Assembly (NCBI RefSeq): GCF_963921235.1
Contig: NC_086108.1
Location: 70,248,001-70,312,000, forward strand
Source of the DNA: Mobula hypostoma
Lineage: Eukaryota
Direction: 5' to 3'
DNA: 64,000 nt
Made by a program: the position numbers and the translations under genes
The notes under the pieces: model-generated
Database searches by the model: none
The model's input: only the letters and a program-made list of their open reading frames with translations
Told to the model about the DNA's origin: nothing
Part shown: positions 1 to 64,000 of the stretch, in pieces
How positions within the stretch are numbered: the first letter of the stretch is position 1
How the letters are laid out: each line of letters begins with the position of its first letter

Positions 1-2480
1 TGGTTCGAGTAGGCCCAGGCCGTCGCAATGGAGAAATTACCCCCCCCCCCCCCGTATTACCGTTCCGTCTTGTTTTAGAGGGTGCGTAATCGTTGAATGA
101 ACCGACCAGGCACACAGATTAAAATAAACCAATGAATTATTTTGAAGGATGTAAGACGTGCCGTGGATCTTGTAGCAAAGCGGCTGTAAATGGCCCACGA
201 CTTTTAATTGACGAAAATACTTGTAAATGCTATTTTCATTTGTAAAGTGTGCTCTGTTTCTTCTGAGAAAATGCAGGTTTCATTGGCATTTTCCAAGTAC
301 GGATTTGCTGAGCATTTTTTTCGCCTTAAATGTGCCGCAGAATCTTGTTATAAGTTTTCTCATTATTCACCGTATGCTTCCTGCTGCAACTAGCAAACAA
401 AGTTGGAGATTGCTCGAGAATTTTTGGGTATAAAACAAATAAAGAAATCAGTGATTGGATTCAATGGGTATCTTATAGATTGAGTAAAATTCTGCAAGCA
501 ACTTCTACTATAGTTCTGGGATTTGGTTGATTGAAGCATGAGGTTCTCTGCTTTAAAGATTGAGCACAGTAGATCCGAAAACACAAAACACACAAATCAA
601 GATTTGTATTTTTTTTGGGTCAGGTTTTCTATCCCGACATTGAAATGTTAAGCGTATTATTTGCTAAGATTGTTATTGTCTTTTTCCGAGTTATTGCTGA
701 AAAGAGACAGACTTTGTAGTATTAGGTTTTATGACCAAAACAGATTATTATTGTGGTAGTTTGGAGCATTGTGCATGTAAAACTATGTAGAAAATATGAA
801 TTTTAGAGGGTCGTGAAGTTAATTTCGCATGAGCTGGATAGCCTAAGTTTAAATAAGATGAGTTTATAAGATTAAAGATTTTGATTTTAAGTAGATATTT
901 CAAAACTAGTAAGTGACCGAGTTTGATGTGTTTTTAAACGAACAAGGAATTTTGAATTATAACTGTTAGTATGTAAAATGCATTTGAACTAATTAGATAC
1001 TTTACAATATTGCAGCTGAGTCCCGCATAGAATTTACATTAGTAATATGATTTGAGGGGTAAATTCCGATCACGTTACCAGACTTTCCCCAGTTTGTGAA
1101 TGCCTGACTTGCGTAGTTGATACATATGAGTATTTGAGAAACTGGTAATATGAATTTACTGGGAACTTGCTTTGAGACCAGATTTTTGATTTGCAAGTTG
1201 TGCAGATTATGAACAATTTATAGGAATGGAACCTTGCAGGGGAGGTCCTGAATATGAAGAAGTTTCCTGCTTGTACTCAAACAATGTTGTGATATGTTGT
1301 CTACTTTGCGATTGCAGATGCACTTTGGATTGTTACTTCAACAGACGTTAGTTTGACCGCCCAGATTATATACTTCAGTGTCTGCAATGGGATAGGAGGA
1401 AATGTTCAGGAAATGGCAAATGTTTACTAAATGAATTTTCGACCATCTTGCATAAATCAATGCAATAAATGCCACTTGATTCCTTGCAGTTAGTTTTGGG
1501 AAAAAAAATTGCTGCAGACATTGGGTAATCAAGTGGAATTTTTAAAACGTGTGCATTAATGTCACACTAATGAGTCTTTGCATATTTTAGCGGTAAAACT
1601 TTGTAATTAGCTTAGTACAATTAAGTGTAGGAATTTAATTTAAATGCAGGACCAAATGAGATGAATTCAATAGAAAGGAATATTCATTTCTGCCAAGAGT
1701 GCTTTGGGATATCCAGCTGTACAATTATCTTGAAAGTCCTCCCAGAATCTTATTACTCCCTTCTATGTTATCCAGATACAAGGAGATTACCTTTCAACTG
1801 TAAATTAATGGCACAAACTTCTACTTCTGCACTGTCAGTTGTGACCCCTTATTGATTTTCAGTCTGAAACAGGCTTGGATGTGTTGATTTTAAAATCTTG
1901 TACCAGTGATAGGAAAGTTATTGGAAGAGATTATGAAGGACAAGACTTTTTTCATTATTCTTATCTAGCTCTACTGCTTAGTCTTTCTGTTTATGAAAAT
2001 CCATTCTCTGCTTTTCTCAGATATGCAGATGACTTTTCCATGTTGTTTTTCTGGTTGTACTCCAGTTATCCACTCCATATAAATTGTAGTTTACCCTAAG
2101 ATGTGATACATCTTACTCATCCAACACCCTGATATTGGTCTTTTTGAAACTTCCTATTTAAAATTTTCATTGTTATATTCTTTCATGCCCTAACTCTTAG
2201 CCATCTTTATAATCTGCTCCAGATGTACACCAGTTACAACTTCCTCTCTCCATAAGAATATAGGAATAGAATCAAAAATATACAAACAATCCCCTTTAGC
2301 TACTTTTTGCATTCAGCTAGGTGATGCTTGTGCGGAAAATATTAATTTTTTTTGCATATTCCGTGCTAAATTGCAAGTAGTGTTTCATCAGAAGTATAAG
2401 TTGTTAACTATCTTAGTGTTTGTATAATAACTAGTTCATATGTTGAGCATCAGGCATGCAATCAAAGTTAGAATACTAGC

Positions 2481-2637
2481 TGTCACGAACCCCGTGACGT
2501 TGAAAAGGACCAGCAGAAATGGAACACACCTGGAGTCTGGTTTACTATAAATTAAGACTATATTTATTACTACTAGAAATCAATATCATTAAACCAAATA
2601 ATACAACACAGGTTATAAACTATTATTTATTTATATG

Positions 2638-2690
<53 letters not shown>

Positions 2691-3364
2691 ATGTGTGTGT
2701 ATATATATATATATATATATCCGTAAATGTGTGTGTGGATACAAAAAATAATAGTCCAAGAGGTAGATATCAGTCTTATGGTGTCAGGTAAGTTTAAGCA
2801 GTTCAGTTCACTTTGTGTTGCGTCGAGTTGAATTGATGGAGAGAGAGAGGGTTAATTGAGCTGATGTTCAAGTTGGCAGCTTTAGTTGTTCTTGCTTCCA
2901 AAGTCTTCAGAGTCACTTTGTGTGACCCCCACACAGACACAGATGGACAGAGCCCCTTCTAGGGAACGGTCTACTAACCCATGGCATTGGTTCACCACCA
3001 GCAGACCCCCACAGGCAAGCTCTTACCCGCACTGGTAATCACAGGTCGAAATTAATCTGTCCGTTGCCTCCACCCTCGTGGTGGTCTTAAACTCCATCAG
3101 TGGTTTCTTGGGTAGCTTCCGCAGTTCTCTCGTGTCATGTCTCCTCTGCAGTTATCAGACTGAAGGATCAACTTTTTATAATCCATCCAAAATTCCAGCG
3201 TCCGTTAGCTCAACCACTTGAGCTGTTACCATGGTGACTTCCCAGCTTGTGTTTCAGCTTGCGCCGTACTCTCTCTCTCTCTTTTAATTGCTTCCTTGTT
3301 CATTAGACTGCTGAACTTCCGAGCAGTTTCTCACCTTTTCTCACATAGCTTCCTGGGTCATGAT
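2481..3364. mobile_element. Probable solo LTR-like element containing a (TG)n(TA)n microsatellite
   Basis: Starts TGTCACGAACCC and ends with a near-complementary GGGTCATGA. Composition differs from the flanks. No clean CA end or TSD seen. Confidence 0.35.
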
Positions 3365-4644
3365 CTTACAGAAATGCTTTGCTCCATATAAAACCACTTG
3401 TATCTTAGGATATGCCAGGCAGTTGGGAACAGACAGGAGATTCTGTGGACATGAATGGGACACCCGGATGGTATGTTGCCTCCCAGGTGCCAGAGTCAGA
3501 GACTATTCGGATTGCATCCACATTCTGGAGAGAGAGAGAGAGAGCAGCTAGATGTCTTGGTACTTATTGGTACCATTGACATTGGAAGGAAAAGCAAAAA
3601 GGTCCTGAAAAGGGAACTTAGAGAGCTAGGTAGAAAACTGAGAAGCAGGACCTCCTAGGTAATAATTTCTGGATTGCTGCCTGTGCCATGTGCCAGTGAG
3701 GGTAGAAACAGGATGATTTGGCAAATTAATGTGTGGCTGAGAAGCTGGTGCAGGGGGCAGGGCTTCAGGTTCTTGGATCATTGGGATCGCTTTTGGGGGA
3801 GGTATGACCTGTTCAAAAGTGACAGGTTGCACCTGAACCTGAAGGGAACCAATGTTCTTGTAAGAGCTGTTGGGGAGGGTTTCAACTAATTTGGCAGGGG
3901 CGGGTGGGAATTCAGGGATAGGATAAATGGTAGAAAAGCAAAGATAGCATGCAGTCAATGTCAGGAAAGGCAAGTAGATGACAGGACAATTGCAGCTAGC
4001 AGGGTGAATATCGGTGCATTGGGGATGCAGATTCAAAAAGTGTAGCAAATACAGTACTCATAGTGTTAGATCTCAATGCAGAGTATAAGAAATAAGGTGG
4101 ATGATCTTGTTGCACTATTATAGAATGTTGGCTAGGATGTTGTGGTCATCACTGAATCATGGCTGAAGGGTGGTTATAGTTGGGAGCAAAATGCCCAAGG
4201 TTACAAGTTGTATCGGAGGAATAGGAAGGTAGTCAGAGGGGGCAGCATGGCTCTGCTGGTAAAGAATTGCATCAAGTCAGTAGATATAGGATCGGAAGAT
4301 GTTGAATCCTTGTGGGTTGAGTTAAGAAACTGCAAAGGCAAAAGTACCCTGATGGCAGTTATATACAGGCCTCCCAACAGTGGTTGGGATGTGGACAATA
4401 GATTACAACAGGGAATAGAAAAGCGTGTAAAAAAGGTAATGCTATGATAGTCATGGGAGATTTCAACCATTTCATCAGGTTGGTTATGGATCCAAAGTGA
4501 GTTTGTTGAATGCCTACCAGATGGCTTTTTAGAGCAGTTTGACTTTGAGCCTACTAGGGGATCAGCTATACTGGATTGGGTGTTATGTAATGAATTGGAG
4601 GTGATTAGGGAGCTTAAGGTAAAAGAGCCCTTAGGAGCCAGTGA

Positions 4645-7600
4645 AAATTCTTCAGTTGGTTAATTTATCGTCTATATGTGCTAAACATGTGTTGATACAG
4701 TTTAAAGTAGTGCACACAGGGTTCATACTTTGAAGGTATGAGACGTGAATTAGCTAAGATAGACTGGCAAATGACACTTAAAGGATTGACGGTGGATATG
4801 CAATGGCAAGCATTTAAAGGTTGCATGGATGAACTACAACAATTGTTCATCCCAGTTTGGCAAAAGAATAAATCAAGGAAGGTAGTGCACCCGTGGCTGA
4901 CAAGTGAAATTAGGGATAGTATCAATTCCAAAGAAGAAGCATACAAATTAGCCAGAGAAAGTGGCTCACCTGAGGACTGGGAGAAATTCAGAGTTCAGCA
5001 GAGGAGGACAAAGGGCTTAATTAGGAAGGGGAAAAAAGATTATGAGAGAAAACTGGCAGGGAACATAAAAACGGACTGTAAAAGCTTTTATAGATGTGTA
5101 AAAAGGAAAAGACTGGTAAAGACAAATGTAGGTCCCCTGCAGACAAACAGGTGAATTGATTATGGGGAGCAAGGACATGGCAGACCAATTGAATAATTAC
5201 TTTGGTTCTGTCTTCACTAAGGAGGACATAAATAATCTTCCAGAAATAGTAGGGGACAGAGGGTCCAGTGAGATGGAGGAACTGAGCGAAATACATGTTA
5301 GTAGGGAAGTGGTGTTAGGTAAATTGAAGGGATTGAAGGCAGATAAATCCCCAGGGCCAGATGGTCTGCATCCTAGAGTGCTTAAGGAAGTAGCCCAAGA
5401 AATAGTGGATGCATTAGTGATAATTTTTCAAAACTCGTTAGATTCTGGACTAGTTCCTGAGGATTGGAGGGTGGCTAATGTAACTCCACTTTTTAAAAAA
5501 GGAGGGAGAGAGAAACCGGGGAATTATAGACCGGTTAGCCTAACGTCGGTGGTGGGGAAACTGCTGGAGTCAGTTATCAAGGATGTGATAACAGCACATT
5601 TGGAAAGCAGTGAAATCATCGGACAAAGTCAGCATGGATTTGTGAAAGGAAAATCATGTCTGACGAATCTCATAGAATTTTTTGAGGATGTAACTTGTAG
5701 AGTGGATAGGGGAGAACCAGTGGATGTGGTATATTTGGATTTTCAAAAGGCTTTTGACAAGGTCCCACACAGGAGATTAGTGTGCAAACTTAAAGCACAC
5801 GGTATTGGGGGTAAGGTATTGATGTGGGTGGAGAATTGGTTAGCAGACAGGAAGCAAAGAGTGGGAATAAACGGGACCTTTTCAGAATGGCAGGCGGTGA
5901 ATAGTGGGGTACCGCAAGGCTCAGTGCTGGGACCCCAGTTGTTTACAATATACATTAATGACTTAGACGAAGGAATTAAATGCAGCATCTCCAAGTTTGC
6001 GGATGACACGAAGCTGGGCAGCAGTGCTAACTGTGAGGAGGACGCTAAGAGGATGCAGGGTGACTTGGATAGGTTAGGTGAGTGGGCAAATTCATGGCAG
6101 ATGCAAGTTAAAGTGGATAAATGTGAGGTTATCCACTTTGGTGGCAAAAACAGGAAAACAGATTATTATCTGAATGGTGGCTGATTAGGAAAAAGGGAGG
6201 TGCAACAAGACCTGGGTGTCATTGTACACCAGTCATTGAAAGTGGGCATGCAGGTACAGCAGGCAGTGAAAAAGGCGAATGGCATGCTGGCATTCGTAGC
6301 AAAAGGATTCGAGTACAGGAGCAGGGAGGTACTACTGCAGTTGTACAAGGCCTTGGTGAGACCACACCTGGAGTATTGTGTGCAGTTTTGGTCCCCTAAT
6401 CTGAGGAAAGACATCCTTGCCATAGAGGGAGTACAAAGAAGGTTCACCAGATTGATTCCTGGGATGGCAGGACTTTCATATGAAAAAAGACTGGATGAAC
6501 TGGGCTTGTACTCGTTGGAATTTAGAAGATTGAGGGGGGATCTGATTGAAACGTATAAGATCCTAAAGGGTTGGACAGGCTAGATGCAGGAAGATTGTTC
6601 CCGATGTTGGGGAAGTCCAGAACGAGGGGCCACAGTTTGAGGATAGAGGGGAAGCCTTTTAGGACCGAGATTAGGAAAAACTTCTTCACACAGAGAGTGG
6701 TGAATCTGTGGAATTCTCTGCCACAGGAAACAGTTGAGGCCAGTTCATTGGCTATATTTAAGAGGGAGTTAGATATGGCCCTTGTGGCTATGGGGGTCAG
6801 GGGGTATGGAGGGAAGGCTGGGGTGGGGTTCTGAGTTGGATGATCAGCCATGATCATAATAAATGGCGGTGCAGGCTCGAAGGGCCGAATGGCCTACTCC
6901 TGCACCTATTTTCTATGTTTCTATATGTCCAAAGATAAACTATCTCATTATTATTCTTATATTAATCCAATATGTGATAGATGTCATTCCGAGATAGCTT
7001 CTTTAACTCACATGTTTTGGTCATGTCCTTTGTTGGAAAAATATTGGAAAGACATTTTTGACATTATTTCAACGGTTTCGAATATAGACTTACAACCTCA
7101 TCCAGTTACTGCTATCTTTGGATTACCAATGATAGATTCAAATTATCTAACCTCTTCAGCACGTAGGATGATTGCATTTCTTACTCTAATGGCTAGAAGA
7201 TCCATTTTGCTGAATTGGAAAGAGATTAACCCTCCTACGGTATTTCATTGGTTTTCACAAACTATGGTATGTTTGAATTTGGAAAAAATTAGAAGTGCGG
7301 TTTATGACCCTTCCATTAGATTTGAAAAAACTTGGAGGCCATTCATTCAGCATTTTCATTTGATGTAATTTGACCATTTCCAAACTTGTTTTATTTCTCT
7401 GTACTATTGGTTGAGAGGAATGGAGTCGTCGACACTAAGGTTTCTTCTTTCCCATTTTCAAGTTGTTAGTATTGCCCAAGTCTTTTAGTTTAGTTGACTA
7501 ATTCTGTTTAGTTTAGTTTAGTTTTTTTTGGGTTGGGGTTTGTTTTTTTTTCTTTTCCTTTTTCATGATTTTTCTTCAGTTTTTTGCTTTGTATTATTCA

Positions 7601-7757
7601 TTATTATTCTACACGATTGGGAGCTTCGTCTATTTTTACTATTTGGTTTTACAATTACTCATTTTAAATGTAACAATCTATCTCCTACTACTTGTATTTT
7701 TGCTTTGATATGTTTTCATTCTATGAAATTAATAAAAAGATTGAAAAAGAAAGAAAA
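4645..7757 (+). mobile_element. 5'-truncated L1-clade LINE 3' fragment, split by a young CR1, with 10-bp TSD
   Basis: TSD gagccagtga at 4635-4644 and 7758-7767. The peptide ILQLVNLSSICAKHVLIQFKVVH..RVH (4645-4727) continues as MSKDKLSHYY..CDRC..HMFWSC (6925-7368), the ORF2 C-terminal zinc finger. Ends with aataaa and an A-rich tail. Confidence 0.88.
4728..6924 (+). mobile_element. Young 5'-truncated CR1 LINE (RT, C-terminus and 3'UTR)
   Basis: ORFs 4738-5154, 5156-6184, 6200-6583 and 6571-6834 give a nearly intact CR1 ORF2 (KSPGPDG, QHGF, YLDFQKAFDKVPH, GVPQGSVLGP, FADD). Tail ttctatgtttctat. Confidence 0.93.
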
Positions 7758-8939
7758 GAGCCAGTGATCACAGTATGATTGAGTTCAACTTGAAATTTGG
7801 TAGGGAGAAAGTAAAGTCTGACGTAGCAGTGGTATGAGAGAGGAGTTGGCTAAAGTAAATTGGAAGGAGCTGCTGGCAGGGATGTCAACAGAGCAGCAAT
7901 GGCGTGAGTTTCTGGGGAAAAATGAAGGTGCAGGACAGATGTATTCTAAAAACGATAAATACTCAAATGGCAAAATAGTATGAACGTGGCTGACGAGGGA
8001 AGTCAAAGCAAATGTAAAAACAAAAGAGGGGGCATATAACAAAGCAAAAATTAGTGGGAAGAGCGTATTGGGAAGCTTTTAAAAACAATCATTAGGGAAA
8101 AGATGAAATAGGAGAGTAAGCTAATAAACAAAATCAAAGTGGATAGTAAAAGCTTTTTCAAGTACGTAAAAAAAAATTAAAAGTGGATATAGGACCGTAG
8201 AAAATGAGGCCAGAGAAATAATAACGGGACAAGGAGATAGCAGTTGAAATAAATGAGTATTTTGCATCAGTATTTAGTGTGGAAGACACCAGCAGTTACT
8301 ATTACAAGGGAGAGGTGCTTAAAAAGTTGAAAGATCCAAGGTACGTAAGTCACCTACCAAATAAATTGCACCCTAGGATTCCGAAAGAGGTAGCTAGCAT
8401 TAGAGGTTTTAGAGGCATTAGTTATGATCTTTCAAAAATCATTGGACTCTGGCATAGTGCCAGAGGACTGGAAAGTTCCAAATGTCACTCCACTCTTTAC
8501 AAAGGAGGAAGGCAACAGAAAGGAAATTATAGATCAGTTAGTCTGACCTCAGTGGTTGGAAAGATGTTGGAGTCAGTTGTTAAGGATGAAGATATGGAGT
8601 ACTTGGCGACGTAGGACAAGATGGGACAAAGTCAGCATGGTTTCCTTAAGGGAAAATCTTGCCTGACGAACCTGTTGGAATTCTTTTGAGATTACAAGTA
8701 GGATAGATAAAAGAGATGCAGTGGATGTTGTATATTTGGACTTTCAGAAGGCCTGTTGCCACACATGAAGCTGCTTACCAAGTTAAAAGCTCATGGTATT
8801 ACAGGAAAGTTACTGGCATGGTTAGCGCATTGACTGATTGGTAGGAGGCAGTGAGTGGGGAATAGAAGGATCCTTTTTTGGTTGGCTGCCATTGACTAGT
8901 GGTGTTTCACAGGAGTCGGTGTTGGGACCGCTTTTTAAG

Positions 8940-9057
8940 CTGTGTGTGTGTGTATATGTATGTATGTGTATATGTGTGTGTGTGTGTATATATGTATATA
9001 ATATATATATATATGTGTGTGTGTGTGTATATATATGTGTGTGTGTGTGTATATATA

Positions 9058-9108
<51 letters not shown>

Positions 9109-9667
9109 ATATATGTGTGTGTGTGTATATATGTGTGTGTGTGTATATATGTGTGTGTGTGTGTGTATATATGTGTGTGTGTGTATATATATGTGTGTGT
9201 GTGTATATATATGTGTGTGTGTGTGTATATATGTGTGTGTGTATATATATATGTGTGTGTGTGTGTATATATGTGTGTGTGTATATGTGTGTGTGTATAT
9301 ATATATGTGTGTGTGTGTATATATATATGTGTGTGTGTATATATATGTGTGTGTGTGTATATATATGTGTGTGTGTGTGTGTATATATATGTGTGTGTGT
9401 GTGTGTATATATGTGTGTGTGTGTGTGTATATATGTGTGTGTGTATATATATATGTGTGTGTGTGTATATGTGTGTGTGTATGTATATGTGTGTGTGTAT
9501 GTATATATGTGTGTGTGTGTATGTATATATGTGTGTGTGTGTATGTATATATGTGTGTGTGTATATGTATATATGTGTGTGTGTGTGTGTGTATGTATAT
9601 ATATGTGTGTGTGTGTGTGTATGTGTATATATATATATGTGTGTGTGTGTGTATGTATATATATATT
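8940..9667. repeat. ~730-bp compound (TG)n(TA)n microsatellite
   Basis: Directly visible. It is the source of the spurious CVCVY/HTHT ORFs. Confidence 0.97.
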
Positions 9668-10481
9668 GAATAAGTGGCTTTGTTGCCAAATTTGCAGATG
9701 ATACGTAGATTGGTGGAGGGGTGGGTAGTGTTGCAGAAACAGGAAGGTTGCAGAAGGACTTAAACAGATTAGGAGAATGGGCAAGAAACTGGCAAATGAA
9801 ATACAATGTTGGAAGTGTATGCTCATGCACTTAGGTAGTAGAAATAAGAGTGCAAACTATTTTCTAGACGGGCAGAAAATCCAGAAGTCTGAGATACAAA
9901 GGGACTTGGGAGTCCTTGTACAGAACACCCTAAAGATTAACTTGCAGGTTGAGTTGGTGGTGAAGAAGGCAAATGCAATGTTAGCATTCATTTCAAGAGG
10001 TCCAGAATACAAGAGCAGGGATGTGATGCTGAGGCTTTATAAGGCACTGGTGAGGCCTCACCTTGAGTATTGTGAACAGTTTTGGGCTCCTCATCTAAGA
10101 ATCGATGTGCTGGCGTGGAGAGGGTTCAGAGGAGGTTCACAAGGATGATTCCAGGAATGAAAGGGTTATCATACGAGGAACATTTGATGGTCTGGGTCTG
10201 TACTTGCTGGAATTTAGAAGAATAGATGGGGGGGGGGGGAATCTCATTGAAACCTTTTGAATGTTGAAAGGCGTAGACAGAGTGGAAAGGATGTTTCCCA
10301 TGGTGGGAAAGTGTAGGAAAGAGGGCACAGCCTCAGGATAGAGGGGCATCCATTTAAACAGATGTGGAGAAATTTCTTTAGCCAGAGGGTGTTGAATTGT
10401 GGAAGTTATTACCACAGGTAGCTGTGGAGGCCAAGTTGTTGAGCGTATTTAAGGCAGAGCATGTTCTTGATTGGACACAGC

Positions 10482-12916
10482 AGAATGTAGGGTTGTTTTG
10501 ATGGGTGGTTTTAGCTTTCCTAATTTTGTTTGGCATCTCTTTATAGCAAGGGGTTAGATGGGATGGAGTTTGTTAGGTGTGTTCAGGAAGTTTTCCTGAC
10601 ACAATGTGTAGATATGCCAACTAGAGGAGAGGCTGTACTTGATTTGGTATTGGGAAATGAACCTGGTCAGGTGTCACATCTCTTGGTGGGAGAGCATTTT
10701 GGAGGTAGTGATCACAACTCTATCTCCTTTAATTGGTGTAGACAATTTGGGAAGACATTTAATTGGAATAAGGGGAAATATGATGCTATGAGGCAGGAAG
10801 TTGGGAACATAAATTGGGAGCAGATATTCTCAGGGAAATACAATGCAGAAATGTGGAAATGTTCAGGGAACATTTGCATGGTGTTCTGCATAGGTATTTT
10901 CCATTGAGGCAGGGAAAGGATGGTAGGGTAAAGAACCATGGTGTACCAAGGATGTAGAAAATCTAGTTCAGAAAAGAAAAGCTTACGAAAGGTTCAAGAA
11001 ACTAAGTACTGTTAGAGCTCTAGAAAATTACAAGGGTGCAACGAAGGAGCTCAAGAATGAAATTAGGAGAGCTAGAAGGGGCCGTGAAAAGGCCTTGGTG
11101 AGCAGGATTAAGGAAAACCCCAAGGCAAGTATGTGAAGAGCAAGAGGATGAGCTGTGTGAGAATAGGACCAATCATGTGCATAAGTGGAAACGTGAATGG
11201 AGCTGGAGGAGGTAACAGAGAAACTTAATGAGTTCTTTGCTTCAGTATTCACCAGGGAAAGGACCTTGGCAATTGTGGAGATGACTTACAATGGACTGAA
11301 AAGCATAAGAGGTGTATAGACATAAGAAAAAGGATGTGCTGGAATAGTTGAAAGGTATTAGGTTTGATAAGTCACCAGGACCGGATGAAATATACCCCAG
11401 GTTACTGTGGGAAGTGAGGGAGGAGATTGCTGAGTGAGGGAGGAGATTGGTGATGATCTTTGCAACATCAATAGGAATGGGAGAAGTGCCAGAGGATTGG
11501 AAGGCTGTAAATGTCGTTCCCTTGTTCAAGAAAGGGAACAGAGCTAACCCAGGAAATTATAGACCAGTGAGCTTTACTTCAGTGGTGGGCAAGTTGTTGA
11601 AGATCCTGAGAGGCAGGATTTATGAGCATTTGGAGAGACATAATCTGATTAGGGATAGTCAGCATGGCTTTGTCAAGGGCAGGTTGTGCCTTATGAGCCC
11701 AATTGAATTCTTTAAGGATGTAACAAAACACATAGAAGGTAGAGCAGTGGATGTAGTACATATGGATTTTACTAAGGCATTTGATAAGGTTTCCCATGCA
11801 AGGCTCATTCAGAAGGTAATGAGGCAAGGGATCCAAGGATACCTTACTTTGTGGATCCAGAATTGGCTTGCCCAAAAAAGGCAGCAGATGCTTGTAGATG
11901 GTTTGTATTCTGCGTGGAGGTCAGTGACCAGCAGTGTTCTGCAGGAATCTGTTCTGGGACCCCTCTTCTTTGTGATTTTTATAAATGAATGAGGAAGGGT
12001 GGTTTAGTAAGTTTGCCGATGACACAAAAGTTGGGGGTGTTGTGGATAGTGTGGAGGGCTGTCAGAGGTTACAGCAGGACATCGATAGGATGCAGAACTG
12101 GGCTAGAGCAGTGGCAGATGGAGCTCAAACAAGGTAAGTGTGAAGTGATTCATTTTGGTAGGTCAAATTTAAAGACCTAATATGATATTAATGGTAAGAC
12201 TCTTGGCAGTGTGGAGGAACAGCGAGATCTTGGAGTCCGTGTCCGTGGGACACACAAAGCTGCTGCACAGTTTGACAGTGTTGATAAGAAGGCGTATAGT
12301 GTGATGGCCTTCATCAACCATGGGACTGAGTTCAAGAGCCATGAGGTAATGGTAAAGTTATATAAGACCTTAGTTAGACCCCACTTAGAGTGCTGTGTTC
12401 ATTTCTGGTCACCTCACTACAGGAAGGGTGTGGATACTATAGAAAGTGCAGAGAAGATTTACAAGGATGTTGCCTGGATTAGAGAGTGTGCCTTTTGAGA
12501 ACAGGTTGAGTGAACTTGGCCTTTTCTCTTTGGAGCGGTGGAGGATGAGAGGTGACCCGATAGAGGTGTATAAGATGATGAGAGGCATTGATCGTGTGGG
12601 TAGCCAGAGGCTTTTTCCCAGGACTGAATGGCTAACAGGAGGGGGCATAGGTTTAGGTGCTTGGAAGTAGGTACGAGGGGGATATCAGAGGTAAGTTTTT
12701 CACGCAGAGTGGTGAGTGAAATGCACTGCCAGCGATGGTAGTGGTGGATACAGTAGGACCTTTTTAAGAGACTTTTAAGTAGGTACACGAGCTTAGAAAA
12801 ATAGAGGGCTATGCAGCAGGGAAATTCCAGGCAGTTTCTAGAGTAAGTTACATGGTCAGCACAACATTGTGGGCCGAAGGGCCTGTAATGTGCTGTATAT
12901 TTCTATGTTTTATGTT
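10482..12916 (+). mobile_element. Decayed CR1 LINE of a second subfamily, nested in the 3' end of the old CR1
   Basis: Endonuclease tail (PTRGEAVLDLV..SDHN), RT (GNYRPVS, QHGFVKGR, DFTKAFDKV), LVRPHLEC. Tail ttctatgttttatgtt. Confidence 0.88.
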
Positions 12917-13890
12917 GTGGTGAGAAGCCCGGGGAGTGAGGCTTAGAAGGGGTAAAAGGATCAGCTATGGTTGAATGACGGAGCAGACTGGATGGGTCAA
13001 ATAGCCTAATTCTGTTCTTATGGTCTTATTATTGTAAGATGCAAAATGGGGCTGCAATTTGCGATGGAGGTGGAGCTGTTTCACAGAAGCATGTATGCAT
13101 ATGGTTTTCTGGTTTTACTTCTGTCTTTTATATTTTGATTGATTTGGCCATAATCTATCAATAAAATTGATGAGATGCAATTTAAATATGCAGTTTTGAG
13201 AATGTTTGCAATTTTGAATTCTCATTTAAGCTTTTGAGAATGTTCATTTAACACAGCAGAAGTAATTTTTATCTCATTTCAAATTTACTGACAAGATGCC
13301 TGGCATAAAATTAATTTGTAGTTAAAGATTTGTGGAGGCTTATTTGTATAACATAGCTAAATATATGGGACCTGAAATAAAAACAATGCATGGAAGCTCA
13401 GATTTAAGTGAAGCACCATTTGCAGATTAGGAAACAGTAGTGCATTCAGATTGAAGACTTTTCATCAGAACTGGAAAAAAGCATAAAGTTTTAAATTCCA
13501 GTGAAGTTAAGGGAATAAAGAATGTGTCCGATGTGGTGAAGTCAAGCTTGCCATGGGGATAAGCTGTTTAAATGATCTGGTTGACGGTTTGAGTGAGTTA
13601 GAGAGAAAGAGAACACAAAGGAATATGTTTTCTGCCTTACCTAGTTCAAACAAATTGTTTTCAACTTAAAATGTTAATCCTGCCACAGAAACTGCTGGAC
13701 TTGCTGGTTTTTCCAACATTGTCTGTTTTTATTTCGTGAATGCAGTTTTAAAGCCATATTTTAAACTTCAAAAGCATTTCTTTTCTGAAATACAAAATTG
13801 AATTTGTTTCCTAACAACCATTGAAAATAAGATTTTTCTCCATATTTTTTCATTGGAGAAAATGAAAGTTAAATGGTATCCATTGGTAAT

Positions 13891-14200
13891 CCATAGAAAC
13901 ATAGAAAATAGGTGCAGGAGTAGGCCATTCGGCCCTTCGAGCCTGCACCGCCATTTATTATGATCATGGCTGATCATCCAACTCAGAACCCTGCCCCAGC
14001 CTTCCCTCCATACCCCCTGATCCCCGTAGCCACAAGGGCCATATCTAACTCCCTCTTAAATATAGCCAATGAACTGGCCTCAACTGTTTCCTGTGGCAGA
14101 GAATTCCACAGATTCACCACTCTCTGTGTGAAGAAGTTTTTCCTAATCTCGGTCCTAAAAGGCTTCCACTTTATCCTCAAACTGTGACCCCTCGTTCTGA
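13891..14200 (-). mobile_element. Young CR1 3' fragment, near-identical to 6618-6924
   Basis: Reverse complement matches the end of the 4728-6924 element (RKNFFTQRVVNLWNSLPQ) with few mismatches. Tail catagaaacatagaaa on the + strand. Confidence 0.9.
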
Positions 14201-15020
14201 TAATTCCTTATCCAAAATCCTTGGGGCCAGTTGCATTTCAGAATTCAGAATTTTTCCGATTTCAGAATCCCTCCTTATTGGTTCTGTGGACCCCCCCCCC
14301 TCAACGGATACCAAAAAACAAGTATGCTCAAGTCCCTTATTTAACCTGTCTCCGTGCAGTGGACTTTAGGACCCAGCGGAACTCCAGACCTACGCACATC
14401 CTTCCGTATACTTTAAACCATCTTTAGATTACTTATAATACCTAATACAATGTGAAGGCTATGTAAATAGTTATACTGTATTGTTTAGGGAATAATGATA
14501 AGAAAAAAATCATTCAATAAAACAAAATATACAGCTTCAAACGAACGGAATCAAACACATGGTAATTGACTTATTGGAATAAATGTATAACGTCACTGTT
14601 GCTATAAAACCTCTGTTTTTGTCTTGCTGTTTCTTTAAATTGTAGACAGTGGTAGTTCTGACACCATATTCTTCAGTAAGATGCCGCACAGACACACCAC
14701 GATCAAGCTTCTGCAATAACTCCACTTTCTGCATTATTGATAATGATAGATGCTTCCTTCTCTTTTAGGGGAATCTGCAGCTCTTTTTGACATTTTCACA
14801 GTGAAATTAAACACAAAGTCAACAGTGAAGACAAAATACCAGCGAACAGCAAATGCACGTGTAACCAGTACAAGTGCTGGTACAACTGACAACTGACGTC
14901 TGGCGGCTTCTGCTAGTGCTGCCACGTCACACTTGAGTGACGTCAGTTGTTGGCGGAAAAAAACTGGTTTTCAGAGCTTTTTGGATTTCAGAATTTCTAA
15001 TAAGGGATTGTGAACGTGTA
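14201..15020 (-). mobile_element. Tigger/pogo-family DNA transposon remnant (internally deleted)
   Basis: The minus-strand ORF MQKVELLQKLDRGVSVRHLTEEYGVRTTTVYNLKK resembles the CENP-B/psq-type HTH of Tigger/Jerky transposases. Inverted ends ccttatccaaaat... and ...tttctaataagggattg. Internal segment resembles MER2/Tigger. Confidence 0.75.
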
Positions 15021-15897
15021 ATAGGATTTGAAGATGATCACTTCATCTATGTGGGTTCCCTAGCTTTATAGCATGTAGAAGTAATAATTGCTGATAATGT
15101 GTTGTGACAAGTATGGGAAAAATACTTATGGTTTTTTCCAGTTACAGAACTAGTGAAAATAGTGAAATTATTTTGGTTAATTTGTATGAAGTATTTAATA
15201 CATTTATTTAAGAGTTTGCTTTAGTACCTTTGCCTTTATTCAAAGTGTACAATTCTAATTATTGAATTATTAATTGTTTTTAATCTTGTGATACTGCAAT
15301 GTATTTTTTTCCTTAAAATTTGCCTTTGCTTCTAAAATAGAATAAAGTAACCAATAATCCATACAGGTTGATATTGCAGTAATGCCTGTAATCTTCCAGT
15401 AGAATTGGTAGTGTTCAGTGTATTAAGATATGAACTTCAATTTTTTTGTGTTCACTGAAAGTGGTTAACGTATTGTCAAAATGAATATGGGTACTTTGTT
15501 ATTTTCTTGTGACTTTCTCCTTGATCCCCGTGAGGATAGGTAGATACCACACACCAATTTAAAGGAACTTGGGTTGATGGGGGAGGGGTAGGAAAACATC
15601 TAACATTGATGATGATAGAGAGCCCCATTATGTATTTATCACATTTCATGGAGTGATTACATAGGATGATTATTGAAGTGTATGGGGATATTCAGGCCAT
15701 CAAATGCCGTCTCGTGATCTTGCATGCAAAGGCATTCCCATGTTACAGAAGACATGATTTACAGGAATATGATTGTGCAAATTCTCCTGTAAATTTTTAA
15801 AGGATTTTTACAGATGGGAAAGTTACTTAAATGCAAACATGTTACGGAGTTGTGGAATAGAAGTAGCAACTAGTTAATTTAAAAGACAACAATTTTC

Positions 15898-18800
15898 TTT
15901 CTTTTTAAATCTCTTTATTGAATTAGTACACAAAAGGTAAACCATATAGGCACTGATACACAGTTGCAATATAACTTTACAAGAGATATTAATACAAAAA
16001 AAATTAGTACAAACAGTGCAGTTTAGATATAAAATAACCAGGTAATATAATAAATAGTATACTAATTTTCAAACATATCAATAAGGAAACCCCCCCCCAA
16101 AAAAAACCCACCACGCAACTAAACTAAAAGGCAAAGCAAAGCAATGGGCTAACTAGGTATCAAGTAGAGTTAACAACTTAAAACAATCACGTCCTCAAAC
16201 CCGACCTCCATTAAAAACAGGTAAAAAGCAAGAAGGGAATGAAGATATGGCCAGAGAAAGAAAAAAAAATTACATTAAATGAAAATGTTGAATAAAAGAT
16301 CTCCAAGTCTGTTCAAATTTAACTGAAGAATCATAAAGATTACTTCTAATTTTCTCCAGATTTAAGCATAGTATCGTCTGGGAAAACCAAAAGAATGTAG
16401 TTGGGGCATTCCAATGTTGTAAAATACATCTTTTCGCCATTAAAGTAAGAAATGCAATCAATCTACGGGCTGAAGGGGAAAGATTACTGGAAATTTTAGG
16501 TAATCCAAAGATAGCAGTAATAGGATGGGGAGAAATATCTATGTTCAATACCTTTGAAATAATATTAAAAATATCTTTCCAAAAAGTTTCCAGAGTAGGA
16601 CAGGCCCAAAACATATGAGTTAAGGAAGCTATCTCCCCATGACATCTGTCACACAAAGGGTTAATAGAGTAAAAATGAGCTAATTTATCTTTAGACATAT
16701 GTGCTCTATGAACAACTTTAAATTGAATTAGGGAGTGTTTAGAACAGATAGAGGAAGTATTAACTAGTTGTAAAATATGTGCCCAGTCATCCCCCGGAAT
16801 AATAAGACCCAATTCCTTTACCCAATCTGACCTAATCTTATCAAATGGAGCTTTCCTAAGTTTCATAATAGTATTATAAATAATAGCCGTTACACCTTTC
16901 TGACATGGATTAAGGTTAATTATAGTGTCTAAAATATATGTAGGAGGTAGCGTCGGAAAGGAAGAGAGTATAGTACTTAGGAAATTTCTAACTTGGAGAT
17001 ATCTAAAAAAATGTATTCTTGGTAAGTTATTTGTTAGATAATTGCTCAAAAGACATAAGGGAACCATCTAAAAATAAATCCAAAAACTGTGAAATACCAT
17101 TAGTCTTCCAAATTTGAAAGGCATGGTCAGTGGAAGAGGGATGGAAGAATATGTTACCTAAAATAGGAATTGCTAGCCCAAATTGATTGAGATCAAAAAA
17201 TTTTCGGAATTGAAACCAAATACGTAAGGTATATTTAACTATCGGGTTACAAACCAGTTTACAGCGTTTCAAATCAAAAGGAAGAGAAGAACCTAAAATG
17301 GAGCCAAGTGCATAACCTTGAGCAGATTGTAATTCCAATGCTACCCATTTAGGAATGGATAGTGTATCTTGATCAAGTAACCAAAATTTCATATGTCGAA
17401 TATTAATTGCCCAATAATAGAATCTAAAGTTAGGTAATGCAAAACCTCCATCTCTTTTAGCTTTCTGTAGATGTATTTTTACCCAATCTCAGGTTTTTAT
17501 TTTGCCAAATAAATGAAGAAATTTTAGAGTCAACTTTATCAAAAAAGGATTTGGGAACAAAAATCGGTAGTGCCTGAAATACATATAAGAATTTTGGAAG
17601 AATAAACATCTTAACAGCATTAATACGACCAATCAAAGTTAAATAAAATGGAGATCATTTAAATGAGAGTTGAGTATGTGATCGATTAAGGGTAGGAAAT
17701 TAGTCTTAAATAAATCTTTATGTTTACAGGTAACTTTAATCCCAAGATATGAAAAATGATTATTAACCAATTTAAATGGAAGATTCTGATATAAGGGAAC
17801 TTGCTTATTAATCGGAAAAAGTTCACTCTTACCGAGATTTAACTTATAACCTGAAAAAAGACTAAATTGTGCTAATAGATCTAAAGCAGCAGGAATAGAT
17901 TTTTGAGGATTAGAAATATATAGCAGCATAGAGTGATACCTTGTGGGACTTTAAACCCCGAGTTATCCCAATAATATTTGGAGATTCTCAAATGGCAATT
18001 GCAAGAGGTTCTAATGCAATATCAAATAATAAAGGACTAAGAGGACAACTGTGTCTGGTACCTCGGAAAAGAGGAAAAAAAGGTGAGCTTAAAGAGTTAG
18101 TACGGACTGAGGCCATAGGAGAATGATATAACAGTTTGATCCAGGATATGAATTTCGGGCTAAAATTGAACATTTCAAGCACCTTAAATAAGTAAGACCA
18201 TTTGACTCTGTCGAAGGCTTTTTCAGCATCTAAGGAAATGACGTATTCAGGATCATTTTGTGAGGGGGTGAGACAATGTTTAACAGTGTACGAATGTTAT
18301 AAAAAGAGTAATGACCTTTAATAAATCCGTTTGGTCTTCGGAAATAATAACAGGAAGTGCTTTTTCTAATCTGTTTGCTAATAATTTAGAAAAGATTTTA
18401 GAATCAACATTTAATAAGGATATTGGTCTATAAGTTGCACATTGAGCGGGATCCTTATCCTTCTTTAATATTAAAGAGATCGAAGCTCTATAGAAAGATT
18501 CAGGAAGTTTACCAAGTTTTAGTGAGGCCTCCAGAACCCTGAATAACCAAGGAATTAATGAAGATGCAAAACATTTATAAAGTTCCACGGTAAACCCATC
18601 AGGATCAGGAGCTTTCCCTGGACTCATAGAGAAAATAGCCTTCTTAATCTCATCAGTAGTAAAGGAAGTGTCAAGCATAGAAGGTATATCATGTGAAATC
18701 TTAGGGAAATCTAGGTTATCTAAAAAGTCATACATATATGTAGAGTCTCATGGAAACTCTGATTGATATAAGGAGGAATAAAAATCAAAAACGGATTGAT

Positions 18801-21730
18801 TAATCTCAACTTGATCAGATATCAGTTGATCATTTTGATTATAAATCTGATTAATTTGAAATTTGGAATAGTTAGTCTTCAACTGGTTAGCCAACAGTTT
18901 ACCAATTTTGTCACTATGTATATAGAATTCACTTCTTGTTTTCATTAATTGATTTGCAATCGAGGACGAAAGTAATAAACTATGTTCCATTTGAAGTTCA
19001 GTTCTTTGTTTATACAAGTTCTCAGAGGGAGCTGTAGCGTATATCTTATCAATTTCCTTGATCTTGTCTACAATAACCAGCTCCTCATCCTTCAACCTCT
19101 TCAAAGCAGCAGAATATGAGATGATCTGACCACGAATATAAGCTTTAAAAGTGTCCCAAAGGGTCTTCATAGAAATATTTTCTGTATAGTTAATTGTAAA
19201 AAAGAGATCAATCTGTTCATTCATAAAGTTAACAAAATCCGAGTCCTGAAGCAACAGCGAATTAAAACGCCATTGTCTATTATTTTGTGTGTTGGCCGAT
19301 ATTTTAATAGAAAGCTTAAGTGGAGCATGATCCGAAATGGTTATAGAGTCATATTCACATTTGACCACTGAAGAAATAAGACGAGAGTCAATAAAAAAAT
19401 CATCAATTCTTGAAAAGGAACGATGAACATGTGAAAAAAAAGAAAAATCTTTTTCCTGAGGATGCAAAAAACGCCAAATGTCCGTCGACCTGGAATCTGA
19501 AAGGAATGAGTTAATCAAGGTTGCAGATTTATTGGGTAAGGTCCGTAAAGGAGCCGAACGATCCAAAGATGGAGATAAACAAGTATTGAAATCCCCGCCC
19601 CAAATTAGTGAAAACTCATTCAAATTCGGGAACAAATTAAATAATGATTTATAAAATTCCGGACTGTCCATGTTGGGAGCGTAAACATTAACCAAAGCTA
19701 CCTTTTTATTAAAGAGTAAACCACTAACCAATAAAAATCTGCCATTCGGATCAGAAATAGTATCATGTTGTACAAAAGTGATTGAGGGATCTATAAAAAT
19801 AGAAACCCCTCGAATCTTAGTGTTGGAATTCGAATGGAAGTGTTGATTCTTCCAGAATTTGATAAAACGTAATCTGTCCCCCCTCCACACATGGGTCTCT
19901 TTTAAAAATAGAACATGTGCTTTAAGTCTCCGGAATACTTTAAAAAATTCTTTCCTTTTTATTGGATGATTAAGACCGTTAGTATTCCAAGAGACAAAAT
20001 TAATAGTAGACTCCATAAAACCTAAAGTCAACCCGCAAAAAAAGGAGGATTGACAATAGGTTCGACCCACGCACCCGGAAAGGGAACAGAACAAACGAGA
20101 TAACGGGAAGGAGAACGCGACCAATAGTTCGGTAATATAAGTAGCCCAAGAAAAAAAAACCTAAAAAGTGAAGCCCCTCCCACCGCCTTCCCGAACCCCC
20201 AAAGCTAAATCTAAGATAGACCAGCCAGAAAGAAGCAAGCACTAGAACTACCCCCATGACTTCCGATAGACGCTCACTAGAAAAAGTGTATATATAAGAG
20301 GATCAGCTGAAGTTATAAAACAGTAGCGAAATTTTAAAAAAGTACACCGATTAAAGCAAACCCGATATAATACAAAAAAAAGGTAAATATAAGGAAGCCC
20401 ATTAACCAACAACATACCATGTAGTTAAACAAGAAAATGAGACAATTAACATAGACTAGCGAGGAAAACTACGAAAAGTACGTTTGAAAACTACAAAATT
20501 TAAAGCCTCAAAGGAAATACGTAAAATGATGCAGAGGAAATAACCACCCAGAATCCCAAGGGAAAAAGAAAGGAGTGGCGCAGTTAGAAAAAAAATTTGG
20601 CAACCATATTAATTAACCAAAGAAAAACTTTTCTGCCCTCATATAAAGCAAAAAAAGTTAAAAAAAAAGTAAAAAAAATAAACCGAAACAGATTAACTGC
20701 CTCCGAACAAACAGAGATGGTTTAATAATTGCAATTAAGATGTTGAAGGCGAAAATTCATCAAGGTAACTCTGGGCTTCCGCTGGAGAGTGGAAAAAACG
20801 GGAAGACCCATCAAACAAACGAATCTTCAAACGTGCAGGATAAAGCAGCACTGGTTTTAAATCCATCTTGTAAAGTTCCGACATCACAGATCTGTAACAG
20901 ACATGTTGATCCCGAACTGGCTTACTGAAATCCTCTATCAGTCGGAATCGAAGTTGTGAATAATCAATGTAACCTTTAGGTCGAGCGAATCGAAGCAATT
21001 TCTCCTTGTCTTGAAAATAATGAAATCGTAGAATAACATGCTGAGGTTTATCTAACTTAGACGAATATAATGGGACTCTGTGAGCCCGATCCAGTAGTGC
21101 TGGTTGGTCAAGAAATAAGGTAGGGAACGCATCTTTTAAAAGTTGAGAAAAGAACTTCACAGGGTCATCAGATTCAGCAGCTTCACAAATACCAATAATT
21201 CGAATATTCTGTCGTCACATTCTGCATTCTAAGTCCGAGTTTTTAAAAGTCAGAAAGTCAAGTTTTTTCTTCATTCCAGTAACTGTCTCTTCAATTTTCC
21301 CCATCTTGAGTTCATTTTGTTGCGTGGATTTTTGAAGATTAGATATAGCAGTCTGATGTTCCGTAATAGACGTTTGCATTTTATCGATCACATCAAGAAT
21401 TCTCTCCAGTTTAGATGAAATTTCCACACGAATCAGATCCGTTATAGTAGTTGAAATTTCCGTTTGACTTAGATCCGATATAGCTTTCAAAGTTAACGCT
21501 GGTTCAGTCGGAGGAGGATCAGCTTTCGGTCAAACCGGAGGTTTGCCGTCTTTCCCGTTTTTAGACATAGCAGACCTTAAAAACATCCAAATATCAAAAA
21601 ACAGAATTTGTTGCAAGGAATATGAAGATCGGTGCCTTAGTGGTTGGCTTAAATGTAGCTAATCATAGGAAAAAACTCAGAGGTAATGGAGCGAGTCAAG
21701 AACACGACTTCACTCCATGAGCTCTACTGG
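15898..21730 (-). mobile_element. Full-length (5.8 kb) L1-clade LINE, decayed; ORF1 ~21568-20735, ORF2 ~20016-16270
   Basis: 14-bp TSD agacaacaattttc at 15884-15897 and 21731-21744. ORF1 has coiled-coil and L1 ORF1 motifs (LDRAHR, LLYPARL). ORF2 has APE (SWNTNGLN, NVYAPN, GDFN, SRID, SDH), RT ([22 protein letters not shown]) and a C-terminal CDRC..HMFWAC. Poly(A) signal and A-rich tail. Confidence 0.93.
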
Positions 21731-21769
21731 AGACAACAATTTTCAAAGAAAATTATTTCAGTACAACCT

Positions 21770-22260
21770 CCCTGTGGTAGCCAAGCAGATATACTGTATT
21801 GACAAGAAATTGCAGAGAGTTGTGGATAAAGCTCAGTCCATGACTAAAACCAGCCACCATTGACTATGTACGCTTTCTTCTGCCTTGGCAAAGCAGCCAA
21901 TGTAATCAGGGACCATTCCCACACTGGACATCCTCTCTTCTCCCCCACCCTTTTATCAGGCAGAAGATGCAAAAGCTTGAAAACTGTTGTTCAGGACTTT
22001 TGGATGGAAATCCTGAGTGTTGAACAGACATCCTAGATGATAAAGGTGACCCTTTGAGTTCACCATCTACCTCATCATGACCCTTGTACATTATTGTCTA
22101 CTCACACTCTACTTTCCATGTAGTTGTAACACTATGTTTCTTATTGTTACTGCCTTTCTCTTTGTAATAGGTCAACATACTTTTGTTTTGAAATGACCTG
22201 ATGGATGGTATGGAAACAAAGTTTTTTTTACTGCATCTTGGTACCTTTGCAGTAATAAAG
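21770..22260 (+). mobile_element. Old Rex1/Babar-like LINE 3' remnant
   Basis: Degenerate similarity to the younger copies in this window (KKLQRVV..A..I, HPLF..SGRR motifs); ends in gtaataaa. Confidence 0.45.
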
Positions 22261-22470
22261 TAATTAGCAATGCAGTTGTAGTTCATGTGGGAAGTCACTG
22301 AGGAGATTTGCTTTGGAAACTGACAGGGTATATGTCCCTTTGATTCTTTAAATCCATTAAAACTAGCCATTGGATGTGGACATTCTGGCTATTATTGTAA
22401 CAATGCATGATAAGATAGTAAATAAATGTTCATGTTTGTCGACCTTCATTGACATTCTCTTCTGATTTAG

Positions 22471-22600
22471 GTTTTAAATCTGTTACTGGACCATTCTTGG
22501 GAATGGAACCCTTACGAGACCCTGACACTGCCCGTATTTTATTTTTACTAAGCTTGAGCAGGAGGCAAACTTAATTTTCCTTTTCTGAAATGACAAATCA
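22471..22600 (+). other. ZFYVE9: Candidate 5'UTR (non-coding) exon of ZFYVE9
   Basis: 130-nt non-repeat segment bounded by a pyrimidine-rich acceptor (attctcttctgatttag|) and a strong donor (ATCA|gtgagt), upstream of the ATG exon. No transcript evidence. Confidence 0.45.
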
Positions 22601-25600
22601 GTGAGTAATATTTTTGGTGAATATATCATCTGGTGCAAATTGTTTTGCAGTTTCCCCCTTTTAAATTAAAATGAGATCAATGTAAATGAAAATAATAAAA
22701 TTTCTTGAAACTTCTATTAAAAATACCTCTTTTTCTAAATGAAGCAATTAAATAGAAAATTAAAACCATTTAAACAGTTGTCCTGTCATGAATGACTGAA
22801 GATTTTGAACCTATTGTCTTTGGAGTTTCAGAGGATGGAGGATGATATGGCAATGCAAGACAGGCTAATTGATGTTTCCATCAGTAGGTAAGTCTTGAAC
22901 AAAAGCATATAAAAGATAACGAAATTCAAGAGACTGCAGTTACTGGAATCTGGACCAAGAAACAAAGTGGTGTAAGAATGTTGTAGGTTGATCAGCATCT
23001 GTGAAAGTAGTTTCTCTTCAAAGATAGGTGTAGTAATTTAAAACTGAAGTGTGTGTTTAAAGTGTTTTCATGTGGAATAGAACAGAAGAGATGAGGTCTG
23101 TGGCCTATTGAACATGCAGCAGGTTTGAAGGACCAAGTAGATTATTAAACAGGGCCTTTTGATGATTGAATAGGGCCAGTGCAGTTAAGTTTCTGTCAGG
23201 TGTGTAAGTTAGTTCAGTGATTCAGGTTGAATTATAATTAAAATAAGTATTACATGGAAAAAATTAAACCCATCAATTGAACCTCCATACTGTTTATGGA
23301 GTTCTGACAGAGTGTTAAGTGGCCATGTAAAATTTAAAGGTTTATCTTTGAGTAATTTTAAAGGGTTCTCATTTGAACTATACACTCATTTGAGATCTGA
23401 TCTTGAGAAATTCCTAGCATTTTGCTGGGATATTGGGCAGGGTACAAATGTTGAATTAGATTTTCCCAAAGATTTTGAGGTGATGCTGCATGTTTTGGGG
23501 GACAAGTAGCAAAATGGTTTCAAGATAAAGCATGTATTAAAATGAAAGGTAAAAATTGATAGTAATGGGTGGAAGAAGACAAGATTCATTGCAGGACTGT
23601 ACTTGCTCACAATTTCTTGAACAATATATCTTTGCAGAACAAAAGTAGTTTTCTAATTTGTGTGTACCAACTTGTGAAATGGGATGATAATGGGTTTCAT
23701 ATTAATGCAATTTTGTATCTGGCTATTAACAGGTTAGAAAAATTATGATGCTTAATTTTGTAAATTACATCTAATGGGATGTAGTTGAAATTATCTGGAC
23801 ATTTAAACCAAAATAATTTAAAATAGTTGTATGGGTTATTAAGAGCGTTTATTTAAAAAAAAGACAAATGAGCAGCAAGTTACATGAGAGCCAAGGTAGC
23901 TAAATTAAAAAAACTGGGTTAGATGTTGTAAAGAATCCCACATATATACTGATATTTCTATTATTAAAAAGTAACTGTACCACTAGAGCAGAGGCAGAAG
24001 AGATTTGCAAGAGTGGGTTAGAAATTAAACCTGCCTATGAAAGATTATTAAACAGGGCCTCTTGATGATTGAAGGTGACTGGAGAAATCTTTTCAGTATT
24101 AAATATTTTGTTAAAATGGACAGTGCTTGCACTTGGGGGACGAAATCAAAACCAGAGACTGGGAAGATGAGTATGTGTCCAAGAAAATATATGGGGGGCT
24201 TGACACAGTCTAATTCTAAATAAATCTTTTAAAATGCCTTTTAGTACAAAATGAGAGGGTGATGAAAAGATTACACTGATGCATAGGATCTGAGGACGGA
24301 AGCTGAAGTGAAGTCAACCAGCATTGGCCAGTTGGACCATGTGGCTTGTGTTCTGTTTGTTCTTGTGATGTGAATGATACAGAGAAAGCATGCATTTATT
24401 GTTTGTCAGTTAAAGAAAAGCCAGCTTCTTGAATGATTTTAACAAAAAAAAATACAGTACTCCAAGCATGCAGTTACTTGTTATCTACCAGTATTTGGAC
24501 CTATTGATAAGGAATAGTCAATGAAAGCTCCAAATCATGAACTATGATGTATTACCCATGATATTCTTTCCCTTTAAGTTGGAATCCTCATAAATGTAAA
24601 ATGTCCTTGTCTTGCTTATGCTCATTTTCTACAAATCCAAATAATTTGCAATTGGTACCACCATCCTTCAGTTAAATTAAAAGGCATCCATTTGTCTTGC
24701 GAGACCATGGATCTGCACCTGGAAAGTCTTCACTCTCCAGGGTGCAGGCCTGGGCAAGGTTGTATGGAAGACCAACAGCTGCCCATGCTGCAAGTCTCCC
24801 CTCTCCACGATGTCAATGTTGTCCAAGGGGAGGGCATTAGGGCCCATACAGCTTATCCTTCAGTTATTTAAATCTATACAAAGTGTATCAAAACTGAGGA
24901 ATTATATTTATATGATTTGTGCATTGGATAAACTTGTCAGACCTTTGGGTAAAACTAGCTTTTAAACTTTTTTGACAAGCACTCCCTTTGATCTTAATAG
25001 TTGACTCCATCAGATTTGTTTTCCTTATTTGCTCATTTGAGGGGATGTTCATGAAACATGACACACTACTATATATTTCAAATTCTGACAACTATTGTTT
25101 GGCATAATTTTATAAAAAAACAACTGATTGCAACTTAGCTTCAAAGTTTAACTTGGTTATATTTTCCAATGGGTGTTACCCTGACTGGGATATAAGGTTT
25201 TGGCAGTACTTCGGTAGTCTATGTATTTGCTTTTCTTATGCTTTTAGAAAGTCTTGTGTTTACCACTGGTCATTTTGAGAGTCTTTGTGATTTTTATATT
25301 GTGTTTTTTTTATATGGTTTTTTACTTTTTTGTGGCATACTTTCAGTGCCTTGGCAGAAGAGAATTATTTTAATCAAAATGTTCTTTTGTTTCAAAAAAA
25401 TGTGTTGCTGAATTCTGATTTGCAACCCCTCTCTTGCTCATGGTTTTTGACATTGAGGTATTATGCAGGTTCTAAAATAAATTGTCTATTAAATCTTGTA
25501 TTTTTATCTTGTCTCTAAATTCTGGCCAATTTACAAACGTACTTTAACAATGGCCTTGATACCATATTTGGAAATTATGACCCAGAATTGTTTTGAATTG

Positions 25601-25759
25601 CTTTATCAAGCTTCTTTTTGCTTGTGTTATGGTACTTGCCAGATGCTACTCTGTCCTTGCATTAAAACCTACCCTTTTTTCATTATCATAGCACTTCTGA
25701 GAAAACAGGATCATTTTTGACTTTATTCTGAACGTGAATTGTTCCATTTCAAGTTTATT

Positions 25760-26560
25760 ATCATATGCATACATAAGTAGGGTATAATGCCATGACAATT
25801 TAGAGCAGCACAGTATATTACAAACATTTACATAAATTAAATTAATATAAATTGTACATGCACAACACAAGCAAATATAACATTAGTGCAAGTTGAAGGA
25901 AATGCAATCTGAAGTCTTGCAGGTTGGTTGAAGTTGCTGTTGAATCTTGATTTGTGGGTCTTTAGCCTTCTGTACCTCTCTTCTGATAGTAATGAAAAGA
26001 GAGCATGTCCCAAATGGTGAAGGTTCTTGGTGATGAGTGGTGGGTGCATGGAATGCACTGCCAGTGACGGTAAAAGAGGCGAATACAATATGGTCTTTTA
26101 AGAGACTTCTAGATAGGTACATGGAGCTGAGAAAAACAGGGCTATGTGGTAGGGAAATTCTAGGCAGTTTCTAGAGTAGGTTGCATGGTTGGCAGATCAC
26201 TGGGGGGCAAAGGGCCTGTATGTGCTGTAGATTTCTATGTTCTATGATGCTACCTTGAGGCACTGGCTCTGTCCTGGATGGTGGAAAGGGTTGTGTCCAT
26301 GATGGAGCTGACTAAGTCTGTATCCTTCTGCAGCCTTGTGTGATCCTGTGTATTGGAGACTCCATAGTGGGCTGTGATGCAGTCAATATGCTCTCCACAG
26401 ACATCAGTAGAAAGTTAACATACCAAATCACCTTAAACTCTTAATGTAGTTGAGCTGCTAGAATATTGGGCCCAAGTTAGATCCTCTGACATGCTGACAC
26501 TGAGGAACTTGAAGCTGCTTTCTTTTGCCACCATTGACTCCTTCATTGAGGGCTAGTGTG
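25760..26560 (-). mobile_element. Old Rex1/Babar-like remnant with a CR1 3' fragment (~26035-26245, +) inside
   Basis: Minus-strand HHLGHALFSLL..RRYRRLKT motif. The internal segment matches the 3'UTR of the 10482-12916 CR1 subfamily. Confidence 0.5.
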
Positions 26561-27873
26561 TATTCTCCCGACTTCACCTCCTTGACATTGACACTCATTT
26601 TCTTGGTCTTGCTGGTGTTAAATGTGAGCTTGTATTTCCGTTCTCATTTTCAGCATTTCATTAGTCTCAGTAGAACTGTTAAGAGGGCACAGTGGTCCAT
26701 AGATTTGCTAAATGTAGCCATACATCATGGAAACAGGCCCTTTAGTCCATCTCATCGAAGATATTTGGCTCTTACCCCTTTAAACCATTTCTATCCATGT
26801 ACTTGTCCAAATGTCTTTTAAACATTCTAATGGTTACTGCCACCACCTCTTTTTCTAGCATCTTGTTCCATATACTCATATGTAGGGGTGGGGGTTTAAA
26901 ACTTGCCCCTCAAGTCCCCTTCAAATCTTTTCCCTCTCTCTCCAATTTATGTTTTGGACTCTCCATCTTGGGGAAAAGACTATGGCTTTTCACTTTCTCT
27001 GTCTCTCATGATTTTATCAACCTTTATAAGATCATCTCTCAATGTCCTGTGCTACAGGGAATAAAGACTTAACCTATCTTGTCTCTCCTTATGTCAAGGC
27101 CTCCAGTCCCAGTAACATTTTTGTGAATTTTTTTTTGTAATTTATTTTTTATTGAATTTCATCATCAAACAAACATTTCCTTAAGATGTATTTCAGATAC
27201 TGTACATATATATCAAATAATCATATTTGTTACAAATCTCCACATAATATTTATCTGAGGTATACACTCATAGAAAGGAGAGGAAAGAAAGAACAATCGA
27301 AAGAAGAAAACTATGTACAGAGTAGGGAGTGATCTTTTTTAACAACATATTCATTGACTTGTGAGAATAAAATCAGGCCTATGAGGTGTTATGTAGTTAA
27401 ACCATTTTCCAGTATGAATAAAATTGTTCCAACTTATGATTAACAGGTGCTGTTATCTTCAATTTGTAAATGTCTTGCAATTTCCATCCATACATTTAAA
27501 GTTGGGCTCTCCTGTGATAACCAATTCCTGGTAAGGGTCTTTTTACCAGCCTAGAGCTAAGGGTATTTCACATTTAAAGATATCTTTTAGGGCATTATGT
27601 ATCTCACTCCAATAGTCTTTGATAATGGGGCATTCCCAGAAAATATGATAATGGTTTGCATTTTGATTTCCACGATTTCTCCAGCAAGCAGGGTAGTTAC
27701 TATCATAATGGGATTTCTGAGAGGGTGTAATGAAATATCTTATCAAGTTTTTCCACCCGAACTCCCTCCATTTCTGTGAACTGGTACACTTCCATTGATA
27801 CCTCCATATTATTGTCCAGTCTTCCTCAGAAATTATTATCTCTCCTTCCTTCTCCCATTTTGTTTTAATGTAT

Positions 27874-28654
27874 TTTTAAATTAATTTTTTCTATTGGGCT
27901 GATTCAGTACTACAAAGATGTCTGCAGTATCGTGACTTCCGGTTCCACTCTGAATATTTATTCCTCTTCCAATTTCATGAGTTTTCATTATGGTTAACTC
28001 TTTATATACCAAAGGGTTGACTTTAAACTATGGCTCAGATTATTAATTTTGTCTCTTGGAATACAAATGGTTTAAACCATCCAATAAAACGGAAAAAGAT
28101 TTTTAAAGTATTCCAAAGACTGAATGCTCATATTATTTTTGCAAACGAAACTCGTGAGGGAAGAGGATAATCAATGTTTCTTTAGGTTTTGGAAGGAAAA
28201 ATAGTATCACTTGAACTTTCAGGCCAAAGTGAAAGGAGTTTCAATTTTTATAGATTCCTCAATCACATTTACTCATCAAGACATTGTTTCAGATCCGAGT
28301 GGTAGATTTTTGTTAATTACTGGGTTACTTTTTAATAAAAATGTTGCTATAGTTAATGTTTATGCTCCAAACATGGATTATCCTGAATTTTTAAAGCATT
28401 TATTTATTTCTTTTCGAATTTTAAACAGGTATATGTTGATAATGGGTGGTGATTTTAATTGCTGTTTAAATCCCCTGATGGATAGATCCATATCTAGTCA
28501 GGCTTTACCAAATAAGTCAGCTACTCTTATTAACTCTTTTATAACTGACTCTGGAATTTCAGAAATTTGGAGATTTCTACACCCTAAGGATAAAGAGTTT
28601 TCATTCTTCTCACATGTTATCATTCTTATTCTCGAATTGACTGCTTTTTTATTG
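27874..28654 (+). mobile_element. Internal fragment of an L1-clade LINE (inter-ORF spacer and endonuclease N-terminus), opposite in orientation to its host
   Basis: MAQIINFVSWNTNGLNHPIKRKK... at 28030 and ORF 28211-28663 are homologous to the endonuclease of the 15898-21730 family. No tail or TSD. Confidence 0.82.
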
Positions 28655-30049
28655 TTTTTCTAATAAGTGTTTCTCTTTGAGCATTTCAAAACTGAACAGT
28701 GTTCCTTCTTTCATTATATTGCAAACAGCTGTTACTCCTTTAGCTGTCCAGTCTTTAATTCTAGCATCCAGTTTATTTGGCGTAAAATTGGAGTCATATG
28801 CACACCATTTAAGAATTGCAATGTCTGTCTCTAGTTAATATTCTTTTATAATAGTTTTCCATATTTTAAGAGTCCATTTCACCCATGGGTTGTCAATATT
28901 ATTTATGTAACTTTGTAGGTTGTTATCAGCCAAAACTGCCTGTATGGGGATGGAAAGTATCCTCTCCTCAATATTTTTCCATTGAGTGTCATATGATGGG
29001 TTGTACCAGCATATCACGACTCTCAACTGTGCTGCAAAATAATAATCTCAAAGAGAAAGTAGGCCCTATGCCCCCTTTTCCTTGGCTAATTGCAAAGTTT
29101 TGAAACGAACCCTAGGCCTTTTACCTTGCCATATATATCTTGATAGCATCTTGTTCCATTCATTGAATTGATTTTGGTTAATCTCTATTGGTAGGGTCTG
29201 AAAAAGATATAGTAGTCTATGCAGTATATTCAGTTTAATAGATTCAATCCTTGAACTGAGACCAAGAAAAGGAATTAGGTTCCATCTTGTTATATCTTCC
29301 TTAACTTTTTTTATATATAGGCTGATAATTACATTCTGATAATTTTACCAAATCTTTTGGCATAATGATGCCCAAATATTTGACGGACTGTGTTTGCCAT
29401 GCCCAAGGATATCTACTTTCAATTTCTCTTGGTGGGCTATAGTTATATGAAAGTAGTTGGGTTTTATCTATGTTGAACTTGTAGCCTGATTGTTCAAAGG
29501 ATTGCATCAGTTTAGGTAAAGAGTATGTTGGTTGCCCTAGATAGATCAAAATGTCATCCGCGTAACAGGCCAATTTATGCTCTGTCCCTTTAATAGTAAT
29601 TCCCCTGATATCTTCACTTTGTCTGATGTATTGAGCTAATGGTTCCAGATATAATGCGAAGAGTAGCAGTGACCATGCACAACCCTGTCTCGTGCCCCTT
29701 TCTAGGGTAAAACTATTAGATAAATATCCATTGATTTTAATCCTGGCAGTAGGATTGTCGTATAGTGCCTGTATAGTTTTAATAATTGTGTCATGTAGAC
29801 CAAATCTATGTAAAACTCTGTAAAGAAAATTCCAATTAACTGAATCAAATACCTTTTCAGCATCCACACTTATCACTATTGCTTCAATTTCATTTTTTTA
29901 TATGATCCATAATGTGAAGTGTCCTTCGTATATTGTCTTGTGTTTGGCGTTGTTGTATAAAGCCTGTCTGATCATTATGTATCAGTGTGGGTAGAAACTC
30001 TTCTAATCTTTTGGCCATGATGGAGGTAAATATTCTATAATGCACATTA

Positions 30050-30581
30050 GCATCTGCCGGATGATGCTGAGGATGTTCTACGAGTCTATGGTGGCCAGTG
30101 CTATCATGCTTGCTGTTGTGTGCTGGGGCAGCAGGCTGAGAGTAGCAGACACCAACAGAATCAACAAACTCATCCGTAAGGCCAATGATGTTGTGGGGAT
30201 GGAACTGGACTCTCTCACGGTGGTGTCTGAAAAGAGGATGCTGTCTAAGTTGCATGCCATCTTGGTCAATGTTTCCCATCCACTACATAATGTACTGGGT
30301 GGGCACAGGAGTACATTCAGCCAGAGACTCATTCCACTGAGATGCAGCACAGAGCATCGTAGGAAGTCATTCCTGCCTGTGGCCTTCAAACTTTACAACT
30401 CCTCCCTTGGAGGGTCAGACACCCTGAGCCAATAGGCTGGTCCTGGACTTATTTCATAATTTACTGGCATAATTTACATACTACTATTTAACTATTTATG
30501 GTTCTATTACTATTTATTATTTATGGTGCAACTGTAACGAAAACCAATTTCCCCTGGGATCAATAAAGTATGACTATGACT
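30050..30581 (+). mobile_element. Rex1/Babar-like LINE 3' fragment
   Basis: ORF ...ICRMMLRMFYESMVASAI..VVCWG..SHPLH..RKSFLPVA. Tail aataaagtatgactatgact. Short atta duplication. Near-identical to 57131-57854. Confidence 0.8.
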
Positions 30582-32671
30582 ATTAAGAACAGATATTGGT
30601 CTAAATGACCCACATTCCATTTTATCCTTGCCTTCTTTCGGTATAGCTGAGATTATCGCCTCCTTCCAGCTGGGTAGCATTTGCGCATTTCTTAGGGCCC
30701 AATTCAGTGTGGGGAGTAAAATAGGAATTAACTGACTTCTAAACTCTTTCTACCACTCTGCCGTATATCCCTCTGATCCTGGTGACTTGCTTAATTTAAG
30801 CCTACTAATTGCAGTTTTTAGTTCAGCTTCAGTTACATCAGCAATCATCGTTCTATTTTGTTCTTTGCTTAAAGTGGGTAACTCTAAAGAATTCAGGAAA
30901 GTGTCAGTTTGGGTTATGCTTCCCCCTGGAACTTTGGAATATAGAGTTTTGTAAAACATTTCAAAAGCTTCTTGAATTTCACTTAGCTTATTTTATTTTT
31001 ATCACTTTTATTCTTGGATTCCTAATTCTATGAATTGTATTTTCTGCTATTTTTTTTTTCAGTTTCTACACCAGTATTTTCATAGATTTAGATCCACTTT
31101 CATAGTGTCTCTGTTTCAGAAACATTTTTTTTTTCTAATTTCTTGTGTAGCCAAACTATTCATTTCATTCCTAATTTTTTTTTACTTTCCTCTATCGTAT
31201 CCTGTGCCAAACTTAATTTGTTTTTTTTCTAGTTCCTTCAGCTTATTTTGTAATTCCTCTAATGTTTTATTCCTTTTCTTATATGAAGATATCGCTATAA
31301 TTTTCCCTCTTAAGACAGCCTTCAGAGTATCCCATAGAATGGGAGGTGGAACCTCTCCATTATCATTGAAGTAAAGACCAATTTCTTTTTTAATTTGTTC
31401 CTTAAAATAGAGATCATTGAGTAGACCTGAATTTGGCTTCCAAATAGTATTCTTTGGTTGTAGGTCAAAATCAACAGATACATATATAGGTGCATGGTCA
31501 CTTACATCTGTTGTCCCAATTCTGCAGGTGATTATTTTGTCTCTATCTTTTCCAAAAGTTATGAAATAGTCTATTCTTGTATATATGGAATGGGGGGTAG
31601 AATAATGAGTGTAATCTCTTCTGTTGGGGAAAAGGTCCCTTCATATATCAATTAGACCAACATCCTCAAAAAGAGTGTTAACTTTCTTATGTAAGGACTT
31701 TGTTTCGTAAGTTTTTCTATTGGAAGAGTCTAACTTTGGTTGTAATTGTAAATTTAAGTCTCCCCCATATATCAAAAGACCTTCTTTTTCCGTTACCATA
31801 ATATTAGTAATTTTCTGGAAGAAACTAATATCACTTCCTGGGACGGTGTATATATTCAGTAAAGTAACTGGATTTCCATCTGTATTCCCCCTTACCAGAA
31901 TATATCTGCCCTCCTTATCTCCCATTTCGAATACTTTTTCAAAATTTAGCTTGCTTGAGATGAGATAACAACTCCTCTTCTATGTCCTGATTTATATGAG
32001 GAGAAAAACATATATGAGAAGCCCATTCTCTTTAATTTTCCATGCTCATTAAGTAAATATACTACAAACATTTGTACATGGGCTTGTTCTTTTTTCATTT
32101 TTGATAGAATTTTACTGCGCTTGACTGGATTCAACAGCCCATTGACATTAAAAGATATGAATTTTACTTTGTCCTTAGCCATGTGTATTTATCTGTTAGT
32201 ATATCGTTGAAATTTGCAGAATATAACTTAATCGATCTACTCCCTGAACAATTAAGAGCCAAGAAACACGAATAATCAAAAACAGGTAACGAAAGTGTGA
32301 TTCCAAGGCTGGGGTCTCTAGATGACCCCAGGTTGAGCTGGAAGAAACGTCTAGCTGTGGGGGATAGCCCCTTCTACCTGTGAGTTGAGGGCTCCCGTTG
32401 CAGTACCTATAAAAGTAAGTAAAAAAAAACTATGTCCATTACACGGAAATGATTTCCCTGTGTATTCCTCTCATGTATATATTCTCATTTAGGTGGGGAA
32501 AAAGAATGAATAAATGAATTTTTAAAAAATTGAGTAATATAAAATCCACATTATAATACGTATTTCTTGAGATAGGTATATCACCGTCTGATTTTGCTTC
32601 AGTTTAGTTTATCAGCACTTTTAAAAGTTAGCCAAACCTTATGGCTTTTCTGGAGGAGGTGAGGGCTGTCC

Positions 32672-33646
32672 TCAGAGAACTCGCTGTCTCTTCCCAATGT
32701 CCTTCTCTCGTCCTGCTCCTGTCCCTTGCTTTCTAGGTTCTCTTACTATTTCCCAAGCAGATTGGGATAACTGCTCAGCCAGACTTTCCTTTGGTTTGAC
32801 CACACTAATGGGCAGTCCTCTGTTCTTCATGTCTGTAGTTGCCTCTTCCACCGTCTGATATAGTCGTATCACTTCTTGGTAAAATACCCTCAGTTTAGCA
32901 GGGTATGGGGTTTGGAATTTAATCTTTTCTTGCTTTAATATTAATTTCGCTTCGGAATATTCCTTCTGTTTCTGTAGGACCGCCAGGGGGTAATCATGAT
33001 CGAAATATATTAACTTCCCGTTCCAAAACACCCTCTTCATACCCCAGGCCCTTCGTAGAATCTCCGCCTTGCTCTTGAATCGAAGGAATCTAAGTACTAT
33101 TGAGCGCGGTTTACTTTCTCTGTCTCCGGGAGGTAGCGGGACGAGCGAACGATGTGTCCTGTTAATTTCAATCTCCATAGTCGGGGGAATCTCCAGCGTG
33201 TCCCGCAGCAGCTTGTCTACAAAGTCCATCATCGACAACCCCTCTGCTCCTTTGGGAACATTATAAATCCTGATATTTTTCCGTTGCGATCTTCCCTCCT
33301 GGTCAAGCGATTTACTTTCCTGTTGATTTAATATTTTTATCATCTTACTTAGTACCTGTTCCACATTTTGCACGCGATCTTCCACCTTCTCAATTCGAGT
33401 TTCTGCCACCGCTATTTTCTGATTGACGTTGGCGAGCTCTGACTTTATATCATTGAGTTGCTGTTTTATATCTTTTTGGACTTCCCTTATCTCTTCCAGA
33501 ATCTTTATCCTATTTGTCGCTTCGCCTGCACGAGGCCGCGCGTCAGCCTTGCCACCGTGCGCACATGTAGGAGAGCTGCATGCTGTACCTCTCTCTTCCA
33601 TGGGCTCCGCAGTGGTGCTTATTTTATCTCCATTCTTTTTCCCCAT
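32672..33646 (-). CDS. L1-type ORF1 protein (coiled coil plus RRM/CTD-like region), open reading frame of 324 aa
   Basis: LDQEGRSQRKNIRIYNVP, INRTHRS, PRSIVLRF, IYFDHDY, PYPAKLRV motifs of L1 ORF1p. Confidence 0.75.
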   Translation of the reverse strand: MGKKNGDKISTTAEPMEERGTACSSPTCAHGGKADARPRAGEATNRIKILEEIREVQKDIKQQLNDIKSELANVNQKIAVAETRIEKVEDRVQNVEQVLSKMIKILNQQESKSLDQEGRSQRKNIRIYNVPKGAEGLSMMDFVDKLLRDTLEIPPTMEIEINRTHRSLVPLPPGDRESKPRSIVLRFLRFKSKAEILRRAWGMKRVFWNGKLIYFDHDYPLAVLQKQKEYSEAKLILKQEKIKFQTPYPAKLRVFYQEVIRLYQTVEEATTDMKNRGLPISVVKPKESLAEQLSQSAWEIVREPRKQGTGAGREKDIGKRQRVL

Positions 33647-34507
33647 TCTTGCCCCCCTTATGAATTCAGATATTTTCGGAAGATCTTATATTTGATGGAT
33701 TAACGGGCAAAATATGCATTTTTCCAGAGGAGCTATTGATTTAAGCTGCCATTCTGAATGATGACGTCACCGGAACCGCCTTGTGAATTTTTTTTTATAG
33801 ATTAATGACCCAGGTGACCAAAACTATACACAATAATGAAAGCTTAGTGTCACCAACATATTGTATAGTAGTAACACAACATCCCCTCCTTTGTGCTCAG
33901 TGCCTTGACTGATGAAGGCAAGCGTACCAAATGCTGTTTTATTCTCCTGCTAACCTGTGTACACTTGTAAATGTATGTAAGCACAAAACATAGATGCTGC
34001 TTGAACAGTTCCATCATTTTACAAAAAGAAACTGAGTAACCCACCTCTCAGCACTGCTTATGTTCCCACTTTCAGTTCTGATGAAGGATTTTTGTCCTGC
34101 AACATAAACTCTGTTTCCCTTTCCACAGATGCTGCTTGAGCTGTTGAGTGTTGACTGCATTTTCTGTTTTCTAGCATCCTGTACCTTTTAGCCATGGCTT
34201 TAAGACATCCTTCCGGAAAAATAATCCTTTTGGTGCATCTGTCATGCTCTGTAATGGGGTTTACTGTTTTTTTTTATTGCGTTCATTGGCTGGAGACTGT
34301 GACTGAAATTATTATATATTGGGTAAATATTTTAATGTCAGTCACTTGTGTGAATTTTCAAGGGCTGCTTTTTTGATTAGTTTCTGCAGGGACCTTAGTC
34401 ATTGTTTATGCAGGCCCTTTCAGTGGATTTCAGGTTGAGCAGAGGAGGTTATATGAGCTGAGGCATGAATCTCTCATTTTCTTGTTGTAGAGGCCATTTT
34501 TTCTGAT

Positions 34508-36268
34508 AGACAGAAACGTAGAAAACCTACAGCACGATACAGGCCTTTTGGCCCACAATGCTGTGCCGAAAATGTACTTTAGAAATTATCTAGGGTTACC
34601 CATATCCCTCTATTTTTCTAAGCTCCATGTACCTATCCAAGAGTCTCTTAAAAGACCCTATCGTATTTGCCTCCACCACTGTCGCCAGTAGCCCATTCCA
34701 TGCACTCACCACACTCTGCGTAAAAAGAAAAAACTTACCCCTGACATCTCCTCTGTACTAACTTCCAAGCACCTTAAAACTGTGCTCTCTTGTGTTAGCC
34801 ATTTCAGCCTTGGGAAAAAGCCTCTGACTATCCACACGACCAATGCCTCTCATCATCTTATACACCTCTATCAGATCATCTCTCATCCTCCGTCTCTCCA
34901 AGGAGAAAAGGCCAAGTTCACTCAAGCTATTCTCATAAGGCATGCTCCCCAATTCAGGCAACATCATTGTAAATATCCTCTGCATGCTTTCTATAGTTTC
35001 CACATCCTTCCTGTAGTGAGGTGACCAGAACTGAGCACAGTACTCCAAGTGGGGTCTGACCAGGGTCCTATACAACTGTAACATTACCTCTTGGCTCTTG
35101 AACTCAATCCACAGCTGATCAAGGCCAACACTCCGTATGCCTTCATAACCACGCAGTCAACCTGCGTAGCAGCTTTGAATGTCCTGTGGACTCGGACCCC
35201 AAGATCCCTCTGATCCTCCACGCTGCCCAGAGTCTTACCATTAATACTATATTCTGCCATCATATTTGACCTCCCAAAATGAACCACCTCAAACTTATCT
35301 AGGTTGAACTCCATCTGCTACTTCTCAGCCCAGTTTTGCATCCTATCGATGTCCCTCTGTAACCTCTGACAGCCCTCCACACTATCCACAACACCCCAAA
35401 CCTTTGTCATCAGGAAATTTACTAACGCATCCCTCCACTTCCTCATCCAGGTCATTTATAAAAAATCATGAAGAGAAAGGGTCCCAGAACAGATCCCTGA
35501 GGCACACCACTGGTCACTGACCTCCATGCAGAATATGACCCAACTACAACCACTCTTTGCCTTCTGTGGGCAAGCCAGTTCTGGATCCACAAAGCAAGGT
35601 CCCCTTGGATCTCATGCCTCTTCACTTTCTCGATAAGCCTTTCATGAGGTACCTTATCAAATGTCTTGCTGAAATCCATATACTGTTCTACCTTCACCAA
35701 AGTGTTTAGTCACATCCTCAAAAAATTCAATCAGGCTCGTAAGGCACGACCTGCCTTTGACAAAGCCATGCTGACTATTCCTAATCATATTATGCCTCTT
35801 CAAATATTCATAAATCCTGCCTCTCAGGATCTTCTCCATCAGCTTACGAACCACTGAAGTGAGACTCATTGGTCCATCATTTTCAGGGCAATCTCTACTC
35901 CCTTTCTTGAAAAAGGGAACAACATCTGCAACCCTCCAGTCCTTCGGAACCTCTCCTGTCCCCATTGATGATGCAAAGATCAATGCCAGAGGCTCAGCAA
36001 ACTCCTCCCTCGCCTCCCACAGTAGCCTGGGGTACATCTTGTCCAGTCCTGGAGACTTATCCAGCTTGATGCTTTTGAAAAGCTCCAGCACATCGTCTTT
36101 CTTAATGTCTATATTCTCAAGCTTTTCAGTCAACTGTAAGTCATCCCTACAATCGCCAAGGTCCTTTTCCGTAGTGAATTCTGAAGCAAAGTATTCATTA
36201 AGTACCTCTGCTACCTCCTCTGGTTCCATGCACTTTTCCACTGTCACACTTGATTGGTCCTATTCTCT
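34508..36268 (-). mobile_element. Decayed CR1 LINE, same subfamily as 10482-12916
   Basis: Minus ORFs 35657-36247, 35452-35700, 35084-35314 and 34758-35084 carry CR1 RT motifs. Confidence 0.9.
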
Positions 36269-36341
36269 TGAAGCTCTTTTTTGGTACCAATTGAGGAATA
36301 TAGCTGCGTTAAAACAAATGATATAAATAAATTAGTATATA

Positions 36342-36669
36342 CATCAAAGTTGCTGGTGAACGCAGCAGGCCAAGCAGCATCTATAGGAAGAGGCGCAGTC
36401 GACGTTTCAGGCCGAGACCCTTCGTCAGGACTAACTGAAGGAAGAGTGAGTAAGGGATTTGAAAGCTGGAGGGGGAGGGGGAGATGCAAAATGATAGGAG
36501 AAGACAGGAGGGGGAGGGATAGAGCCGAGAGCTGGACAGGTAATAGGCAAAAGGGGATACGAGACTGCGCCTCTTCCTATAGATGCTGCTTGGCCTGCTG
36601 CGTTCACCAGCAACTTTGATGTATGTTGCTTGAATTTCCAGCATCTGCAGAATTCCTGTTGTTTGCGTT
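36342..36669. mobile_element. Penelope-like element 3'-end insertion with inverted (head-to-head) structure
   Basis: Minus arm 36342-36562 and plus arm 36563-36669 both match the 3' end of the 48509-49457 element. Flanked by a 14-bp direct repeat taaattagtatata (36328-36341 and 36670-36683). Confidence 0.85.
36397..36432 (-). ncRNA. Minimal type I hammerhead ribozyme motif (Penelope-associated)
   Basis: Reverse complement reads AGUC-CUGACGA-AGGGUCUCGGCCU-GAAAC-GUC-GACU, identical to 49335-49370. Confidence 0.72.
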
Positions 36670-36859
36670 TAAATTAGTATATATTGGTTTGTTGTTTCAC
36701 AAAATGAGAATGGATCCAGAAATGTAACAGAGTGCTATAGAATCAACCTTTGTGGCTCAAAATCCCGGTGGACATTTGTTATACTTGATTTCTGATTTTT
36801 GCAGAGAAAATACATCACTGATTAAAACGCATTTTAATTAAATAAATACTCTTGCAAAT

Positions 36860-37340
36860 TTCTACAGATGTACCATGGCAAGCATTCTAACTGGCTGCAT
36901 CCTCGTCTGGTATTGGGGTGGGGGCTACTGCACAGGATTGAAATTAGCTGCAGTAAGTTGTCAAAATAGTCAGCTCCATCATGTAGTATCCAAGACATCT
37001 TCAAGCAGCGGTGCCTCAAAAAAAGCAGCATCCATCATTAAGGATCCCTACCACCTAGGACATACCCTCTTATTGTTACCATCAGAAAGCAGGTACGGAA
37101 GCCTGAAGGTACACACTCAGCGACTTATTCAACCTTTGACAAACAGCTTCTTCGCTTCCGCCATCTGATTGCTGAATGGACATCGAACCCATGAATACTG
37201 CTTCACTACTTTTTTTTTTGCCCTACTTATTTAATTTAATTCAGCTTTCCCCCCCTATATTATCATGTATTGTGTTTTACTCCTGCTGCAAAGTTAACAA
37301 ATTTCATGACCTATACTGGTGTTACTCAGCCTGGTTCTGA
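36860..37340 (+). mobile_element. Old Rex1/Babar-like LINE 3' remnant
   Basis: ORF 36875-37168 has SILTGCILVWY..KKAASIIKDPYHLGH..LPS..RYGSLK..NSFF..AI motifs. Confidence 0.6.
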
Positions 37341-37773
37341 TTACTACTGAAACTGTTTCATAAATTCCAAAATTTTAAGCCATTGGATTCTCAACTGACA
37401 TATGAGACCGGGAAAATTTGAAGTCCCATCATGCAAGGTCAAGCAATCCTTTTAAATTTTGGGTCACCTGTAACTTGATTATATCCTGGTCTAAATTAAG
37501 TTTAAAATTATAAAATATGCATTATCATGCTTGGTGTGAATTAAATGATGGAGTTGTCACATTTGGTGCAAGTATTTCTGCTGAAGTCTGATACATTTTA
37601 AGTTGGAATAGAATAGCCAATGACACAGAGTAGTGTTTTCCCAAGTAACAAACTCCTTTTGGAATAGGAAAGAAGTGAAAAACACTGATGGAAAGGTAAT
37701 AGTGTGGTCTTTTATATATTTTGCCAGGTTTGGACAGACTGAGAACATTGTACAGGGCAGTGAATATTAGCAA

Positions 37774-37843
37774 ATGGAGAACTATTTCCAGGCTGAAGCA
37801 TTTAATCTGGACAAAGTGTTGGATGAATTTGAGCAGAATGAAG
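37774..37843 (+). CDS. ZFYVE9: ZFYVE9 (SARA) first coding exon, coding part (exon probably 37728-37843)
   Basis: Translates MENYFQAEAFNLDKVLDEFEQNE+G, matching the known ZFYVE9 N-terminus rather than that of the paralogue ZFYVE16. Acceptor ttttgccag| ends at 37727; donor AAG|gtatgt at 37844. The 70 coding nt (phase 1) join in frame to 52970 (G+AT = Asp). Missing from the ORF track because it is short. Confidence 0.93.
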
Positions 37844-37903
37844 GTATGTTAATTTCTTCTTTAGTTGTGTATTACTATTCTCAAGTAATTTTTATTCTAA
37901 ATA

Positions 37904-38624
37904 TAGTGGATTCTGGTTAACTGGAACACATCAATTAAGTGCCTGCACCAATTAGTTGACGTTTTATGGGAAAAGGTATTTTTTAAAAAAAGACAAACTA
38001 CTGTGTAACTGAGTATAAAGAATAATGTATTTGAATGAAATACAGAACAAATTTGAACACTATTAAAATGACTAGAGTACTATAAAACTTCATATTTCCT
38101 AATAGTTATTATGGAGGAATTCATCTAGTGCACTGCTGCGTTCTTTTGATTGACATGCTGCCTTCATACAATGCTATTGACGATTGGTTGCATCCTCCAA
38201 ATCTTCATTGTAACATTCAAGATGATTGTCAATAACTTCAAATTCTTCATAGTTCTTATGAAGTACTGAAGTCGTTTCATTCTTACTGTCAGCTGTTTCT
38301 GGCATCGCCAAGCTTGAATGCTTGAAACTGTAATGAACAAAACAGTTCTGAGTTATCTTACTGCTTATTTCTCGCCAACTTTCAGGGACAAAAGTTATGC
38401 TTTTTGAAAACAAGCACATGCAAGTGACTCTATATAAAAACTGCTTGCTCTAAGCACAGTGAGCACATCTGATATGAATTAGAAATTGTTCAGCAACAAT
38501 CTCCTGCTCCAATTAAACAAAGGGAATTATGGCTATTTTCTTGATTAGTTTTTGTCTTTAAGAGTTGGCCCAACTAAGCAGCTGTCCCGATTTAACCAAA
38601 GGCCCAATTAACTGGAATCCATTG
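37904..38624 (-). mobile_element. Tigger-like non-autonomous DNA transposon
   Basis: TIRs (t/c)agtggattctggttaactgg ... ccaattaactggaatccattg, flanked by TA. The minus peptide SWREISSKITQNCF resembles the post-DDE region of pogo/Tigger transposases. Confidence 0.75.
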
Positions 38625-39999
38625 TAGATTCTGCCCTTAATGATTCTGGGTACAGTGTTTGGAGCCTTTTCTCAGTATGTAACCAGTGTGCTTAAAGCAG
38701 TCTTGGTGGCCTGCAGTCCTCATTCCATCTCTGCAAATCTATTTGCCGTTTCTTACCAGTACTGCTTATTGTTACCACCTCCTAATGCTCCAAGTAATTA
38801 AATACTCGCACAATGTGGAAAATACAGCATTGAGAATCTGACTTGCAATATGCAGCGATGTTTTCACTTGGTGCAGTAGATGTAATCTTTGTAGCTCTGT
38901 GTAGGTGGGGATTCTAGTATAGATTGGAAGGAATAGGTATGGAATGGTGCCAATGTTTTTTAACAGCTGGACTTGTCTGAGGTTTGTTAGTCTTCTAATA
39001 CAAACTATTGTCCATGATTGTTGTATATCAGGATATCAATAGACAAGAACTGCATGCTGAGGATCAAAAATAATGCAAAGACAATTGCATAGTGAGTGGC
39101 TGGAACCTGTGTCCAAGAAAACGTTAATCTGTTCAGTGATGGAATGTTAAAGGAAAATCGATATATAAGACTACTGTATATCCCAGGGAAATGGAATTAT
39201 TTGTCTTGAACCGTGAATGGCCAGGAGAACATACTGTTCTAAATGCAAATGTTAGATCCCCTTTGTTATTATACAGGGAGTGGGAGGTTGATTTTTCAAG
39301 AACATCGTGATTTTTATTTGTCTGTAATGTGTAGCCATATTTTCATCAGATTCATGGAGAAATGTCAAGTTGAAGAATTTTTCATTAAAAAAAAATATTT
39401 TAGCTACCAATTGTACTACTTTAAAATGCCATGAGAGTGAATTTTATTCTTTCTTAAATTTTAAGTTGGTGAATTTCTGTTTACCTAATGGCCTAATATG
39501 GGTGTTACTTGTGTTTTCAATTGATTTTGACAAAATATAGTTTAGAAAACAACAGTGCCAAGGTTAAACATAGGATATAGAGAAGAAATCAAGACAATTG
39601 TGTAATGTTAGCTGAAGGGGTGTGGATGAATTGATTAGTATTGAGGAGTTTTTTAATGGACCTTAATTTTGTTTCTGAAAAAGTGTCCTGTGGAGGGAGG
39701 GGCATGGAGTGGCATAGAAAGTTTGGATGGGTTAATAATGGTATTATCCAAAAGTGCCTCAAAATTCTCTAAAATTCCATAGGTTTCACATTCAGAGAAA
39801 TATCACATTTCTTTTTGTATTCTTTACAGATCTCAGCTGTACAAATCAGACAATTCATGCCAAAAGTGGTTTTATTTCTTTCAATTTGGAATGGCATTGA
39901 TTAATGTTAGGCTGCATGACATTCTCTGTAAATTAAGTCTGTTTTTGCATTTATGTTGTTTTGTTTCTGTATGTGGATAAATATACATATAGCAATACA

Positions 40000-40365
40000 G
40001 CAGTTAGCCATTTGCTCAATTAGAGTTCATGCCAGCTCCCAAGGGAACAATTCCATTAGATGAATGTTTCTCTCTCCAGTTATACTATACTGCTGCAACT
40101 TGCTCTCTTGCACATACCCATCCACTCCCCTTGATTTATTTTGCCATTAACCTTATAGCAAGGAGTAACTTGGTGTAGTTAATTAACCTACCAGCACATC
40201 TTGGAAAGCCAACATATCTTCAGTTTGAGGAAAGAAACCAGATATCCTTGAGGAAACCCACGTGGTAACAGAAAATTTGTAGCAACTCCACATAGTGCCT
40301 GGGCAGGATTGATCCTGGGTTCCTGAAGCTGAGAAGCAGTAGCATAAATTGCTGCATTGTTGTGC
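40000..40365 (-). mobile_element. Decayed V-SINE-like (tRNA-derived) SINE
   Basis: aattaacctaccagcac..gaaaccag..gaggaaacccacgtgg core, followed by a tRNA-like B-box/A-box region on the minus strand. Confidence 0.55.
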
Positions 40366-41344
40366 TATAGATGACTTTCACTTCATTTGGTAGGTGACCT
40401 CTTGTTAAAGTTTTCCCAACAGCTATAAATAATACACTATCTGTTTTGTCCCATTGATTAATAACTAAATTTATCCAAAAAGTTTCAATAGAATCTCATC
40501 TAATTTTTGAAAGTCTTTGCTCATGTTGAGCTGTGTTAGAAAGTTTCTTTGAGATAGTGATAACATTTTCTGCATTGAACCCAAAATGGAATAGTATTTC
40601 AGTACAGGTCTTATGTTTAAGCGTTTTCCTGTTGCACAAAGACTATACCATTAAAATCTCAGTGCATTTGTTTTTTTTAACCATCGCTGTACTGTGTACT
40701 TGTGCATCTTCATCCTGATATCCTTTTACTACTCAGAAATATAGCTGTTTTTAATCTGCATAACTTTTCTAGAATTGAGAGATATTTAACACTTATCTGC
40801 TATGTCAACTTGTATTTATCACTATGGATTTTAAAATTATTCTGCTCTCTTCTGACAGTTTCTTCAAAAATTGGATACTACTCCATCCCACTTTTTTATC
40901 TGGATTGATACTGTGTGGTGAATATAAAACAGCTCAGTTAGAATCTAATGACACTCATTAGGCATTTTAAATCATCCTGAGAGATGCTTCTTACTCTTTC
41001 TCCTTGCTGCTCACCTTTGATCTGCCTCTACTCAGTTCCACTCCTCTTAATTGTCTGCATTTCTCAACCTCGTGTATTTCCAACATGGATAGAAGTGTGG
41101 CATTTTGGCTACACCCATCCTTGGAATGGACAGAACCTTCGGTAGATGAAAGAAAAATGTCAGCCTGGCCACATCTGTTGCTGAAGACCTTTCTTTGCAG
41201 TGCTGCCACATGGTTGGGCTATTGTATAGATTAAGTAATTGAGTAGTTCACTTCAACTTGCAATATAAAACCATTTAAATTTTGAATGGCATCATTGACA
41301 TTCAACTCCATATTGACAGCAGCCAAATGAAAAATTGTTTCCAG

Positions 41345-41705
41345 ACCTTAAGACATAGGAGCTGAATTAGGCCATTTGGCTCACTGAGTGGGCTCTGCCA
41401 TTTGATTGGGCTCTGCCATGTGATCATGGCTGATTTATTTTCCCTCTCAATTCTATTTTCCTACCTTCTCACCTGTAACCTTTGACACCCTTACTAGATA
41501 AGAACCGGTCTACCCCTGCTTTAAACATACCCAATGACTTTACCTCCACAGCAATGTGTGCAATGAATTCCACCAATTCACCACCTGCAGGCTGAAGTAC
41601 TTGCTCCTCATCCCGCTTCTAAAGGATGTACTTCTAATCTGAGGCTGTGCCCACTGGTCCTAGATTCTCCTGCTATTGGAAACATCCACTCTTGCTAGGG
41701 CTTTC
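41345..41705 (-). mobile_element. CR1 3' fragment
   Basis: Reverse complement of a CR1 3'UTR (gacataggagctgaattaggccatt..gatcatggctga..gaattccac). Confidence 0.7.
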
Positions 41706-41911
41706 AATGGTACACATTTAAAAAAAAATATCTTGGACCTGATCATTATGTGGACAGTCCTTTATCCTCTTGGCATATAACGGAAGAAGAATAGGTCATC
41801 CAAACTGTGAAGCTTATTCTGTTCAGTTCCCAGCCAGTTAACTTGACCAATGTACAATCCTCAAATTTAGCATTCAAGTTTCCATTTATGCTTTTATTTA
41901 TAGTCTTTGAA

Positions 41912-42192
41912 AGTGATACAACGCGGAGCAGGCCCTTTTGGCCCACCGAGCCATGCCACCCAGCAACCCTCTGATTTAACCCTTGCCTAATCACAGGACA
42001 ATTTACAATAATCAATTAATCTTCTAACCAGTACATCTTTGGAGTGTGGAGCAAACCGGAGCACCTGGATGAAACCCACGTGCATATGGGAAGAATGTAC
42101 AAACTCTCTGACAGAGAATGCTAGAATTAAACTCCAACTCTAATGCCCCTGGTTGTAACAATGCCATGCTAACCACTATACTTTGGCACCCA
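41912..42192 (-). mobile_element. V-SINE-like (tRNA-derived) SINE
   Basis: aaaccggagcacctggatgaaacccacg..gtacaaactc core, CR1-like tail (ggcccttttggccc) and a 5' head gctaaccact. Confidence 0.65.
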
Positions 42193-43239
42193 TAGAAATT
42201 TCTAGTAGACTTTGGGGAAAAATTATTTCCTGATTTTAATGCCTGAATGATTTGATATAAAATTATGTACCTTTTTGGTTTGATTGAGGAAATTGTTATA
42301 TACATTTTTTTGCTATCTGTTCATTATACCTTAAGATTGGGAAAAATCCTTTTGAAATACTGCTTTCTCCTTTTAAGATTTGGTACCAAATGTTGGCACA
42401 GTATTCAATTGGGATCTGACAAACACTCTACAATTAAATCATCACTTAAGTGTCCTTGTTTCATGACAGCTCAATGTTCTTGCCTTTTAAGAAAAACATT
42501 ACAGGTTTTCATTCTCTGATCAAGAGTGGACAGCTTCAGGTTTCCCACCTTGAATGTCAAGTACTGCTTTTTTTTCAATATTTATGTTCATTCATGTCTG
42601 AGGCCTTATTTCAAATGGGATTTGGAGTTCTGAATCATTCCATTTTTCTTAATATCCATAATAACTTAACCTTTTTAGTTTTTAAAATCTTATTTTTACA
42701 GCTTTCTTTGTATGCCAGTTCAGAAATCAAGGCAGATTTGTTTATTTTTACTTCTCTGTAGAACACAATTGTGCTCAGACAGAAGTTTTTCACTGCATCC
42801 CTGCACGTGAAAGAAACAAACCTATAGCAATATTCATATCTTTATATAAATGTACAATATTTGAACTCATCTATGGAATATTAAATAGCTTGCAGAATTT
42901 TATTTGTTTAGCAAGATAGCTCTGCCATTATTGTTATCATGGTTAGATTGTAAAACTAAAATAAGCCTTTGGCAAATCTTTCACAAACTGTTAATTCACT
43001 TTGTGTTAAGATGATTTAAGCAATGATCTAATTGTAAAAAGGGTCATGATAAAAGTGCTGTGCTGGATTGAAGGCTTAGTCCTCTGTAGGTACAATGAAG
43101 TAATTAAAATGATCCGGTTGTTATATCTCTTTTTGGGAGTGTTCTGCCACTTCTTCTGTATTTCACTATAATTCCTATATTTGGACGTGGCTGGTCAGAG
43201 GCATTTGTACAGGTTAAAGACCACTATCTTGTTTTTAGA

Positions 43240-46200
43240 ATATGGAGCAGCTCAGCACAGGAATAGGCCCCTTTGATTCATGATGTGCCAGAGTAATTAA
43301 ACTAGACATTAAATGCCTAAATAAAACAACCCCTTCTGTGGACAGTGTCTATATCCCACCATCCCTGCAAATTCATGTCCCCATCTAAGAGTCTTTGAAA
43401 CACCTTTATTGTATTTTCCTCCATTACCATCAATGGCAGCACATTCCAGGCATGCACTTCATGTGTATAAATTTTAAAAATCTGTCTTCGATCTTTCCCC
43501 CTCTTACTTTAAACGTATAACCTTTATTATTAGACATTTTGATCCTCTGAAAAAGATATGGATGTATACTCGGTGTATGCTCTTCATAAATGTATAAGCT
43601 TCTTGGGTCTCCCCTCAGCCTCTGCTGCTCCAGAAAAAAGAACTTAATTGTTCAACCTCTCCTCATAGCACGTGCCCTCTAATCCAGGCAGCATCCTGAT
43701 AAACTTCTTCTACACCTTCTCCCAAAGCCTCAGCATCCTCTCTATAATGGGGTGACCAGATTTGAATGCAATATTTGTGATTCGGTTTTGCTGACTTGAA
43801 TTCCGTGCCTTGACTAATAAAGGCAAGTATGCCATACTTTGCCTTGACCAGCTTACCAACCTGTTAAGTTATTTTCAGGGAGCTGGCGATTTGGACTCCA
43901 AGGTCTCTCTGTACATCAGTGCAGTTAAGGGTCCATACTTTCCCTTTACAATTGATCTCTGAAAGTACAATATCTTGCATATGGCTGAACTAAACTCCCA
44001 TCTGCCATTTCTTTATTCATGTCTCCAACTGATTTATAGCCTACTTTGTTCTTTGGCAATTTTCTACACTATCCACAATGCCAGCATTGTATGTGAACTT
44101 AATAACCAATTCATTCACATTTTCATTCAGGTCAGTTATATAAGCCACAAGCTATAGAAGTCCTAGTACAGAGCCCTGTGGAATACCATGAGCTGTGGAC
44201 TTCCAGCCATAATATGTCCCATCAATCATGATGGCAAGCCAATTCTGAATCCAAATGGCCAAGTCACCTTGGATTCCATGCATCTTAATCTTCTGGATGA
44301 CACTTCTGGCTCCACACAGTAGGATCTAGTCAAACACTTAACTGAATTCCATGTAAATGACATCCACAGTTCTATCTTTATCAATCACCTTTGGCACCTT
44401 CTCAAAAAAAACCCTCAAGTTAGTATATTATGACTTGCCCCATATGAAGCCACAGTGACTTGTTCCTAATTAAGCCATGGTTTTCCAAATGTCCATAAAT
44501 TCTATCCCTGAAAATTCTTTCCATGAGCTTTCTTATCACTGGTGTGATATTGCCTGGTCCATAGTTTCCAGGATATCTCTCTTTTTAAACAATGGAACAA
44601 CATTGGCTACTCACCAGTTCTCTGGGACTCTCCTGTGAATGGAGAGGACATGATCTTGGTCAAGGCCCCAGCGATCCCCTTTCTTGCCCATCTGTTCTTT
44701 ATCTTTTTCCTCTTGATTGATATATATATCATGAGGATTCTCTTTAATTCTACTTTCTCTTGGTCCCTCCTGGTTCTCCTAATTCCCTTCTTTTCCAGCT
44801 TGTTTATAATCCTCTAAGGCTCTGTTTGGTTTTTAGCTTCCTAAGCCATGACATACACTTCCCTTTTCTTCTTCACCAAATTCACCACCTATCTTGACAT
44901 CCAAGGTTCCCTTAGCTTGCCATCTTTGCCCTTCTTTCTTACGGGAGCATGGCACTCCTTTACTCTGTGTGATTGTCAACCTCATTTCAGATATAGACTT
45001 GCTCAAAACAGCCAATTCCCAATCAACACTCTAGTTCCTGCCTAATACTTATGTAATTTGCTGTGCTCCATTTTAAGTCTCTTCCGTAAGGGCCCTTCTT
45101 ATTCTTATCTGTAGTTATCTTAAAACTTAAGGAGCCGCGATCACTGTCCTTAACTGTTCTTCTACTGAAAGGTCAGTTATCTGGCCATCCTCATTTCCCA
45201 ACTCAGTATGGTGTCTCCTCTCATCGGGTTATTTACATACTAATTTAAGAAACCCACTTGGCTGCACCCAATAACTTCTGCCATGTCTAAACCTCTTGCA
45301 TGGAGGAGATCCCAGTCTATATTACAAAAGTTGAAGTCACCCACATCAACAACCTGTTGTTTTAACACCTCTCCATAATCAGCCTGCATGTCGTCTTCTC
45401 AATGTCCCAGTGGCTTTTGGAAGTCGAGCATAATTCCAGCAAAGTGATTACATCTTTATTATTTTTGAGTTCTACCCATATAGATTCAGTAGATAAGCCC
45501 TCCAATATGTCCTCTCTGAATGTATCTGTGATAATGTCCCTGATAGTGCAAATCTTTCTTTACCTTCAACCATTTCCCCATTCTTTTACTTCCCTCTTAT
45601 TTCTAATACAGCAGAGCCCTGCAATGTTAAGAATCCGCCCTATATCTCTGTCAACTAAGCCACAACATCATAGTTCAATGGATTGATCCAAATTTATCAC
45701 CCATGTCCTGAATGCTCTTAGCATAAAAATAAACACATTTGACCATGTACATCCCATCGTATTTATTACCATGCTTCTGCCTGTTCTTCATCCCAGACTT
45801 GCTGGTCATGACATCTGCCTTTCTTTCAATCCTCCTGACCTGATACTCTGCTTCACATTGCCTTACCAAAGTTTAAACCCTCCTGAGTTGCACTAATGAA
45901 TCTCCTGTTATTTGTTCCTCTCCAATTAAGATGCAACTCCATTCCTCTTGTACAGAAGAGGTTCCTGTGATCCAAGAACCTGAAATCCTGCCCCCCTGTA
46001 CCTGTTCTGCAGTCACACATTCACTATTCCTTTCCTTGGTAGCACATGGCACAAGGAGTAATCCAGAAAATACTACCTTCTAGGTCCTGATTTTCAGCCT
46101 ATATGCATACTGCAAAGGACCTCTATGCCATTGGTGTCAATGCGTACCATACCCTCTGGCTGCTAACTCTGCCCTTATTTATGTTCTGCAGTTGCTCCAA
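43240..46200 (-). mobile_element. Very old near-full-length CR1 LINE remnant
   Basis: Minus-strand 3'UTR at ~43250, RT and endonuclease remnants, and ORF1 esterase-like DNA at 45880-46090 (atccaagaacctgaaatcctgccccc) homologous to 3660-3890. Confidence 0.7.
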
Positions 46201-47290
46201 GACATTACCTTTGTCTATCCTCTTTTAGCTACAGTTTGGAAATGTTAATAAAGAGGAAAAACATTTGAGGATCAAATATTGAGCTATATGCAGATTTGGA
46301 ATAAATGAGTTTATTAACTTTTAAAATAATTCCATTCTGTTAACATAACACATCATTTGGGAGGAGGTGGTGAGTGATCCCAAGGATACAGAGAATGCAA
46401 CAGATCAATGTGGAATAGAAACAGTTATGCAATCATATCCTTCTAATAGTATGGACCTTGTCATTGCATGGCATTTGAATGGTGGAAGTGTTACTTTCCA
46501 CTCACCAGGTTGGACATTGGCTAATTCTTAGTTGATCCAAATGTTGACTACGGTAGAATGAACACTGATGTGCCACATTTCAGTCGAAGTAATGGAAGGA
46601 AGTCTTGAGGAAGCTCAGTTTGATTCTGTCCTCATTAAGTTGTGCATGATTTACTGTCAGAAAGCACCCCACCATTAATATTTGTGTAACTCCAGTCAGA
46701 GAATTCTTGTTGACCAGTTTTTCTAGGGCTGCCTAATGCTGCACACGGTTAAATCTTGCCTTAATGTCTGGAGGAATCACTGTCACTTTGCCACTGGAAT
46801 TCACACCTTAGGGCTGTTTGGATCAATCTGCATTGAAGTCTGGAGAGAAGGAGTCCTGATGAGATGCAATCTGAGCATTGGTGAGCATATTATTAGTGAG
46901 TAAATGCCTCCTGATAGCTTTGTCAGTACATTCCATTCCTTTGAGAGCAGACTGAGAATGACAATTAGATGGATCTGATTTTCACTGCTTTCTGTGGAGT
47001 GGATGTACCTGGATAGCCATAGACAATAGGTGCAGGAGTAGGCCATTCAGCCCTTCGAGCCAGCAGCACCATTCACTGTGATCATGGCTGATCATCCACA
47101 ATCAGTACCCTTTTCCTGCCTTCTCCCCATATCACTTGACTCCGCTATCTTTAAGAGCTCTACCTAACTCAATTACAGCTTTGCAGATAAATAGATAAAT
47201 CATATTGTCATAGAATTATACACCACAGAAACCTTTCATCCTAACTTTGCTGTGCTGACAAAGGTGTTTTCCAGAGCTAGGCCCATAAAG

Positions 47291-47370
47291 CAGGGGTTCC
47301 CAACCTGGGGTCTACAGACCCCTTGGGTAATGGTGGGGGTCCATGGCATAAAAAAGGCTGGGAACCCCTG
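47291..47370. mobile_element. 80-bp hAT-type MITE
   Basis: TIRs caggggttcccaacct / aggctgggaacccctg (15 of 16 match). Imperfect 8-bp flanks ccataaag / cactaaag. Confidence 0.75.
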
Positions 47371-48508
47371 CACTAAAGCTTCCAAACGTTGTATCTGTAC
47401 CCACCTTTACCACTTACACTGGCAGCTCTTTCCATATACTCACCACATTTGTGTGGAAAAACTTATTCCTTGGGTCTCCTTTAAATGTTCCCTTTTTTAA
47501 CATTAATTCTATGCCTCTAGACTCCCTTACCCTGGGGAGGGGGCGGGGGATTTGACTGCCCATTTTATCTACGCCCTTCATGATGTTGGGGGCAGTCCAG
47601 CTTGAAGGAGGCCATGCTCACCACACGGGCAAAAAAAAAGGGTGATAAGCTGCTAATCCATTTTTTTCTTGAGTTATTTGTTGACAGCTACTAATGTAGT
47701 CCTGCACTTTTGCCACAGTAAATAAAATAGCTTACTTGATTAATTGGAGGTGAATTGCTTTTTGCATTGGAGGCCTTACTCCCTTACTTATGTTTTATTA
47801 AAAGCGTGCTTAACTGGAGCCAGCATTCCCAGACTGGCACTTTATTTGTGGAGTTGGAATCCTAAATTACTCTATCATCTTTTTTTGCACAGAGTGGTGG
47901 ATATGTGGAATGAGCTGTCAGGAGAAATGGTAATTTAAGATGCAGTTAGAATATTTAAAAGACAGTTGGACAGGTATGAGGATAGGAAGGGTTTAGACAG
48001 ATGGGTGAAATGAAGGGAAATAGATTATTTCAGGTTGGCAACCAGGTTAGTCTAGATGAGTTGAATCGAAAAGCCTGTTTCTGACCCAGTCTCTATGATT
48101 CTATGACTTTATAAACATCTTTAAGTTCACCCCTCAGTCTTATCCACTCCAGGGAAAATAGTTCCTATTTATTCAGTGTTTCATTATAATTCATGCCCTC
48201 TAGCCCCAGCAACAGCATTGTGAATCATTTCTCTGCTCTCTTGCCTAATCATATCCATCTCATAGTGTGGTGATCGGAACTGCACATTATATTCTAGGTG
48301 TGGTCTCACCAATGCCTTGAATAACTATAAAGTGACATCCTCTGTCCTTGAAGGCAGGCATGCTATATGCCTTTCTCAGTACCATGTTTACCTGTGTCAA
48401 GGAATTATGTATTTGTACCCTCGGTTTCTCTGTTCTGCAACATTCTCAGCATCCTGTTATTTGCTGTACAATTCTGCCCCAGCTTAACTTCCCAAAATGA
48501 ATCAGTTC

Positions 48509-49457
48509 CCACCACTAAGCACATCTTTCCCTCCCCCCCCCTGCATTCCGCAGGGATTGCTCCCTACGCAACGCCCTTGTCCATTCGTCCCCCCGTCCCT
48601 CCCCACTGATCTCCCTCCTGGCACTTATCCGTGTAAGCGGACAAGTGCTACACATGCCCTTACACTTCCAACCTTACCACCATTCAGGGCCCCAAACAGT
48701 CCTTCCAGGTGAGGCAACACTTCACCTGTGAGTCGGCTGGGGTGATATACTGTGTCTGGTGCTCCCGATGTGGCCTTTTATATATTGGCGAGACCTGACG
48801 CAGACTGGGAGACCACTTTGCTGAACATCTACGCTCCATCCGCCAGAGAAAGCAGGATCCCCCAGTGGCCATACATTTTAATTCCACATCCCATTCCCAT
48901 TCTGACATGTCTATCCACGGCCTCCTCTACTGTAAAGATGAAGCCACACTCAGGTTGGAGGAACAACACCTTATATTCCGTCTGGGTAGCCTCCAACCTG
49001 ATGGCATGAACATCGACTTCTCTAACTTCCGCTAATGCCCCACCTCCCCCTCGTACCCCATCTGTTACTTACTTTTATACACACATTCTTTCTCTCACTC
49101 TCCTTTTTCTCCCTCTGTCCCTCTGAATATACCCCTTGCCCATCCTCTGGGTCCCCCCTCCCCACTCCTTGTCTTTCTTCCCAGACCTCCTGTCCCATGA
49201 TCCTCTCGTATCCCTTTTGCCTATCACCTGTCCAGCTCTTGGCTCCATCCCTCCCCCTCCTGTCTTCTCCTATCATTTTGGATCTCCCCCTCCCCCTCCA
49301 ACTTTCAAATCCCTTACTCACTCTTCCTTCAGTTAGTCCTGACGAAGGGTCTCGGCCTGAAACGTCGACTGCACCTCTTCCTAGAGATGCTGCGTTCACC
49401 AGCAACTTTTATGTGTGTTGCTTGAATTTCCAGCATCTGCAGAATTCCTGTTGTTTG
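48509..49457 (+). mobile_element. 5'-truncated Penelope-like element (GIY-YIG endonuclease and 3' end)
   Basis: A frame ending at 49035 reads GPKQSFQVRQHFTCESAGVIYCVWCSRCGLLYIGET*RRLGDHFAEH...VAIHFN...LEEQHLIFRLGSLQPDGMN (GIY-YIG). Possible TSD cagttc at 48503-48508 and 49458-49463. Inserted in an old CR1 remnant. Confidence 0.88.
49335..49370 (+). ncRNA. Minimal type I hammerhead ribozyme motif (Penelope-associated)
   Basis: AGUC (stem I), CUGACGA core, AGG/CCU stem II, GAAAC core, GUC cleavage triplet, GACU (stem I partner). Confidence 0.75.
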
Positions 49458-50171
49458 CAGTTCACAGTTGACTGAGTTAAGTTCCATCTGCCATTTCTTA
49501 CTCATTTTCCAATTGATCTACATCCTATTGTAATTTTGGACAACCTTTTTCACTGTACACCACATCACTATTTTTGGTGTGATCTACAAACATGCAGTTT
49601 AGTATCTTAACTATTGGTACTGCTTGGAAAGAAGAACAACTAGTTCACAAACACGCGTATGGCAATGTTCTCTTTTCTCTGGTTATTTAACTGCCCATCA
49701 TCGTTCATACTGACTGTAGAGCTGTGATCTGAAACCTTGGTCATAGTATTTCTGGATTTAAGAAAAGATGTAAGTACTACTTTATTTGATGTGAGTTTTA
49801 AACTATGAACATTGGTTTGGATATTTTGATAAATAGGGCAGGTGTTGCTTTTCTGTGACTGATATCTTAAACAAGAGTGAGGGAATGCTGCATTGTTTGA
49901 AATTCCACTTTGTGGATGAAACATTTAGCCTGCTTTTGACAGATGTTTAAGATGTAGTAGAGCCTGTGAGTTCGAGATGTAACCAATAGTGTATTTTAAT
50001 GGACATCTAAAGTGGATAGTGTTAATTTATTTTATCCTCACTATTGTTTGTAGGGCCTTTCTGGATTATAGCATTGGCTGTACCTGCTGGTCAAGGTCCT
50101 TGGATTGCCCTGATGACACAAAAGCTAGTTATGAAGAGTAAATATGACTGTTTCTATCCATCCTATCAGCT

Positions 50172-51490
50172 AAGATAGATAGATACTTTATGCTCCCAAA
50201 GGTAATTACAGCATTACAGTAGCATTACGAGTGCACAGATATGCAAATATACAAATATTAGAAGAGAAGTAAGAAAGAATTAAAGACAAAAAAAGTTGCT
50301 GCAAACAGCCTAACAGGAGGAGTCATTAGTTTGACTCATTATAGAGCCTAATGGACAAGGGTAAGAATGACCTCTTTGGAGCAGCACAGTTGTCTTTAGT
50401 CTGTTACTACAAGTGCTCCTCTGTTCAGCCAAGGTGGCTTGCAGAGGGTGAGAAACTTTGTCCAGAATTGCCAGGATTTTCCGTAGAGTCCTTTGTTCTA
50501 TCACAGCCTCCAGTGTGTCCAGTTTGACCGATAACAGAGCCAGCCTTTCTGATCAGTTTGTTGAGCCTGTTGGCATCACCTGTGTTGATGCCATTGTCCT
50601 AGAACAGTGATCCCCAACCTACCGGGCTACGAGGAAATGATATGAGTCAGCTGCACCTTTTCTCATTCCCTGTCACGCATTGTTGAACTTGAACATAGGG
50701 TTGCCAACTATCCTGTATTTGCTGGGACTTCCCGTATATTGAGCTAAATTGGTTTGGCCCATACAGGACCGTCCTTGTCCCAAAATGGCGTGAAGCGAAG
50801 AAGCAATTGCCATTAATTTATATGGGAAAATGTATTGAGCGTTCCCAGACCCAAAAAAACCTATCAAATCATACCAAATAACGCATAAAACTGAAAATAG
50901 CACTTAACATACAGTAAAAGCAGGAATGATATGATAAATATGCAGCCTATATAAAGTAGAAATAATGTATGTACAGTATAGTTGGGAAGGTTAAGCCAAA
51001 ACCGATTTGGTGCCTGTGCAAGGCTTCTTGGTCATGGTAGTCTTTCCTGGGGTAAACACAAGTGTCCTGGGATTTGTCTGCTACTTTTGTCCCTTATTTG
51101 GGAGTGAGAAAGCTGGCAGCCCTAACTGTAAAATACATGTTGAGGTGAGTTTAACCCTACTTAAACCCCCCCCTGGTCGGCCGGTCCACGGTGCAAAACA
51201 GGTTGGTGACCCCTGTCCTAGAACACCACCACGTGGAAGATTGTACTGGCGACAACAGACTGGTAGAACATGTGAAGGAGAGACCTGCATAGTCCAAAAG
51301 ACCTCAGTCTCCTCAGGAAGCAGAGGCTACTCTGGCCCTTCTTGTACATAACCTCTGTGTTGGTATTTCATTCAAGTCTTGTCATCCAGGTTCACCTCCA
51401 GGTTACTTGCAGGTCCTCACCACATCCATGTCCTCAACATCAATAGTAACCAGGAGCAGTGCAGGCTTAGTGTTCCTAAAGTCCTATATT
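50172..51490 (-). mobile_element. Rex1/Babar-like LINE 3' fragment split by a hAT element
   Basis: Minus peptide EQRTLRKILAILDKVSHPL; tail agatagatagat. The host continues on both sides of 50605-51215. Confidence 0.72.
50605..51215. mobile_element. 611-bp non-autonomous hAT (Charlie-like) DNA transposon
   Basis: Perfect 8-bp TSD tcctagaa (50597-50604 and 51216-51223). TIRs cagtgatccccaacct / aggttggtgacccctg. Confidence 0.88.
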
Positions 51491-52969
51491 ACCGGAAAGC
51501 AAAGCAAGTTAGGTGGTGAGGTGAATTCTTGTGTGTGGAGGCTGAGTGGTGGGTGATGTAAAAGCAAACGGCAGATCTTATGATTACAGAGGCTGGTCTC
51601 CATAATCAAGTTTTGGGTCTTTTTCTTTCTTGTATTCTTTTGGAAATTGTATATTATCTTCTCAAGGACATGCACAGAGATCATGTCATATGATCTTATT
51701 GGTAGATAAGTGATTACATGATCCATTTCTGCTTTTAAAGATTTACCTGGCCACTTTGTTGCTCCGGTCCAGTATCTGTTAATTCTATTTGATTTTCCAT
51801 ATTTCATTTTATTGATTATTCACCTTTCTAATAAATAGTTTTCAGGTGATTATTCTGTGTGCTCCATTTCTAGCGTGTCACTTTTTTTTATTTTATCCCA
51901 AAGTTGTCTGTTTAAACTAACAGTCATCATTAATGCCTTTTCATAAATTCTAATCTGTGTACTTTAAGCATTTTGTGTTTTATTTCAGATTTCAAGCATT
52001 TGTACTTTGTTTCCTCTAATCCCTAATTAAACCAGTAAAATCAAGAATTGGCTACTTTTCATTTGACCAAGAAGGTTACGCGGAGATCTAATAGTTACTC
52101 AAAATTCAGAAGTTTTGATAACGTATATCGGGAAAAGTATTTTCACTGGTGAGTTAACAATCAAGGGCGTAAATTAAGATATAAAAAGGATGAAGGAAAG
52201 TGGTTAAGAAAAATAATGCAGAGGCTTAGGCTGTGGAATGCCTTACGAAACGTGGTAGAAGTGGAATCTTGAATAACTTACAAAAAATATTAAAATTTGT
52301 AGTGTATTAAATGTTGTGGGACTGTTGACAGCTTTATTAGAGAGCTGGAGCAGGTGCAGCAGCGACATTTACATAAAATTGTTAAATAGCATTCATGAAT
52401 CTATCTGAAATAATAGTTTCTGTAACTCAGCTGAGTTTTTATAATATTTTAGTCCTTCAAGTTCCAGTACTAAAATTTTCCCAAATTTAAAACATTTGAT
52501 TTTTTGTGACATGGAAAATCAAATTTGACTGGACATTCTATGCATTGCTTTTGCATCAGTGAAGAAACACTTCATGGAAATTTAATGTTCAGCTGAATGA
52601 CCTTCATTATGACAGTTATTTGTTTTTAAAAATGTCCTAGTTAATGCTACATTTTAAATGTATTGAATCCTTTGTGTTATTTCAAATAAATGCTTTATCT
52701 GTAACTATGCTTACATGAATATGTTTTGGGGTCACTAATATAAATGAATGGGAAATTGATTTAAGTTTGAAATACCACTTTTGCTGATTACTTTTTGGGT
52801 TTTGCTTTGTTGGAGTCTTTGAATTTCCCCGGTCCTGTACTCACCACTATAATCACTAAACAAGTACATTCAAATGAGTGTTTTATGCATTTAACAAGAA
52901 TAAATTATAAAAGCAAACAAATAAGTAAATTTACATTGGTGATAACATCTGAATTTTTTCTCCTTTCAG

Positions 52970-55116
52970 ATGAGACGGAGTCCCCAAGTGTATTTGAGGC
53001 AAAGTGGAGTCAGATTTTGGATCCACCCTCTCACCTGCTGTCTTTAAATCCAGCCTTGTCTAATGTCAATGTTGGAGCTTTATCCAATGAGGTGCAAGCA
53101 AAACTAAAATGCTGTGCTTCACCCAACACAGAGATTTCAGTCTTTGGGGGAGGGGATCACTGCCTTAATGGAAATGATTCCACAGAAAGCCTAGGACTCG
53201 ACGTTCATTGGATTAATGATGAAGGAGCTCCTGTGGATAACAAAAGCAATTGTAGCCATTGGCCAAACTTTAAATCATCAGTGAAGTCTGCTTGTGAACA
53301 TGAACTAACTCCTTCTGAAGATATGAATTCTTCAGGTATATTTGGGATAATTGTACAGAATTCTGACTGTCAGTTGGAACAGTGTAGTGACCTTTTGGAG
53401 GAAGATAACACAAATAGTCAAAATGCATTGAATGTTAACAGTTTTTTGGTAGAAAGCTCAAATCCGCAAAGTGGACCATTATTATCTGCTGTGAATGGCG
53501 ATTCTGAGAAGGCAGGTAAAATGAAAAGTATTAAACAATTCAGCACACCCTGTGGAGACGAGTTATCTGTGAAATCTTCACTTGGAAATTTAGTGAACTG
53601 TACAGATTTAGAAAATGTATCGCCTAATTCAAAAGAGTCTTGGAGAGCTGATGATTTGTCAGTTATTTGTGAACAGACTGAATTGTCTGGATTGGATGGT
53701 GCTGCTGTTACAAACAAATTAAGTGATTCAATCTCTAGAAAAACTGAAACAAATGATACAATTACTGAGCTAGAAGATGAGTCAATGCAGGTTAAAAATA
53801 ATTTTGTTGTAAAAAGTGGAGATGATTTGGATGACTTGGCAAAAACAATGATATTGGGTGATCTGGATAATTTTACTGGGATCAAAATAGACTCTGAGAC
53901 AGCACAATCCCAACAGTGTGGGTCCTGTTCTGACAATAGGCAGCCAAATTTGATTGCAGTGCAATGTAATTCCACAAATAATGGCAATTGTGGAAATGAT
54001 GAACACCATTTTGAAAATGACAACAGTACAATGAGTATAAGTGATGAAATGGCTGTTTGCCAAAAAACTAGTGACATTTTGTTCACGCAGAGTGACTTAT
54101 CTAATCGCTCAAATAAAATGTCGTCATCTCAGACGGACACAGCAATTGATCGGTTAACTCCACACACAAAGCAAGTTAGTCATGAAGGACTGGAAGGAAA
54201 GAATAGTGAGATTGTTTTAGATCTAACAAAACCAGTGACGGAATCTGCAATGTCGAATGACGATTGGTTGCAAAGGTCTTCTCCTTTGTGTGCTGACATG
54301 AAAAAGACGGTGTCAACATCTTGCTATTCATGTGATGTATTAGACTCTCTGTCAATTTCTAATTCAACAATGGCTTGTGTTTCTAAATCTTTGCCTTTAA
54401 AAGAAGATTCAGTAACTGAAGAAAAGGAAAGAGAGGAGAGCAAATCAGAAAGTTGCTTCATTCAACACCAAGAAAGCAGTGCAGTGGAACCTGGAATAGC
54501 TAATGATATGACCAGATTAAGTATTTCTACAGATATTGCAGAGCAGTTGAGAGACAACTATTTTAACACCCCCAGTCCATCTGCTGCAATAACTGGTGCA
54601 CAGGATGAGGCAGAAAAATTAGCTTTAAATAATGCACAGTCTGCTAGTATTCCATTTGGAGGTGCGAGACCGAAGCAACCTTTGAATTTGAAACTACAAA
54701 TCCCAAAACCTTTGACCAACCAATTATTGAATGACTTGGGCTCAAGTAACCCTGCACAAAATACAAAAAATAAAAATATCGGTTTCATTGATAAAACAGA
54801 ACCGTCTGAAGATTCCTGTTTGTGTGCTTTGAATGATGGTAATTCAGTTCCAGATTGCAGCAATGATGTTGATGACTTTGGAGCGTGTTATTCTGGTGAT
54901 TCCAAAGATATCAACTCAGACTATGTTGTAGAATCTGAAAGTCCAAATAATGACCTGCGAATTGGACAGTTTCCAGGACTTCTCAAAAAGCCATTTACAA
55001 GCTTGGGTGATGTTGCTCCAGTATGGGTACCAGATTCCCAAGCACCTAACTGCATGAAATGTGAGATGAAGTTTACATTCACAAAGAGACGTCATCACTG
55101 CAGAGCTTGTGGAAAG
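52970..55116 (+). CDS. ZFYVE9: ZFYVE9 (SARA) large coding exon, 2147 nt, ending in the first half of the FYVE zinc finger
   Basis: Lies within ORF 52795..55242. Acceptor ttttttctcctttcag| ends at 52969; donor AAG|gtgagt at 55117. Starts DETESPSVFEAKWSQILDPPSH and contains LPLKEDSVTEEKE and PFGGARPKQP. Ends with the FYVE signature WVPD..C..C..F..TKRRHHCRACGK (WxxD, RRHHCR). No further ZFYVE9 exon was recognised in the window. Confidence 0.95.
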
Positions 55117-55579
55117 GTGAGTTGTCTTTTTGGTTATGAAATCAGTTTCAAGCCTGATATAAAAAGGCTTAGAGTTTTTTTCACAAGTGATGAACTTTGG
55201 GGAAACCACCAGAGAATACATTTCAGTTTGAGAAGTTGTTAAATGCAGGTGTCTTTATTATAAAGAGGAAATAGCTTGTACTTTAACTCCAGACTGCTGC
55301 TTAAAAACGCTGATGCACAAGAACAGCACAAAGGGTAGCTAATGTTAGTTATATTTCCTTCTCCGGTGGCATCCGTTGGATTTCTTCACAGATAATGGAT
55401 TATATAGCACAGTAAACCATGGATAATCCGTTATGTTATCCAGTGGTTTGGTATCTGGTTCATTGGGTTCTTTTTCCCACATTCTCTTTAAACTCACTGG
55501 ACACCTCTTTTCCACACTCTTTAAATTCACTGCATTCTTTGCAAAATTGATAGTTGATCAGGCTCCCAAGATTTATGGG

Positions 55580-58500
55580 TTGTGGATAGGGCTTTAAACT
55601 AAATAGCAAGGGAATGGGTTCAACAGATTGGAGAAGTATGGATAAAGTAAAAGAGACAAGTGTGGATAAAGATAAAGTAAAAGCAAAAGTTAAGGGTGGA
55701 GTGCAAAAAGTTAAGTGCAAAAGAGACAAAGATTACTAGTTTTTAAAAGCACAATGAGAGTAAGGGCACTTTATCTGAATGCCCATAGTATTCGAAACAA
55801 GGTCAGTGAACTTGTGGCACAAATCAGTAAAAAGGGGTATGATTTAGTGGCCATTACAGAAATATGTTTGCAGGGTGGAGAGGATTGGGAATTAAATATC
55901 CAAGGATATCAGGTAATCCAGAAGGATAAGCAGGAAAGTAAGGGAGGTGGGGTATTGTTCTTAATTAAGGATGAAATCAGGGCAATAGTGAGCGACGATG
56001 TAAGACCTAAGGAACAGAATGCTGAATCCATCTGGTTAGAGATTAAGAATAGGGTAAAGGGGAAAAAAATCACTAGTGGGAGTTGTCCATAGGCCACCAA
56101 ATAATAACATAACAGTGGTATAGACAATAAACAGAGAAATATCTGAGACATGTAAGAATGGAACAGCAGTTATCATAGGGGACTTTAACTTGCACATAGA
56201 TTGGGTGAATCAAGTTGGTCGAGGCAGTCTTGAGGAGGACTTCATAGAATGCATAGTGATGGCTTTCTTGAACAGCATGTTACCGAACCTACAAGGGAAC
56301 GTGCTGTCTTGGATCTGGTCCTGTACAATGAGACAGGTAAAATTAGCAATCTAGTAGTTAAGGATCCTCTTGGGAAGAGTGATTACAGTATGATTTCTCA
56401 TACAAATGGAGGGTGCAATTGTTTGATCTAAAACCAGTGTATTATGCCTAAACAAGGGAGACTGCAACAGGATGACGGAGGAGTTGGATAGGGTAAACTG
56501 GGAACACAGGCTATATGGTGGGACGGCTGAGGAACAGTGGAAGACTTTCAAAGAGATTTTTCACAGTGCGCAACAAAAGTATATTCCAGTTAAAAGCAAG
56601 TACAGTAAGGGTGGGGAGAACCAGCCATGGATGACTAAGGAAATAAAGGAAGGCATCAAACTAAAAGCTCATGCATACAAAGTCACTAAGAGTAGTGGGA
56701 AACTGGAAGATTGGGAAAATTTTAAAAAGCAACAAAGAATCATTAAGCGAGGAATAAAAGGGAAGATTATGAAAAATAAATGAGCACAAAATATAAAAAC
56801 GGTAGTAAAAGTTTTATCATTATATAAAGTGGAAAATGATGGCTACAGTGAATGTAGGTCCCTTATAGGACGAGAAGAGGGAATTAATATTGGGTAATGA
56901 GGAAATGGCCAAGGCTTTGAATGACTATTGTGTGTTGGTCTTCATGGTGGAGGACATGTTTAACACACTGAAGAGAGCGGTTGTGGATGCGATGGGAGGT
57001 GAGGACCTCGATACAATAGCTGTCACTAAAGAGGTAGTGCTGAGCAAGCTTGTGGGCCTGAAGACAGAAAAGTCCCCTGGTCCTGATGGAATGTATCCCA
57101 GGGTACTGAAAGAAATGGCAGAGACTTTGGCTTTTCTGCAACTTAATGTGAAAAAGACTAAGGAGCTGGTGGTAGACCTGAGGAGAGCTAAGGTACTGGT
57201 GACCCCTGTTTCCATCCCGGGGGTCAGTGTGGACATGGTGGAGGATTACAAATACCTGGGGATACGAATTGACAAACTGGACTGGTCAAAGAATACTGAG
57301 GCTGTCTACAAGAAGGGTCAGAGGCGTCTCTATTTCCTGAGGAGACTGAGGTCCTTTAACATCTGTCGGACGATGCTGAGAATGTTCTTCGAGTCTGTGG
57401 TGGCCAGTGCGATCATGTTTGCTGTTGTGTGCTGGGGCAGCAGGTTGAGGGTAGCAGACACCAACAGAATCAACAAACTCATTCATAAGGCCAGTGATGT
57501 TGTGGGGATGGAACTGGGCTCTCTGATGGTGGTGTCTGAAAAGGGGATGCTGTCCTAGTTGCATGCCATCTTGGACAATGTCTTCCATCCACTACATAAT
57601 GTACTGGTTGGGCACAGGAGTACATTCAGCCAGAGACTCATTCCACCGAGATGCAACACAGAACGTCATAGGAAGTCATTCCTGCCTGTGGCCATCAAAC
57701 TTTACAACTCCTCCCTTGGAGGGTCAGACACCCTGAGTCAGTAGGCTGGTCCTGGACTTATTTCCTAGCATAATTTGCATATTACTATTTAATTATTTAT
57801 GGTGCAACTGTAACGGAAACCAATTTCCCCCCCGGGATCAATAAAGTATGACTATGATAATTTACCGAAATTTTCTGGATTCAGGGCCGGTCCCAGAGGA
57901 TTGGAAGAAGGTGAATGTCACACCATTGTTTAAAAAAAGAACATGGGTATCAGGCAGGTAACTATAGGCCAGTTAGTTTAAACCCTGTAGTTGGGAAAAT
58001 GCTTGAAGCTATCAAGAAATAACAAGGCATCTGAAAAGAAATGGATCCATTGTGCAGACGTAGAATGGATTCAGCAAAGGCAGGTCCTGTTTGACAAACT
58101 TACTGGAGTTCTTTGAGGATATAACGAGTTGATAGAGGGGAACACATGAATGTTATTTACTTGGATTTCCAGAAGGCCTTTGATAAGGTACTGTGTGAAA
58201 GACTTATCCATAAGATAAGGATACACAGAGTTGGAGTTGATGTATTAGCATGGATAGAGGATTGGTTAACCAATAGAAAGCAGAGAGTTAGGATACATGG
58301 GGGTTTCTCTGGTTGGCAATCAGTGGTGAACGGTGTGCTGTAGGGGTCAGTGCTGGGCCTGCAATTGTTCAGGATATATATTAATGTTCTAGAAGGGGGG
58401 GGGACTGATTGTAGTGTATCTAAGTTTGCTGATGGTATTAAATTGAGTGGAAAGGCAAATTTTGCGGAGGATACAGGGAGTCTACAGAGTGATATAGATA

Positions 58501-59268
58501 GGTTGAGTAAGTGGGCAAGGGTTTGGCAGATCAGATTATTACTTAAATGGTAAAAGGTTGCAGCATGCTGCTGTATAGAAGGACTTGCAGTGCTTGTGCA
58601 TGAATTGCAAAGGGTTGGTTTGCAAGTGCAGCAGGCTGTCACGAAGGCATATGAAATGTTGGCCTTCATTGCTAGAGGGATTGAATTTAAGAGCAAGGAG
58701 GTTATGCTGCAACTGTACAGGATACTGATGAGGCTGCATCTGGAGTACTGCGTGCAATTCTGGTTTCCTTACTTGAGGAAAGATGTACTGGCTTTGGAGG
58801 TGGTGCAGAGGAGGTTCACCAGATTCTCGAGATCAGGGGTTAGGACGATGAAAGGAGATTGAGTCACCTGGGACTGTACTTGCTGGAATTCAGAAGAATG
58901 AAAGGAGATCTTATAGAAACATAAAATTATGAGAGGGATATATAAAATGGAGGTGGGAAAGTTGCTTCCACTGGTAGGTGAGATGAGAACTAGGGGACAT
59001 AGCCTCAGATTCAGGAGAGTAAATTTAGGATGGAGATGAAGAGGAACTGCTTTTCCCAAAGAATGGTGAATCTGTGGAATTCTCTGCTCAATATATTTAA
59101 GACAAGGTTGGATAGATCTTTGCATAGTAGGGGAATTAAGGGTTATGGGGAAAAGGCAGGTAGGTGGAAATGAGTCAATGGTCAGATCAGCCATGATTCT
59201 ATTGAGTGGCGGAGCAGGCTGGACTGGCCAGATGGCCTACTCCTGCTCCTGTTTCTTGTGTTCTTATA
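55580..59268 (+). mobile_element. Decayed CR1 LINE (end of ORF1, ORF2, 3'UTR) with a nested Rex-like insertion
   Basis: LYLNAHSIRNK..AITE, EPTRERAVLDLV, KSPGPDG, YLDFQKAFDKV, FADG, HLEYCVQFW. Tail ttcttgtgttcttat. Confidence 0.9.
57131..57854 (+). mobile_element. Rex1/Babar-like LINE 3' fragment
   Basis: LQLNVKKTKELVVD..YKYLG..RLYFLRRLRSF..SFLPVAIKLYN. Tail aataaagtatgactat. Same family as 30050-30581. Confidence 0.85.
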
Positions 59269-61430
59269 ATCCTAGTACATTTAAGACTGCCAGCAGTACC
59301 TTTGTTGCAATGTGGATATTGTCTATTTCTTTTAATCCATGAGCTTTTCCATGGAAAATACAGATGAGGAATATTCATTTAACAATTTGTCAATCTCCTT
59401 TGGTTCTATATCTGAGAAGAATATTAATCCATAAGGTTCTTGTTCCTTAGTTGCCATTTTGCGCTTCATATACTTGAAGAATCTCTTGGGATTTCCCCTT
59501 TTTATTTTGTCTGTCAATGCTATCTCTTTATACTGTTCAAATTTCCCTCTTAAGTGTACTACTGTATCCATTGTACTCCTTAAGGGACTTGCTTGATACC
59601 ATCTGCCTATGCCTGACATCATCTTTTGCCTGTTACACTGCTGGCATTTAGGGCAGCAAAGGAGATCCTCCATCTCTGGTGGTGTTCATGGCTTCCTCTT
59701 AGTTTTGCCTATTGTCAGTCTTGCACGTCTGGGGTGAGGACTCAGGAATATCACCATACTCAGAGGATTTCTTTCCATAAGAGTTTTGTTTTACCAGTCA
59801 GGGTTGTTAGCCCCGAGCTGAACCCCCAAACCTGGAAGATCTGTGGACCACTCTTAGTCTGGCCTCTACCCTTTGACCGGTTTGGCATGAGTGACCCTAT
59901 CAAGAGCCAAAGCATAAAGTCCTGACTCCAGCCAACATAGCTCTCCAAGTCATTGAAGCACACATACCTTTAAATTACTACAAGGTTGTGGTTCTTGTGG
60001 AGGTATGCCTGACATATGCTTCCTTTATTCCTGACCAGTGCCTCAATTACCCTTGTCAACTAGGGCACTATAATCCTTTTCTTTTCCATCATGAATATGT
60101 TATCCCTGAGCTTTTCGTTTTCTCTTTTAAAAGCCTCGCTTTTGCCAAATGTCCAGAAGACCACAGAAACAGGAGCAGAATTGGGCTATTGTCTGTTCTG
60201 CCATTTGATCATGACTGATTTATTTTCATAGTTGGATAAATGTACTTTGGGATGTATTTAATAAAAAAAATACAATAATTTGTAGATGTAATTTTAATTT
60301 CTCTGTACTGAAATTTAGTTCGATTATGTGTACAGAGGAGCTGTTTATGCCTTGACAACCAATGTTTTCAGCCTCAGTGAAATAAATGTTCATGTTTACA
60401 AACAAAACAGCACATAAACAGGTCATTTGGCCTACTTGATCCAGGCCACCCTGATCTCATACAATTTATCTGCAGGGGGCCCATATCCCTTCAAACCCCT
60501 CCCATCCCTGTGCTCATCTTTAGAAGTTACAATAGAACTGGCATCTACCACTTCTACTGGCAGCTTATTCTACACACATACCATCCTCCTAAGTGAAGAA
60601 ATTTCACCTTAGATTCTCCATGACCCATGACCTCTAGTTCTAGTCTTAACCCAATCTGGGGCGGGGTGGGGGGGCGCGGTAGGCATGCATGCATTCACCC
60701 TGTTTATCCCCTTCATAATTTTTTTTTGTACAGTATCTCTGTGAGGTCTCCTCTTGTACTCTTGCACTCTAGGGAATAAATTCCTAACCTTTCAATCTTT
60801 CCCTATAACTCAGGTTCTCAAGTCCCAGTAATGTCCTTGTAAATATTCTCTACACTCTTTCAAGCTTATTAATACCTTCCCTTTAGGTATGTACACAATA
60901 CTCTAGGTCAGGCCTCTCCAACATCTTGTACAGCTTAACATAACATTCCAACTTGTGTACTCACTGTCTTGATTTATGAAGGTCAATATACTAAAAGCTC
61001 TACCTGTGATGCATTTTTAAGGAAACGTGGATCTGTATTCCCAGATCTCTTTGCTATACTGAAACAGATTTATTCATTATTGCTGTTCTAGATTTATAGT
61101 TAATGCTGCATTATGGCTTTTATCCAAAAATATTGAACTATGTATTTGTGGCTATGGATTAATAACAAATATGCTTTAATGTTTAAGGTGATCAGAATTT
61201 CTTTGAGGGATAATAGTATTGGAGTTTGTAAATGCTGCTGTGCAATTTGAATTTTATCAATGCATGCTCCCCTTTCCCTTTTAAAAAATATTCTGTATCA
61301 ATGATTGAATGAAGGCAGGTAGGATTTTTTTGAAATTTCAAGATTTAAGCAATAGTGATTTGAAACTTTATATGTGCTGTAAGTTGGAATAATATTATTT
61401 CAACTTAATATTCTATATTGCTGATCTATA

Positions 61431-62082
61431 TTGTGGATCAGCAAGATAAATTATTAAGTTGAAATTGTCACAACTATTTCAATTTGCATTAGTTATGTTC
61501 AATAAAGTGTGTATTGGTCCAGGAGAGAATACTAATTTTGGTTTGCTTAGCTGTTTAGATGAATTTGGAGGATCTTGCAAAAACTGTATTGATGTTACTT
61601 TTCCAGTGCTTTAGATGCCTACCAAAGTGCTGAGATGCAGTGGAAAAAAATTGTCTTGCATACTGTTCATACAAATCATATTATTAGAAAATAGCAATGC
61701 AGAATTAAGTGTAACAGCTCTATCTCATCCCATAATTAGCTCCTATTAAATTACCCTTCTTAAAAATATTACTTTCAGCATAATATGTCAAACTGTATAA
61801 TATGAAAATTTAAATGGCTTGTGCTCCATTTTTGCTTGAAGTATTTAGAATACGAATAATTTAAACTTTATGCATTGAAATCCCTTTTTTGTGGATCAGC
61901 AATATAGAATATTAAGTTGAAATTGTCACAACCATTTCAATTTGCATTAGCTATGTTCAATAATGGGTGTATTGGTCCAGGAGAGAATACTAATTTTGGT
62001 TTGCTTAGCTGTTTAAATGAATTTGGAGGATCTTGCAAAAACTGTATTGATGTTACTTTATCAGTGCTTTAGATGCCTACCA
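61431..62082 (+). repeat. ~194-bp direct duplication (61431-61624 and 61889-62082)
   Basis: Both copies run ttgtggatcagcaa...gctttagatgcctacca with only scattered mismatches. Confidence 0.9.
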
Positions 62083-62549
62083 TAATTAGTCTAGGTTTCA
62101 GACGCACATGAAAGAGCAAGGATCATTGCTGCCTGGCTGACTATGATTCTGAAGTCTCAACCTTCAAGTATCCTTTCCTCCTTCAACCAAAGGTTGTGCT
62201 AATTCATTAGTGGTAGTGAATTTTATTATCAAAGCTAGTCTTCGCTGAGATTAAGATGTGGATTATTTTGTTAGGGATCAATTTGGTGCAGCAGGAACAG
62301 GCTGTATAAGCCTTTTGCATTTTGAGTGTCAGGCCCGATCTCTTGTACTCTTTGTTTTCCTATCTGACGCCAGACTTCCAAGGCAAATGCTCTATTCCAA
62401 GCTCTCATGGGAAGAGATTATCAGCTGGACAGAGGAAACAATTCATGGATATGTTCAAAGACATCTTAAAGAAATTCAACCTCTCCTAGCAATTTTTGAC
62501 TCATGACTGCTGAAATTGGATTAGCTGAATTTGAAACAGAAGGTTCTAC

Positions 62550-63625
62550 AGAAGATGGAAATCCAGAGCAACACACACAAAATGCTGGAAGAACTCAGCA
62601 GGTCAGGCAGCATCTATGGAGAGGAATAAGCAGTTGGCGTTTTGGGCTGAGACCCTAAAGGGAGGACTGGAAAGGAAGGGGGAAGAAACCAGAATATTTA
62701 AGCATGGGGAGGGGAAGGAGTGCGAACTAGAAGGTGATGGGTGAAGCCAGGTGCGTGGGGAAGGGGGTAATGAAGGAAGAAGCTGGGAGGTGATGGGTGG
62801 AAAAGGTAAAGGGGTAGAGAAGAAGTAATCTAATAGGAGAGGAGAGTGTACCATGGGAGAAAGGGAAGGAGGAGGGTCACCATGGGGAGGTGATAGGTAT
62901 GTAAGGGAGAGCCAGTGTAGGGATTTGGAGAAGGGGAAAGAAAAATAATCAGAATGAGGAATCAGTGTTCATGCCATCAGGTTGGAGGCTACCTTGGTGC
63001 TCCTCCATCCTGAGATTGGCCTTCCCTCATTGTGACAGAAGATGAAGCCGCGGACCAACATGTCAGAATGAGATTGGTGATAGGAATTAAAATGGTAGGC
63101 CACCAGGGAATCCTATTTTTTTGCGGATATAATGAAGATACTTGGCAAAGCAGACTTTCAAGCTACGTCAGGTCTCACCAATGTAAAGGAGGCCACATCG
63201 GGAGCACTGGATACAGTAGACGTCCCCAAAAGATTGACAGGTGCAGTGATGCCTCATCTTGAAGTTCTGTCTGAGGCCCTGAATGGAGTTGAGTGAGGAG
63301 GTGAATTGGTAGTTGTAGTACTTCTTACAGGAATAAGTGCCAGAAGGAGGATTGGTGGGAAGGGATGAATAGTCAAGGGAACCACGGAGGGAGCGATCCC
63401 TGTGAAAAGTGGGGGGGGGGGAGTTGTGGGGGAGAGATTAAGATGTTTGATAGTAGGGTCCTGTTGAGGATGATTGAGGTTGCAGAGAATGATGTGATGG
63501 ATGCAGAGACTCATGAGCTGACAGGTGAGGACAAGAGAAACTCTCTGCATTAAGGTGGTGGGAAGAATGGATGAGCATGGATATCTGGAAAATGGATGAG
63601 ATGCAGTTGAGGGCAGTTTCAATGG
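62550..63625 (-). mobile_element. Old Penelope-like element remnant
   Basis: Reverse complement aligns by eye to 48509-49457 (atgccatcaggttggaggctacc, ggaggccacatcgggagcac, ctcagcaggtcaggcagcatctatgg). Confidence 0.78.
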
Positions 63626-64000
63626 TTGTTAGTAGAATTTGGGATGGGATTAAGAACCTCCAAGGCCATGAATCAGGAATACACAAAAGGCTCTGTAAGT
63701 AGTAGATGGAACATAAACAGCCCATTGTCTGCTCCATCAGCTAACACTGGTTCTGTTTGATAGAAGAGTCTGCTGTTTACACATTGGCCCCACAGGACTG
63801 AGTAGAAGCAACTCACCTTTGATCCCTAAAGACTTACTGGGAAGAAGTATTGTTAAAGTTCAAACTACATTTATTATCAAAGTACATATACTATATACAA
63901 CCTTGATATTCATCTCTTTACAGGCAGTCACAAAACAAACCCATTACAATCAATTTAAGAAAAATATTAAACCCCCAATGTGCAGGGGGAAAAAAGAAAC

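What the first reader, a model, noticed from the sequence alone, without database searches (positions are those of the whole stretch)
36328..36683. Inverted Penelope insertion whose second arm begins at the predicted ribozyme cleavage site
Seen: between 14-bp direct repeats lie a minus arm (36342-36562) containing the whole hammerhead and a plus arm (36563-36669). The plus arm starts GACTGCGCCTC, the nucleotides immediately after GUC^ in the hammerhead (compare 49364-49377), and runs ~107 nt to the family 3' end. The junction sits in a 2-nt GA microhomology, so it is exact to within 2 nt. Inference: this may be a genomic fossil of in vivo self-cleavage, in which the 3' cleavage product was reverse-transcribed to its 5' end and then joined to an oppositely primed cDNA. 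That would link ribozyme cleavage to the formation of inverted pseudo-LTRs.
Basis: partly seen in the sequence, partly recalled or inferred. Interest (0 to 1): 0.75.

Follow-up and report, generated by a model that had tools for sequence, protein, structure and literature searches.

The report
Penelope insertion with inverted arm
A short, recent jumping-gene insertion in a ray-like fish genome has two outward-facing arms, one of which starts at the predicted cut site of the element's hammerhead ribozyme, but copies of this family mostly break off elsewhere, so the match is more likely a coincidence than a record of the ribozyme cutting in living cells.

Summary
Observation confirmed. There is a perfect 14-bp target duplication. 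The antisense arm spans −162/−164 to +59/+62 (numbered from the predicted GUC^ bond) and holds an intact minimal hammerhead. The sense arm spans +1/+3 to +107. They join through a 2-nt GA microhomology. The family is a Neptune-type Penelope-like element (PLE). An inverted truncated arm, with a tail on one end only, is published PLE architecture.

Of the 10 displayed 5'-side loose-end rows, 6 lie at −30 to −32, the ribozyme's upstream edge, and none lies within 5 nt of the cut. Only 24 of 587 rows were shown, so a modest enrichment is not excluded. One lead: 4 of 12 displayed joints abut the bond at −1/−2. A contig from a related organism fits an empty site.

Best reading: priming at both nicks, with the cDNAs joined head to head and no need for cleavage (0.65). 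Cleavage fossil: 0.25. The scan flagged the same pattern at other loci of this genome, with similar verdicts.

The parts
36328..36341 (.). Left copy of the 14-bp AT-rich target-site duplication; its last 3 nt also match the element at +60 to +62
36342..36562 (-). Antisense (inverted) arm: element positions +59 to -162 (extendable to +62 and -164); ends without the tail
36396..36433 (-). Minimal type-I hammerhead motif with intact core; predicted scissile bond between 36401 and 36400
   Evidence: pattern as in PMC4209133
36563..36564 (.). GA microhomology at the head-to-head junction of the two arms
36563..36669 (+). Sense arm: element positions +1 (to +3) through +107
36563..36624 (+). 62 nt duplicated in inverted orientation, 100% identical to 36339-36400
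36625..36669 (+). About 45-nt 'tail' present on the sense arm only
   Evidence: the tail concept is from PMC8557442 and PMC11167929
36670..36683 (.). Right copy of the target-site duplication
48508..49457 (+). Longer 5'-truncated copy of the same family: broken linker plus GIY-YIG endonuclease frame (48637-49032), intact hammerhead core (bond at 49366/49367), 11-nt deletion downstream of the cut, candidate 6-bp duplication at 48503 and 49458
62521..63629 (-). Older sister-subfamily copy with decayed hammerhead
34065..34149 (+). Very decayed short copy that covers the hammerhead region

Best explanation
This is one recent insertion of a Neptune-type Penelope-like retrotransposon with two outward-facing arms inside a 14-bp target duplication, likely made by reverse transcription primed at both DNA nicks, and the sense arm likely stops beside the predicted ribozyme cut site by ordinary premature termination rather than because the RNA was cut there. 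Shown: the target duplication, the arm limits, the 62-nt identical overlap and the two microhomologies. Inferred steps: (1) the GIY-YIG endonuclease nicks both strands 14 bp apart in AT-rich DNA; (2) one nick primes cDNA at the tail end (+107) and the other at about +60, the tail-less start, helped by a 3-nt match; (3) the first cDNA ends at +1 to +3 and the second at -162 to -164, having read through an uncut hammerhead; (4) the two cDNA 3' ends anneal through GA/TC and are filled in. The templates were either two RNAs in a dimeric complex or two repeats of one tandem transcript; one RNA copied twice over 62 nt is also possible.
For: An inverted 5'-truncated copy at the 5' side, with a 30-40 bp tail on one end only, is described as typical of PLEs, including Naiads that lack canonical hammerheads (PMC8557442 passages), so inversion does not need a ribozyme. 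The purified anole PLE protein cleaves and extends both strands and starts at two internal sites separated by the tail. Its hammerhead mutants still insert, and no RNA-seq reads began or ended at the cut (PMC11167929). In L1 twin priming the cDNA ends join by microcomplementarity, and 283 of 1,703 inversions carry an internal duplication (10.1101/2024.08.27.596794 passages). In one search, 6 of the 10 displayed 5'-side loose-end rows are at -30 to -32 in all four runs, and 0 of 10 lie within 5 nt of the cut. The antisense arm itself spans an uncut hammerhead. A lone RNA of this arm is predicted to fold the CUGA core into another hairpin. About 3-22 chance hits are expected across the scanned windows.
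Against: The start is exact to 2 nt at the one bond named in advance. Only 24 of 587 loose-end rows were displayed, so a several-fold excess at the cut would be hidden; unlisted rows average about 3.5 contigs against thresholds of 16-48. Sister subfamilies diverge just 3' of the cut and would be scored at the wrong place, especially in X14 and X16. Part of the -32 peak is sister-subfamily sequence, not truncation. Four of the 12 displayed joints with filler letters have one side at -1/-2, and three more at +3/+5. The 62-nt overlap is longer than the 22-bp median for L1 internal duplications. Earlier notes report other single cases at the cut site (e1-7790562, e1-9850483; unchecked).
Confidence: 0.65

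Rival explanations
1. Cleavage fossil. One template was cut by the hammerhead, perhaps when two RNAs were brought together as a dimer in the protein complex. Reverse transcriptase ran off its 5' end at +1, and that cDNA was joined to a second cDNA made on an uncut RNA. This would be a minor route, not the usual origin of inverted arms.
For: The start is at +1 to +3 with no upstream base matched. The core is intact, and the palindromic ACGU would need a partner RNA (PMC4209133). The anole PLE hammerhead cleaves in vitro only with protein added, and the protein is predicted to be a dimer. Ribozyme cut sites do define 5' junctions in R2 and Perere-3 (abstracts of PMC3774820 and PMC8501958). Four of 12 displayed joints abut the bond. 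Three of them remain at -1/-2 after allowing for a CpG change; the depth-weighted chance of 3 or more of 12 is 0.002-0.004, a post hoc figure on rows selected by the tool.
Against: There is no displayed loose-end row at the cut in any of four runs, whereas -30 to -32 appears in all four. Cleavage was dispensable in vitro and no reads ended at the cut in the anole. The joints at -1/-2 would mark the end of the 5' product, not the start of the 3' product, if they are same-strand joints; if they are strand switches, they include bases that a 3' product cannot supply. The bond is a CpG, which piles alignment ends there.
Confidence: 0.25
2. The shape arose after insertion or is not real: two separate insertions at one spot, a later local rearrangement of a longer copy, or an assembly error.
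For: No displayed contig of run X1 (the best holder) covers the left flank or spans the junction, so the junction was not confirmed in independent data.
Against: A single perfect 14-bp duplication encloses both arms. The arms are 100% identical over 62 nt while the nearest other copy is about 90% identical. One contig of organism B follows the left flank to exactly the last base of the duplication and then leaves the reference, as an empty site would (record 25).
Confidence: 0.05

Closest known systems
Inverted/tandem insertion structures of endonuclease-bearing Penelope-like elements (Craig et al. 2021, PMC8557442; passages read)
   Same: 5' truncation, an inverted truncated copy adjoining the 5' side, a tail on one end only, AT-rich target, hammerhead in the terminal repeat.
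   Different: Here both arms are tiny (about 221 and 107 nt), the target duplication is clear, the tail is about 45 nt rather than 30-40, and one arm begins at the predicted scissile bond.
Poseidon of Anolis carolinensis, internal initiation at two sites (Frangieh et al. 2024, PMC11167929; parts 1-2 of 4 read)
   Same: Both strands extended; two start sites separated by the tail, matching arm ends at about +60 and +107; hammerhead upstream of the start sites.
   Different: A different clade (Poseidon versus the Neptune-type linker here). That paper does not treat inverted junctions and found no RNA ends at the cut.
Minimal type-I hammerheads of metazoan PLEs (Cervera and De la Pena 2014, PMC4209133; parts 1-2 of 4 read)
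   Same: Conserved core, no stem III, palindromic 15.2-16.2 positions, 5-bp stem I, expected to work as dimers.
   Different: Stem II here is short (3-4 bp). No activity has been measured for this family.
L1 twin priming (as described in 10.1101/2024.08.27.596794; passages read)
   Same: Both nicks prime cDNA, the ends join by microcomplementarity, 5' inversion inside one target duplication, occasional internal duplication.
   Different: No poly(A) priming; the second primer sits at a probable family-specific start site; the overlap is 62 nt against a 22-bp median; different endonuclease and reverse transcriptase.
Ribozyme-defined 5' ends of R2 (HDV-like) and Perere-3 (twister variant) (PMC3774820, PMC8501958; abstracts only)
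   Different: There the ribozyme is at the element's 5' end and the cut marks the standard junction. Here it is near the 3' end, and the cut site is not among the top displayed breakpoints.

Membership tests
Penelope-like elements (endonuclease-bearing) | [quoted passage not shown] | tested here: met
   The 48637-49032 frame is 91% identical to P0001. P0001 shows a YIDD reverse-transcriptase-type motif by inspection and hits Pfam GIY-YIG at E=5e-4, 20.9 bits, just under the 22.6 cut-off. The two window pieces alone gave no Pfam hit. The insertion itself holds only the terminal repeat and is tied to the family by 90.6% DNA identity.
Penelope-like elements (endonuclease-bearing) | Hammerhead motif in the terminal repeat downstream of the frame | tested here: met
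   Core motif at 36428 (-) and 49339 (+); pairing.
Penelope-like elements (endonuclease-bearing) | Inverted or tandem truncated units with a tail on one end | tested here: met
   Antisense arm ends at +59/+62 and sense arm at +107; description.
Neptune clade | CX2-5CxxC zinc-finger-like linker between reverse transcriptase and endonuclease | tested here: met
   C-x4-C-x2-C spacing in P0001-P0003; split by a frameshift in the window copy; criterion from PMC8557442. Nematis shares such a linker.
Neptune clade | Placement in a reverse-transcriptase tree with Neptune references | not tested
   No reference set was fetched.
Minimal type-I hammerhead | CUGANGA and GAAA cores, stems I and II, palindrome replacing stem III | tested here: met
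   Rfam gave 0 hits at gathering thresholds, and the motif is not the predicted lowest-energy fold in context.
Minimal type-I hammerhead | Self-cleavage after GUC | not testable with these tools
   Needs a cleavage assay or RNA-end mapping.
Retroelements whose junctions are set by a ribozyme cut (R2, Perere-3 type) | The dominant 5' junction of genomic copies coincides with the cut site | tested here: not met
   Top displayed 5'-side rows are at -30 to -32; 0 of 10 lie near the cut. A minor peak is not excluded.
Twin-priming inversions | One target duplication, microhomology at the second primer site and at the inversion junction | tested here: met
   14-bp duplication, 3-nt match at the second primer site, 2-nt match at the junction.
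Twin-priming inversions | Both cDNAs copied from one RNA molecule | not testable with these tools
   The 62-nt identical overlap fits one RNA, a tandem RNA or two RNAs from one source.

The most novel reading that the evidence does not exclude
The minimal hammerhead of this very abundant vertebrate Penelope-like family does cut in the germline during retrotransposition, in a minority of events, when two RNAs pair in the dimeric protein complex. Both products leave genomic footprints: arms that start at +1 (this locus) and tandem units that end at -1 (the joints). That would be genomic evidence that PLE minimal hammerheads act in vivo.
Probability: 0.25. Interest if true: 0.65.

Novelty: new member of a known kind. 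Interest (0 to 1): 0.3.

Why it matters
Whether the hammerheads carried by most Penelope-like elements ever cut in vivo is open. PMC8557442 calls their function unclear, and PMC11167929 found cleavage dispensable in vitro and no RNA ends at the site. A family with this many copies turns the question into a counting exercise on one assembly. This single locus does not settle it. It is still a clean example of both-nick priming at the two tail-defining start sites. It also points to a sharper test than 5' truncations: units whose 3' end lies at -1, where the background should be low because normal 3' ends lie at the tail sites.

Tried and rejected
No whole genome is held for this window, so no direct breakpoint histogram could be made.

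DNA pattern scans gave no family members. The 2 viral and 106 metagenome matches to a 19-nt 3'-end pattern were chance: 0 of 108 loci aligned beyond 35 nt. A hammerhead pattern gave 0 hits in prokaryote genomes and viral contigs.

Rfam gave 0 hits. Pfam gave 0 hits on the two window pieces. Folding z-scores of the motif region were unremarkable (0.12, -0.30, -0.83). The co-fold of two 38-nt cores gave an intermolecular duplex, not a test of catalysis.

No RNA holder was listed, and all runs offered were contigs, so RNA ends could not be examined. Run X1 showed no cover of the left flank, which proves nothing. No strand-switch joint was among the 15 of 16 rows shown in table 5; contigs break inside high-copy repeats, so I draw nothing from that. 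I did not use contig depth as a copy number.

I rejected reading the whole -32 peak as truncation, because its loose letters resemble the upstream sequence of the sister subfamily seen at 62.7 kb. The -30 and -31 rows (37 and 66 contigs, median loose length 249 and 202 nt, agreement 0.40 and 0.34) look more like true junctions with unique DNA.

Paper searches listed no paper whose title or abstract start, or whose passages I read, reports PLE inversion junctions or 5' ends at the hammerhead cut. The library lacks most subscription papers. Arkhipova 2006 and 2017 and Evgen'ev and Arkhipova 2005 did not appear in these listings and were not read. Fig. S2 of PMC11167929, which bears on read ends, was not seen.

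Full report
Observation. Numbering is from the predicted scissile bond, with +1 the G after GUC. The window shows a perfect 14-bp direct repeat at 36328-36341 and 36670-36683, found nowhere else in the window; its chance at a given place is about 2e-8. Between the repeats lie an antisense arm (36342-36562; element +59 to -162) and a sense arm (36563-36669; +1 to +107). The antisense arm can be extended 3 nt into the left repeat and 2 nt (GA) into the sense arm. The sense arm cannot be extended upstream of +1, so it starts at +1 to +3. The arms share 62 nt at 100% identity, while the copy at 49.2-49.4 kb is 90.6% identical.

What the element is. The copy at 48508-49457 carries a broken frame. 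It is 91% identical to a protein that its source labels Mobula hypostoma, and 10 of the 11 hits carry ray names, so the host is ray-like. Those proteins show a YIDD motif, a C-x4-C-x2-C linker and a GIY-YIG domain just under Pfam's cut-off. That is a Penelope-like element (PLE) of the Neptune type, by the linker criterion in PMC8557442 (passages); I made no tree. The terminal region holds a minimal type-I hammerhead: 5-bp stem I, intact core, short stem II, and palindromic ACGU instead of stem III. This is the dimer-dependent form of PMC4209133 (parts 1-2 of 4). Rfam does not see it, and in its own context a lone RNA is predicted to bury the core in another hairpin. Two more decayed copies lie at 62.5-63.6 kb and 34.1 kb. 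Of the five 5' ends in the window, one is at the cut.

The architecture is known. PMC8557442 describes an inverted 5'-truncated copy next to the 5' end, and a 30-40 bp tail on one end only, as typical of PLEs, including clades without canonical hammerheads. PMC11167929 (parts 1-2 of 4) shows that a PLE protein cleaves and extends both strands and starts at two internal sites that bound the tail. It also shows that the hammerhead cuts only with protein present, that dead-hammerhead RNAs insert normally, and that no RNA-seq reads begin or end at the cut. The arm ends here (about +60 and +107) fit two such start sites. Joining of two cDNA ends by microcomplementarity, and an internal duplication in 283 of 1,703 inversions, are described for L1 twin priming (10.1101/2024.08.27.596794, passages).

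No genome is held and the pattern scans gave only chance hits. I therefore laid contigs of four public runs, from four organism labels, on the left flank plus the antisense arm, where the cut site occurs once. The runs laid 64,048, 45,746, 10,316 and 10,279 contigs, of which 1,370, 1,001, 734 and 451 fitted only in part. The tool showed 24 of 587 loose-end rows; 10 are on the element's 5' side. Six of these 10 lie at -30 to -32, in all four runs, and none lies within 5 nt of the cut. If the rows shown are the largest, the cut site has fewer than 48, 18, 35 and 16 contigs, against about 3.5 for an average unlisted row.

Limits of that test. A several-fold excess at the cut would be invisible. 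Sister subfamilies differ just 3' of the cut and are poorly sampled there in X14 and X16. The -32 rows are partly sister-subfamily sequence, while the -30 and -31 rows (37 and 66 contigs, long and heterogeneous loose parts) look like real junctions. X1 was saturated, so some ends were not counted. The fair statement is that the cut site is not the dominant breakpoint, and a minor peak is untested.

Evidence in the other direction. Of 59 joints with filler letters, 12 were shown. Four have one side at -1 or -2, and three more at +3 or +5. The tool does not print orientation for these rows. The same-strand reading is forced for 3 of the 12, including one of the four. On that reading they are short tandem copies of the hammerhead whose first unit ends where a 5' cleavage product would end, followed by non-templated letters. 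One of the four extends to +3 through a CpG change. For the remaining three, the depth-weighted chance is 0.002-0.004, post hoc and on selected rows. This is a lead, not a result.

Empty site. One contig of organism B (run X5, record 25, 290 nt) follows 36270-36341 with one mismatch, and its remaining 190 letters did not lay on the reference. It stops on the last base of the duplication, as an empty site would; the letters were not shown. The insertion is probably recent, which the perfect duplication and identical arms also suggest.

Mechanism. Most likely (0.65): both nicks primed reverse transcription, at +107 and about +60. One cDNA read through an uncut hammerhead to -162/-164, the other stopped at +1 to +3, and the two joined through GA. 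The stop needs no catalysis: about 3-22 such hits are expected among the windows scanned, on an assumed four copies per window. Less likely (0.25): the sense-arm template was cut, as happens for R2 and Perere-3 (abstracts). Even then a second, uncut template is needed, and cleavage would be a minor route. Later rearrangement or artefact: 0.05.

Earlier notes of the scan, unchecked AI notes, report the same pattern at other loci of this genome. They describe a main breakpoint at the ribozyme's upstream edge and a cut site only mildly favoured. My one search agrees on the upstream edge; I could not test 'mildly favoured'.

Verdict. Real structure, known kind, suggestive but unproven coincidence. 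I found no paper reporting PLE junctions at the hammerhead cut, within the library's limits; of 10.64898/2026.07.22.740005 I read part 1 of 5. Interest 0.3; 0.65 if in vivo cleavage footprints are confirmed.

Noticed in passing
window 36430-36432 (element -30 to -32): The strongest displayed 5'-side breakpoints in all four runs lie at the upstream edge of hammerhead stem I. This spot is also the loop (-34 to -29) of a predicted alternative hairpin -47 to -17. It directly follows a pyrimidine tract and AG that resemble a 3' splice site; PMC4209133 maps the D. virilis Penelope intron end to the 5' end of helix I. cDNA snap-back at stem I is another untested idea.
   Followed up: partly
table 5c; window 36396-36402: Seven of 12 displayed joints with filler letters have one side between -2 and +5 of the predicted cut. 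Six look like 26-56 nt tandem copies of the hammerhead alone and one is a deletion. They could be template jumps to the 3' end of a cleaved RNA, and would place two hammerheads side by side.
   Followed up: partly
P0004, P0005, P0009-P0011: Several annotated ray protein isoforms (named by their sources as mucin-2, DIPK1C, chitinase-domain protein 1, an NLRP3-like protein, ABHD14A) contain pieces of this element's endonuclease frame: exonised copies or annotation errors.
   Followed up: no
window 61397-61465 and 61431-61624 / 61889-62082: A 69-nt imperfect palindrome (84%) overlaps the start of a 194-nt direct duplication (94.8% identical) 458 nt apart; not related to the Penelope family by the searches run.
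   Followed up: no
window 6618-6924 (+) and 13893-14199 (-): Two copies of a 307-nt repeat, 97.7% identical, in opposite orientation about 7 kb apart: another young repeat family.
   Followed up: no
window 34514-36267 (-) and 11159-12910 (+): A 1.8-kb repeat, 79% identical between copies, ends about 60 nt left of the insertion; not identified.
   Followed up: no
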